DNA from: Stegostoma tigrinum
Lineage: Eukaryota
Direction: 5' to 3'
NCBI RefSeq assembly: GCF_030684315.1
Contig: NC_081362.1
Span: 96,083,187-96,147,186 of the forward strand
Length of the DNA: 64,000 nucleotides
The notes below the pieces were generated by a model, which had not been told where the DNA came from, made no database searches, and saw only the letters and a list, made by a program, of their open reading frames with translations. The position numbers and the translations under genes were made by a program. Below are positions 1-64,000 of this stretch, piece after piece. Each line of letters starts with the position of its first letter. Position 1 is the stretch's first letter.

Positions 1-6
1 TAGCAA

Positions 7-238
7 TTGTGCTCCTGAGATGCTGCTTGGCCTGCTGTGTTCAACCAGCTCCACACTTTGTTATCTTGGAAGCTTTTGTGCTCCTGGGATGCTGCTTGGC
101 CTGCTGTGTTCATCCAGCTTTACACTTTGTTATCTTGGAAGCTTTTGTGCTCCTGAGATGCTGCTTGGCCTACTGTGTTCATCCATCTTCACACTTTGTT
201 ACCTTGGATTCTCCAGCATCTGCAGTTCCCATTATCAC
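7..238 (+). mobile_element. Three tandem 69-bp copies of the Penelope (Neptune-type) 3' tail
   Basis: Unit GTGCTCCTGAGATGCTGCTTGGCCTGCTGTGTTCA..CACACTTTGTTATCTTGGAAGCTTTT starts at 9, 78 and 147. It is the same sequence as the tail of the Penelope at ~17005-17095. TAGCAAT at 1-7 and 247-253 may be part of a TSD. Confidence 0.8.
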
Positions 239-545
239 TCCTTAATTAGCAATACTCAGGTTCTGTACCTGCCAGACGACAATTTGAACTGCCCTTCCCG
301 ACCAGTGCCCCAGCTGACACTGCTTTGAAGGTTTGTGGGTTCATGAATCAGAAGTTCCTAGAGCTGCTCAAACAACTGTAGCAGAAAGACTGAAGGGACT
401 TCTACATCCATGAGGTCAGACCCAGACTTTTTCCCTGGTGAGGGGTGAAGAGTTTGCCCTGTGGTGTAGTATGTGGGGAGGTTAGGTGCAGGAGGGGTTT
501 GCTACCGGCTGTTGTGAAAATCCTGTGTCTTTCATTGTGTTTCAG

Positions 546-662
546 TTGGAGGAAGGGGAGTTGTATTATGCTGATATCCAGTTCTTCCGAAAGAAAACTG
601 AACAGCCAGCTACAGTGGTCACTGAGGAGTCAACCGAGTACGCTGCCATCAAATATACATAG
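546..662 (+). CDS. Terminal coding exon of an inhibitory immune receptor (cytoplasmic ITIM + ITSM); Siglec/CD33-like tail layout
   Basis: Acceptor tcattgtgtttcag| at 545, phase 0. Translation LEEGELYYADIQFFRKKTEQPATVVTEESTEYAAIKYT* contains ITIM-like LYYADI (561-578) and ITSM TEYAAI (633-650) just before TAG (660-662). Not in the ORF track. Upstream exons lie outside the window. Confidence 0.8.
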   Translation: MEEGELYYADIQFFRKKTEQPATVVTEESTEYAAIKYT

Positions 663-2799
663 TGACGAGCAATCAGTTCTTCAGCAAGTAATGAAGAGCA
701 GTCTTTGCTGCCATTAACTCCAAAACCAGCAGAACGAAGGACAGTCAATCATCACAATTACTTATTGATATTTCTGCTTGATAATTATTCCAGAATTTGC
801 ATGGTGCAGCTTCCTGGCAGAGTGAAGTCTCTGGGTAGTGAATCCATAAGGTGACCAGATTTTAAATAGCAAGAAACCAGGGTGAGTTTAATGGGCATGG
901 GAAAGTTGGGCATTGCTGAGCTGATTGTTACCACATTGGGTGAACAGTGCAAAGAATCTCAAGGTTAGGCATAGAAATTGGAGTGGGTGGGAAACAGGGG
1001 GAAATAGTTATGTCATGACACTTTTTGGAATATCTTCAGCTGGGGTTCTCTGCTGCAGAAAGTTTTGAAGCTAAAACATTAACTATTTTCAAGATGGAGT
1101 TAGACATAATTCTTGGGGCTAAAGGGATCAAAAGGCATGGGGGCAGGGAAAGCAAGAACAGGGTTGTGAGTTTGACGATCAGCCATCATCATATTGAATG
1201 GCAGATAGGCTTGAAGGGCCACTCCTGTTTTCTCTTTCTCTGGCAGGGGTGTGGTGAGGAGTAGGGAGCGAGGCTGACTATTGGCAGGGAGGATACAGGG
1301 TTCGCTGTGTACAGTGCAACGTGAAGTAATAAGGGTTTCCTTGGAGAGAAACAAACATGTCACACTGACTTTTTCTGAAGTCCTGGTTTACACTCTTAAC
1401 TAAGGAGAGGTGAGAACTGAGTTATTTTAACTATTTTCTGGAAATTGTCAGGAACCCAGAAGACTTTAGAGAAACCAGGACAGTCCCTTAGGAAGCCTGG
1501 GAATCTGGTCACTCCCTGAGCCCACCAACAGCATCATCTGTTAGGATAGTGAGCCTAGTAGAAGCCAAACAGGCCTCCTGTTTAACAAACGTAGCAGGAA
1601 ATTCTCCCTTGTTAAACTTGACAAAATGAAACTGTCCTGGTGGCCAACAACAGCAGAATTCTGGACTCCTGAACCTTGTTCACATGCTTTCCCATGGAAG
1701 GTTCCATTGGACTAGTCTTCGTCATTGCTCATTAACAGAGAAGCAGTGAGCTGATTTGAGAAGAATGACTGTCAGCCATTTCAGTGCCTCATGTAACTGC
1801 ATCAAACAAAATAGAAAGCACTTTGGAGCAGAAATCTTAACAAATTGAAAATTTACTCAAGGCACTTTGGAACGACAAGGATTTTATTTTTATTCAAGTG
1901 CTTACAGCAGGACAGCTAACTGAGAAATAGTGACAAATCAAAATAAAAATACTTGGAATGAACAGAGGGAAGAGTGAATTGGGATGAATGCTCAGTCAAA
2001 GCAGGAATCATTCTTTTCATGGGTTTGTGAGATGGTTTTAATCTGAAGTATGCTGAAGATCGAGTTCAACAGAGCGGATGAGTGGTCATGATCTGCAATC
2101 TTTACCCACTCACCTCTCTCAGCGCCGAACACAAAATTCACACCTTTTATTCTTAAATTGTAAAATGGTATATTGTAGGAATACGTAATGTCATACACTG
2201 TATGTCTCCTGAAATTATTAAGCAGCTTCATTATTTTAGTTTCAGTTTTTGCAATTCTAATGTTCTTGACAAACTGGAGTATACAACTAGATCAGATACG
2301 CAAAGGAGTACTGCATAGTTTATCTCCACATCCAGGTTTAGCTTAGAGAGGATGAAACCAGGACTGGAGTGGGGTGTGAGAGGGGTGGGGAAGCATGGAG
2401 AAACATGGGGAGTGCGGGTGAGTGCAGTGGGCAGAGTTGGCCTTTGACATGAAATTGAGTAGAATGCAACTGTACTCTTTGGAGTATAGAAGAATGAAAA
2501 GTAATCTAATGGAGCATCTCAAGTCATGTTGTTCCTTCACAGCGTAGACACTGCGATGCTGCTTTCCCCCCTGACTGCAGGATGGGGTGGGGACAGGCAT
2601 ACACATTCTCAGGATAAAGGGTTGATTATATTGGATAGAGATGAGGAGACATTTCCTGATCCAGGCACATCTTTTGGATTTAGGACTCCAGAGATCCATG
2701 GGTGTTCTGGACTTGAACATATTCTCCGCAGGAATCAACTGACTTTTTGTCTCTCAGGGAAGTTAAGATTTCTAAAATAGTTATTTCCTTATGTGATGT

Positions 2800-3160
2800 G
2801 TGCATCACTGGCAAGGCCAGCATTTGTTGCTTATCCCTAACTGCCCTTGCAATGAGTAACATGCTATGCCATTTCAGAGGCTAGTTGTAAATCAGTCAGA
2901 TTGTTGTGGCTCTGGAGTCACTTGACGAGGTAAGGATGACAGATGTCCTTCCCTAAAGGGCAGCAGTGAACCCCAGAGAGATTTTTACAACAATCGGTGA
3001 CAGTTCTCATGGTGTTCATCACAGAGACCCACAATTCCAGATTCAATTAATTGAATGTAAACAGCACTAATTAACACAGTAGAGTTTGACCCAGTGACCC
3101 AGAGCATGAACCTGGGCCACTCAGTCATTAATTTAATCACAATACCACTACTCCACCATC
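2800..3160 (-). mobile_element. Degenerate tRNA-derived SINE
   Basis: Shares the body ATTGCCCATCCCTAATTGCCC..CACATTGCTGTGGGTCTGGAG..TTCCCTAAAGGACATTAGTGAACCAGATGGG with copies at ~4310-4655, ~6930-7590 and ~62720-62810. Confidence 0.55.
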
Positions 3161-3893
3161 TCTGGGATCAGGTGGGAAAATGGAAATTAGGCAGAAGATA
3201 AAACATGATTGTATTAAAGGGAGAGGAGCAGATTTGATGAGCAGAATGGTTTGTTCCTACTGTGATTTTGAATGCTTATAGGAATCCTTGCTAAGAAAGA
3301 GAGTAAAGATTCAAATGGCAGAGGGTGATGTTAGGACAGACACTGCTGTTGATCAACGGCTGCAATGTCCTTCCAATTCACTGGATTAATTTGAGGATTA
3401 GCTGGAGATGAACTGAGAGCTGGTATACTGAAATTAGGAGTCTCAGTGGGTTAAATGTTTGTTTAAGCCATCTTGCGAACATCGCTGAGAAATATTGCAA
3501 AGACTGTCTCAGAGTGATACTTCCTCATTGCAATGGAAAAAATAGAAAACCAGAAACAATTTCAAATGAATTGGTGCTGTGGATAATGTGGACAACACTG
3601 CAATTGTTGATACTTCCTCAAATTCTCTGCAACTGAACAGTCCTATTGTCTGTGTGCACTGGCCTGTGCCTGTAACTGTATAATTTCCGGCCCCTTGTTT
3701 GTACTTTTCATCAGAAATAACAATAGATTTTTTACGTAAGTGATTAATGTTCAGATTGGATATGAATCTCTCTGTTTGCCACATAAAGAATATTTTAGAT
3801 TGTCTTTATTTTAAACTACCTCCAAATGCTGTGTGTAATTTATTTAATTGCAATGAGACAGTTTTGATCAGATCAACATCAACCATTGCAGTT

Positions 3894-4025
3894 CTGAGGA
3901 AGGATCACCGGACCCGAAACGTTAACTCTGGTTTTTCCTTCACAGATGCTGCCAGACCTGCTGAGCTTTTCCAGCAACTTTGTTTTAGTTTCTGATTTAC
4001 AGCATCCACAGCTCTTTTAGTTTTT
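3894..4025 (+). mobile_element. Short non-autonomous Penelope-related element with hammerhead-like core
   Basis: CTGAGGA-AGGATCACCGGACCC-GAAACGTT followed by CAGATGCTGCCAGACCTGCTGAGC. Similar copies at ~12860, ~37110, ~42800, ~56815 and ~60030. Confidence 0.6.
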
Positions 4026-4309
4026 ATCAACAAACTCAAGGACAAATTGAAAAACACAAGTCAAAGTGAAGGTCATTCAATGACCCTGAATCAGCCCCTC
4101 CTCTGATTAAACATGGAGCTAACACTTTTTTTGGCCATGTTTTGGGGAAACAATGTCAGTGTCCCCTCAAGTTAGCATCTTCACCACTTTTTATCTGAAT
4201 GCATTTGGAACATTCTGTGTGCACGTTAACCCGTTAAAATTCAAGTGTGCCTCTTTTTCAGGGAATTCATTTTACAAACTTCACACTCCCCAATCCAAGT
4301 GTATTTTCT

Positions 4310-4655
4310 TTATCCATTCACAGGATGAGGGTGTCACTGTCCAGGCTGCATTTATTGCCCATCCCTAATTGCCCAGAGGGCAGTTAAGAGTAAACCACAT
4401 TGCTGTGGGTCTGGAGTTGCATGTCGGCCAGACCAGCTAAGGGTGGCAGTTTCCTTCCCTAAAGGACATTAGTGAGCCAGATGGGTTTTACTGACGATCT
4501 TCAATGGTTACTATTAAGATTGTTAATTCCAGATATTTATAGAATTCAAATTCCACCATCTGCCATCGCAGGATTTGAACCCGGGTCTCCAGATGTTCTT
4601 GGGGTCTCTGGATTAACAGTCTATCGATGATACCACGAGGCAATTGCCTCCCATT
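4310..4655 (-). mobile_element. tRNA-derived SINE
   Basis: Minus-strand B-box-like GGTTCAAATCC near 4570-4582, plus the shared body seen in other copies. Confidence 0.6.
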
Positions 4656-5329
4656 AAAAGGTGATGGGCCATGAAACACAGTGGATCTTAACTCTCACTC
4701 TCAACCTATTCCCAAGTAGCAGTGGGAGGGGTAAGTGCCAGGGAGCTCATCCACCCTCGGGCCTATTGAGGCCCTTAAGCCCAAAAGAACTTGCAGCAGA
4801 ATTAGGGGACATTCAGCTCCTCAAGCTTTCTCTGCCATTCAATATGACCATGTGATCATCTCCAAATCCGTGATCACAAGGGCAGCAGATATATTAGAGT
4901 ACCACCACCTACAAGTTCCACTCTAAGCTGCTCAACATCCTGACTTGGAATTATATCGCTGTTCCTTCAATGTCACTGGGTTAAAATCCTACAATTCCCA
5001 CTCTAATGGCATTGTAGGACATCCTACTGCACAAGGACTGCAGTGGTTCCAGAGAGAAACCCACCACTTTTCTCCAGGACTTTCTGTTATTGTGTAAGAT
5101 CTCCAACAACTGTAGTTTTTTGCTGTATTTTGTTCTCATGATTAGATCACTGTACTATTCACCCAGAGGCATAGATCGGATCTTTACTCTGGGCACAGAT
5201 ATCTTGAACCCACTGTGGCCAACTTGTGGAATAAAGTCTTGTTAATAATGGTCCTGAAAACTGCTAGATTGTGCTAAAAATTAATTTGAGTCCTTACCTC
5301 CCTTTGGGGATGGAAATCTGCCATCATTA

Positions 5330-5640
5330 ACCTTAAAGCTGTCATTGGGAAAATGTTAGAGTCCATAATTAAAGAAGAAATCACAGGACATTTCAAAAAT
5401 CTGAATGGAATCAAGCAGACTTAAAATGGTTTTATTAAAGGCAAACTATTTTTGACAAATATGCTGGAGTTGTTTGAGGATATAATAAGCAGAGTTGATA
5501 AAAGGGAACCAGTAGTAGCAATGTATTTGGACTTTCATAAGCAATCAATAATCAACCACAAAAAAAAACACGTTATTGCCCAAGACAGGAGAACACAGTT
5601 TTGGAGGGGAATATTGACATGGATTGAGGATTAGTCACCC
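5330..5640 (+). mobile_element. Degenerate CR1 LINE RT fragment
   Basis: ORF 5452..5634 TNMLELFEDI..VDKREPVVAMYLDF..LTWIED matches CR1 RT motifs. Confidence 0.7.
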
Positions 5641-6794
5641 ATTAAGTCCTGATGTGGACACTGTACAAAGTGGGAACCTTGGCATTTTGACCTTTGCACA
5701 CATTCCTTAGGTGCTTAGGTCGTTGTTAATAGACAATAGTATACTCCCACCCCATCAGGCAAATGTGAGCCAAATACCTCTGCTTGTTTAGACTTAATAG
5801 TTGCCTCTGTTCTACAACTCCTAACTAGATAAAGCCTGGACTCAGCACAGAGAAAGGAAAGTTTCTAGTGCATCTAGCCCTGTACCACAAACTGGAAAAA
5901 TCCAAAAGGTCCCAATATGTGCACTGCCCACCACACAGTGTAAGGAGCACCTGATCCATCTTTAAACAGGCTGTGACAGACATTGGGCACAAATAGCTAG
6001 TTTAAGCCATTACTTATGAACTCAGGGAGCAAGCGCTTTAGCTGTGCTGTGGGAAACAGTTTGTGAAATTACCCTGTAACAAAGAAGCTCTTCTTTATTC
6101 CACAACGTACCCCTCCTCTGACTCCTGATCAACCCTGCGTTCTGGAACCACTGGCCCTGTGCCCCAGCCAGGTCCAACATTCCTGAGGCTCACAATGAAG
6201 CCAATGCGTTGCTTCACCATGCATGTCCTTACCCAATCTGGTGTTTCTCTTTCTCCCTCAGTGATTGAATCCCAATTAGATCCCAAGGATTGATCCCAGG
6301 AGATTGTAAGGCCTCACCAGTCAGGCTCGCAGTGTGTGTGTTGCAGTTTCTGAGCCCATTGAAAGTTCTGGAAAAGCAACATTGAAGACAGAGCTGGTTG
6401 AGGATGGGAGGGGGAGGAGCCAGGGCATGTAGAATACATTGTGAGGATCTGAAATGAGATTGTCCTCTACTCACTTAGACCAATGGGACGGTCAGCCATT
6501 AAAGTCCCAGCCTGAGAGCATTTGTTAGTAAAACATTGAGGGCAATGGCAATCACAGAGCAGGAAGGAAATAATTGGATAATGAGGGGCACAGAAAGACA
6601 AAAGAAGTTTGGGGGAAGGAATAGAGAGGGAGGAGTTAAAGGGGAGGAAGGAGTACATGGAGCGAAGGGAAACAGAGTGGAAGGTACATGGAGGATAAGT
6701 AATAGAAAGATAAAAGATGAATATTAGGGATAAGGGAGAGAGAAAATAGGAATGGTCACTGACTACCCCCTTCCTCACTTACCCATCATAAATG

Positions 6795-7590
6795 GAGCAC
6801 CCAGCAGAAATCCACACATTCACGGGGAGAACGAGCAAACTCTACACAGATAGTTACCGAGGCTGGAATTGAACCTGGGTCCCTGGTGCTGTGAGGCGAC
6901 AATGCTACCCACTGAGTCACTGTGCTCATTAATTGCCCATCCCCAATTACCCAGAGGACAGTTAAGAGTTAATCACATTGCTGTGGATCTGGAGTCATGT
7001 GTTTTTTTAATTCATTAACAGGATGAGGATGTCACTGGCAGCATTTATTGCTCATTCTTCATTGCCCAGAGGGCAGTTCAAAGTCAAGCACATTGCTGTG
7101 GGTTTGGAATAACACAGCCAGACCAGGTAAAGATGGCAGTTTCCTTCCCGAAAGAATGTTAGTGAACTAGATGAGTTTTTCTGACAATGGTCATCATTAG
7201 ATTTTTAATTTCAGATTTTTTTAATTGGTTTCACATTTCACCACCTGCCGTGGCAGAATTCAAACCCATGTCCCCAGAATGTTATCTGAGTTTCTGGATT
7301 AACTGTCTCGTGAAAATACTGCCAGGCCATCACCTCCCCAGACCAGGTTAAGGACAGCAGTTTTGGAGCAGACCTTATGGGCCAAATGCCCTAATTCTGT
7401 GCCTACATTTTATGGTCTATGAACTTCATTTCCTAAAGGACGCTAGTGAAACAGATGGGTTCTTCCTGACAATTAACAACAGTTCTATTGTCATCATTAG
7501 TTTCTCAATTTGAGATTTTTATTGAATTTAAATTCTCACATCTTCTGTGGTGGGATTCAAACACAGGTCCCTAGAACATTACCATTGTCT
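6795..7590 (-). mobile_element. Cluster of SINE copies (HE1-like head at ~6795-6927 plus partial copies of the second SINE family)
   Basis: GGAATTGAACCTGGGTCCCTGGTGCTGTGAGG is a reverse tRNA-like head, followed by tandem partial SINE bodies. Confidence 0.6.
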
Positions 7591-9367
7591 TGACTAATTG
7601 TTTGCCTCAGGCTCTCTCTAGTCTTTCTGTGTTGTTTGTGTTTCTGTTGAGGAGCATATTTTGTTCCCAGCCAAATCACTGGTCAATGCAGACATCGGGG
7701 GAGCTGTGCTCTTACTAGACCCATGACAAGTTTACCCTCTGAGTAAACTTTAACCAGTGGTCCCTCTATATGCGATCTCATAGGGGCTTTGATCAGTATG
7801 TGGACATTTCCTTTGCTTCCAAGTTGTAAATTCTTCCATTTTACCTTGAGCATTAGCTGTGACCACACAGTGTCTTGGGAAACACTAATTTCTCTCTTCA
7901 GATGCTCCAAGCAGCAAATCATCAGTGTTCCTTTTGATGCGAGCTCTTGGTAGCTATTCTGGTCAACAGTCATGTCTGAGCAGGCAGTGACCACCCTTCA
8001 TGTGACAGACACTGATCAAAAATATGTGGCATCAAATACACACGCAAGTAATCAGAGGAAGAGATACAAGCAGGAAGGTCACAGAATCATGTAGCACAGA
8101 AACAGGCCCTTCAGTCCACCATATCCATGCTGACCAACAAACATCACTCTATGCTAAAGACCATGACCAACACTTGATCCAAAGCCAGCTTTGCTCTGGC
8201 ATTTGAAGTCCCCGTCAGAACCTTTTTCAATGCAATGAGGATATCTGCCTCCATAACCTCTCAGGCAACACCTGCCATATTTCTGTCAACCTTTTGGTGA
8301 ACAAATATTTCCTCAGGTCTCTGCTAAATGTTATGAGAGAAGAAGTTCACCCTCATCTCAGTCTTAAATTGGTGCTCCTTTATTCTGAAATGATACCGTC
8401 TGGTCCCAGACTTTTCTGAGGAGAAACACCCTTTCAGCATTTACCTTGTCAAGCCTTTTCAAAATCCTGTGTTACAAAGAGAATATCTCTCATTCTTCTG
8501 TTTAGCCTTTGGTTAGAAAACAATTCCTCCACACCAGCTGTTGAACATTCTCCGAACTGCTCCTAAATAAGGGCATCAAAACTGCTGACACTCACCGGTA
8601 TCTTGCATACTTGCAGTAAAACGTCTCTACTCTCATTCTCTAAATCCCCTTAAAATGAGGGCCAATATTCCATTAACGTTTTTGATGACCTACTGCCCCT
8701 GTGTGTTAGCTTTCAGTGTTTCATGCACAAGTCCTCCCATGTATATTTCTGATGCAGCTTTCCATTCTTTTTCTCAGTTTCAGTAACTTGTGCTTGCATC
8801 ATAACCAATTGCAAAGGTGGCCACATGAGAGACATGCATCGAGAAATCAGTGATATGTGGTGATCAGGACAGTCCCCAGCAACTTTAATTCTCTTCACAT
8901 TCCACATTCTCACCACTTTCCAAGGAAACACATTCCTCCCAAGTTCTTCATTTGATCTGTTCGGATTTCTTTTTATGGGCCTCTGTTTTTGCTAGAGTGA
9001 CCTCCCAGTGAAAACAGCATTTCTGGATCCACACAAGTGATTTCTTTCTTCATTTGCACATTTCCAGGCTCGTTTTGTTAATGAAACTAGTCGCACTGCA
9101 CCCAGCGCCAGCTGACAGCCAGAAAATGTGTTCTACTTAAACACAATTAAGCACCAAAGGAAACAGTTCCATTCCTGAAATCTGAGTGAACATCTCGTCT
9201 GTCAGAGGGATGCACAATGAAGTACAAGAAGCTGAAACGCAGATCACAGGGAATGGAAAATTTTGGATTTAACAGTGGGCCTGAGTTCCTGCAATGCACA
9301 GGACAACCCAAAAATGAGACACTGTCAGGAACAAAAACCAAGGCAGCTCTCATTGAGATCAAATCAA

Positions 9368-9585
9368 ACAGAGTTGTGAGCGCATGGAATAGTTTGCCAG
9401 TGGTAGTCGTGGAAGCGGAGTCATTAGTGACATTTAAGCGACTGCTGGACATGCACATGGACAGCAGTGAATTGAGGGGAATGTAGGTTAGGCTATTTTA
9501 TTTTTGGATTAGGATTATTCCACGGCACAACATCATGGGCCGAAGGGCCTGTACTGTGCTGTACTTTTCAATGTTCTATGTTCTA
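9368..9585 (+). mobile_element. CR1 LINE 3' end (young family)
   Basis: RVVSAWNSLPVVVVEAESLVTFKRLLDMHMDSSELRGM plus GTTCTATGTTCTA tail; near-identical to 38296-38510. Confidence 0.85.
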
Positions 9586-10189
9586 ACAAAGAACCCATAT
9601 TCACCAGCATCAGCAGAGAAAATCAATGGTCACAAAGGGAATGAAAAGCAGCATTTTGGATGACTATTCTATGAAATTACAACACGGTTTGCCCACGTTG
9701 TGTGATGTGTCCAAAGCGCAAAGTGTCAAAGTGGAGGTGGCAGAATTTCTTTCTGACTGGAACAACCACACTGAACTGCAGAGGAAATGCAAACCAGACA
9801 ACAGGGCCCCTTACCAAGGAAGTAAGTGTGAAAGGAGGTTTACACATCGACCACTAAAGCTTTAGCTTCACAGGGTGAGAGTTGGAGAAGTTGTTGCACA
9901 GGAACCAACACAAAAAGTAGCAGAACAAAGCTGCCTGTCCTTTCGTCAAAGTGAAATATAATTCAATCATTTGAAACTCAGTTTGTTGCAATGAACCAAT
10001 GGCTCACTGACTGACAGCTTTTTGTCCAGCTCCAGTCAAAATGCATTGCAATGTTTAAGAGTGTTGAAACTTAGTGAAAACTACAGAGCTGGGCGATTCT
10101 GAAACACTCACACATGGAGAGAGCACTCAATGTACCTATCTCATACCCTTCAACAAGACAAGATGCAAAAAGGAACTGGCATTTAACTA

Positions 10190-11262
10190 GGTGTAGGGCT
10201 GAATGAACACAGCAGGCCAGGCAGCATCAGAGGAGCAGGAAAGCTGACGTTTCGGGTCTGGACCCTTCTCCAGAAATGGGGGAGGGGAAGGAGCCTTTGG
10301 AATAAATAGAGAGAGGGGGAGGTGATGATGGAAGGTGGCTAGAGAAACAGATGGTTGGAGAGAAGACAGACAGATCAAGGAGGTGGGGATGGAGCCAGTA
10401 AAGGTGAGCATAGCTGGGGAGTTGGGATAGGGTTTGGTCAGTTGGGAGGGGAGAGCAGGTATGTGGGGACTCCCTCATCTGCTCCACACTCTCCACTAGT
10501 CCCACTATCCCTGGCAACTGCAGGAAGTGCTACACCTAGCCCTATTCCTCCCCGCTCACCCCCATCCCAGGCCCCAAGAAAACCTTCCACATTAAACAGA
10601 TGTTTACCTGCTCATCTGCTAATGTGGTATACTGTATTTGCCGTTCCTAATGTGGCCTCCTCTATGTCAGAGAAACCAAGCAGAGGTTTGGAGACCGCTT
10701 TGTGGAACACCTACACTCAGTTCGTGACAAACGTCTGCACATCCCAGTCGTGAACCACTTCAATCCCCCTTCCACTCCTTGGATGACATGTTCATCCTTG
10801 GCCTCCTGCAGTGCCACAACGATGCCATCTGAAGGCTGGAGGAATAGCACCTCATATTTCGTTTGGGAACCCTGCAGCTTAATGGCATCAATGTGAGCTT
10901 CACAAGCTTCAAAATCTCTCCACCCCTGATGTCGTCACAAAACCAGCCCAGATTGTCCCTTCCTCCTTGGCCTGTCCGTCTTTTCTCCCACCTATCTGCT
11001 CCTCCTACCTCACTGACCACCCTCCACCCACACTTCCTACCTAATAGCCTCATCCCCACCTCCTTGACTTGTCAGTCTTCTCTCCACCTATCTGCACCTC
11101 TATCCACCTTCCATCATGACCTCTCCCTCTCTCTATTTATTTCAGAGTCCCCTTCCCCTCCCCCATTTCTGAAGAAGGGTCTAAACTCGAAACGACAGCT
11201 TTCCTGCTCCTCTGATGCTGCCTGGCCTGTTGTTTTCATCCAGCCGTACACCTTGGTATTTA
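10190..11262 (+). mobile_element. Truncated Penelope (Neptune-type) copy with inverted 3' arm
   Basis: Minus-orientation tail 10190-~10465, then a plus-orientation degenerate GIY-YIG region and tail to ~11262. Imperfect flanking repeat GG(C/T)ATTTA(A/G)CTAG. Confidence 0.8.
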
Positions 11263-11742
11263 GCTAGCAATTTTCCCATCCCCAACAATGTCAAGGGACT
11301 TTATAACCAATGAAGGATATCTTTGAAAGTGTAGTCGCTCTTGACATGCAGGGAATGGTGTAGATATTTCACAAACAGTCAGCTCCCACCAATAACTGAG
11401 ACACAATGTCCAAACCAGCTGTTGATTGAGAATCAATAACAGTCAGGACACTAGGGAGATTTTTGCTTTTTCTTCAACATAGTATCAGCTGGGGCTCTAC
11501 TCTGTCCACCTGAATGGACAGCCACGGCCTGGGGAAACATTGCCTTTGACAGGCAGCACCTCTAAAGTGACACACTCCCCCAGCACTGCACTAAGTACTG
11601 GCATTTTTGGACATACTACTTCGGCAGCCCAATCAGCTCTGAACCACAGTCAGAAAGTTGCACAACAATGAAATAACAGAGGATTTAATGCACTGAATCG
11701 ATTGTCCTCAGAATGCAGAGGAATGTCTGTGTGGGTAGATGG

Positions 11743-11747
<5 letters not shown>

Positions 11748-11783
<36 letters not shown>

Positions 11784-11796
11784 TTTCTCTCTCTCC
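11748..11796. repeat. (CT)n microsatellite
   Basis: Run of TC dinucleotides with a few interruptions. Confidence 0.9.
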
Positions 11797-13650
11797 ATGT
11801 CTTTGATGTTCCAGAAGCCCGTTCTGTCAAAAAGCTGATTTTTGTTTTGTTTATCTCTAGTTTCCTGGCTTGTTTCCTGTTCGCTTGCCTGGGACTTGGT
11901 GACCATCAGGTTAAACTTCCATTAGTCTCTCTCTCTCTCTCCCCCTCTCTCCGTCTCTCTCCCGTTGCCCCACCCCACCCACCCTCCTCCTCACCCCTCA
12001 ACCCGTCTCTCTTTCTAATGAGAGAGCAGTCCGATGGTGTGGTAAGACAATGGCAACTATACCTTAAACTGTTGACCCTGGAGTAGAGCTGAGGAGATCT
12101 TTAATAGATTCTCTGATGAGAGTCAGCTCCTTTTTGAGATGACATATTGAGATCAAATTCTGAGAACAATTCAAAATAAATTGACTTTGGGCAATAACTT
12201 TTACACAAAACAGATGGATTGTTATCTGACAAGTGGAAGAGTGGTGCAAATCAATGGTTTGTGGCCAGGTGGTTGCTGCTATCTTTAAATTCTTGCCTTA
12301 TCACTGAATTTTGAGGAGGCCTTTTGGCGGAACGGAATATTGTAGCATGTTGGACCAATGTTATCTCACACAGTCACACTTATATTGTCATGGAGCTGCA
12401 AGACTGGAGATAACTGACAGCATCAAGGGTCACATAGGAATATACACAGCAGATAGCTAACTCCATGGGGGGTGCAGTTGGGGAGTTTGAGATGGAAAGC
12501 TGCTGGGGCTGAAAAGGAAAGAGTTACATATTTAAGGCAATTGCTTCATATTTTGACCAGATGGAGCTTGTAGAATTAAATATGGTCAGGATTGAATAAT
12601 CAGGATGTCAAAAAGTCACAGTGTGCAATGGGGAATAAATGAGTAAACATTGTGGTTTCTGTATACATTTGAACATACACTTAGACAAACATACAGACAA
12701 ACAAGGAACAAGAGTAGGCCATTCAGCCCGTCAAGCCTATAAATTACAGTGATCAAAATTGAAAGATGGATGCTGTAAATCAGGAACAAGAACAAAAGTT
12801 ACTCGAAAAGCTCAGAAGATCTAGCAACACCTGTGAAGAAAAATCCGCGTCAATAATGCTCTGAGGAAGGATCACTGGACCTGAAACACTAACTCATGTT
12901 TCTTCACAGACGCTGCCAGACCTGCTGACCTTTTCCAGCAGCTTCTGCTTTCGCTCCAAATTACTGTGATGATTATTTTCAGCAGTTTCCCACATAACCT
13001 GCATTCCGTTCCAATGTGTTATCCCCTGCGGAGGGCTCAGCCCCATGTTCACCTGTTTATTCATCAATGCCGTTTGCACAGATTACATTGTGTTCAGACC
13101 GGACCCCAGTTGGGTTCCACTTCCTGGTGTGATAGCCCCAAACAGTTATGGTCCCAGGTGAGAAAGGATGAACTGACTCCTCTTCCAAATTCAACTCCTC
13201 TCTCTCAGTTGGCCACAACAAGATTAATTTGAAATGGCTGTTTTTCCCTCACAGATACCTTGTTCAAATGCATTTCCATTCTATAATAATTCAAATTAAT
13301 CTGGGTTTCTTTATCCAAACTAACCGTAGAAAAGATGGTAAAACACAGAGACTGAGATGATAACTGTTAAAAAGATATCCAAACCAGCCTTTGGGTTTCG
13401 TCAAGAGTAAGGTAAATGTAAAGTTATCCTGTTCTCAGAGGGCCATAGTTCCAGAGGACAGCTATTATTGGAGAGAGAGTGAGAGAGACAGAACGAGAGA
13501 ATTGGTGGAGGTTTAACTGTGGGTCACCATGCCTCAGGCGAAGGTAGAGTTTGAGGAGATTGGAGCTGCCTGGCAACCTCAGGCAGTGTGGGAATTGAAA
13601 CTGCACTGATGGTATTGCTGTATGTCGTAAAACAGCACCAAGTCAACTGA

Positions 13651-13868
13651 GATAACAAGGTGTGGAGCTGGAAGAACACAGCAGGCCAAGCAGCATCAAA
13701 GGAACAGGAAAGCTGACATTTCAGGTCGAGACCCTTCTTCAGAAATTTATGAAGGGTCTAGACCCAAAAGGACAGCTTTCCTGCTTCTCTGATGCAGCTT
13801 GGCCTGCTGTGTTCATCCAGCTCTACACCTTGTTATCTCAGATTGTCCAGCATCAGCAGTTCCTACTA
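13651..13868. mobile_element. Miniature inverted pair of Penelope tails
   Basis: Minus tail 13651-~13743 abuts plus tail ~13748-13868; AGTCAACTGAG flanks both sides. Confidence 0.7.
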
Positions 13869-14445
13869 GCCCAGTCAACTGAGCTAACCGGCCCCGCAGC
13901 CCCCACACTATCCTACCCTTGTAGAGTCAATGGTGAAATATTGTTGCTGTTTAAACAAGAAAACAAAGAACAGTGCAGCACAGGAACAGGTCCTTTGGCC
14001 CACCACGACTGCATTGACATATGATGCATTTCTAAATTAAAAACTTTTTCCCTCTGCATGCTTTGTATCCCTCCATTCTCTGCCTACTCAGCTATCAGAT
14101 AAATGATGATCTCCTGGTTTGCTGGGCTTCCAGCTCCCAGAGTGTAAGAACTACTGTGTTCTCCTTACCTGTTGCTAAGGTGTGTCTAATTGCTATTCCC
14201 AAGCTGTGACCTTTGCTGGACTGGAATCCACACCAGCACATCAGCCCATGAACACACACAAACCAGGGATAGCAGTTGGCTGTTAATTCCTTGAGTACAT
14301 TTCGAGAAGAGTAAACCTCACAATGCCTGCAGTTTAGGACTTGATCCACAGAAATGACATTCTGCTGAAAGGAGTAGACAGCTCCCATTCTCTCTGTAGC
14401 CATTGGATCTTGCTAAGCTTTGAAATGCATTCTCACTTTGATGTT

Positions 14446-17098
14446 AATAAAATGTGAGGCTGGATGAACACAGCAGGCCAAGCAGCATCTCAGGAGCACA
14501 AAAGCTGACGTTTCGGGCCTAGACCCTTCATCAGAGAGGGGGATGGGGGGAGGGAACTGGAATAAATAGGGAGAGAGGGGGAGGCGGACCGAAGATGGAG
14601 AGTAAAGAAGATAGGTGGAGAAGGTGTGGGTGGGGAGGTAGGGAGGGGATAGGTCAGTCCAGGGAAGATGGACAGGTCAAGGAGGTGGGATGAGGTTAGT
14701 AGGTAGCTGGGGGTGCGGCTTGGGGTGGGAGGAAGGGATGGGTGAGAGGAAGAACCGGTTAGGGAGGCAGAGACAGGTTGGACTGGTTTTGGGATGCAGT
14801 GGGTGGGGGGGAAGAGCTGGGCTGGTTGTGTGGTGCAGTGGGGGGAGGGGATGAACTGGGCTGGTTTAGGGATGCAGTGGGGGAAGGGGAGATTTTGAAA
14901 CTGGTGAAGTCCACATTGATACCATATGGCTGCAGGGTTCCCAGGCGGAATATGAGTTGCTGTTCCTGCAACCTTCGGGTGGCATCATTGTGGCAGTGCA
15001 GGAGGCCCATGATGGACATGTCATCAAGAGAATGGGAGGGGGAGTGGAAATGGTTTGCGACTGGGAGGTGCAACCTGCCTGCCCTGGTCGACCAATCGTC
15101 TCAGCCTGCTCCTGCCCCACCGAACTCATCTCCACCTATCTGGACTCCATTTTCTCCCCTTTGGTCCAGGAACTCCCCACCTATGTCCGTGACACCACCC
15201 ACGCCCTCCACCTCCTCCAGGACTTCCAATTCCCTGGCCCCCAACACCTCATATTCACCATGGACGTCCAGTCCCTGTACACCTGCATTCCGCATGGAGA
15301 TGGCCTCAAGGCCCTCCGCTTCTTCCTGTCCCGCAGGCCCGACCAGGCCCCCTCCACCGACACTCTCATCCGCCTAGCGGAACGCGTCCTCACACTCAAC
15401 AACTTCTCTTTTGACTCCTCCCACTTCCTACAGACTAAGGGGGTGGCCATGGGCACCCGCATGGGCCCCAGCTATGCCTGCCTCTTTGTAGGTTACGTGG
15501 AACAGTCCATCTTCCGCACCTACACAGGCCCCAAACCCCACCTCTTCCTCCGGTACATTGATGACTGTATCGGCGCCGCCTCTTGCTCCCCAGAGGAGCT
15601 CGAACAGTTCATCCACTTCACCAACACCTTCCACCCCAACCTTCAGTTCACCTGGGCCATCTCCAGCACATCCCTCACCTTCCTGGACCTCTCAGTCTCC
15701 ATCTCAGGCAACCAGCTTGTAACTGATGTCCATTTCAAGCCCACCGACTCCCACAGCTACCTAGAATACACCTCCTCCCACCCACCCTCCTGCAAAAATT
15801 CCATCCCCTATTCCCAATTCCTCCGCCTCCGCCGCATCTGCTCCCACGATAAGACATTCCACTCCCGCACATCCCAGATGTCCAAGTTCTTTAAGGACCG
15901 CAACTTCCCCCCCACGGTGATTGAGAACGCCCTTGACCGCGTCTCCCGCATTTCCCGCGACACATCCCTCACACCCCGCCCCCGCCACAACCGCCCCAAG
16001 AGGATCCCCCTCGTTCTCACACACCACCCTACCAACCTCCGGATACAACGCATTATCCTCCGACACTTCCGCCATTTACAATCCGACCCCACCACCCAAG
16101 ACATTTTTCCATCCCCACCCCTGTCTGCTTTCCGGAGAGACCACTCTCTCCGTGACTCCCTTGTTCGCTCCACACTGCCCTCCAACCCCACCACACCCGG
16201 CACCTTCCCCTGCAACTGCAGGAAATGCTACACTTGTCCCCACACCTCCTCCCTCACCCCCATCCCAGGCCCCAAGATGACATTCCACATTAAGCAGAGG
16301 TTCACCTGCACATCTGCCAATGTGGTATACTGCATCCACTGTACCCGGTGTGGCTTTCTCTACATTGGGGAAACCAAGCGGAGGCTTGGGGACCGCTTTG
16401 CAGAACACCTCCGCTCAGTTCGCAACAAACAACTGCACCTCCCAGTCGCAAACCATTTCCACTCCCCCTCCCATTCTCTTGATGACATGTCCATCATGGG
16501 CCTCCTGCACTGCCACAATGATGCCACCCGAAGGTTGCAGGAACAGCAACTCATATTCCGCCTGGGAACCCTGCAGCCATATGGTATCAATGTGGACTTC
16601 ACCAGTTTCAAAATCTCCCCTTCCCCCACTGCATCCCTAAACCAGCCCAGTTCATCCCCTCCCCCCACTGCACCACACAACCAGCCCAGCTCTTCCCCTC
16701 CACCCACTGCATCCCAAAACCAGTCCAACCTGTCTCTGCCTCCCTAACCGGTTCTTCCTCTCACCCATCCCTTCCTCCCACCCCAAGCCGCACCCCCAGC
16801 TACCTACTAACCTCATCCCACCTCCTTGACCTGTCCGTCTTCCCTGGACTGATCTATCCCCTCCCTACCTCCCCACCCACACCTTCTCCACCTATCTTCT
16901 TTACTCTCCATCTTCGGTCCGCCTCCCCCTCTCTCCCTATTTATTCCAGTTCCCTCCCCCCATCCCCCTCTCTGATGAAGGGTCTAGGCCCGAAACATCA
17001 GCTTTTGTGCTCCTGAGATGCTGCTTGGCCTGCTGTGTTCATCCAGCCTCACATTTTATTATCTTGGAATCTCCAGCATCTGGAGTTCCCATTATCTG
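14446..17098 (+). mobile_element. Young 5'-truncated Penelope-like element (Neptune-type) with 627-bp inverted arm and 15-bp TSD
   Basis: 14446-15072 is the reverse complement of 16434-17060. TSD TCTCACTTTGATGTT at 14431-14445 and 17099-17113. Confidence 0.92.
15073..16747 (+). CDS. Penelope RT + Zn-linker + GIY-YIG endonuclease (open, N-terminally truncated)
   Basis: GRPIVS, TMDVQSLYT, GVAMGTRMGPSYA, LRYIDD, CRKCYTC linker, NVVYCIHC..YIGETKRRL..RFAEH. The N-terminal ~39 aa of track ORF 14957..16747 is read-through from the inverted arm. Confidence 0.88.
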
Positions 17099-18234
17099 TC
17101 TCACTTTGATGTTGTCAGCTTCCCAGAACCTTTAGAGATGTGCCTGACTAGGTTTCTCTCAGAAGTTTGTCAGACAGCAACTCAATTTACAACCATTATC
17201 CATTTTGTGCTGTCATGTCTAAATACCATATCTTTTAATTTCCTTCCTTTCAGGAATGTGGATTAACAGCAGTAGATCCTGCTCTAAACAAAGGAAACTC
17301 TACTTAGTGATAGCTGCAGTTTTAAAAATCATGCTTACTGGAGCACACTGTGAGTTTATAACATTGTGACTTCATAGAACAGGGAGAGCACAGAGAGACA
17401 CCACAGAGATGAACAGTTCTGAACTGAGGAACAACTGGTGATGGAGGGTGTGCATGCTTGTGGATGTGGTACCAATCAAGCGGCTGCTTTTTCTTGGATG
17501 GTGTGAAGCTTCTTGAGTGCTCTTGGAGTTGCATCCATCCAGGCAAGTGGGGAGTGTTCCACCACACTCCTGGCTTGTTGATTGTGGACAAGCTTTGGGG
17601 AGTCGGGAGGAGAGTTACATCAAAATCGCACACAATATTCCAGGTGTAGTCTTACAAAGGACGTGTTAAGTTGCAGCAAGACATTCCTGCACCTGTATTC
17701 AAATCCTCTCGCTATGAAAACCCTCATGACATTCGCCTACCTTTCAGTGCCTGGTGTTCAAGGACACGCAGATGTCATCACATCTCCCCCTTTTCCCAAT
17801 CTATCACCCTTCAGAAAATAATTGGCCTCCTTTTTTTGTACCAAAGTGGATAACCTCACATTTATCCACATTATCCTGCATCCGTCATGCATTTGCTAGT
17901 CACTCAACTTGTCCAATTCACAGTGAAGCACATCTGCATCCTCATAGTTCACCCTCACATCCAGCGTTGTGTCATCAGCAAACTTGGACACATTGCATTT
18001 AGCTTCCTCATTTAAATCATCAATGTATATTGTGAATAGCTGGGGTCCTAACACTGACACCTGTGATACCTCACTAGTCTACAATTTGGGGAAAGATTTA
18101 TTTATTCTTATTTTTCATTTCCTTTGCCAACCTATTCTCTGTCAGTATCTACCCCCAATCACATGTGTGCTCATGGAACATGTTACTCTGCACTGTGGGA
18201 CCGTATTGAAAGCTTTCTGAAATTAATCTTGCAT

Positions 18235-20003
18235 CAACAGCAAAGAACCCACCTGCCCTGGTCGACCCATCGTCTCAGCCTGCTCCTGCCCCACCGAACT
18301 CATCTCCACCTATCTGGACTCCATTTTCTCCTCTTTGGTCCAGGAACTCCCCATCTACGTCCGTGACACCATCCACGCCCTCCACCTTCTCCAGAACTTC
18401 CAATTCCCTGGCCCCCAACACCTCATTTTCACCATGGACGGCCAGTCCCTATACACCTGTATTCTGCATGCAGATGGCCTCAAGGCCCTCCGCTTCTTCC
18501 TGTCCCGCAGGCCCAACCAGTCCCCCTCCATTGACACCCTCATCCGCCTAGCCAAACTCAACCACTTCTCTTTCACTTCCTCCCACTTCCTACAGACAAA
18601 GGAGGTGGCCATGGGCACCTGCATGGGCCCAAGCTATGCCTGCCTCTTTGTAGGTTACGTGGAACAGTCCCTCTTCCATACCTACACAGGCCCCAAACCC
18701 TACCTCTTCCTCCGTTACATTGATGACTGTATCGGCGCCGCCTCTTGCTCCCAAGAGGAGCTCGAACAGTTCATCTGCTTCATCAACACCTTCCACCCCA
18801 ACCTCAAGTTCACCTGGACCATCTCCAGCACATCCCTCACCTTCCTGGACCTCTCTGTCTCCATCTCAGGTAACCAGCTGGAAACCTATGTCCATTTCAA
18901 ACCCACCGACTCCCACAGCTACCTAGAATACACCTCCTCCCACCCACCCTCCTGCAAAAATTCCACCCCCTTTTCCCAATTCCTTCACCTCCGCCGCATC
19001 TGCTCCCAGGATGAGGCATTCCACTCCCGCACATCCCAGATGTCCACGCTCTTCAACGACTGCAACACCCCCCCTGCTGTGGTCGAGAACGCTCTTGACC
19101 ACGTCTCCTGCATTTCCCGCAACACATTCCTCACACCCTACCCCCGCAACAACCGCCCTAAGAGGATCCCCCTCGTCTTCACACACCACTTCACCAACCT
19201 TTGGATACAACTCATCATCCTCCGACACTTCCGCCATCTACAATCCGACCCCACCGCCCAAGACATTTTTCCATCCCCATCCTTGTCTGCCTTCCAGAGA
19301 GACCACTCCCTCCGTGACTCCCTTGTCCACTCCACAATCCCCTCCAACCCCACCACACCCGGCACATTCCCCTGCAACCGCAGGAAATGCTACACTTGCC
19401 CCCACACCTCCTCCCTCACCCCTATCCCAGGCCCCAAGATGACTTTTCATATTAAGCAGATGTTCACCTGCACATCTGCCAATGTGGTATACTGTATCCA
19501 CTGTACCCAGTGTGGCTTCCTCTACATTGGGGAAACCAAGCAATAAATAACTGCACCTCCCAGTCGCGAACCATTTCAACTCCCCCTCCCATTCCTTAGA
19601 CGACATGTCCATCATGGGCCTCCTGCAGTGCCACAATGATGCCACCGGAAGGTTGCAGGAACAGCAACTCATATTCCGCTTGGGAACCCTGCAGCCCAAT
19701 GGTATCAATGTGGATTTCACAAGCTTCAAAATTTCCCCTTTCCCCACTGCATCACAAAACCAGCCCAGCTCGTCACTGCCTCCCTAACATGTTCTTCCTC
19801 TCACCTATCCCCTCCTCCCACCTCAAGCCACACCTCCATTTCCCACCTACTAACCTCATCCTGCCTCCTTGACCTGTCTGTCCTCTCTGGACTGACCTAT
19901 CCCCTCCCTGGCTCTCTGACGAAGGGTCTAGGCCCGAAACGTCAGCTTTTGTGCTCCTGAGATGCTGCTTGGCCTGCTGTGTTCATTCAGCCTCACATTT
20001 TAT
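18235..20003 (+). mobile_element. Older degenerate Penelope copy (RT + GIY-YIG, internal deletion and stop)
   Basis: ORF 18335..19546 has RYIDD and YIGETKQ*; tail with hammerhead core at 19916. Confidence 0.9.
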
Positions 20004-21430
20004 TACCCTCCCTACCTCCCCACCTATACTCTCTCCACCTATCTTCTTTTCTATCCACACCATCTCCATCTCAGGCAACCAGCTTGTAACTGATGTCCAT
20101 TTCAAGCCCACCGACTCCCACAGCTACCTAGAATACACCTCCTCCCACCCACCCTCCTGCAAAAATTCCATCCCCTATTCCCAATTCCTCCGCCTCCGCC
20201 GCATCTGCTCCCACGATAAGACATTCCACTCCCGCACATCCCAGATGTCCAAGTTCTTCAAGGACCGCAACTTTCCCCCCACGGTGATCGAGAACGCCCT
20301 TGACCGCGTCTCCCGCATTTCCCGCGACACATCCCTCACACCCCGCCCCCGCCACAACCGCCCCAAGAGGATCCCCCTCGTTCTCACACACCACCCTACC
20401 AACCTCCGGATACAACGCAGTATCCTCCGACACTTCCGCCATTTACAATCCGACCCCACCACCCAAGACATTTTCCCATCCCCTCCCCTGTCTGCTTTCC
20501 GGAGAGACCACTCTCTCCGTGACTCCCTTGTTCGCTCCACACTGCCCTCCAACCCCACCACACCCGGCACCTTCACCTGCAACCGCAGGAAATGCTACAC
20601 TTGTCCCCACACCTCCTCCCTCACCCCCATCCCAGGCCCCAAGATGGCATTCCACATTAAGCAGAGGTTCACCTGCACATCTGCCAATGTGGTATACTGC
20701 ATCCACTGTACCCGGTGTGGCTTCCTCTACATTGGGGAAACCAAGCGGAGGCTTGGGGACCGCTTTGCAGAACACCTCCGCTCAGTTCGCAACAAACAAC
20801 TGCACCTCCCAGTCGCAAACCATTTCCACTCCCCCTCCCATTCTTTAGATGACATGTCCATCATGGGCCTCCTGCACTGCCACAATGATGCCACCCGAAG
20901 GTTGCAGGAACAGCAACTCATATTCCGCCTGGGAACCCTGCAGCCATATGGTATCAATGTGGACTTCACCAGTTTCAAAATCTCCCCTTCCCCTACTGCA
21001 TCCCTAAACCAGCCCAGTTCATCCCCTCCCCCCACTGCACCACACAACCAGCCCAGCTCTTCCCCCCCACCCACTGCATCCCAAAACCAGTCCAACCTGT
21101 CTCTGCCTCCCTAACCGGTTCTTCCTCTCACCCATCCCTTCCTCCCACCCCAAGCCGCACCCCCAGCTACCTACTAACCTCATCCCACCTCCTTGACCTG
21201 TCCGTCTTCCCTGGACTGACCTATCCCCTCCCTACCTCCCCACCTACACTCTCTCCACCTATCTTCTTTACTCTCCATCTTCGGTCCGCCTCCCCCTCTC
21301 TCCCTATTTATTCCAGTTCCCTCCCCCCATCCCCCTCTCTGATGAAGGGTCTTGGCCCGAAACGTCAGCTTTTGTGCTCCTGAGATGCTGCTTGGCCTGC
21401 TGTGTTCATCCAGCCTCACATTTTATTATC
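20004..21430 (+). mobile_element. Third Penelope copy (3' half), in tandem with the previous one
   Basis: ~20060-21430 is nearly identical to ~15699-17062 and is preceded by a short 3'-UTR fragment. Confidence 0.9.
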
Positions 21431-21699
21431 AAAGGAAATGGTGAACTGTTTTTTAAACAGATGCAGATGGTCAGGTGTAGGGACACCAGTAGTGCTGTTG
21501 GAAAGCGAGTTCTAGATTTTTGACCCAGTAATAATGAAGGGACAAAGATGTAATTTTGTCAGGCTGATATGTGTGTCAGAGGGGAGCTTTCAGTTGGTGG
21601 AGTTCCCATGCATACAACTATTGCAGCTATTGTATTTATAGCAAACAAAAACAGAAATTACTGGAGAAACTCAGCACATCTGGCAGGATCTCCTCTTGA

Positions 21700-22500
21700 T
21701 AACTTACAGTCCTACTTATTTTGATGTCTCAGCAAATTTAGCCACCAATCATTTGGCTCCTGCATCCATGTCATGGATAAAGATTGTAAATGATTCAGGC
21801 TTCAACGCTTACGTCTGTGGTACACTGCTAGTTAATCTGCCAACGCAAAAAAAAATCCATTTTAGCTTGAATCTCAGCTTCCTGTTTCCTAGCCAATCTT
21901 TTATCCATAATAATATGTTACTTTGAAGGCCAGGCTTTCTAATCTTGAGCAAAGACTTTTGATGCCACAGCTTACTAAATGCCTTTTGGAAAACCAAATA
22001 CAACATAACTCCTTGTTCCCCTTCATCCACCCTGCATGTTCCTTCTTCAAAATCCCTAATACATTCCATAAGGCCATCAGACCATCAGACCATAAGACCA
22101 TAAGACATAGGAGTGGAAGTAAGGCCATTCAGCCCATCGAGTCCACTCCGCCATTTAATCATGGCTGATGGGCATTTAAACTCCACTTACCATGCACTCT
22201 CCCAGTAGCTCTTGATTCCTTGTGAGATCAAGAATTTGTCGCTCTCTTCCTTGAAGGCATCTAACATCCTAGCCTCCACTGCACTCCGTGGCAATGAATT
22301 CCACAAACCCACCACTCTCCGGCTGAAGAAATGTCTCGTAATTTCCATTTTAAATGTCCCCCCTCTAATTCTAAGGCTGTGCCCACGGGTCCTAGTCTCC
22401 CCTGCTAACGGAAACAACTTCCTAGCATCCACCCCTTCTAAGCCATACATTATCTTGTAAGTTTCTATTAGATCTCCCCTCAATCTTCTAAACTCTAATG
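21700..22500 (-). mobile_element. CR1 fragments (old RT piece plus younger 3' end at ~22090-22500)
   Basis: ORFs 21809..22069 (YLVFQKAFSK..LWIKDWL) and 22187..22540 (RRLRGDLIETYKI..TRGHSL..WNSLP). Confidence 0.8.
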
Positions 22501-22914
22501 ATATTCCTTTCACAAAGCCAATCTTGTTGTGCCCGATCACATTATAAAGTTTCCTATATAACTTCCCTCATAATGGATTCTAACAATTTCCCTGTGGCAG
22601 ACACTGGACTGACTGTCATATAGGTTCCTGCTTTGTCTCCTTTCTTTCTTGAATAAAATTGTTATGCCCATGTGTGGACACAGTAAAAAGTAAACTTATT
22701 GTCAAACTTGCTGGAAGCAAAGCTTGGGGCAGGCATTTTAAAACACTACAAGTAAAACCTGTTGCGTACATAGAAACTATTTCCACCTCTGCACTTAGAC
22801 TGTAAAACACTAACCCCATTGTTGTGTAAGACAGTTAATACATGAAAGGGTTAAGTGGCAGCACTGAATAAGCTCCACCCATTAGAATATAAAGGACCAT
22901 TCCAAGGAGGAGAT

Positions 22915-23230
22915 CTCTCTGCTATAGGAAGAATATTGTGAAACTTGAAAGGGTTCAGAAAAGATTTACGAGGATGTTGCCAGGTTTGGGGTGTTTAAGC
23001 TGTATGGAGAGGCTGAATAGACAGGGACTATTTTCCCTGAAGCGTCAGAGGCTGTGGAGTGAGGTTTGTAAAATCACGAGGGGTGTGGATAGGGTAAATG
23101 GGCAAGGTATTTTCTCCAGAGTAGGGGAGTCCAAAACTAGAGGGGCTTAAGATAAGAGGGGAAAAATTTGAAAGAGACCTAAGGGACAACTCTTTTATAC
23201 AGAGGGTGGCCCATGTATAGAATGAACTAT
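22915..23230 (+). mobile_element. CR1 3' fragment
   Basis: KLERVQKRFTRMLPGL..ERLNRQGLFSL. Confidence 0.8.
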
Positions 23231-25644
23231 TAATGTGAAGTTAATTTTGGGTTGAGCCTGATATCTCACTAGAGACCATCCTGTATCTTGAATGTTATGC
23301 AGCCAACTATTATGCAAAATACAATATAACTAAGATAATACAAATTTAACTGTTTAACTGAGACCAAGACGAGCTTCTGCATAAGGCTTCATGTAGGTTT
23401 CGTTCCTACATGTCAGCAGCCTGGGCCAATAACAACAAGAAGAACTGATGGCAAAGAATCTAGACAAGACATCCCAAACCATTCCAGAAGAAACAAAATT
23501 GCACCAGGCCTGTGATCAAGGTTGCCCTGTACAGATACAGACCTGCCAGTTTGTGGCAGCTCACATTCTCAAATACCTACAATCCCATGGAGACCCTCAC
23601 ACACCCACACTTCCTAATCATCTCACTCAGACACAAATACTCAAATATACATGCACACTCAAAAGCACGCGCACATTCAAATGTAGGCATGCACTTTCGC
23701 CAGGCTAATGCCTCTGTTACACAGCTACACATAGACATAGTGCTCACCTGTGCACGAGTATTAGAGGTGAATTTGAATAAACTTGCATGTCCTGGAGTAT
23801 AGAAGGTCAAACAGTGATCAAATCAAATTGTTTCAAACAGTTAGAAAGGTTGACACGGTAGGTAGAGATAATCCACACCCTGTAGTGAGGGAAACAAGAA
23901 CAAGAGGGTCTAAACTCAGGAACTAGCTCAGTTTAGAAAACTGTTTGGAATGGATGAGTTGGGCTGCAGGGCCTGTTTCCATGCTGTATGACTCTTCAGT
24001 CTTAAATTTAGAGTCAGATCAAGGTTCTGGATGTTAGCTGAAGCCTTCATGACTGAGATTAGAGTCACAGATTTCTACAGCACGGAGACAAAACCTTTGG
24101 CCCAAACTGGTCCATACTGACCAAAATATCCATCCACACTAAGCCCATTTCCCTGCACTTGATCTGTATCCTTCGAAACCTTTCCTATCCATGTATTCAT
24201 CCAAATGTCTTTTAAATGTTGTCAATGTACCCGTCTCAACCACTTCCACTTAATAACAACTAATTCAATTAGTTATGTTAATTAAGATTTATGAGTTTTT
24301 ATTTTTTGTCAAGGAATATGCGACAAAGACTGATGAATGGATTAAACCACAGACTAGTCATAATCTGATTGAATGGCAGAATGGGTGAGAGGGGCTGAAA
24401 TGCCTCCTGTGTGTATAGGTGCTGATATTAAACATTTTATTTTTCTGGTGAATAGTTCTTGTTCAACATGGGTAAATCTGTAGAATGGACAGAGAAGGAT
24501 GTGCTGTACAAATTTAATTTTACAGAATGATGTCGGAGCATAAATATATATATTAACTGAACGTGCTCGAGGCGGGTTTGTGGTTCAGAACAGCAACAAG
24601 ATTAACACACAAGTTATTGTGACAATTGGTCATCTTCAGTACTTCTTTCTCATTTAGTTTGGTGGAAAGGGGACTTTTGTAAAATGATTAGAATCCTTGT
24701 AATTGTCACAATATTTGACAGGGAGAGAGCCTGGTCCTTTACAGATTTTGTTTAGCATCCACAGGAATGGACATTGTGTCTTGCAGCTATGTATTGATTT
24801 CCCTTAGATGAGCTGCCCCTTAGTTTAAAAGCCCAGGAGCATCTTAGTGATATTGTAAAGCGTGGGTGTGTGTAACCAGGGTTGAGAACATTACAACATA
24901 AATGCAACAATAAAAGAATGATGCACGCCCTAGAGATGAAGTGGATTTTGAGTCTCATCCAGCTGTACTTGAAATAACCCCTTGTCCCTTTGAATTAACC
25001 CCTTATCCTAAAGCAACATAACTTCACTATGTCACAAACACACTGCAACCATTGCACCTTTGAAATGTAGTCACTGTTGTAATATAGAAAAGAGGGCAGC
25101 CAACTTGTGTGTGGCAAGCTCTCACAAACACAAACGTGATAATGACCAATTTATTAATGGATTGCTGAATAACTATTTGTCAGAACTAATAAAAAAATTA
25201 ATAACTATAACTTAAGCCTGCTCTTGCTCTTTTTCGAAATTGTACATCTCTTATGCTCATCAGAGAGCTCAGCCATGGCTTCATCAGAGGTTTGACCTGG
25301 CTCTTTCCCACATGATTCCTGTTGGTGCACTGCACTATGCTATGCTGGGCTGCCCCAAGTCTTCACTTCTTTGACTCACATCTGCTATCACTCACCCATT
25401 TTCTATGTTTCCCTATTGATTGCTTCGGCCATCCATTCTGGGCCTCTGTCCTTCCACCACATTGTTATTCTCTCCACTTTTATCTGCATTGTCAGAGTTT
25501 ACTTGGCCAGTCCTGACCTTGACAACCATCATTGACTGTCCCATTCAAACTTGGTGTTCACTTTCTTGCCTGACCATTTTATTGTTTGTTGTAGGTGATG
25601 TGGTTCCTGCCCTTGGTTACCCTGCTTCAGATGAACAGAATGGG

Positions 25645-25784
25645 TGTACAGCTCTAGATATACAACTCTGAATGTGCAGCTCTGAATGTACAACTCTGGA
25701 TGTACAACTCTACATAAACAATTCTACATGTATACCTCTGCATGTTCACCTCTGGATATACACCTTTGGATGTACAGCTCCAAA
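25645..25784. repeat. Degenerate 14-bp minisatellite, ~10 units
   Basis: Consensus TGTACA(A/G)CTCTGGA, units in register from 25645 to 25784. Confidence 0.85.
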
Positions 25785-26999
25785 TGGACAGTCATTGTCA
25801 ATTTCCAATGTCCATGAAATTGAACTTCTGGATCGGCTGAATGTCATTTTCTCAACTTACATTTCATGTTCTTTATTAAAGGGGAAGAATTTGAGTCTCT
25901 CCTCACTCCCTTTTTCTCTTTCACTTTCCTCTTCTCAGGATCACAGAGGCACAGGAATGTTGTGGTACCCAAGGAGGCCATTCAGCCCATTGTGCTTGCA
26001 TTGGTTCCAGTGTTGAGTACCAATATCCTGCCTTTTCTCCATACAACTGCACATTTCAATCCAAATCTCAATTGAACCTGCCTCCTTTACATTTCCAGGC
26101 AGTCGATTCCATACCCCAAATACTTGTGTGAAACATCTTTTTCTCACATCACCTTTGCTTCATTCTCTCCCTCCAACATTCTCTCCTCTCCCTCCCATTG
26201 TCTCTATCCAGTCCCTCTCTATTTGCCTCTCCCCGCTCTTCCTCTCTCTCTCTCTCTCTGCCACTTCCTCAGTCTTTCCACTCTCTCTGTTCTTTCTCCT
26301 TTCCGTTTTCTCTCTGCTCATTCTCTGACATCCCAATTCCTTCACCTCATGTGCGCTTTTCTGTCCTTGCTCCCTCCGTTTCTCCCCTTTTCTGTTTGTC
26401 TCCTCTTTTCCCTTCTTCTCCAACACCTTTTGTCTCTCAAATCCTGGTGAATCTAAATTGGACAATCTGTATTTGTTTGTGATAAGTCAGATGAATGATC
26501 TCTAGACCCACAGACCAGGCATTGATTTTCAAAGAATGAACTAAATGATGTTTGTAATGAAACTATTTAGCCATGGCAGAGTCTGTAAATCCCATTATGA
26601 ACACATTAGGCTGACACAATAGCACTTCCAATAAATTGTATCTTTTACTGTAATTTTGCATTAGTCTAGATGCAATCACCAGTCTAATTGTGCAGTCTGT
26701 CAACACAACTGGGAATAACTTTCACAGTCAGAGTGGCACTAAAGGGGGCTATTTGGCTTATTTAATCCATGCTGACGCTCAGTGGAGAAAGCCAAAGTCC
26801 CATTTTCATAACCTTGCAAGTTTATTTCCCTCTTGTGTGCTGATTGGTAGAGTGGTTGAGGAGCGTTTAAACTGGTGTGGTAGGGGGATGGGAACCAGTG
26901 AAGTAGGGCAGTAGATGCAGAAATTGAAGGAGAGGAAGAAACCGGAGCAAACATGACTAACAACAGGAACAGGCTGCTGAACAGAGCAGGGGAGGTCGA

Positions 27000-28430
27000 C
27001 TGAAATGCAGGTGTTACAATGCGAGAAATATAATAGGCAAGGCAGATGAATTTAGATCTTTGGTTAGTACTTGGAACTATGACATTATTGTGATTAAGGA
27101 GGCTTGGCTGAAAGAGAGACAAGACTGGCAGCTGACCGTCCCAGGATTTAGATGTTTCAGGTGAGATAGAAGTGGATGTAAAAGGAGTGGAAGAGTTACA
27201 TCACTAATAATGGAGTAACTCAACAGCTGTAATGACGGAGAATATATTAAAGGATTAAGGCAGCGAGGCAACATGGGTACAACTCAGAATAGGGAAGGTG
27301 AAATGACAATGCTGAGGTATACTACAGCCTCCCAACAGCCAATGGGAGATAGAGGAGAGAATATGTGCACAGATTTTGGAAAGATGCAAAAACAGCAGCG
27401 TTGCTGTGTTGGATGACTTTATCTTCCCCTGTATTGACTGGGACTTATTTAGTGCTCAGGGCTTGGATGGCTTCAGGACTGTTTTTTGACACAGTGTGTA
27501 ATCAGTTCAACCAGGGAAGGGGTCATACTAGAAGTGGTTTTGGGAAATCAGCCCAGTCAGGTGAGTGAAGTTTCAGTGGAGGAGCATTTTGGGAGTAATG
27601 ACCATAATGTCGTCAGTTTTAAGATATGCATGGATAGGGGTGACAGCAGTCCTTGGGTGACAGTCTTAAATGGGGAGAAGATGAACTACAACTATATTAG
27701 GCAGGAACTGGAGAATATTGATCAGAGTTTGAGGGTAAATCCACATTGGACACGTGGGAGTATTTCAAATGGCAGTTGATAAGAGATTAAGGAGCTGCAA
27801 GTTCCTGTTGGAATGAATGATGGGTATGGCAACTTACATGAACCTAGGATGACCTTGGTCACAAAGAAAAGGGAACCATACATAAGGTCTAGGAGGATGG
27901 GAACTATCAAAGCTTTTAAAGTATATAAGGAAAGTAGGAAAGAGCTTAACAAAGGAATTAGCAGGGCTAAAAGGCGTCATGGAAATTAATTGGCATACAG
28001 GATTAAGGAGGATCACAAGGCTTTTTATACATATATAAAAAGCAAGAAGGTAGCCAGGGAAAGGGTTGGCTCATTCAAGGATGAAGAAGGGAATCTATGT
28101 GTGGAGCCCAAAGAAGCAGCTAAGGTCCTGAACAAATTCTTTGCGTTGGTATTCACCAAAGAGAAGGAATTGGTGGAGGATGATCTCGGGGAAGGGAGTG
28201 TCAAGTTTCTAAGCCAAGTTGCTATTAAAAACTAAGAGGTGTTGTTCATCTTAAAAAGTATTAAGGTAGTTATACCCCCCAAGTCCTGATGGGATCTATC
28301 CAGAATATTGGGAGAGGGAAGAGAATAAATTGCTGGAGCATTGACAGACATCTTTGCATTCTCTTTGGCCTGGTGAGGTCCCAGAAGACTGGAGAATAGC
28401 CAATGCTGTCCTATTGTTTAAGAAGTGTGA
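27000..28430 (+). mobile_element. Degenerate CR1 ORF2 5' part (APE endonuclease region)
   Basis: TREGVILEVVLGN..EHFGSNDHNVVSF, KAFYTYIKSKK..GNLCVE..LNKFFALVFT, SPGPDG-like and PEDWRIANAV remnants. Confidence 0.8.
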
Positions 28431-29938
28431 ATATTGAGTTTCCTTGAAAAATAACCAATTTTCCTTTCAACTCCGCCTTCATTCTGCTGCATCAACATCG
28501 CTCCAACCCCTACATCACTGGCATCGATAGCGACATTCAAGGGTGTTGAGAAATTTGGTGTGGCTAGACCTGGTGCAATGGTTAACTCAGCCTTTAAATT
28601 CTCAAATACCTCCTGGAATTGTTCTTTCCACCAGTATTTATGTTCTTCTTTAGCAAATCAGTCAGTGGTACTACCACGCTACTAAAGTTTGGTACAACCT
28701 TCCAGTAGAATCCACTCAGTCCCAAAAATTGAAGCATCTCTTTTGTCAAATATGGTCCTAGAAATTCCTTGATGGCCTTTCATCGCAACTTTCCTCAGGG
28801 TCATCCTTCCATGAGTGAGTTGTGTCCCAAGCACATCACCTCTGCCTTCGCATGTCCAGGTTTTGCCTCCTATAGTTTTTCAAAGACCTCTGCCAAATGC
28901 ACCGTGTGGTCTTTCCATGAATGGTTAAAAACTCATCTATACAGACAGCACAATTAGTCAATCCTGCCAGAACTCTGTTCATAAGTCATTGAAACGTTGC
29001 TGGTATGTTCTTCATTCCAAAGGGCATTAATTTAAATTGATACAGCCCATTTGGGGTTACAAACGCAGAAACGTCTTTCACTCTCTCCCACAAAGGTACT
29101 TGCCAGTAACCACAAAGTAAGTCTAACTTTATGATGTAAGTGGCTTGTCCAACTTTTCCCACAAAGTCCTCCAGCCTGGATATGTGTCTGATTTAGTTAT
29201 GGAGTCCAGGCAGAATCTTTGAGTACCATCAGGGTCTAGGCCCGAAATGCCAGCCTTCCTGCTCCTCTGATGCTGCTTAGTCTGCTGTGTTCATCTAGCT
29301 CTACACCTTGGTGTCTCAGATTCTCCAGCATCTGCAGTTCCTACTGTCTCTGGGCAGCAAACTCCATTCACTTTGACTTGGCTCGATGTTGTCTTCTTGG
29401 AGCATCACTTGCACTCCCTCTATACCTGTGCAGCTTTGGGATAATTAAACTTGTAGGGATGTTGTTTTATCAGAACAGCATTCCCTACTTCAACCTCATG
29501 TACTATAATATTAGTCTTCCGCATTCTATTCCTATTATGTCCTCATATTGCTACAATAAGTCTTTCAATTCAGTTCTCTGATCCTGAGACAAATAGCTCA
29601 CTATCTATCCCATTCTCCAAGGACTTCCTCATTATTTAGCTTATTTTGAGGCACATCAAACTCCAAATCATCTGGAGTTGATTCCTCACTCTGAAAAGTA
29701 GTAATGAATACCTGTTCCTCTAGTTCCCTGTCTCTGTCATCGTAAGATTTCAGCATATTCACATGACATATCTGATAAAGTGTTTTCCTATCTGGCATCT
29801 TTACCAGATAATTCACCTCACTCAACTTCTCCTCAATCTGATAAAGACCACTAAACCTTGCTTTGAAGATATCGCCTACCACTGATAACAACACCAATAC
29901 TTTGTCTCCATGGGCAAATACATAAACTCTAGATTGCT

Positions 29939-30126
29939 AGATAACAAAGTGTGAAGCTGGATGAGCACAGCAGGCCAAGCAGCATCTCAGGAGCACAAAA
30001 GCTGAAGTTTCGGGCCTCGACCCTTCATTGTCAACTTTTGTGCTCCTGAGATGCTGCTTGGCCTGCTGTGTTCATCCAGCTCCACACTTTGTTATCTTGG
30101 ATTCTCCAGCATCTCCATTATCTCCG
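29939..30126. mobile_element. Miniature inverted pair of Penelope tails inserted in the Gypsy element
   Basis: Minus tail followed by plus tail; ACTCTAGATT at 29926-29935 and 30127-30136. Confidence 0.7.
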
Positions 30127-30612
30127 ACTCTAGATTTCTTATCTGCTACTTGCTTCATGAGATGCTATGTCACCCACTGAAGTTGTCTAGCTCATCTATT
30201 CTGTTTAAATTTTCTCTCAACTCAGATACATAATCCAACTGTGAGATTTCTGATGTCAGACCTATCACCTTTTCTGTAATTAATTTTAAAGGCCCTCTCA
30301 TTTCATGTCCAAATATCAACTCAAATAGAGTGTACTGAGATGATTCATTTGGGGCATTTCTAACGGTAAACAATATAAATGGGATACCTTTATCCCAAAC
30401 ATTTGGCATGACCCTTGGCATGGTCTTTAGAGTCTGATGCCACCTTTGTAATGCTCCCTGGAATTCAGGGTGGTATGCACTTGATTTAAAGTGTTGGATG
30501 CCTGAACTATTCATGGCTTCTTAAACAGTTTGGCGGTAAAATTAGACCCTTGGTCTGAATGAATCTCTCTGGATAATCCATAACAGGTAAAGTAAGCAAG
30601 CAACTCCTCCAC

Positions 30613-31440
30613 GATAACAAAGTGTGAAGGCTGGATGAACACAGCAGGCACAGCAGCATCTCAGGAGCACAAAAGCTGACGTTTCGGGCCTAGACCCTTC
30701 ATCAGAGAGGGGGATGGGGAGAGGGAACTGGAATAAATAGGGAGAGAGGAGGAGGTGGATCGAAGATGGAGAGAAAAGAAGATAGGTGGAGAGAGTATAG
30801 GTGGGGAGGTAGGGAGGGGATAGGTCAGTCCAGGCAAGATGGACAGGTCAAGGAGGCGGGATGAGGTTAGTAGGTAGGAAATGGAGGTGCAGCTTCAGGT
30901 GGGAGGAAGGGGTGGGTGAGAGGAAGAACAGGTTAGGGAGGCAGAGACAGGCTGGGCTGGTTGTGTGGTGCAGTGGTGGGAGGGGACGAACTGGGCTGGT
31001 TTTGGGATGCAGTGGGGGAGGGGGAGATTTTGAAGCTGGTGAAGTCCACATTGATAACATTTGGCTGCAGGGTTCCCAAGCGGAATATGAGTTGCTGTTC
31101 CTGCAACCTTCGGGTGGCATCATTGTGCACTGCAGGAGGCCCATGATGGGCATGTCGTCTGAGGAATGGGAGGTGCAGTTGTTTGTTGCGAACCGAGTGG
31201 AAGTGTTCTGCAAAGCGGTCCCCAAGCCTCCGCTTGGTTTTCCCGATGTGGAGGAAGCCACACCGGGTGCAATGGATACAATATACTACATTGGCAGCTG
31301 TGCAGGTGAACATCTGCTTGATATGGAAGGTCTACTTGGGACCTGGGATGGGGGTGAGGGAGGAGGTGTGGGGGCAAGTGTAGCACTTCCTGCGGTTGCA
31401 GGGCAAGGTCCCAAAACCAGCCCAGTTCTTCCCCTCCCCG
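30613..31440 (-). mobile_element. Penelope 3' fragment (GIY-YIG + tail)
   Basis: ORF 30933..31313 FTCTAANVVYCIHC..HIGKTKRRLGDRFAEH. Confidence 0.88.
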
Positions 31441-31589
31441 TGTTCAGGTTTTTCCTTTACCATTTCATCAAACTGGTGTAAGCAAACTGGACCTCAACTC
31501 CTTCATCTCTCTTCAATTTTTTCCTTCTTGCTGTAACTTATGATGATGGGATCTTGTTAACACACAGTTGGCAAAAATTCCAGGGTATG

Positions 31590-31925
31590 GGGCAGCATGG
31601 TACCTCAGTGATCAGCATTGCTGCCTCACAGCACCAGGAATCCGGGTTCAATTCCAGCCTTGGGTGTCTGCCTGCATGGAATTTGCATGTTCTCTGTGTG
31701 GGTTTCCTCTGGGAGCTCTGGTGTCCTCCCACAGTCCAAAGATGTGCGGGTTGGGTGGATTGGCTGTGCGACTTTGCACATAGCGCCCAGCAATGTTTAG
31801 GTTAGGTAGGTTAAACATGGGAAATGCAAGCTTAGGGGAATGGGACTGGGTGGGATGCTCTTCAGAGGGGTGGTGTAGACCTGTTGGGCTGAATGTCCTG
31901 TTTCCACACTGTAGTGATTCTATGA
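31590..31925 (+). mobile_element. HE1-like tRNA-derived SINE
   Basis: A-box-like TGGTACCTCAGTG, B-box GGTTCAATTCC, body GTGGGTTTCCTCTGGGAGCTCTGGTGTCCTCCCACAGTCCAAAGATGTGCGGG. Confidence 0.75.
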
Positions 31926-34225
31926 TGTTTCTTCCAACTTCTCAGTTCCATGGTTTTCCTTCGGCTTCTCCACTAGAAGGGGCATCACTCCCACCTTTGA
32001 TCCTGCTAGGTTGTTACCAAACTGTATTCCTGGAATAGATACTCTGTTCAATTACTCTCACTTCCCCAGTCCCTACTGGGCTTTCTAAACTGCTCTTATA
32101 CAGGGGAATGCTAAATCTCTCTCCACTTATTCCACAGATTACCACTTTCTTGGGCACCATTTGAGAAGGAATGCAAATACTTTCATTTCATACTTTTAGA
32201 GACTGGTTATATACCATTTCTCTCAATATTTTAACTTCTTCCCCTGCTCTTCCTGAGTAAACCTTACCAACAGGAGTGAACTCTTTGTTGAGATGGGGCA
32301 TTGCCTCAATATCCAACCCGTGACGATGCTGTGCATCCTTCTGCAGCTCTTCAACTTCTTTTGGAATTTCCTTCGCTACCTCAACTAATGCCACTGGTTC
32401 AGCTTTTTTTACTAAATCCTTTTTTCCAGTGCCTTTCTTAAACCACCAGCACTGTGACTTTATGTGTCCCACTCCATTACAGTGAAAACACCTGAGGGCT
32501 TTCATCTCCCTTCCATCCCATTGGATTTCATTTTCCACCTGTGGTAAACTGTTCCCAGTGTGATCTACTTTTTGTTTTCCATTGAAGGATCTCCCTTTTA
32601 CCCACTTTCTATCCCGCATGGAATGAAATTGCTGTCAGAAGCAAAATTTCGATTTATGCACTAATGCATATTCATCCTTCATCTCTACAGCTCTTCTCAC
32701 TGTTTGAACTTTCCATTCTTCGACACAAGTTCTTATCACTTCTGGAAGTGAGTTTTTGAACAGCAGCTTAATAATCTCTCCAAGATCCTCATATGTCTTT
32801 TCTATTTTTAATGCTCGCACCCATCTATCGAAGTTGCAGTATTTAATTCTTTCAAACTCGATACAAATTTGGTCTGAATTAACATTACTCACACAGTCTC
32901 TGACCAATTCATCTACCTCGCCAATTTCTCCAAAGAGATAAAAAAGGTTTCTATATCTTTTTCCTCGAATTTTGGTAAAGTTTGGACATATTTGTATATA
33001 ACCTTGTCAGGCCACATTGAGTCTGCTCATCCTCACATCCATCTCGTACTTTTCCTTCTGCTATTTGAAGTCTTTTTGCTTCTAGTTCCAACTTCATCTT
33101 TTACAATTCAGTCTTTCCCTTCCTTCTTTTTTTTTTCTTTTCTCTCTCTTTCTTTTACCTTCTCTTCTCAGCCTCTCTATCTGTATTATCTCAGTTTGAA
33201 ACCATAATGCAAACTGTTTCAATTCCCTTTCATTCTTTAACTCCGGGTGTCTTATTTGCAATTTATTTTTTTCCACCTCCCCTGCACTTTCCTGTTTCTC
33301 TGGTTTATATAAATGCTTAACTAACTCCTTTACAATTTCAGCTTTCCTCTTGTCCCCAGTTAAACCCAATTACAACCTGTTTGCTAATTCTAAAATTTCT
33401 TCAGTTTTTCTAAATGTTTTTGGCAAATTTGGGCATCGTCTTCCAAATATTTAAATGTGTTAAAAGCAATTTCCCTCATGTATGATTTAACCAACCATGA
33501 GTAACCAAAATTAAACAGATTGTTCTCACATAAGTTTTAGTTAAAGATCTAGGACAGTAACCACAAGTCTGTTTAAACCTGACCAAATCTATTCAGATCT
33601 GTTCAGATCCCATATATGAACCAGCCAGATCCTAGACTTCAGCCCCCAAATTATTAGAGAGAAGGGGAGTACAATGAAAGAAAATCCATTATTGTCGTTT
33701 TATAAGTAACAAGTAACTATTTATTTACTTAATCCTAACAGTGAACAAATTAACAGAATTACTAACAAACTGAACAATTCCCCCTTAACTAATAACTATT
33801 CCCTAACTGAACTAAATTCTTCTGGAATGCTGTTCCAATAAACACAAGTCCCACTTATATAAACCCAAGTAATAAAAAAAATTAAAACTTAATCTCTCAA
33901 AGTGTCTCAAAGTCCACTTGACTTTCTTCAGCTGCTCTTAAGCCATAAGTGCCTTTTTTCTTCTGATCCGGCTATCAGGGATGTTTTCTCTGCGAAATCT
34001 TCTGCGATGATTCTTCACCCGAAGTGCTGTAGCACCTTTTATGGATGAATGGTGCTTTCTTAGAGAGATTAGCTAGTTCTTGTGGGAGCCAGATGCTTAT
34101 TTATCAGGTGGCCATTGGATCTCTCACTGATTTTCAAAACCGTCCTCCTTATAAATCTCGGATGACGTATCAATTTTCTTACATTAACATTGGTCCAAGG
34201 TTGTCAAAACCATCAGTTCTAAATT

Positions 34226-34602
34226 CAGCCCAGGGAAGACGGACAGGTCAAGGAGGTGGGATGAAGTTAGTAGGTAGATAGGAGTGTGGCTTGGGGTGAG
34301 AGGAAGGGATGGGTGAGAGGAAGAACCGGTTAGGGAGGCAGAGACAGGTTGGACTGGTTTTGGGATGCAGTGGGTGGGGAGGAAGAGCTGGGCTGGTTGT
34401 GTGGTGCAGTGGGGAGAGGGGACGAACTGGGCTGGTTTAGGGATGCAGTAGGGGAAGGGGAGATTTTGAAACTGGTGAAGTCCACATTGATACCATATGG
34501 CTGCAGGGTTCCCAGGCGGAATATGAGTTGCTGTTCCTGCAACCTTCGGGTGGCATAATTGTGGCAGTGCAGGAGGCCCGTGATGGACATGTCATCTAGA
34601 GA
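34226..34602 (-). mobile_element. Neptune-type Penelope 3' fragment
   Basis: ORF 34330..34590 is near-identical to the C-terminus of 14957..16747. Confidence 0.88.
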
Positions 34603-35205
34603 GTGGTCCGGGTAGCCTGGCAGTCGGACCCCTTGGCATCAGGGTAGCCCACAAACCCACCAACACACCAAAACAGCAGCTAATGAACTTAAAAGACCCT
34701 GTACAGACAACAAGCAAAATGAAAGTCATCTGCAAAATACCTTGCAAGAACTGTGACAAACACTACATTGGACAAACTGGCAGAAAGCTAGCCACCAGGA
34801 TACATGAACGTCAACTAGCCACAAAACGACATGACCCACTATCACGCGTATCCTTACATACAGATGAGGCAGGACACCACTTTGATTGGGACAACACATC
34901 CATCCTAGGACAAGCCAAACAGAGACACGCACGAGAATTCCTAGAAGCATGGCATTCCAACCGGAACTCCATCAACAAACACATTGATTTGGAGCCAATC
35001 TACCATCCCCTTAGAAAAAGAACAGGAAATGACATCACCAACGCAGGAAATGACATCGCCAACCCAAGGAAACCTAACCAGATAAATAGAAAGCGGGACA
35101 TAACACCAGCGCTTCGTTGGAGGCTCACTGATGATGTTACCTAGAATGGTGACGAAACGTCTGAAAACGAACCTTCCAGCTCAGCGAGCAAACTCACATG
35201 CAGAA
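34603..35205 (+). mobile_element. Second Penelope clade (Poseidon-like) 3' fragment: GIY-YIG + hammerhead
   Basis: ORF 34683..35144 KVICKIPCKNCDKHYIGQTGRKLATRIHE..REFLEAWHS..INK; hammerhead core at 35128. Confidence 0.8.
35125..35165 (+). ncRNA. Minimal hammerhead ribozyme (Penelope-associated)
   Basis: TCA-CTGATGA-T-GTTACC-TAGAAT-GGTGAC-GAAAC-GTC-TGA: conserved core, 6-bp stem II, GUC cleavage triplet, TCA/TGA stem I. Confidence 0.7.
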
Positions 35206-36733
35206 CTCATTTTATTGGCTGAGGAACTTATCTCAAGTCTGTTTTGTTGATCCTCTTATTTCATGGCCATCAATTTATTCAATTGGACTAAAGACAGAGG
35301 ATTAATTTAGGGATTCTCTGGTTTTAAATAATAGAAAATCTGACACCTTTTCCCAATCCTTTAATCACTCCTATCAATGGGCTTTGATCATGGTTTATTT
35401 AGAGTCTTCTTAACTATCCTGTCTACATGTTACACAAACTTACTCCCCGTGCTTTCTAAATTCTCATCAAAATCATTTGTATAAATGACAAATAAAAGTG
35501 GATCAAGCTCTGATCCTGTGTAACACTGATAGTAACATGGCTTCAACCCAAAATAAAAACTTCACCACCACTCCTTGACTCCTCCTGTTAACTCAACTTT
35601 AAGAGGGTTCTGCTATAACGTGTGTTCCGGCAATGCAAATTGGCTATAACACAATTGACAAATAGGGGAATGCTACGCCTAAAATGTGAACTTGTGTTGG
35701 CAATAACGTGAGTCCATCAGTCAGCATCTTGTTATCAGGAGCCCTTTGCTAAAGGTTCCTACAGTGTACTTGTGATCAGGATCTAGCTGGAAGGAGGATA
35801 TGAAGAAGGCAATGTTCACGATTTGAGGGGGACACTGCCTACAGTTGCTGTAATCTACTGATGCTCAGGCTGGTATCATGTGGCTCATCATGGCTCTACG
35901 TTCACCCTTTTAGACTAGCACTTCAAGCAAGCTCCAGTAGGTCATGGTTGAGATGTATCTCAATTCCATTTACGTATCTTTGCTCCATAACCGTCACATG
36001 TAAAATACTCATTCTTGTTATCAAATCTTCTGCAGCCTTACTAACCTAGATTTCTGTATTCTCAAACAATCCCACAACTCCCTCTGATAGACCTGTGTAC
36101 TTCCAGTTTCAGCCTCTTGCACACCTGATTTTCATTGCTATACCATACTTACCTTATTCGCAGCTGCCCAACTCCAAAGTTTTGCCATTTCCTCTCTCGT
36201 CTTCTCAAAAACATTCCTGAAACTGACTTCAACCATCAGCTTTCCTCATCTGGCCTGGTGTTGGTTCTTGTTCAGTATTCCGGAGTAACTGGTTGCTTCA
36301 TTCAATTCATCCATACAATGGTTTGGCCTCAGCTGTTTCCTGTGGCAGAGTATTTCACAGGCTCCCCACTTGCTGGGTGAAGACAATTCTTCTCAAGGGC
36401 TACTTGAGATGAACAACAAGTGCTGGCATGGCCATGTCACAAGAATGGCTGAATCTGTACCAGATAGAGACAGGAGAATGTTAAACACAGCACTGAGAGA
36501 AAACAAGATGAAGAAGCAGAAAGACAGGGAGAAGAGAAAAAGTTTGTGATTTAGGAACTAGTCCTAGAGAAGAAACAGTTTATTCTACCAGTGGGTATAA
36601 CAAGAGGAAATTTTACATTAACATCAAGCTCTCTGCTTTCTCTTTGCCAGAGGAATTTAATGCATTCTGCTCTCCAGTAAATCCATGTGGAAGGGTTTGC
36701 TGCGCAGGATTATTTAAGGTAAACAGGATTTAC

Positions 36734-37077
36734 CAGTTACAGTCAGCTGGGATCCATTCCCACTGATACCTCCCCACACTTTACAGTAATAGACGCCAGT
36801 GGCACTGGGCTGCACGTTTGTGATGGTCAGAATGAAGCTGTTATTGGAGGCGTCTCTGAAGACTGGAATTGCTCAGTGAATCCTGGGCTCCACTGTGTGT
36901 TGTTCCTCACATCATGCGTGAAAATCCATTCCATGTTGTTCCCCGGTTGCTCCCAGTGCCAGTGAATGTTGGTGTATATCACTGCAGCATTCCTCCTGGT
37001 GCACTGTAACCGGGCAATGTGACCCTCAGTGACACGTTCCAGGATCAGAGACTGGAGAAGGGCTGAGGCATTTGCAT
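36734..37077 (-). pseudogene. Pseudogenised germline-joined VJ-type Ig domain exon
   Basis: ANASALLQSLILERVTEGHIARLQCTRRNAAVIYTNIHWHWEQPGNNMEWIFTHDVRNNTQWSPGFTEQFQS/fs/RDASNNSFILTITNVQPSATGVYYCKVWGGISGNGSQLTVT, donor G|GTAAAT. It is 344 nt versus 345 nt for the paralogue (1-nt deletion near 36858). The acceptor reads tcg| instead of ag|. 66/114 aa identical to 62301-62645 by manual alignment. Confidence 0.88.
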
Positions 37078-37603
37078 CGAGCAGATAAAGATATTGAATG
37101 AATCAATTCTGAGGAAAGCCACTGGACCAGAAGCATTAACTCTAATTTCTCTCTGCAGATGCTGCCAGATTTGCTGAGCTTTTCCAGTATTTTCTGTTTT
37201 TGTTTCCAGCATCGTCAGTCCTTTTGGCTTTTTATGAATAAATCTACAACAGTCTGAAGTTTTTGAAGGGCTCCAATTTAGAGTGAAAAGAAAGGGCAGA
37301 TTGTAAGAGTGGGTTTAATTCTTCAAATTAAACAAGACGTTTTAGACCATAAGGCCACAGGATATCGGAGAATTTGACCATTCTGCCCGTTGAGCTTGCT
37401 CTGCCATTCGATCATGGCTGGCATGTTTCTGAAGCCCATTCTCCTGCCTTTAGCCTGTAATCTCTACTCATCAGGAACTGAAGTATCTCTGTCTTAAATG
37501 CACTCAATAACTTGGCCTCCACAGCCCTCTGCAGCAACGTGTTCCACACATTCATCTCCCTGAAGCTGAACAAATTCCTCCTCATTTCAGGACTAAAGGG
37601 TCA

Positions 37604-38293
37604 TGCATTCATTCCGAGGCTGTGCCCTCAGGTCCTAGTCTCTCCTATTAGTGGAAACATTTTCACCATGACCACTCTATCAGGGCCTCTTAGTATTCAG
37701 TCTGTTTCAATCAGATTCCACCTCATCCTTCTAATCTCCATCAAGTACAGAGCCAAAGGCATCAACTGCTCCTCAAATGACAGCCCTTCATCCCCAGGAT
37801 CCTTAATATTAACCTACTTTGAACCCCCGACCCCCACCACAACACCAGCACGTCCAGCCTTTGAGTCAATTTGTAGAAATAAAGGGCTGGACAATCAGTG
37901 AAAAAATAGTTTTAGTCAATTCAGAACATGTGAGGTTCTGAGAATTCAGTCTCAAAAGGAAAGCCATTTCCTTCAGCTTCAAATCAAGCAGGTAAAGCAA
38001 TAAAGATTTAGAGAGACTATCAAAAAGTCAATCACTGATGCTGCCAGATGGTCCTCTTTGATTTTCTGCAGGATTAATGGAGGGAAAATATTCATTGGAG
38101 ATATTAACAGAGATTGAAAAATGGGAGAAATATCCACAAATGATTTCTGACTGTGTTGTGACAAGATCACAGGTTCACGGAGTTAGACACATAGAACAAG
38201 GAATCTATCGGACATTGATTTGGGTTGGAGTTTCTGCAATCAGAATCAATTTTCAGAAACAGAAAAGAATGAAGGAAAGACAATGTGGCTGGT
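37604..38293. repeat. High-identity inverted duplicate of 63305-64000
   Basis: Track ORFs 38077..38304(+) and 63327..63527(-), and 37979..38170(-) versus the plus strand at ~63430-63620, give near-identical sequence. Confidence 0.92.
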
Positions 38294-38295
38294 AT

Positions 38296-40538
38296 AGAAC
38301 ATAGAACATAGAAAAGTACAGCACAGTACAGGCCCTTCGGCCCACGATGTTGTGCCGTGGAATAATCCTAATCCAAAAATAAAATAACCTAACCTACATT
38401 CCCCTCAATTCACTGCTGTCCATGTGCATGTCCAGCAGTCGCTTAAATGTCACTAATGACTCCGCTTCCACAACTACCACTGGTAAACTATTCCATGCGC
38501 TCACAACTCTCTGGGTGAAGAACCTCCCTCTGACGTCTCCTCTATACCTTCCTCCTAACACCTTAAAAACATGAGCCCTCGTGGCAGTCAATCCTGCCCT
38601 GGGGAAAAGTCTCTGGCTATCAACTCTATCCATGCCTCTCATTACCTCGTACACCTCGATCAGGTCACCTCTCTTCCTCCTTCTCTCCAGAGAGAAAAGT
38701 CCGAGCTCAGTCAACCTGTCCTCATAAGACAAACCCTCCAGTCCAGGCAGCATCCTGGTAAACCTCCTTTGCACCCTCTCCAAAGCCTCCACATCTTTCC
38801 TATAATAGGGCGACCAGAACTGGACACAATATTCCAAGTGTGGTCTCACCGGGGTTTTGTAGAGCTGCAGCATAACCTCGTGCCTCTTAAACTCGATCCC
38901 CCTGTTAATGAAAGCCAAAACACCATATGCTTTCTTAACAAGCGTATCCACCTGGGTGGCAACTTTGAGGGAGCAATGCACTTGAACGCCAAGATCCCAT
39001 TGTTCCTCCACACTGCCGAGAATCCTGCCTTTAATCCAATATTCAGCATTTAAGTTCGACCTTCCAAAATGCATCGCTTCGCACTTATCCAGGTTGAACT
39101 CCATCTGCCATTTCTCAGGCCAGCTCTGCATTCTGTCAATGTCTCACTGAAGCCTGCAATAGCCCTCGATACTATCAACGGCACCTCCAACCTTTGTGTC
39201 ATCAGCAAACATACTAACCCACCCCTCAACCTCCTCATCCAAGTCATTTATAAAAACTACAAAGAGCAGAGACCCAAGAACAGAGCCCTGCGGGTCACCA
39301 CACAGCACTGACCTCCAGGCAGAATACTTACCATCTACAACCACTCTCTGCCTCCTGTCAGCCAACCAATTCTGAATCCAGACAGCTAATTCACCCTGTA
39401 TCCCATACCCCTGACTCTATGAATGAGCCTGCCATGGGGAACCTTATCAAATGCCTTGCTGAAGTCCATGTACACCACATCCACTGCTCAACCCTCGTCA
39501 ACCTGTCTCGTGACTTCCTCAAAGAACTAAATAAGATTTGTAAGGCATGACCTGCCCCTCACAAAGCCATACTAACTCCCTTTAATCACGCTCTGCTTTT
39601 CCAAATAGTCATAAATCCTATCCCCCAGAATTCTTTCTAAAACCTTGCTGACCACAGACGTAAGATTGACTGGTCTGTAATTTCCAGGGATTTCCCTATT
39701 CCCTTTCTAGAAAAGAGGAACAACATTTGCCTCCTTCCAATCTTCCGGCACGACTCCCGTGGAGAGTGAGGAAGCAAAGATCTTCACCAGCGGCTTAGAA
39801 ACCTCCTTTCTCACTTCCTGGAGCAACCTAGGATAAATCTGGTCTGGCCCTGGGGACTTATCAATCTTAATGTTTGTCAAAATTTCCAGCACATCAACTT
39901 CCTCAATCTTGATCTGTTCAAGCCTGTTTTCCTCCTCCTCAAAGTTCTCATTCACAACAAGGTCCCTTTCCTTACTGTAACCGGAAGCAAAAAAACTCAT
40001 TTAGGGCTTCCCCTATCTGCTCAGATTCCACGCACAAGTTCCCTACGCTATCCCTGATCGGCCCTACCTTCTCCCTGATCATTCTCTTATTCCTCACGTA
40101 TGAGTAAAATGCCTTTGGGTTCTCCCTAATCCTTCCTGCCAAGCCTTTTTCGTGCCCCCTCCTGGCCCTCCTCAGCCCACTTTTGAGCTCCTTCCGAGCA
40201 AGGCCATAATCCTCTAAAGCTGTGCTAGACCCTTGCTTCCTCCACTTTACGTACGCTGCCTTTTTCTTTTTGACAAGAAGCACCACTGTACGCGTCATCC
40301 AAGGCTCCTTAATCTTACCCCTTCTTACCTGTCTCAGAGGAACAAATTTATACATCACTCGCAACAACTGCTCCTTAAACAGCCTCCACATGTCTGCTGT
40401 GCCCTTTTTGTGGAACAATTGCTCCCAATCTGTACTTCCCAACTCCAGTCTGATAGCGTCATAGTTTCCTTTACTCCAGTTAAATATCTTCCCCTGGTAA
40501 CTGCTGCTTTCCCTTTCCATGGCTATGGTAAATGTGAG
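38296..40538 (-). mobile_element. Young CR1 LINE, 5'-truncated (RT and 3' UTR)
   Basis: ORFs 39972..40640, 39707..40000 (KSPGPDQIYPR), 39144..39365 (PQGSVLG..FADDTK) and 38394..39131; (TAGAACA)n tail at 38295-38312. Confidence 0.93.
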
Positions 40539-40539
40539 A

Positions 40540-41033
40540 CTCTTGCAGCCCAATGGTATCAACGTGGACTTCACAAGCTTCAAAATCTCCCCTCCCCCCA
40601 CTGCATCACAAAACCAGCCCAGCTCGTCCTCTCGCCACACTGCATCCCAAAACCAGCTCAGCCTGTCTCTGCCTCCCTAACCTGTTCTTCCTCTCAACCA
40701 TCCCTTCCTCCCACCCCAAGCCGCACCTCCATTTCCTACCTACTAACCTCATCCCACCTCCTTGACCTGTCCGTCTTCCCTGGACTGACCTATCCCCTCA
40801 CTACCTCCCCACCTATACTCTCCTCTCCACCTATCTACTTTTCCCTCCATCTTCGGTCCACCTCCCCCTCCCTCCCTATTTATTCCAGAACCCTCACCCC
40901 GTCCCCCTCTCTGATGAAGGGTCTAGGCCCGAAACGTCAGCTTTTGTGCTCCTGAGATGCTGCTTGGCCTGCTGTGTTCATCCAGCTTCACACTTTATTA
41001 TCTTGGATTTATCTGCAGTTCCCATTATCTCTG
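40540..41033 (+). mobile_element. Penelope 3' fragment fused head-to-head with the CR1
   Basis: TGCAGCCCAATGGTATCAACGTGGAC.. through the tail, with hammerhead core at 40911. Confidence 0.88.
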
Positions 41034-41039
41034 ATAGCA

Positions 41040-44000
41040 TTTAAAGGAGTAAGATTTCCCCAAAGATCAAAGAGATACAGCCTCTCCACCCTCAGCAAAC
41101 TGAATCCACTCCACACGGAACTTTCCCAGGCGTCAGAAAGGGGAAAGTGGGCAGTGTGTCCTTTCACTCCCCGGTTACAGGATCCTTACCACAGCTACTG
41201 TTGCCTGTGCAAATGTAAAACGGGAAAGGTGACAAATCATGGCTGACACGGGAAATTAGGGATAGTATTAGACCCAAGGAAGAGGCAAACAAATTGGCCT
41301 GAGAAGCAACAGACCCGATGGGTGATTGCTTCATGATTGATTCAGGAAAAGAAAGTAACGTTCAAGTGTAAGTTTGAGGGAAACATTAAAAAAAATCAGA
41401 AAATTGTTTTCAGACAGAATGGGAACTGCAGATCATGGAGAATCCAAGATAACAAAGTGTGAAGCTGGATGAACACAGCAGGCCAAGCAGCATCTCAGAA
41501 GCACAAGAGCTGACGTTGAAAATGGTTTTGTTGGGATCTGTAGAGAAGGCCATTGGTGAAGATAAATTTAGTTCTCTCACAGTCAGAAACTAGAATTTAT
41601 AATGGGGAGCAAAGAACTGGCTAAGGAACTAAATACACACTTTAGTTCTGCCCTCACAAAGGAGAGCACACATAACATTCCAGAACAAAGGGTTTCTTGA
41701 GAGGGAAGAAATGAAGGAAATTAGGATTAGTCAAGAAATGGTGTTGGGGAAATTTATGGGATTGAAAGATGATAAATCTGTCGGGTCTGATAATCTCCAT
41801 CCCAGAGAATTTAAGGAAGTGGCCTTGTAAATATTGGGTGCATTGTTGGTCATCTTCCAAGGTTCTACAGATTCTGAACAATTGGTGGGTAGCTGATGTA
41901 ACCTCACATTTTGAAAAGGGAAGCAGAAAATTATAGACCCTGATGGCATGACTGGGGAGAATATTAGATTCCATTATAAACAATTTAATAGCAGAACACT
42001 TTGAAAAATGAGTCAACATGGATTTACAAAAGATTGACAAATCGACTGGAATTCTTCATAGATGTAACTTATAGAGTTGATAAGGAGGAGTCAGTAGATG
42101 TGCTTTATTTGGATGCCCAGAAGGCTTTTGAGAAATCACATAAGAGAGATTAATGTGTAAAACGAAAGGACATGAACTTGGAGCATTGTATATTGAGCTG
42201 GAGAGCAAACTGATTAGAAAACAGGAAACAAACACATGAAAGGAGGCTTCACTGAAAGACTTTGAACAGTTCGCAGCTAAATTATAATGCAAAATTGCCG
42301 AAGTAAGAACCTGAGACACAGGCAAACTGGAATGGGGTATATACAGTCAATCTGTGAAACACATTGTTTTGAGTTCGGTCTAGGTGGTATAAGTTTTTGT
42401 TCATGTGTCACTGGCACCAGAACTGGGGTAAAAGGGGGCTGATCTCGTCGGACAGGCTTCACTTGAACCATGCTAGGATCAGTGTCCTGGTGAATTGAAC
42501 AACAAAAGCTGTCGAGAGGTCTGTAAACTAATTCGAAGGGGGAAGCATTCAGGTGAAAGAGCCTTGAGACCAACAAAGCAAAAGGATACAGCAGCATTAT
42601 AAGGCAGGTACTTGTATAACAGTACCTAGAGTGGGACAGGAACAGAGGATAAACACTCGGAAAAAGCAGGAGTGAATAGGATCACCATGGGAAATAGTTT
42701 TAAAAGGGCTAAGTTAATGACACTTTACTTGAATGCACAGAGCATTCAGAACAAAATAAATTAAATAATGGCTCAATTACAGTACATTTGTGAAGAAGAG
42801 TCTGATTCAGCACAAAATGTTCATTCTGTTTCTCTCTCTACAGGTACTGCCAGACCTGCTGAGATTTGCCAGCATTCTCTATTTTTGTTTCAGGTTTCTA
42901 TCAGCTGCAATATTTTGCCTTTCATAGAAGAGGAAGCCATGGAAGTATTACCAAGGGATATTCAGTCAGTATTTGGTAAGGTCCCACACATAAGGATATT
43001 TAATAAGAGCCACATGGTCTTGAACTGAATATTATTGAAATGTGAAAAACTAGTAAAACTTCGGAACCGTGGGATTCAAGAGCCCATACCCAGAAATCAC
43101 TAAAAGCTAACATTTAAGTTCTCTGGGTAATAGGGAAGGCAAATGGAGAGTTGGCCTTTATTTCCAAAGGAAGTGGGTAATAAAATTAGAAAGGGTTTGC
43201 TAAAACTGTGCAAAACATAAGTCAGAACATAACTGGAATACTGTGAACAGTTTGGTCCCTTATCTGAAGATGCCCTAACATTTGTGGCTGTCTACAGAAG
43301 GATCACTGGACTTATACCTGGTATGGAGGGAATGTCCTATGAGGAGAGATTAAGTTGATTGGGTTTGTATTCATCAATATGTTGAAGAACGAGAGGAAAC
43401 CTCAGTAAAAACCTTTTATGTTTCACAGGACTTGACAGATAGATGCAAAGAAATTGTTTCCACTGTGAGGGAGTCTGGGAGCAGAGGACAGCATTTCAGA
43501 ATAAGGGGACGCACACTTAAGGCAGAGCTAAGAAGGAATTTGTTCACTGTGAGGGGAAATCTATACAACACAGTGCTGTTGAGGCTGGGTCATTCAGCAT
43601 GTTTAAGTTTGAGAAAGGCAAATTTTTTAAATCAGAAACTACATCAAGGGATATAGAGGAGAAACAGGAAAGTCAGTTGTGGTTTATCAGATCAGCCTTG
43701 GTGTCATTGAAAGGCAAGCAGACTCAATGGGCTGAATGGAGTGATTCTGCTCCTATGACTTCTGTTATGGTTCAAGCGAGGCACTTAGCAGGGTATTGGA
43801 TGATTATTTGAATGGAAACAATGTGCAGGATGAAGGGGAAAAGGGAAGTGATTTGCACGAAGTGAGGGAGTCAGTAAATCATCGACCTGTATAAGAAGGA
43901 AACAGACCATTCAATCCAACAGGCCTTAGCTGACCTGATCATAAACTGATCAAGTCCAATTTGCCAACATTTAACCATATCCCTCAAAACCCTTCCTACT

Positions 44001-47000
44001 CATGTACCATCCAGGTGCCTTTTAAATGCTGTAATTGTACCAACCTCTATCATCTCCTCTGGCCATTCATTCCGGACACACACCATCCTTTGTGTGAAAA
44101 TCTTGCCTGACAGGTCACTTTTAAATCTTTCCGCGCTCATGTTAAATGTATGTCCTCCAGTTTTGGACTCCCTAAACCTGGAAAAAAGACACGATGTTCA
44201 ACCTATCTTTGACCATCAGGATTTTATAAACCTATATAAGGTCACCCCTCAGCTTCTGACAATCCAGGGAAAATAGCCCCCAGCTGTTTAGCCTCTCCGT
44301 GCAGATTCATCCCTCTAATCCCAGCAACGTCCTTCTCAATTTTTTTCTGAACACTTTCAAGTTTAACATCTTTCTTCTCACAAGGAGACTAAAACTGAAT
44401 GCAGTATTCTAAAAGTGGACTAATTCTTATTCTCAATACAATGATCAATGAAGGAAGCTTTCCAAATGCCTTCTTCAACTACCCTGCCTACCTGCAACTT
44501 CACTGTAAAGGAATTGCACATCTGCACTCTAAGGTCTTTTTGCTCAGCAACATTCCACAGAGTCCTCCCATTAATTGTACAAGTCCTTCCCTCATTTCCT
44601 TCAGCAGAATGCAAAACCTCATATTTATCTAAATTAAACTCCATCTGCCACTCCTCAGCCCATTGGCCCATCAGATCAAGATCCCACTGTACTCAGATAG
44701 CCTTCTTCACTATCCATGACACCATCAATTCTGCTGTCATCTGCAAACTTACTGAGAATATGTCCTCCATTTGTATAAATGACAAAAAGCATTGGAACCA
44801 GCACTGATCCTTGCAGCACATCATTGGTCACAGAAGGCCAGTCCAAAAAATACTAACTCCCTCTGTCAACTACTGTTGAGCCAATTTGATATGCAGTTTG
44901 CTTGGTCCCCCTGCATCCCATGTGATCTAAACTTGCGAATGAGTCGACTATTCCCAAACTTGTTGACCCCTTGCTGAAGTCCATGTAGACATTATCTATC
45001 GCTCGGCCTTGATCAACCTTGTCCGTCACTTCTTCAGAAGCTCATTGAAGTTCATTGAATTCATATAGTGTGAAAACAGGCCCTACAGACCAACAAGTCC
45101 ACATTGACATTCGGAGCATCCCACCCAGACATATCCCCATAATGTATGCATCCCCGAACTGGCAATTTAGCATGGCCAATTCACCATGCTGACAATCCTT
45201 AACCGGTCATTGCATTTCCAAATACATATAATTCCTGCACCACAATTCTCTCCAACAAATTGCCAAATACTGACATCAGGCTCACCAATCTCGGTTCCCT
45301 AGCTTTTCCTTACGGCAGCAAACCAACCTTAATTCTTCCAACACAGCACCTTTGGCTCTCAAATGGTACAAATGGAAGAAAGGCTGAGGGACTTGAGGCT
45401 GTTTTTGTTAGAGAGAAGAATGTTGAGAGGTGACTTAATTGAGACATATAAAATAATCAGAGGCTTAGGTAGGGTGGATAGAGAGAGCCTTTTTCCTAGG
45501 ATGGTGACGGCAAGCACGAGGGGGCATAGCTTTAAATTGAGGGGTGAAAGATATAGCAAAGATGTCAAAGGTAGTTTCTTTACTCAGGGAGTAGTAAGGG
45601 AATGGAACGCTTTGCCTGCAATGGTAGTAGATTCGCCAACTTTAGGTACATTTAAGTCGTCATTAGATAAGCATATGGACGTACATGGAATAGTGTAGGT
45701 TAGATGGGCTTCAGATTGGTATGACAGGTCGGCACAACATCGAGGACCAAAGGCCCTGTACTGTGCTTTAATGTTCTATGTTCTATGTAAATATCTCAGC
45801 AAGAGACGCAGCAACCTCTTCCCTAGCTTTCCACAAATTTTAGGGATAGACCTGATAAGATTCTGGGGATTCATCCAACTTTATGCATTTTAAGACATCC
45901 AGCACCTCTTTGTCCATAGTACGGACACTTGAAGGTATCACTATTTATTGACCCATGCCCTCCATATTCCATATCCTTCTCTACAGTCAATACTGACGGA
46001 AAATACTTGTTTAGGATCTCATTCATCCCTGTGGTTAAAGTTTAAGTGTTCAGAGAGCCAGTACTGAAACGGTAGGCTCAATGTCTTCCTTCTTGATCAG
46101 AACATTTCTGTGATTGTGGGAACCGCGAAATTACACTTTGTGCAGCAAATATTGCTTCAACGTTTCTGTTTCCTGGGCTCAGTTTGAAGCTGTTGTTGAG
46201 AAAAGGCAACCCCCATCTCAGCCAAATGTTCCAAATTACTTTTCCTACAGGCATTCACTCTCGTTGGTGTGTAGATGGTGAAATCTTCACTTTGTTCCCT
46301 ATCATTGCCTGTCCATTAAACAGCTGGGAAATGGTGGGAGCACAGTGTGATACTACAGTCTTAGTGAGTGTGAGGGGACAGCTTGCCTCAGTTGGTCACT
46401 CTCTCACATCGTTTTGACAGCCATAGCTTCCTGACCTATTTCAGGAGCTTGGTTTAAAGCTGACATTGTGGTGGACTGGGTGGGTGCCACAGTGCAGTTT
46501 CAGTCATAATACATTGTGTCTGTGAGGCTGGTACAAGACAGATGGGTGTGGCACCATGGCAGCAGATCACCTGGTAGGAGTGGCTAAATCAGCAGCAACA
46601 GAGAGAAGATTGCACTCTGCCGTTTTTTCCATCACATTTTGCATACAGTGCTCATTCGTCCAATTTGAATATTTAAAAATTGCAAAGCGCAACTTGAAAA
46701 AGAACAGAAAATACTGTCAGTGTCCTGACCATTGACATGATTCCTTCAACTAACACCATCACACAAAACATGAACAGTCATTAAACACCTTCATTTTTGG
46801 GAATATCCCTGTATGGAACAGACCCAGAGTTTAGGGCTGAAACAGATACAGAACCTCGATCTGATTCACAGTTCGTGAAATCCTGGAGATGTTTTAATGG
46901 ATCAAATTAAATACTATTGATTGCAGAGAATTGATATGAGTGCCCATATGGCCCCATTGGCAAAACTCATTCTGAATCACAAAACTGTAAATGCAGCAAT

Positions 47001-47605
47001 TTTGTCAAATCATTTGACTGCCTTTCTTTACTCAGACAGCGGTAAGGGCATGGAACGCCCTGCCTGCCAATGTAGTTAACTCAGCCACATTAGGGGGATT
47101 TAAACAGTCCTTGGATAAGCATATGGATAATGATGTGATAGTGTAGGGGGGGGTGCTTAGATTAGTTCACAGGTTGGCGCAATATCGAGGGCTGAAGGGC
47201 CTGTTCTGTGCTGTATTGTTCCATGTTCTATGTTCTATGTTCTAAATCTGCCCCACCAAGACCCAGTGAGTACACAGACTCTTCCAAATTACCCCAAATA
47301 CAAACCCTCATATGCAGCTGGTCCCTCAATCCCATTTTCCCATTCAATGAATGACAGAAAAGGATGGGAGGAACATTCTATTGCCTCAGAGATAGAAAGA
47401 ACTGCCAATGCTGGAGTCAGAGATGACTCAATTTCCTTATGAAGGGTCGAGGCCCGAAACGTCAGCTTTTGTGCTCCTGAGATGCTGCATGGCCTGCTAT
47501 GTTCATCCAGCTTCACACTTTATTATCCATTTCCTGTTCTGTGTTCTCAGCCTGTGGAGCTCTGTGTCAGCTGCACCAAGCAATCTCCAGACAGGCATAA
47601 ATTCT
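41040..47605. repeat. Left arm of an old inverted segmental duplication (paralogous to intron 1 of the plus-strand VJ gene, ~51285-61720)
   Basis: Colinear inverted matches: 47530-47605/51285-51360, 46030-46690/51830-52450, 43900-45350/52700-54700, 43770-43870/54715-54820, 42240-42500/55750-56015, 41170-42230/58800-59835, 41040-41110/61650-61720. Confidence 0.85.
45365..45787 (+). mobile_element. CR1 3' end
   Basis: ORF 45363..45698 EERLRDLRLF..RGDLIETYKI..TRGHSFKL..WNALP; GTTCTAT tail. Confidence 0.85.
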
Positions 47606-47714
47606 CAGATAACAAGGTGTAAAGCTGGATAAACGCAGCAGGCCAAGCAGCATCAGAGGAGCAGGAAGGCTGACGTTTTGGGCTTAGACGTTTCATAGAA
47701 AATTGTTTTTGACT

Positions 47715-50305
47715 GGTGCGAATGCAATGGGTGAAGTTCCAGAAAGGAGCAGTCACTTTGTGTTTTTTTAACAGCCCCACCTCATAGTTGCAGAGAAGTG
47801 GAGGAGCAGATTGGGAGGCAGCTACTGAAAAGGTGCAAAAGTCACAGGGTTTTAGTCAAGGATGACTTCAACTTTCCAAATATTGATTGGAAACCTTTTA
47901 GTTGTAATAGTTTAGATGGAGCGGATTTTGCTCAGTGCATTCAAGAACGATTCCTGACACAGTATGTAGATAGACCAACATGAGGAGAGGCCACTTTGGA
48001 TTTGGTGCTTGGCAATGAACTGGCCAAGTGTTAGACCTGTTGGTAGGACAGCATTTTGGCGGTAGCAATCTTCACTCTGTTACTTTTACAATAGCCATGG
48101 AAAAGGAAAGGTACATATAGCAGGGTAAGGTTAATAATTGGGGAAATGGTAATTACAGTTCTGTCAGGCAAGAACTGGGTTATATAAAATGGGAGCAGAT
48201 GCTGTCAGGGAAGAGCACTATAGAAATGTGGAGATTGCTTAAGGAATGCATACTGTGTGTGCTTGATATGCTTGTTCCTAGCAGGCAGGGATTATGCAGT
48301 TGAAGGAGGGAGCCTTGCTTCTCAAGAGAGATCGAATGACTGGTTAAGAGGAAGAAGATGCTTACATAAAGTTAAGGAAACAAGGAACGGAAAAGGCTCT
48401 AGAGGGACACAAGTTATCCAAGAAGGAGCTAAAGAAAGAGCTTAGGAGAGCATTAATAGGGCATGAGAAACCTTGGCAGATAGGATCAAGGAAAACTCCA
48501 AGGCTTTTTATATGTACTTGAGGAATGAGGGAATGACCAGAGAAAGGGTAGGGCCAGTCACAGATTGTAAAGGGAATTTGTGCACGGAGCCGAAAGAAAT
48601 AGGATATGTCCTTAATGAATAGTTTTCTTCGGTATTCACGACTGAGAGGGACGTGATTGTAGAGGAGGACAGTGTGAAACAGGCTGGCAGGCTAGAGAAG
48701 GTTGATGTTAGTAAGGAAGATGTGCTCCAAATTTTGAGGAAGTTGAAGACAGATAAGTCCCCCGGGCCTGATGGGATGTATCCAAGGATTCTATGAGATG
48801 CGAGGGAAGAGATCGCAGAGCCTCTGGCGACGATCTTTTCATCCTCACTTTTCATGGGTATAATGCTGGAAGATTGGAGAGAGGCAAATGTCATTCCCTT
48901 GTTCAAAAAAGGGAATAGGGATCACCCCGGAAATTACAGGACAGTTAGTCTTATGTCTGTGGTGGGCTAATTATTTGAAAGGGCTCTGAGAGATAGGATT
49001 TATGATCATTTCAATAGACACAGTTTGATTTGTAATGGTCAGCATGAATTTGTGAGGGGTAGATCATGCCTCACAAACCTTAAGGAATTCTTTGAAGATG
49101 TGGCCAAACACGTGGATGAAGGTCAAGCAGTGGATGCGGGACATGGATTTAAGTAAGATGTTTGATAAGGTTCCCCTTCTTAGGCTCATGCAGAATGTAA
49201 GGAGGCATGGGATAGGCGGAAATGTGGCAGATTGGATTCAGAATTGGCTAACCCTTAAAGACAAGGGGTGGTAGTGGATGGAAAATATTCAACATGTTGC
49301 TCAGCTACGAGTTGTGTACCACAAGGATCTGTCCTGGACCCTCTTCCATTTGTGATTTTTGTAAGTGATTTGGGTGAAGGAGTGGAAGGGTGGATTAGCA
49401 AGTTCGCAGACGATACAAAGGTGGGTAACTTTGTGGACAGTGTGGTGGACTGTTCTGTTTACAAAGGGACATTGATGGGATGCAGAGATGGGCTGAGAAG
49501 TGGCAGATGGAGTTTAACCCTGAAAAGTGTGAGGTGATTCATTTTGGAAGGACAAACTTGAAAGCAGAATGTAGGGTGAACGGAAAGATTCTTGGTAGTG
49601 TGGAGGAGCAGAGGGATCTTGTGGTTCATGTTCACAGTCCCCTGAAAGCTGCCACTCAGGTGGATAGAGTTATTGAGAAGGTATATAGCTTTCATTCATC
49701 GAGGAATCAAGTTCAAGAGACGTGAAGTTATGCTCCAGCTATCCAAAAGCCTGGTTCAGCCACATCTGGATTATTGTGTCCAGTTCTGGTTGACTTTTTA
49801 CAGGAAAGATGTGGACGTGTTGGAAAAGGTGCAGAGGAGATTTACCAGGATGTTGCCTGGAATGGAGGGAGGGTCTTATGAGGAAAGGTTGAGAGAGCTC
49901 AGGCTTTTCTCTTTAGAACAATGAAGGATGAGAGTTTACTTGATAGAGGTGGACAAAATGATCAGAGGTATAGATAGTGTTGACAGCAAGAGACTTTTTC
50001 CTTGGGTGCAGGTAGCTATTATGAGGGGCATAGTTTTAAAGTGAGCGGAGGTTGATACCGGGGAGACGTCAGAGGTAGGCTCTTCACTCAGAGAGTGGTA
50101 GGGGCTTGAAATGCATTGCTGCAGAGGGTAGTGGAGTCGGCCTCATCAGGAGCTATTTAGCGGCTGTTAGAAAGGCATATGGATAATCTTCGAAGGTCGG
50201 GGTGGAGGTCAGATCGACATTAGGATTAGGGTAAAAGTCTGGCACAACATCATGGGCTGAAGGGCCTGTCCTGTGCTGTACTGTTCTATGAGTTTTATAT
50301 GTTCT
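47715..50305 (+). mobile_element. Degenerate CR1 LINE spanning most of ORF2
   Basis: DDFNFPNIDW (EN), KSPGPDG, VPQGSVL..FADDTK (RT), HLDYCVQFW..VQRRFTRM, 3' tail; several stops and frameshifts. Confidence 0.9.
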
Positions 50306-50859
50306 ATCACCCTATTTTTGCCATCTCAGATGCTGCCAGACCTGCTGATCTTATCCAGCAACTTTGCTTTCGTCGTTGATGTTGTTGTGACTGTGGTCGC
50401 TGGGTCTATTTTCGGGTATCCTCCATTTTAACCTATCCCGTTTCTCCATCATTGCCTGCTCTTTCAGACTCTGCTTCGGATCTCACCATTTGATCATGTT
50501 TCTGAAACAGAGTTGCACAAGATTGGAAACAGTAACTTTGTTTCTCTCTCCATAGATTCTGTGGAATCTGCTGAGTTTCTTCAGCAATTTTTTGTTTTTT
50601 AATCATGTTTCAGCATTTTTGATTCAAAGTATCTTTCCTTGGTTGGTGATAAAATTTGATCATTCCCTCACTTGTGCAAAGATTTGACATCATTTTACTC
50701 AGTACCTGCTGCTAAAGAAATGGCAGTTGTTGTTGTAAATATGATGGGTGTTGACCCAGTGTGTTTGAATAAGTGTTTTCACCATTTACAGGATTGTAAC
50801 AAATGTGTGAATTCTCAATGTTTAAGTCTCTGATTGTGAGAAACTTGCACTGAATAAAT

Positions 50860-50975
50860 AATTAACGTCACCCCTGAAATAAACCTCTCTGAGTCACATT
50901 GAGAAAATCCAGCCAGTTATACCCTTCCTCAGAAGAGAGCAGCCATTGGTTTATTCTCACTGCTTCCTCTTTACA
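50860..50975 (+). promoter_or_regulatory. Candidate proximal promoter of the VJ gene
   Basis: Non-repeat DNA 140-250 bp upstream of the leader ATG. It has CRE-like TAACGTCA (50863), AP-1 TGAGTCA (50890), ETS/PU.1-like CTTCCTC (50924, 50963) and ATTGG. No Ig octamer seen. These are motif matches only. Confidence 0.4.
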
Positions 50976-51110
50976 GACACTTAAACTTCTTTAACTCCTG
51001 AGAAATGGAACATTGAAGAAGCTGCAGTTGGCTGGCACACTTTGTGTTTCCATCTATTAACTGGACGGACAATAAACCGTGTGGATAAACAGGGTGGTTG
51101 CTCTGGTGAA

Positions 51111-51162
51111 ATGATCAGTGGAACTCTATTTGCTGTGACCCTGTCCCTCTGTGTTGCTTTGG
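51111..51162 (+). CDS. Leader (signal peptide) exon of a VJ-type IgSF gene
   Basis: gaaATG; MISGTLFAVTLSLCVAL+G, followed by a perfect donor G|GTAAGT. Phase 1 joins in frame to 62301 (..VAL-G-ANAPVLFQSP), the classic split Ig/TCR leader. Confidence 0.82.
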
Positions 51163-52445
51163 GTAAGTGTTTGTTTTGGAGAAGTTTAACTTGTTATAAA
51201 AGACCTTTCCAAGGTTTGTGCTGCTGTTGAGTTTATGTGAATACTATACGTTTGAACATTGAGAACTGGAGGGCAGTGTCACAGGGAGAATTTATTACCG
51301 TCTGGAGATAGTTTGGTGCAGCTGACGCTGAGCTCCACAGCTGGGAACACAGAGCAGAAAACATAGTGTGCCTCCATTCATTTTCTGTCATTCGCTGAAT
51401 GGGAGAATGGGATTGAGGAGCAGGTTGCACATTAAAATGTGTATTCGGGGTGGATTGGATGAGTCTGTGTGTTGACTGGGTCTCGTTGGGGTGGATTTGA
51501 AGGACAGCCAACTGTTTTTATGAAATTGGTGATTTTACAGCTTGATGATTCAGAATGCATTTCACCAAATGGAGCCATGCTGACACTCACAACAATTCTC
51601 TACAATCAATAGTATTTAATTTGTTCCATTAAAACATCTCCAGGACTTCACAAACTGTGAATCAGTTTGAAGTTCTGTATCTGTGACAGCTCCAAACCCT
51701 GGGATTGGTCCAAACTGGGAACATTTCAAAAGGTACATTTGCTGAAAGTCAGATTGTGTTTTATGTGAAGGTGTTAATTGAAGGAAGGATTTTAATGGTC
51801 AGGAGACCTTTTTTGTTCAAACTCTGTTTTGTGATCTTTAAATCTTCGAACTAGGCCACTGATCACCCCATGAAAATCTGATGGCAACAACGGCAGAGTG
51901 CAATCTTCTCTCTGTTGCTGCTGCTTGCACTCACTCCTGCCAGGTGATCTGCTGCCACAGTGACACACTCGTCTGTATGGAACAGCCTCACGCGCTCACT
52001 GTATCTTGTCTGTAACTGCTGTGTGACATTTGCCCATTCCATTGGAAGGTCAGCTTTGAGGCAAGCTCCTGGAAGCTGTGGCGGCCAACTGAGGCAAGCT
52101 TCCCCCATAGAATCACGGAGACAGTAGTGTCCCCCATTGCTCCCACCATTTCCCAGCTGTTTAATGGACAGACTATAATGTGTAACAAACTGAGGATTTC
52201 ATCATCTGCAGACCAAAGATAGAGACTGCCTGCAGGAAATGTGATTTTGTCAATTCAGTTGAGATGTGGATTGTGTTTTCTGTACAACAGCTGCGAAGTG
52301 AGCCCAGAAACTGAAAGGGGAAGCAATATTTGCTGTGCAGTGTGTAATTTCACTGTTCCCAAAATCACAGAAATGTTCTGATCAAGAAGGAAGCCATTGG
52401 TCCCAGCATTTCAGTACTGGTTTTCTGAGCACTTCAACTTTAACT

Positions 52446-53324
52446 GCAGGAGATCAGTGAGATCCTAAACAAGTATTCTTTGTCAGTGTTGACTGTACGG
52501 AAGGATATGGGATATAGTCGGCATGGGGCAATAAGTAGTGATATCTTGAAAAGTGTCCATACTATGGAAGAGGAGGTGCTGTATGTTTTAAAATGCATAA
52601 AGTTGGATAAATCCCCAGAATCTGGTCAGGTCTACCCCTGAACATTGTGGGAAGCTAGTGAGGAGATCTCTGAGACCCTTGCTGCGTTTTTTGTACCATC
52701 GAGAGCCAAAGGTGCTGTGTCAGAAACCTCGAGGTTTGGCTAATGTGATGCCATTATTTAAGAAAAGTTGGAAGGAAAAGCTAGGGAGCTGTAGACTGCC
52801 TGACATCAGTGATAATGGGAACTGCAGATGCTGGAGATTCCAAGATAATGAAATGTGAGGCTGGATGAACACAGCAGGCCAAGCAGCTTGGCCTGCTGTG
52901 TTCATCCAGCCTCACATTTCATTATCTTGGAATCTCCAGCATCTGCAGTTCCCATTATCACTGATGTCAGGCAGTCTACAGCTCCCTAGCTTTTCCTTCC
53001 AACTTTTCTTAAATAATGGCATCACATTAGCCAAACCTCGAGGTTTCTGACACAGCACCTTTGGCTCTCGATGGTACAAAAAACGCAGCAAGGGTCTCAG
53101 AGATCTCCTCACTAGCTTCCCACAATGTTCAGGGGTAGACCTGACCAGATTCTGGGGATTTATCCAACTTTATGCATTTTAAAACATACAGCACCTCCTC
53201 TTCCATAGTATGGACACTTTTCAAGATATCACTACTTATTGCCCCATGCCGACTATATCCCATATCCTTCCGTACAGTCAACACTGACAAAGAATACTTG
53301 TTTAGGATCTCACTGATCTCCTGC
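52446..53324. repeat. Perfect palindrome, 439-bp arms, 1-nt spacer at 52885
   Basis: Mirror ORF pairs 52658..52858(+)/52912..53112(-) and 52720..52905(-)/52865..53050(+); centre GGCCAAGC-A-GCTTGGCC. Confidence 0.95.
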
Positions 53325-53396
53325 TTTTGTGCTCCTGAGATGCTGCTTGGCCTGCTGTGTTCATCCAGCCTCACATTTCATTGCCTGACATCAGTG

Positions 53397-54710
53397 TTTG
53401 GTAAGTTGTTGGAGGGTATTATGTGGCACAGGAATTACATGCATTTGGAAATGTAATACTGATTGAGGATATTCAACATGGTTTTGTGCATGAGAAATTG
53501 TGTCTCACTAACTTGATTGAGTTTTTTGAAGAAGAGACAAAGAAGATTAATGAAGGCAGAGTGGTAGACATTGTCTACATGAACTTCAACAAGACATTAG
53601 TAAGGTTCTGCATGGTAGATCATTGGCAAGGTTAGATCTTGTTGGATGCAGGGGGACTTAGTAGATTGCACATCAAATTGGCTCATCAGGAGTACACAGT
53701 GAGTGATAGTGGAGGGTTGTTTTTCAGACAGGCAGTCTGTGGCTGGTGATGTGCTACAAGGATCAGTTGCTGGGTCCACTACTTGTTGTTACTTATATAA
53801 ATCATTAGGATGTGAGCAGAGACGTATGCTTGGTAAGTACGCAGATGACAACAGAATTGATGGTATTGTGACATTGAAGAAGTTTGTCTCAGAGTACAGA
53901 TCAGATCAGCTAATGGGCTGAGGAGTGTCAGATGAATTTTAATTTAGTTAAATGTGAGGTTTTGCATATTGGTAAGGCCAATCAAGGCAGCGCTTGTACA
54001 GTTAATGGGAGGGCATTGGGGAATGTTGCTGAGCAAAGGCCCCTTGGACTGCAGATGTGTAATTCCTTGAAAGTGGTCTTGCAGGTAGAGAGGGTAGTGA
54101 AGAAGGCATTAGAAGAGCTTGTCTTCATTGGTAATTGCATTGAGATGAGGCATTAATCGACTTTTAGAATATTGCGTCCAGTTCTTGTCTTCTTGCCAGA
54201 AGAAAGATGTTGTTAAACTTGAAAGCTTTCCAAAAAATAAGAGAAAGATGTTGCGAGGATAAGAGGGCTTGATCGACAGGGAGAGGCTGAACAGGGTGGG
54301 GCTATTTTCCCTGGATTGTTGGAGGCTGAGGGGTGACCTTATAGAGCTTTATAAAATCCTGAGGTGCACAGATGTGGTGAACATCCACAGTCTTCTTTCC
54401 CAGAATATGGGAGTCCAAAACTGGAGGGCAGAATTTTAACAGGAGAGAGGAAAGATTTAAAAGCGACCTAATGGGTGACATTTTAACCCAGAGGGTGGTG
54501 TGTGTCTGGGATGGGTTGCCGGAGGAGATGATGGAGGGGGGTACAATTACAGAATCGAAAAGGCACCTGGATGGGTACATGAATAGGAAGGATTTTGAGG
54601 GATCTGTCCAAATTATGGCAAATTGGACTTGATCAGTTTTGGATATCTGGTTGGCCAAGGCCAGCTGGATCGAATTGCCTGTTTCCTTGCTGCTCAGCTC
54701 TATGACTTAG
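53397..54710 (+). mobile_element. Old CR1 RT/3' fragment in intron 1 (predates the duplication)
   Basis: QHGFVHEKLCLTNLIEFF, LQGSV..YADD, FNLVKCEVLH; inverted counterpart at ~43900-45300. Confidence 0.8.
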
Positions 54711-54829
54711 TGGCTCCCTGACTGAGTGTGAATCACTTGACTTTTCCCCTTCATTCTGCACATTGTTTCTGTTTAAATAATCATCCAATACCCTACCAAG
54801 TGACTCAGTTGAACCAAAACACTATTAGA

Positions 54830-56540
54830 CCAGAAGACAAAGGAGCAGAAACATTCCATTCAGCCCATCGAGTTGCTTGTCTTTCAATGACATCAAGGCT
54901 TCTCTGATAATCCGCAGCTTGATTTTTTTTTTGTTCTATGTCCATTGATTTACTTAATGATTAAAAATCTGCCTTTCTCAAACTTAAACATACTGAATGA
55001 CCCAGCCTCAGCAGCACTGTGTTGTCCTGATTTCCCCTCACAGTGAACAAATTCCTCCTTATCTCTGCTTAAGTGTTCATCCCCTTATTCTGAGATTCTG
55101 TCCTCTGCTCCCAGACTTTCTCACACCAGAAATAATTTTTATGCATGTAACCTGTCAAATCTTGCAAAAATCTTTTACGTTTCAATACGGTTGCCTCTCA
55201 TTCTTCGATATTTTGATGAGTATGAGCCCAAGAAACTTAATTTCTACCCACAAGACAATCTTTCCTTCCTGAATATCAGCCCAGTGATTGTTCTGTAGGC
55301 AGCTTCAATGACAGGACATCTTTCCTCAGATAAGCGACCCAAAACTGTTCACACTATTCTAGTTATATTCTGAATTTGTACTTTGTATCGTTTCAGCACA
55401 ACTTCCAAACTTTATTGTCTATTTTCTATCCAAATAAAGGCCAACTTTCCATTTGACTTCACTATTACCAATGGAACTTGGATGTTAGTTTTTCTGTGAT
55501 TCATGGACATTGACTCCTGAATCCCACTGTGCAGAAGCTTTCTGCAGTTTTTCACATTTCAACCATATTCATCTCCTCTATTCTTCCTGTCAAATTGAAT
55601 GACCTCACATTTCTTCACATTATATTCCATCTGCCAAGCTTTTGCCCTCTCACTTTCCCAAGTCAATGTCCCTATGCAGACATTTTGTCACGACTTGCCT
55701 TCCCAACTATTTTTGTGTTATCCTCAAACTTGGTGAATTGTTCAATTCACTAGGACACTAATCCTAGCATGGCTCAAGTGAAGCCTGTCCCAGGAGAACA
55801 GCCCACTTTTACACCAGTCCTGTTACCAGTGACCTATGAATGAAAACTTATTCCACCTCAACCAAACTCCAAACAATGTCTTTCACTGATTGACTCTATA
55901 TCCCTATTCCCGTTTGTCTGTGGCTCAGGCAGTAATCCAGAGATTCTTATCTCAGAAGTTCTGCTTTATAATTTAGCTGCAAACTGTTCAAAGTCTTTGA
56001 GTGAAACCTCCTTTCTTGTGTTTCCAATGCCATCGGCCTCGAAATGGATGGTGATGACTGGATACTGCTCCCTCATCTCCGAGTTCTTCTCCGGCCCTGA
56101 GGAGGTATCCTTGACCCTGGCACTGGTCAGGCAGCACATCCTTCGGGAATTATGCTCATGTCTGTAGAGAGCAGGATCTATCCCCCTCATTATACTGTTC
56201 CTTCCCAGAATGACATTCCTATTTCCTCTCCCCACTTGAATCACTCCCTGTCCCAATATCCCGTGGACAGTTTGCACATTCTCCCTGCAGTCCCCTCTTG
56301 CCCACACACCTTGTAAGAACCTTATAACTGCTGGATAACTGCAGGAGCTGAGGCTCCTCAGATGTAATTCCACGGAACCCATACTGACCTCACATGCAGT
56401 CACAGCGTCCTGTCCCTGATAAATGACTCGTCTTCAATTCCCTTATCCAAGATGTGTCAGCACCCTCTGCAGAAAGGTTTCCAGGGACTTTTCCACTTCC
56501 TTCATGTGACGCAATGTCTGCAGTTCAGACTCCAGCTCCT
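54830..56540 (-). mobile_element. Old CR1/LINE fragments (3' end and ORF1 esterase-like piece)
   Basis: ORF 55966..56403 VILGRNSIMRGID..RMCCLTSARVKD resembles CR1 ORF1; partial counterparts at ~42240-42500 and ~43070-43760. Confidence 0.6.
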
Positions 56541-57804
56541 AAATCAAACTTCCTCAAGCCATAATTGGCATTAACCAGTGTTTCCCATCAGCACATCTAC
56601 AGGGACAAAATGGTGGTGAAATTGAGTTAAGAGGTGTATGCTGTTAAGATTTAACTCTTTGTTTAAATATAAGATGGAGCAAAAATTATTTTCAGTGCTT
56701 CTGACTTTTTGGAGTAAATTACTCTGTTTGTGCCATCATTGGCCTGATCACTGCCCTCTGGAACTGAATCTCTCAACCTGTGCCTCTTGGAACAAAAAGA
56801 GAAAATACTGGGGTTCTGATGCAGAATCCCTGGACTCGAAGCTTCCCACGGATGCTGCCAGGCCTGCTGAGTTTCTCCAGCAATTTCTGTTTGTGTTTCA
56901 GATCTAAAACATCCACAGTCATTAGTTTTATCAAAGAATCATTGGGGTAGATTAGGGGCCAAGCGATGCAATGTTTCCATGGAGATTAGGGACACAGAAT
57001 AGAAAATAGATGTTCCCGTTATGCCTTCACTACAGAAGAGGAACCTGATACTGTCACAGGAAGGGAGTGAGTGAGGCAAGATGTTGACTGTGATCCAGGA
57101 GAAAGTGCCCAAGGTCGGAGGCAGTGATATAGAGATATGACCTCAACAGTGACCCCCACAATGGGGAATGTGAAAAGAGGATCCAGAGGCAGTCATTACC
57201 ATTAGGAAAAGCATCAGGTCGATCCAGTCTGGTCCATGTCCCTCAGAGAGGTGCTGCTGCATTCAGAGAGAAATCAATGTCCTTTACTTTTGCTGCTTCT
57301 TTCTACCAGATTCCCTCATTTATATTCACTGTTTCCCAGTCGCTGTGTTCATTCACTTTGTGTGAAGTGCTGGCCTCTCTTTTTCTCTTGCCTTGTGCTT
57401 CCAAGCTCCAGATTTCTGAATCTATTTGTGGGGACTGCTGCCTCATTCACTTCCTGTCAGTTTTCGTCTGTCTGCTCGGCCACAGTTCAGCACAGCTTCT
57501 AATTTCACAATTCACTTTCCATGACAGAAAACAGTTTCTTTGCCCAAAGTCACTGTATTTATTCAAAGGCATTCTGATATTCATTTAAACTTGTCTGAAA
57601 AAGGCCACTAAAAACAGGCTATCTCTGATATAATTTTAACACCATAGATAGGGCTGTGTTTCCGAAACCAGATTTTTGAGTTCAAAGCTCTAAAAATATT
57701 GCTATTCCTTGAGAGTCTGCCGTTGAAATCCTGAAAAAATCCTCTTTAATGGTATGGTGGGTCTACCTGAAGCACATAGAGGCAGCAATGCAAGCCCATA
57801 GGCA

Positions 57805-59830
57805 CAAAGAAAATAGGAGCAGGAGAAGGCCATTTGACCGTTGTGGGCCCTCACATCTACTCCATGCTTGATTATCATCATGGCTGATCCTCCAACTCAA
57901 TATCATGTACCTTCTTTCCTTCCATATCCTTAGATCCCTTCAGTCACAAGTAATGTATCCAGCACATTCTAGAAATCATGCAAAGTTTTGACCTCAATTA
58001 TTTCATGAATACCACAAGTTCCCCTCTCTCTGGGTGAACACAATTCTCCTCATCTCAGTCCCAAATGGTTTACTCAGTATCCCCAAACTGTGATCCCTGG
58101 TTCTGGACTCACCTGCTATCAGGAACATCCTTTCTGCATCTAACCTGTCCAGTCATGTTCAACCTTTAGAGAATTATTTGAGACTGACCCTCAAATTCTT
58201 CTGAAGTGCAGTGAATTCAATTGGAAATGATTCAACTTCTCTTCATACTGAATATCAACAACCAAGGGGTCAGTCTGGTAAATCTTTGCTGCACTCCCCA
58301 TGCAGCAAAAACATCCTTCCTCAGATATAGAGACAAAAATTCCTCACAATATTTCATGTGTGGTCTCTCTAAGACTCTGTATAACTGCAGTAACACATCC
58401 CTGCTCCTGTACTCATCCTCTCACTGTGAAGTCCAACACAGTATTGTCCTTTTTACTGCCTGTTGCATCTGCAACATTTCTTTTCAGTGACTGGTGTGCA
58501 AAGACACCCAGGTCTCATTGTACCTCCACCACACCCCAACTATCATCCTTCAAATAATAATCTACCTGCTTAGTCTTGTATCAAAGTGGATAAACTCACA
58601 TTTAACCACATTATCCTACATCTGCCATGCATTTGGCCACTCACTCAACTTGTCCAATTCACACCGAAGCATTATTGCATCCTTCACGTAAATTACCCTC
58701 CCATGCACCTTTATGTCACTTGCAAACTTGTAGAAATTATGTTTAGTTCCCTCATCATATATATTGTGAATAGCGACATCTAGCATTGAGGTATCCCATT
58801 AGTCACTGGCGATCAATCAGAAAAAGACCCATTTATCCCTGCTCTTTATTTTCTGTTTACTAGCCAGCTCTCTCTCCATCTCAATATTCAATACGCCGAG
58901 CCAATGTTCTTTAATTTTACATGTTAATCTCCCCTGTGATTTTCTCAAAAGCCTTCTAAATGTCCAAATAAACCACATCCACTGTCTCCCCTTCATCAGT
59001 TCTACAAGTAACATGCGTGAAGAGTTCCAGTCAATTTGTGATGCTTTTGTAAATCCCTGCAGCCTCAGTTTTCAAAGTACTCTGTTATTAAACCTTTTAT
59101 GAAGGAATCTAACATTTTCCCCAATAGTGCCATCAGGTTGAGTGGTCTATAATTCCCTGTCTCCTGTTTTAAACAGTGGGGTTACATTAGCTACCCACAA
59201 ACTGTTCAGTATCCGTAGGACCTTGGAAAATGACTAACAATGCATCCATTATTTCCAGGCCCACTTCCTTAAGTGCTCTGGAATGGAGATTATCAGAGCC
59301 TGCAGATTTATTAGCTTTCAATCTCATAAATTTCCCCAACTATACTTATTGACTAATCATGATTTCCATTAGTTCCTCCTTCTCAATGAACCCTTTGTTC
59401 CCCAAGATTTCTGAAATGTTACTTGTATCCTCCTTTGTGAGCCAAAAACAAAGTTTGCACTTAGTTCCTTCGCCAGTTCTTTGCTCCCCATTAGGAATTC
59501 TAGTTTCTGACTGTAAGGCAACAACATTTATCTTCATCAATCCTCTTCTCTTTAGATCCCAACAGAAAAAAACATTCTGCTCAGATTTTATGTTCCCCTC
59601 AAACATACGCTGATCTATTATTTTCTTTCCCTTAATCATTCCTTTAATCCTCCCATTAATCCCTTAATCTTTGCAATAATTAATCTCTCCTCTGTTCTGT
59701 TATTTTGTTCAGCCAGTTTGTTTGCCTCTTCCTTGGATCTTGTACTGTCTCCAATTTCCCGTGGAAGCCATGGTTTGGTCACCTTTCCAATTTTACTTTT
59801 GTGCAGGTGGCAGTAGCTATGGTGAGGATC
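57805..59830 (-). mobile_element. Old degenerate CR1
   Basis: Fragmentary ORF2 motifs and a CATAGG-type tail near 57800; counterpart at ~41170-42230. Confidence 0.65.
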
Positions 59831-60139
59831 TCTGTACACCCCCTGTTGTTAGTCACTAACAGTCCCCATTAACAACTATTCACCCTCCCAAACTGATCGT
59901 TCACAACTCCTTTGTCTGACCAACTGTCTTTCTCTCTCTTTGGGCTATAACCTATCTTTTACTCCCTTCCTCACCCACCTCGCTATTTCCTGCAGATAAA
60001 CTGACATTTTTCCAGCCACCATCAGCCCCAAGGAAGGGTGACTAGACCCAAAATGTTAAGTCTGTTTTCTCCTCCACAGATGCTGCCAGACCTGCTGAGC
60101 TTTTCCAGCAACTTTGTTTTTGTTCCTGTATCCAGGGAA

Positions 60140-61575
60140 TAGAACATAGAACATAGAAATGCAGCACAGTACAGGCCCTTCGTCCCACGATGTTGTGCCA
60201 TGGAATAATTCTAATCCCAAAATAAAATAACCTAACCTACATTCCCCTCAATTCACTGCTGTCCATGTGCATGTCCAGCAGTCACTTAAATGTCACTAAT
60301 GACTCCTTTTTTTAATCAACTTCCTCAATCTTGATCTGTTCAAGCCTGTTTTCCTGCTCCTCAAAGTTCTCATTCACAACAAGGTCCCTTTCGTTAGTGA
60401 AAACCTAAGCAAAAAACTCATTTAGGGCTTCCCCTATCTGCTCAGACTCCACGCACAAGTTCCCTATGCTATCCCTGATCGGCCCTACCTTCTCCCTGAT
60501 CATTCTCTTATTCCTCACGTATGAGTAAAGTGCCTTTGGGTTCTCCCTAATCCTTCCTGCCAAGCCTTTGTCCTGTACCCTCCTGGCCCTCCTCAGTCCA
60601 CTTTTGAGCTCCTTCCGAGCAAGCCTGTAATCCTCGAAAGCTGTGCTAGACCCTTGCTTCCTCCAGTTTACGTACACTGCCTTTTTCTTTTTGACAAGAA
60701 GCACCTCTGTACCCGTCATCCAAGGCTCCTTAATCTTACCCCTTCTTACCTGTCTCAGAGGAACAAATTTATACATCACTCGCAACAACTGCTCCTTAAA
60801 CAGCCTCCACATGTCTGCTGTGCCCTTTCTGTGGAACAATTGCTCCCAATCTGTACTTCCCAACTCCTGTCTGATAGCGTCATAGTTTCGTTTACCCCAG
60901 TTAAATATCTTCCCCTGGTAACTGCTGCTTTCCCTTTCCATGGCTATGGTAAATGTGAGGCTGTTGTGTTCACTGTCGCCAAAGTGTTCTCCGACCACGA
61001 GATCTGACACCTGTCCTGGCACATTGCTGAGCACCAAATCCAAAATGGCCTCCCCCCTCATCGGCCTTTCCACATACTGAGTAAGGAATCCCTCCTGAAC
61101 ACACCTGACAAAAACAGCTCCATCCAAACCATCTGCACTAAGGAGGTTCCAATCTATACTGGGAAAGTTGAAGTCACCCATAACAACGTTTGCACTTTTC
61201 AGCAATCTGCTGGCCTATGAGTTCTTCAATCTCCCGACTGCTATTTTGGGGTCTGTAGAAAACCCCCAGTGATGTGACTGCTCCCTTGCTGTTCCTAACT
61301 TCCACCCACACTGACTCAGTCGACAAACCTTCCTCGGCAGCCTCAGCCCATACCACCTCAGTAGATGAGTCCTGATCAAAAGTTCTTTCAGCTGCCGTTA
61401 TACTATCCTTGGACCAACAAAGCCACACCTCCCCCTCCTTTACCACCTTCCCTGGCCTTAATGAAAGATCTAAACCCTGGAACCTGCAACATCCAATCCT
61501 GACCTGCTCTATCCATGTCTCCGAAATGGCCACAACATTGAAGTCCCAGGTCCCTATCCAAGCTGCAAGCTCACC
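60140..61575 (-). mobile_element. Young CR1 with internal deletion of the RT region
   Basis: The 3' terminal ~165 bp (matching 38296-38465) is joined at ~60305-60315 to sequence matching ~39893 onward. ORFs 60405..61205 (GDFNFPSIDW, DSEHN) and 61174..61611 (AISETW). Confidence 0.9.
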
Positions 61576-62071
61576 TCCCTTATCACCTACCTGGAGGGAG
61601 AAACTCCCCATTACCCCCCAGACTGCCCCCGGTACCCTAGCCTGCGGAGCGGCTTCAGTTTGCTGAGGCTGTAGAAGCTGTATCTCTGTTAGTCTTTGAC
61701 GATATCTTCCCCCTTAAAATACAGCCTGGCTTCCTCTTCTAATGCAGCAGCCTCTTCTCAGTTCCAATCGTCACATTTGCTGTGTGTCGTGAGGAAGCCT
61801 CTCCCATGATGAATAGTCCAGGGAAGAGAATTGCAGTGTGTGGAAAGTTAACTTGTGTCAGGCAGCGGTTGGACAGCGTGAGCTCAACATGTCCCTGTTA
61901 CAACAACATCTGTGTTGCTGTTCTCAGCACACAGTGACTGAGAGCCAGGATACCAAGCACCATCAAACGATCACAGCTGGCACTGGCAATTTGTCCCCTC
62001 TTTGTACAGGACTCAGGCTGCTGGCAGGGAGACTTTAAACCCTGGCGGGAGCTTAGAACATTCAGACAACA

Positions 62072-62265
62072 TTCAGACTCCACGCACAAGTTCCCTATGC
62101 TATCCCTGATCGGCCCTACCTTCTCCCTGATCATTCTCTTATTCCTCACGTATGAGTAAAATGCCTTTGGGTTCTCCCTAATCCTTCCTGCCAAGCCTTT
62201 GTCCTGTACCCTCCTGGCCCTCCTCAGTCCACTTTTGAGCTCCTTCCGAGCAAGCCTGTAATCCT
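62072..62265 (-). mobile_element. ~190-bp CR1 fragment duplicating ~60442-60633
   Basis: Shares the RRVQDKG variant with the 60140-61575 copy rather than RRGHEKG of the 38296 copy; ends ~35 bp before the V-exon acceptor. Confidence 0.85.
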
Positions 62266-62300
62266 TGATTTTGTTTATTGATTTTGTTTTTATTTTGAAG

Positions 62301-62645
62301 GTGCAAATGCCCCAGTCCTTTTCCAGTCTCCGACCCTGCAATGTGTCACAGAGGGTCACACTGCCCGACTGCAGTGCACCATGAGTAACGCAGCAGTAAC
62401 GCACGTCAATGTTCACTGGTACCAAGGACGACCAGGACTTCGGGCGAAGAGGATTTTGACACATGACCAATGGAATCGGGTGTACAGGTATTCAGGACTC
62501 GGTGACCGATTCCAGCCTTCCAAAGACCCCTCCAGTAATAGCTTCATTCTGACCATCACAAACGTGCAGCCCAGTGACACTGGGGTCTATTATTGCTCAG
62601 TCTGGGGAAGGATTTATGGGAGAGGAAGCCTGCTCAATATCACCA
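62301..62645 (+). CDS. Intact V-set Ig domain exon with germline-joined J-like segment (non-rearranging antigen-receptor-like gene)
   Basis: Acceptor ttattttgaag|, donor A|GTGAGT, 345 nt, phase 1-1. (G)ANAPVLFQSPTLQCVTEGHTARLQCTMSNAAVTHVNVHWYQGRPGLRAKRILTHDQWNRVYRYSGLGDRFQPSKDPSSNSFILTITNVQPSDTGVYYCSVWGRIYGRGSLLNIT has the B-strand Cys, WYQ..PG, DRF, DTGVYYC and YGxG..L.I. No RSS. Confidence 0.93.
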
Positions 62646-64000
62646 GTGAGTAGAGTTTACATGACAATCACTTCGAGCGAATAGCCCTTGCCCGATGAAT
62701 GAATTGAAGAGCAGTTTGTAGGTGTCACTGGCTGGGCCTGCATTTATTGCCCATCCTTAACTGCCCTTGAGAAGGTGGTGCTGAGCTGCCTTTTTGAGCC
62801 ACTGCAGACACCCATTGGTTACCATTCCGGATTTTAGTTCAGGCTCCGACACGATCTATTCGGATCCTGCGAAACAATTCTTCATAAGCTATGATCGGAA
62901 TTAATGGTGAAGCTTTAATTGGACTGTGAATTCCCCAAGTCCTGATATGGACAAACTTGTCTGGTAAAATTTCACATCTTTATATAATTCTGACCAATAT
63001 AAGTGTTTTAATGAATTTAGACTGTGTGTTCCTCATTCATAAATAATCAGCCATTGGAATTTCATGAGCTAATTTGTAAAATTTCATTCTGATCCTCAGA
63101 TGGAGTGACCAACCGATGGACCACTGTCCATTCCTCATGGCATGGTACTTTGGGCAGACTCTATTTCCTCATTAGCACTTTGTCTTTCAAGCAATAACAC
63201 TCAGGGATTGATTCTGATTCCATTTCTGAGGAGGCTTTTTGGTAAAACTCTCTCAATTCCACATCCATTCATTGCATTTCTGTTTGAGTAGATTTTCTGA
63301 ACGCACCAGACACATTATCTGTACCTTCATTCTTTTCTGTTGTGTTTTTGAAAATTGATTCTGATTGCAGAAACTCCAACCCAAATCAATGTCCGATAGA
63401 TTCCCTGTTCTATGTGTCTAACCCCGTGAACCTGTGATCTAGTCACAACACAGTCAGAAATCATTTGTGGATATTTCTCCCATTTTTCAATCTCTGTTAA
63501 TATCTCCAATGAATATTTTCCCTCCATTAATCCTGCAGAAAATCAAAGAGGACCATCTGGCAGCATCAGTGATTGACTTTTTGATAGTCTCTCTAAATCT
63601 TTATTGCTTTACCTGCTTGATTTGAGGCTGAAGGAAATGGCTTTCCTTTTGAGACTGAATTCTCAGAACCTCACATGTTCTGAATTGACTAAAACTATTT
63701 TTTCACTGATTGTCCAGCCCTTTACTTCTACAAATTGGCTCAAAGGCTGGAAGTGCTGGTGTTGTGGTGGGGGTCGGGGGTTCAAAGTAGGTTAACATTA
63801 AGGATCCCGGGGATGAAGGGCTGTCACTTGAGGAGCAGTTGATGCCTCTGGCTCTGTACTTGATGGAGTTTAGAAGGATGACGGGGAATCTGATTGAAAC
63901 AGACTGAGTACTGAGTGGCCTTGATTGAGTGGTCATGGAGAGGATGTTTCCACTAATAGGAGAGACTAGGACCTGAGGGCACAGCCTTGGAGTGAAGGCA

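Follow-up and report, generated by a model that had tools for sequence, protein, structure and literature searches.

A terminal ITIM/ITSM exon of Stegostoma tigrinum closes a four-VJ receptor gene in a likely paired, light-chain-like receptor family of cartilaginous fish

The first few hundred nucleotides of a 64,000-bp window of the Stegostoma tigrinum genome (the window being the whole stretch of DNA analysed, G000:C11:96083187-96147186; C11 numbering is used for parts outside it) encode a short peptide with two tyrosine motifs and a stop. Which gene does this peptide close, how would its product signal, and where did its ectodomain come from? The exon at 546-662 follows a tttcag acceptor in phase 0 and translates as LEEGELYYADIQFFRKKTEQPATVVTEESTEYAAIKYT. 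With an ITIM defined as (S/I/V/L)xYxx(I/V/L) and an ITSM as TxYxx(V/I) (PMC12151841, in part), LYYADI satisfies the first definition and TEYAAI the second, and their tyrosines lie 24 residues apart. This ITIM..ITSM..stop layout occurs once in the window compared with 3 of 100 shuffles (mean 0.03), and a search of the tail peptide against the PDB returned a single chance match (E 0.79). The short exon proposed by the first-pass annotation is thus real, although it is hidden, as was claimed, only from the ORF track, since the public NCBI model XP_059504760.1 contains it.

This exon is spliced on as the last one of gene A, an intact receptor gene that lies upstream and whose coordinates are collected in Table 1 with those of a second gene, gene B. 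Gene A codes for a 594-aa protein with a leader, four single-exon VJ domains, an uncharged TM and three tyrosine motifs in the tail (TVYATV, LYYADI and TEYAAI). In both genes all joins are in frame and every junction is GT-AG, and gene A as spliced from the genome is identical letter for letter to the automatic NCBI model; NCBI isoform P0008 has an N-terminus derived from a repeat. Pfam analysis revealed four V-set domains without C1 in the gene A ectodomain, which carries 19 N-glycosylation sequons. The earlier conjecture that an upstream paralogue ends in this exon therefore held, the ectodomain upstream consisting of four VJ domains and not of a Siglec or CD22. Single-sequence AlphaFold of gene A gave a mean pLDDT of 49.7, the TM helix alone being confident.

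Splicing into 546 was borne out by contigs of relatives from runs X1-X5, classed as RNA by the tool's guess only; four runs were aligned, two of which span the junction into 546. The X3 and X5 contigs, from two studies of organism B, join the preceding cytoplasmic exon (C11:96080774) to C11:96083732 (window 546), skipping a GT..AG intron; in the X5 contig, 222 letters precede the tail, compared with 221 expected from the TM and two cytoplasmic exons. Alignments of the X1 and X2 contigs start exactly at the first base of the exon. Direct RNA support thus comes from one junction (cytoplasmic exon 2 to 546) in relatives, while V-to-TM splicing is drawn from splice sites and the NCBI model. Past the tested part of the 3' UTR, an AATAAA lies near window 1942.

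The intact VJ gene of the window, which the first-pass annotation had placed on the same strand as the exon, is indeed on the forward strand and corresponds to the first VJ exon of gene B, an intact gene coding for a 482-aa protein with three VJ exons, a TM, two small exons and a tail. The paralogous tail anticipated beyond this VJ gene was found as well (Table 1). A candidate gene B leader near window 62100 was in the wrong phase, and the leader at 51111 was taken instead. Relative to an inverted paralogue at C11:96.70 Mb, the first VJ exon of gene B appears likely to be a V1/V2 chimaera, suggesting that unequal crossing-over likely alters domain number. Most of the long ORFs of the window (14870-21114, 38394-40676 and 60405-61713) resemble, as judged by eye, fragments of non-LTR retroelements.

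Table 1. Position, strand and evidence of the receptor gene features in and around the window.
Feature	Position	Strand	Evidence
Gene A leader exon	C11:96034571	+	genome splicing
Gene A VJ exons (four)	C11:96059179, 96067717, 96069787, 96072425	+	genome splicing
Gene A TM exon	C11:96076959	+	genome splicing
Gene A cytoplasmic exons	C11:96079035 (TVYATV), 96080734	+	genome splicing
Gene A terminal coding exon, ITIM (LYYADI), ITSM (TEYAAI), stop	window 546..662	+	sequence, splice acceptor, RNA-type contigs
Gene A 3' UTR, coverage by RNA-type contigs of relatives, as far as tested	window 663..1314	+	contig alignment
Gene B leader exon (MISGTLFAVTLSLCVALG), phase 1	window 51111..51162	+	genome splicing
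Gene B VJ exon 1 (VJ gene of the first-pass annotation)	window 62301..62645	+	genome splicing
Gene B VJ exons 2 and 3, past the window	C11:96147541, 96149680	+	genome splicing
Gene B TM exon	C11:96150567	+	genome splicing
Gene B cytoplasmic exons	C11:96153609, 96154775	+	genome splicing
Gene B terminal exon, CHYAEV..SEYAVV	C11:96155896, 8.7 kb past the window	+	homologous to gene A tail
Frameshifted VJ pseudo-exon of the receptor family, inverted	window 36702..37075	-	sequence likeness

Both genes belong to a large cluster. In 814 kb picked around matches within C11:95.98-97.79 Mb, VJ exons, intact or as remnants, number about 55 and TM exons 16; the terminal exons are of ITIM type in six cases, and two tails are of ITAM type. 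Members lie on both strands, and many are broken. Gene A has GULO about 170 kb upstream; contig C44 carries MHC class I and C55 the TCR/IgH V genes, neither being on C11. A PLAC8 synteny search gave no match, and its control was likewise without any match. Single VJ exons that we take to be NCR3-like occur on the MHC contig (C44:11314642, 20242847 and 20291811) and are distant from the family. In the 1.0 Mb scanned, no C1 exon was found under conditions that detected the C60 positive control, nor was any strict RSS; a relaxed scan gave 50 scattered RSS-like sites, none of which lies on the forward strand near the ten V-exon ends checked. No octamer was seen upstream of the receptor leaders examined. 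Of the five leaders examined, by plain count, four are preceded by a CTTCCTCT box that we take to be PU.1-like and one by a variant differing in a single base, which hints that the receptors may be expressed in myeloid or B cells; the label 'NK-type' attached to them earlier is unsupported.

Some members of the cluster depart from this plan. At C11:97363259-97367900 (+), a VJ exon runs straight into about 1400 Asn/Ser/Thr/Gly-rich repeat residues within a 1546-aa ORF, with which a TM exon at C11:97374064 goes, giving a member with a giant, probably glycosylated stalk. One ITAM-type gene has a short Tyr-motif cytoplasmic exon repeated seven times in tandem (C11:96516580-96517089, -). The tails at C11:96178930 and 97303629 (+) are neither ITIM nor ITAM, and their homologues carry YENI-type and YANY-type Tyr motifs.

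How far does the family extend? A search with the fourth V domain of gene A returned 80 homologous proteins, and those that were named came from sharks and rays. Pattern matching assigned A-type tails to 21 of them, drawn from 11 species of sharks and rays; none of these 21 has lost either terminal tyrosine or TxYxx[IV], the first tail tyrosine is missing in 2/21, and some carry M at pY-2 or T at pY+3. The other tails comprise 11 of B type, in which the first motif is non-canonical (CHYAEV), six with a YENI/V-type motif alone, 27 other or incomplete ones, and 15 with an ITAM, YxxL-x6-8-Yxx[LI] (one of these being a fused model). A charged TM residue was seen in 1 of 63 TMs. A profile search of 1.84 billion representatives added 131 new proteins among its best 150 matches, 18 of which score at least 86 bits per domain, the next scoring 63. 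Ten of these 18 were looked up; six were from a chimaera (Callorhinchus) and three from elasmobranchs, and one chimaera protein has a leader, three VJ domains and a TM. The family is thus present in sharks, rays and a chimaera, and no bony-vertebrate member was seen among the named homologues and the best 150 profile matches. NCBI gives 'SIRPa-like' to gene A, and 'SIRPa-like', 'pIgR-like' and others across the family, with unrelated names on close paralogues. By title and abstract opening, the literature yielded no paper on the family, though full texts and supplements may mention its genes. The Elephant-shark genome supplement (PMC3964593) contains no ITIM, VJ-type or NKp30 text, and the rows searched of a single-cell marker table (PMC11372145 supplement) of the bamboo shark, whose orthologues include XP_043551181.1 and its neighbours, contain no known family member; we regard this chondrichthyan receptor family, and its likely pairing, as apparently undescribed. 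That table lists as a myeloid/HSC marker LOC122553189, numbered next to family gene LOC122553190; the marker is a lead only.

In gene A, an ITIM and an ITSM occupy the predicted cytoplasmic tail behind a TM, the sequence criterion by which inhibitory receptors are recognised, and by analogy the product is very probably an inhibitory receptor. The ITAM-bearing members suggest that it does not act alone. In eight of ten species, the best V domain of an ITAM member is 95-98% identical to that of an ITIM member of the same species and 70-94% identical to those of other species; the ten species sets were chosen by hand, and two carpet sharks tie or reverse. The first V exon of gene A shares a 758-bp island (94%) with that of gene D, whose ITAM is interrupted by a phase-0 intron. 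Homogenisation limited to exons is a mark of the paired CEACAMs (PMC5112662, in part). Because ITAM and ITIM members have near-identical V domains within species, we read the cluster, with good though slightly lesser confidence, as a paired receptor system: it appears to link activating and inhibitory members with near-identical ectodomains, as paired receptors do. Of the shark family of VJ-domain inhibitory receptors first envisaged, the VJ receptors with ITIM tails stand; the ectodomains have several tandem VJ domains, not one, and the receptors are paired with ITAM siblings.

In the genome, the C11 V exons find their nearest relatives in the V genes at C60:3.37-3.63 Mb; searching back from these gives the C11 exons next. 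We identified the C60 genes as sigma-2 because they match the skate 'type I' chain, which PMC5192425 (in part) equates with sigma-2 and whose genes it describes as split or germline-joined. On C60, some V and J segments are flanked by RSS and some are germline-joined, with C1 exons downstream. Family V domains are on average 42% identical to sigma-2, an identity inflated by the slow evolution of sigma-2, and 23-32% identical to ten other groups, whose class labels are our own assignment; sigma-2 itself averages 36% with kappa and 35% with lambda, labels assigned likewise. At the DNA level, blastn of the family against sigma-2 gave 68-78% identity over framework 3. All 134 distinct family joints, matched by pattern, are of one length, six residues separating Cys from the J motif, with the consensus C-x-V-W-G-x-I-[YSF]-G-x-G. 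Among 47 parsed sigma-2 chains (of 64), three carry CEVWGYI[FY]GGG, the joint of a germline-joined gene of carpet sharks, whose length and VWG.I motif are the same as in the family. The special tie between the family V and sigma-2 is well supported. A germline-joined sigma-2 gene with a six-residue CDR3 and counterparts in two other carpet sharks lies at C60:3633697-3634029 (+), on a long basal branch of sigma-2. At C282:118240-118527 (-) is a germline-joined light-chain-like VJ exon with a C1-like match nearby, which groups with sigma-2 and coelacanth sigma-2, yet is only about 41% identical. In the PDB, the window V and the C282 V matched antibodies, for the most part engineered molecules with several domains, the ranking following domain count. 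The small contig that holds sigma-2 has a second cluster of single-exon VJ genes (C60:7.85-8.60 Mb), which is unrelated.

The direction of this relation is not well supported by the V-domain trees. Three domains were left out of the 97-row tree and one TCR row out of the outgroup tree by parsing, and near-duplicates were thinned in the 45-row, outgroup and J-column trees. The family and sigma-2 (with C282) group at 97/92 in the 97-row tree and 96/94 in the 45-row tree, both of about 105 columns, and a light-chain clade without the family was rejected (p=0.037). Support fell to 83/51 once non-rearranging outgroups were added, and a family placed outside all rearranging receptors was not rejected (AU p=0.544, 1.02 lnL better). 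Coelacanth sigma-2 joins shark sigma-2 and leaves the family as sister (90/84), nesting not being rejected (p=0.24). With CDR3 and J columns and chimaera members, the tree collapses to a polytomy without a single clade for either the family or sigma-2, and the family and antigen receptors together split from NCR3-like and other VJ outgroups at 97/93.

Two origins have to be weighed against these results. We lean towards the VJ domain being a re-joined light chain, whose V-J joint RAG would have produced a single time in the germline, as the phylogeny and the joint would have it. The same paired receptors could instead carry a pre-RAG relic, an exon that never underwent splitting and is, among survivors, the closest sister of the one that the RAG transposon invaded, to whose ancestor slow sigma-2 stayed nearest. 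We consider this relic unlikely. The AU test does not reject it, the 97/93 split is in its favour, and so are the failure to find an RSS at the ten V-exon ends checked or a C1 exon within 1.0 Mb, the presence of the family on both sides of the chimaera-elasmobranch split, and the fact that sharks retain such relics, UrIg and UrIg2 (PMC12227049, in part); however, the family is closer to sigma-2 than sigma-2 is to kappa or lambda despite its faster evolution, the locus adjoins GULO and neither the MHC contig nor the TCR/IgH V genes, the homologues named include no bony-vertebrate member, and shark light chains are often germline-joined (PMC5192425, in part).

Our preferred explanation, to which we give a probability of about 0.6 as a whole, is that the exon is the tail of a likely inhibitory four-VJ receptor in a likely paired cluster of cartilaginous fish, with VJ domains likely derived from a germline-joined sigma-2 exon. 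Ligand binding would cluster the receptor and a Src-family kinase would phosphorylate the tail tyrosines, as in PD-1 and CEACAM biology; the ITIM/ITSM pair would then dock the two SH2 domains of SHP-2 or SHP-1, damping activation. The ITAM siblings would recognise that ligand too, signal through Syk/ZAP-70, and probably serve as decoys against microbes exploiting the inhibitory member. The germline-joined exon would have parted from its constant exon, acquired exons for a TM and for signalling, and multiplied in tandem. Marginally favoured is the fuller history in which a RAG-made light-chain joint was fixed in the germline of early cartilaginous fish and, freed of its constant domain, founded an innate ITIM/ITAM paired-receptor family that lasted in sharks, rays and chimaeras. 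As the outer domains are closest to one antibody light-chain class, parts of antibodies were likely turned into fixed sensors of innate immunity, and with a fixed CDR3 diversity would be owed to the number of genes, the shuffling of domains and point change, and not to recombination.

Little is known of the inhibitory and paired receptors on the leukocytes of cartilaginous fish, and here a large conserved cluster was masked by misleading automatic names. For shark leukocytes it offers markers and an SHP-1/2 pathway open to testing, and either origin touches a long-standing question. If the re-joined light chain is true, innate receptors can be assembled from recycled antigen-receptor exons, and finding a VJ exon unsplit is in itself no evidence of a pre-RAG relic. 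If the relic is true, the family is closer to rearranging V than the NCR3-like genes tested and is a candidate relative of the RAG-invaded gene.

It is improbable that the family is a divergent member of a described one (SIRP, NITR, NILT, PRARP or a named shark VJ family), its light-chain likeness being convergence or an old exon replacement. The NCBI name of gene A and the generic layout of its tail would suit such a membership, but the family has no C1 or C2 domain, its likeness to sigma-2 extends to DNA, NCBI names of close paralogues are many and unrelated, and NCR3-like, CD300-like and Siglec-like V exons of the same genome fall outside its clade. SIRP ectodomains are built of V + C1 + C1 and SIRP is linked to NSFL1C; gene A has four V-set and no C1-set domains, no C1 exon lies in the 1.0 Mb, and SEP-domain genes, the candidates for NSFL1C, are on C5 and C23, none on C11. 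Siglecs, CD22 and CD33 have one V-set domain followed by C2-set domains, an identity excluded by the four VJ domains of gene A, and a V exon on C53 that we take to be Siglec-like falls with the outgroups in the tree. NCR3/NKp30 is a single VJ domain, MHC-linked, with a charged TM; MHC I on C44, the separate clade of NCR3-like exons and the uncharged family TM set the family apart from a shark NCR3. Very improbable is a tail that mainly serves as a SAP/EAT-2 switch or endocytosis signal, making gene A context-dependent or scavenging, as its two TxYxx[VI] motifs (TxYxxV in cytoplasmic exon 1 besides the terminal TxYxxI) would allow, given that the first tyrosine is lost in 2/21 A-type tails whereas the ITIM/ITSM tyrosines are kept in all, and that TEYA[AT]IxY and YADIQF resemble the SHP-2-binding consensus of PD-1 (PMC12151841, in part).

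Among known systems, sigma-2 (sigma-cart, type I, NS5) is like the family in V framework, CDR2 length, an FTDRFQPSRD-type motif, the CxVW..I[FY]GxGT joint and a split phase-1 leader, and has germline-joined copies. In contrast to sigma-2 genes, which form a V-J-C1 cluster with RSS or a germline joint and no TM, the family lies on a different chromosome without RSS, C1 exon or octamer and sets tandem VJ domains on a TM and signalling tail. SIRP-alpha shares with gene A an ITIM followed by TEYA[AT]I about 24 residues later, and so does PD-1 (PMC12151841, in part). According to that source, the PD-1 ITSM consensus is (T/V)EYATIx(F/Y), which TEYAAIKY of gene A nearly fits, and SHP-1/SHP-2 binding sites are conserved across jawed vertebrates; PD-1, however, has one V domain and is a single-copy gene, whereas the family comprises many genes and sets VJ domains in tandem, with four of them in gene A. 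UrIg, UrIg2 and NCR3 resemble the family in their unsplit VJ exon, split leader and occurrence in cartilaginous fish, but the VJ of UrIg and UrIg2 is accompanied by C1 domains, and both genes belong to the MHC or AgR complex (PMC12227049, in part); UrIg/UrIg2 and PRARP require C1 domain(s) after the VJ, which the family lacks. Teleost NILTs and NITRs are likewise clustered V-domain receptors with ITIM or ITAM, but compared by description of domains their architecture differs, the NILT V being NKp44-like with extra cysteines and most NITRs having a V plus a V/C2 domain (PMC3022915, in part). CEACAM1/CEACAM3 come close in organisation, with clustered ITIM/ITSM and intrinsic-ITAM members, homogenised N-terminal V exons and inverted copies (PMC5112662, in part), but the ectodomain of the family consists solely of antigen-receptor-type VJ domains. 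Paired receptors are a known kind, and it is the antibody-light-chain-like tandem VJ ectodomain that is new.
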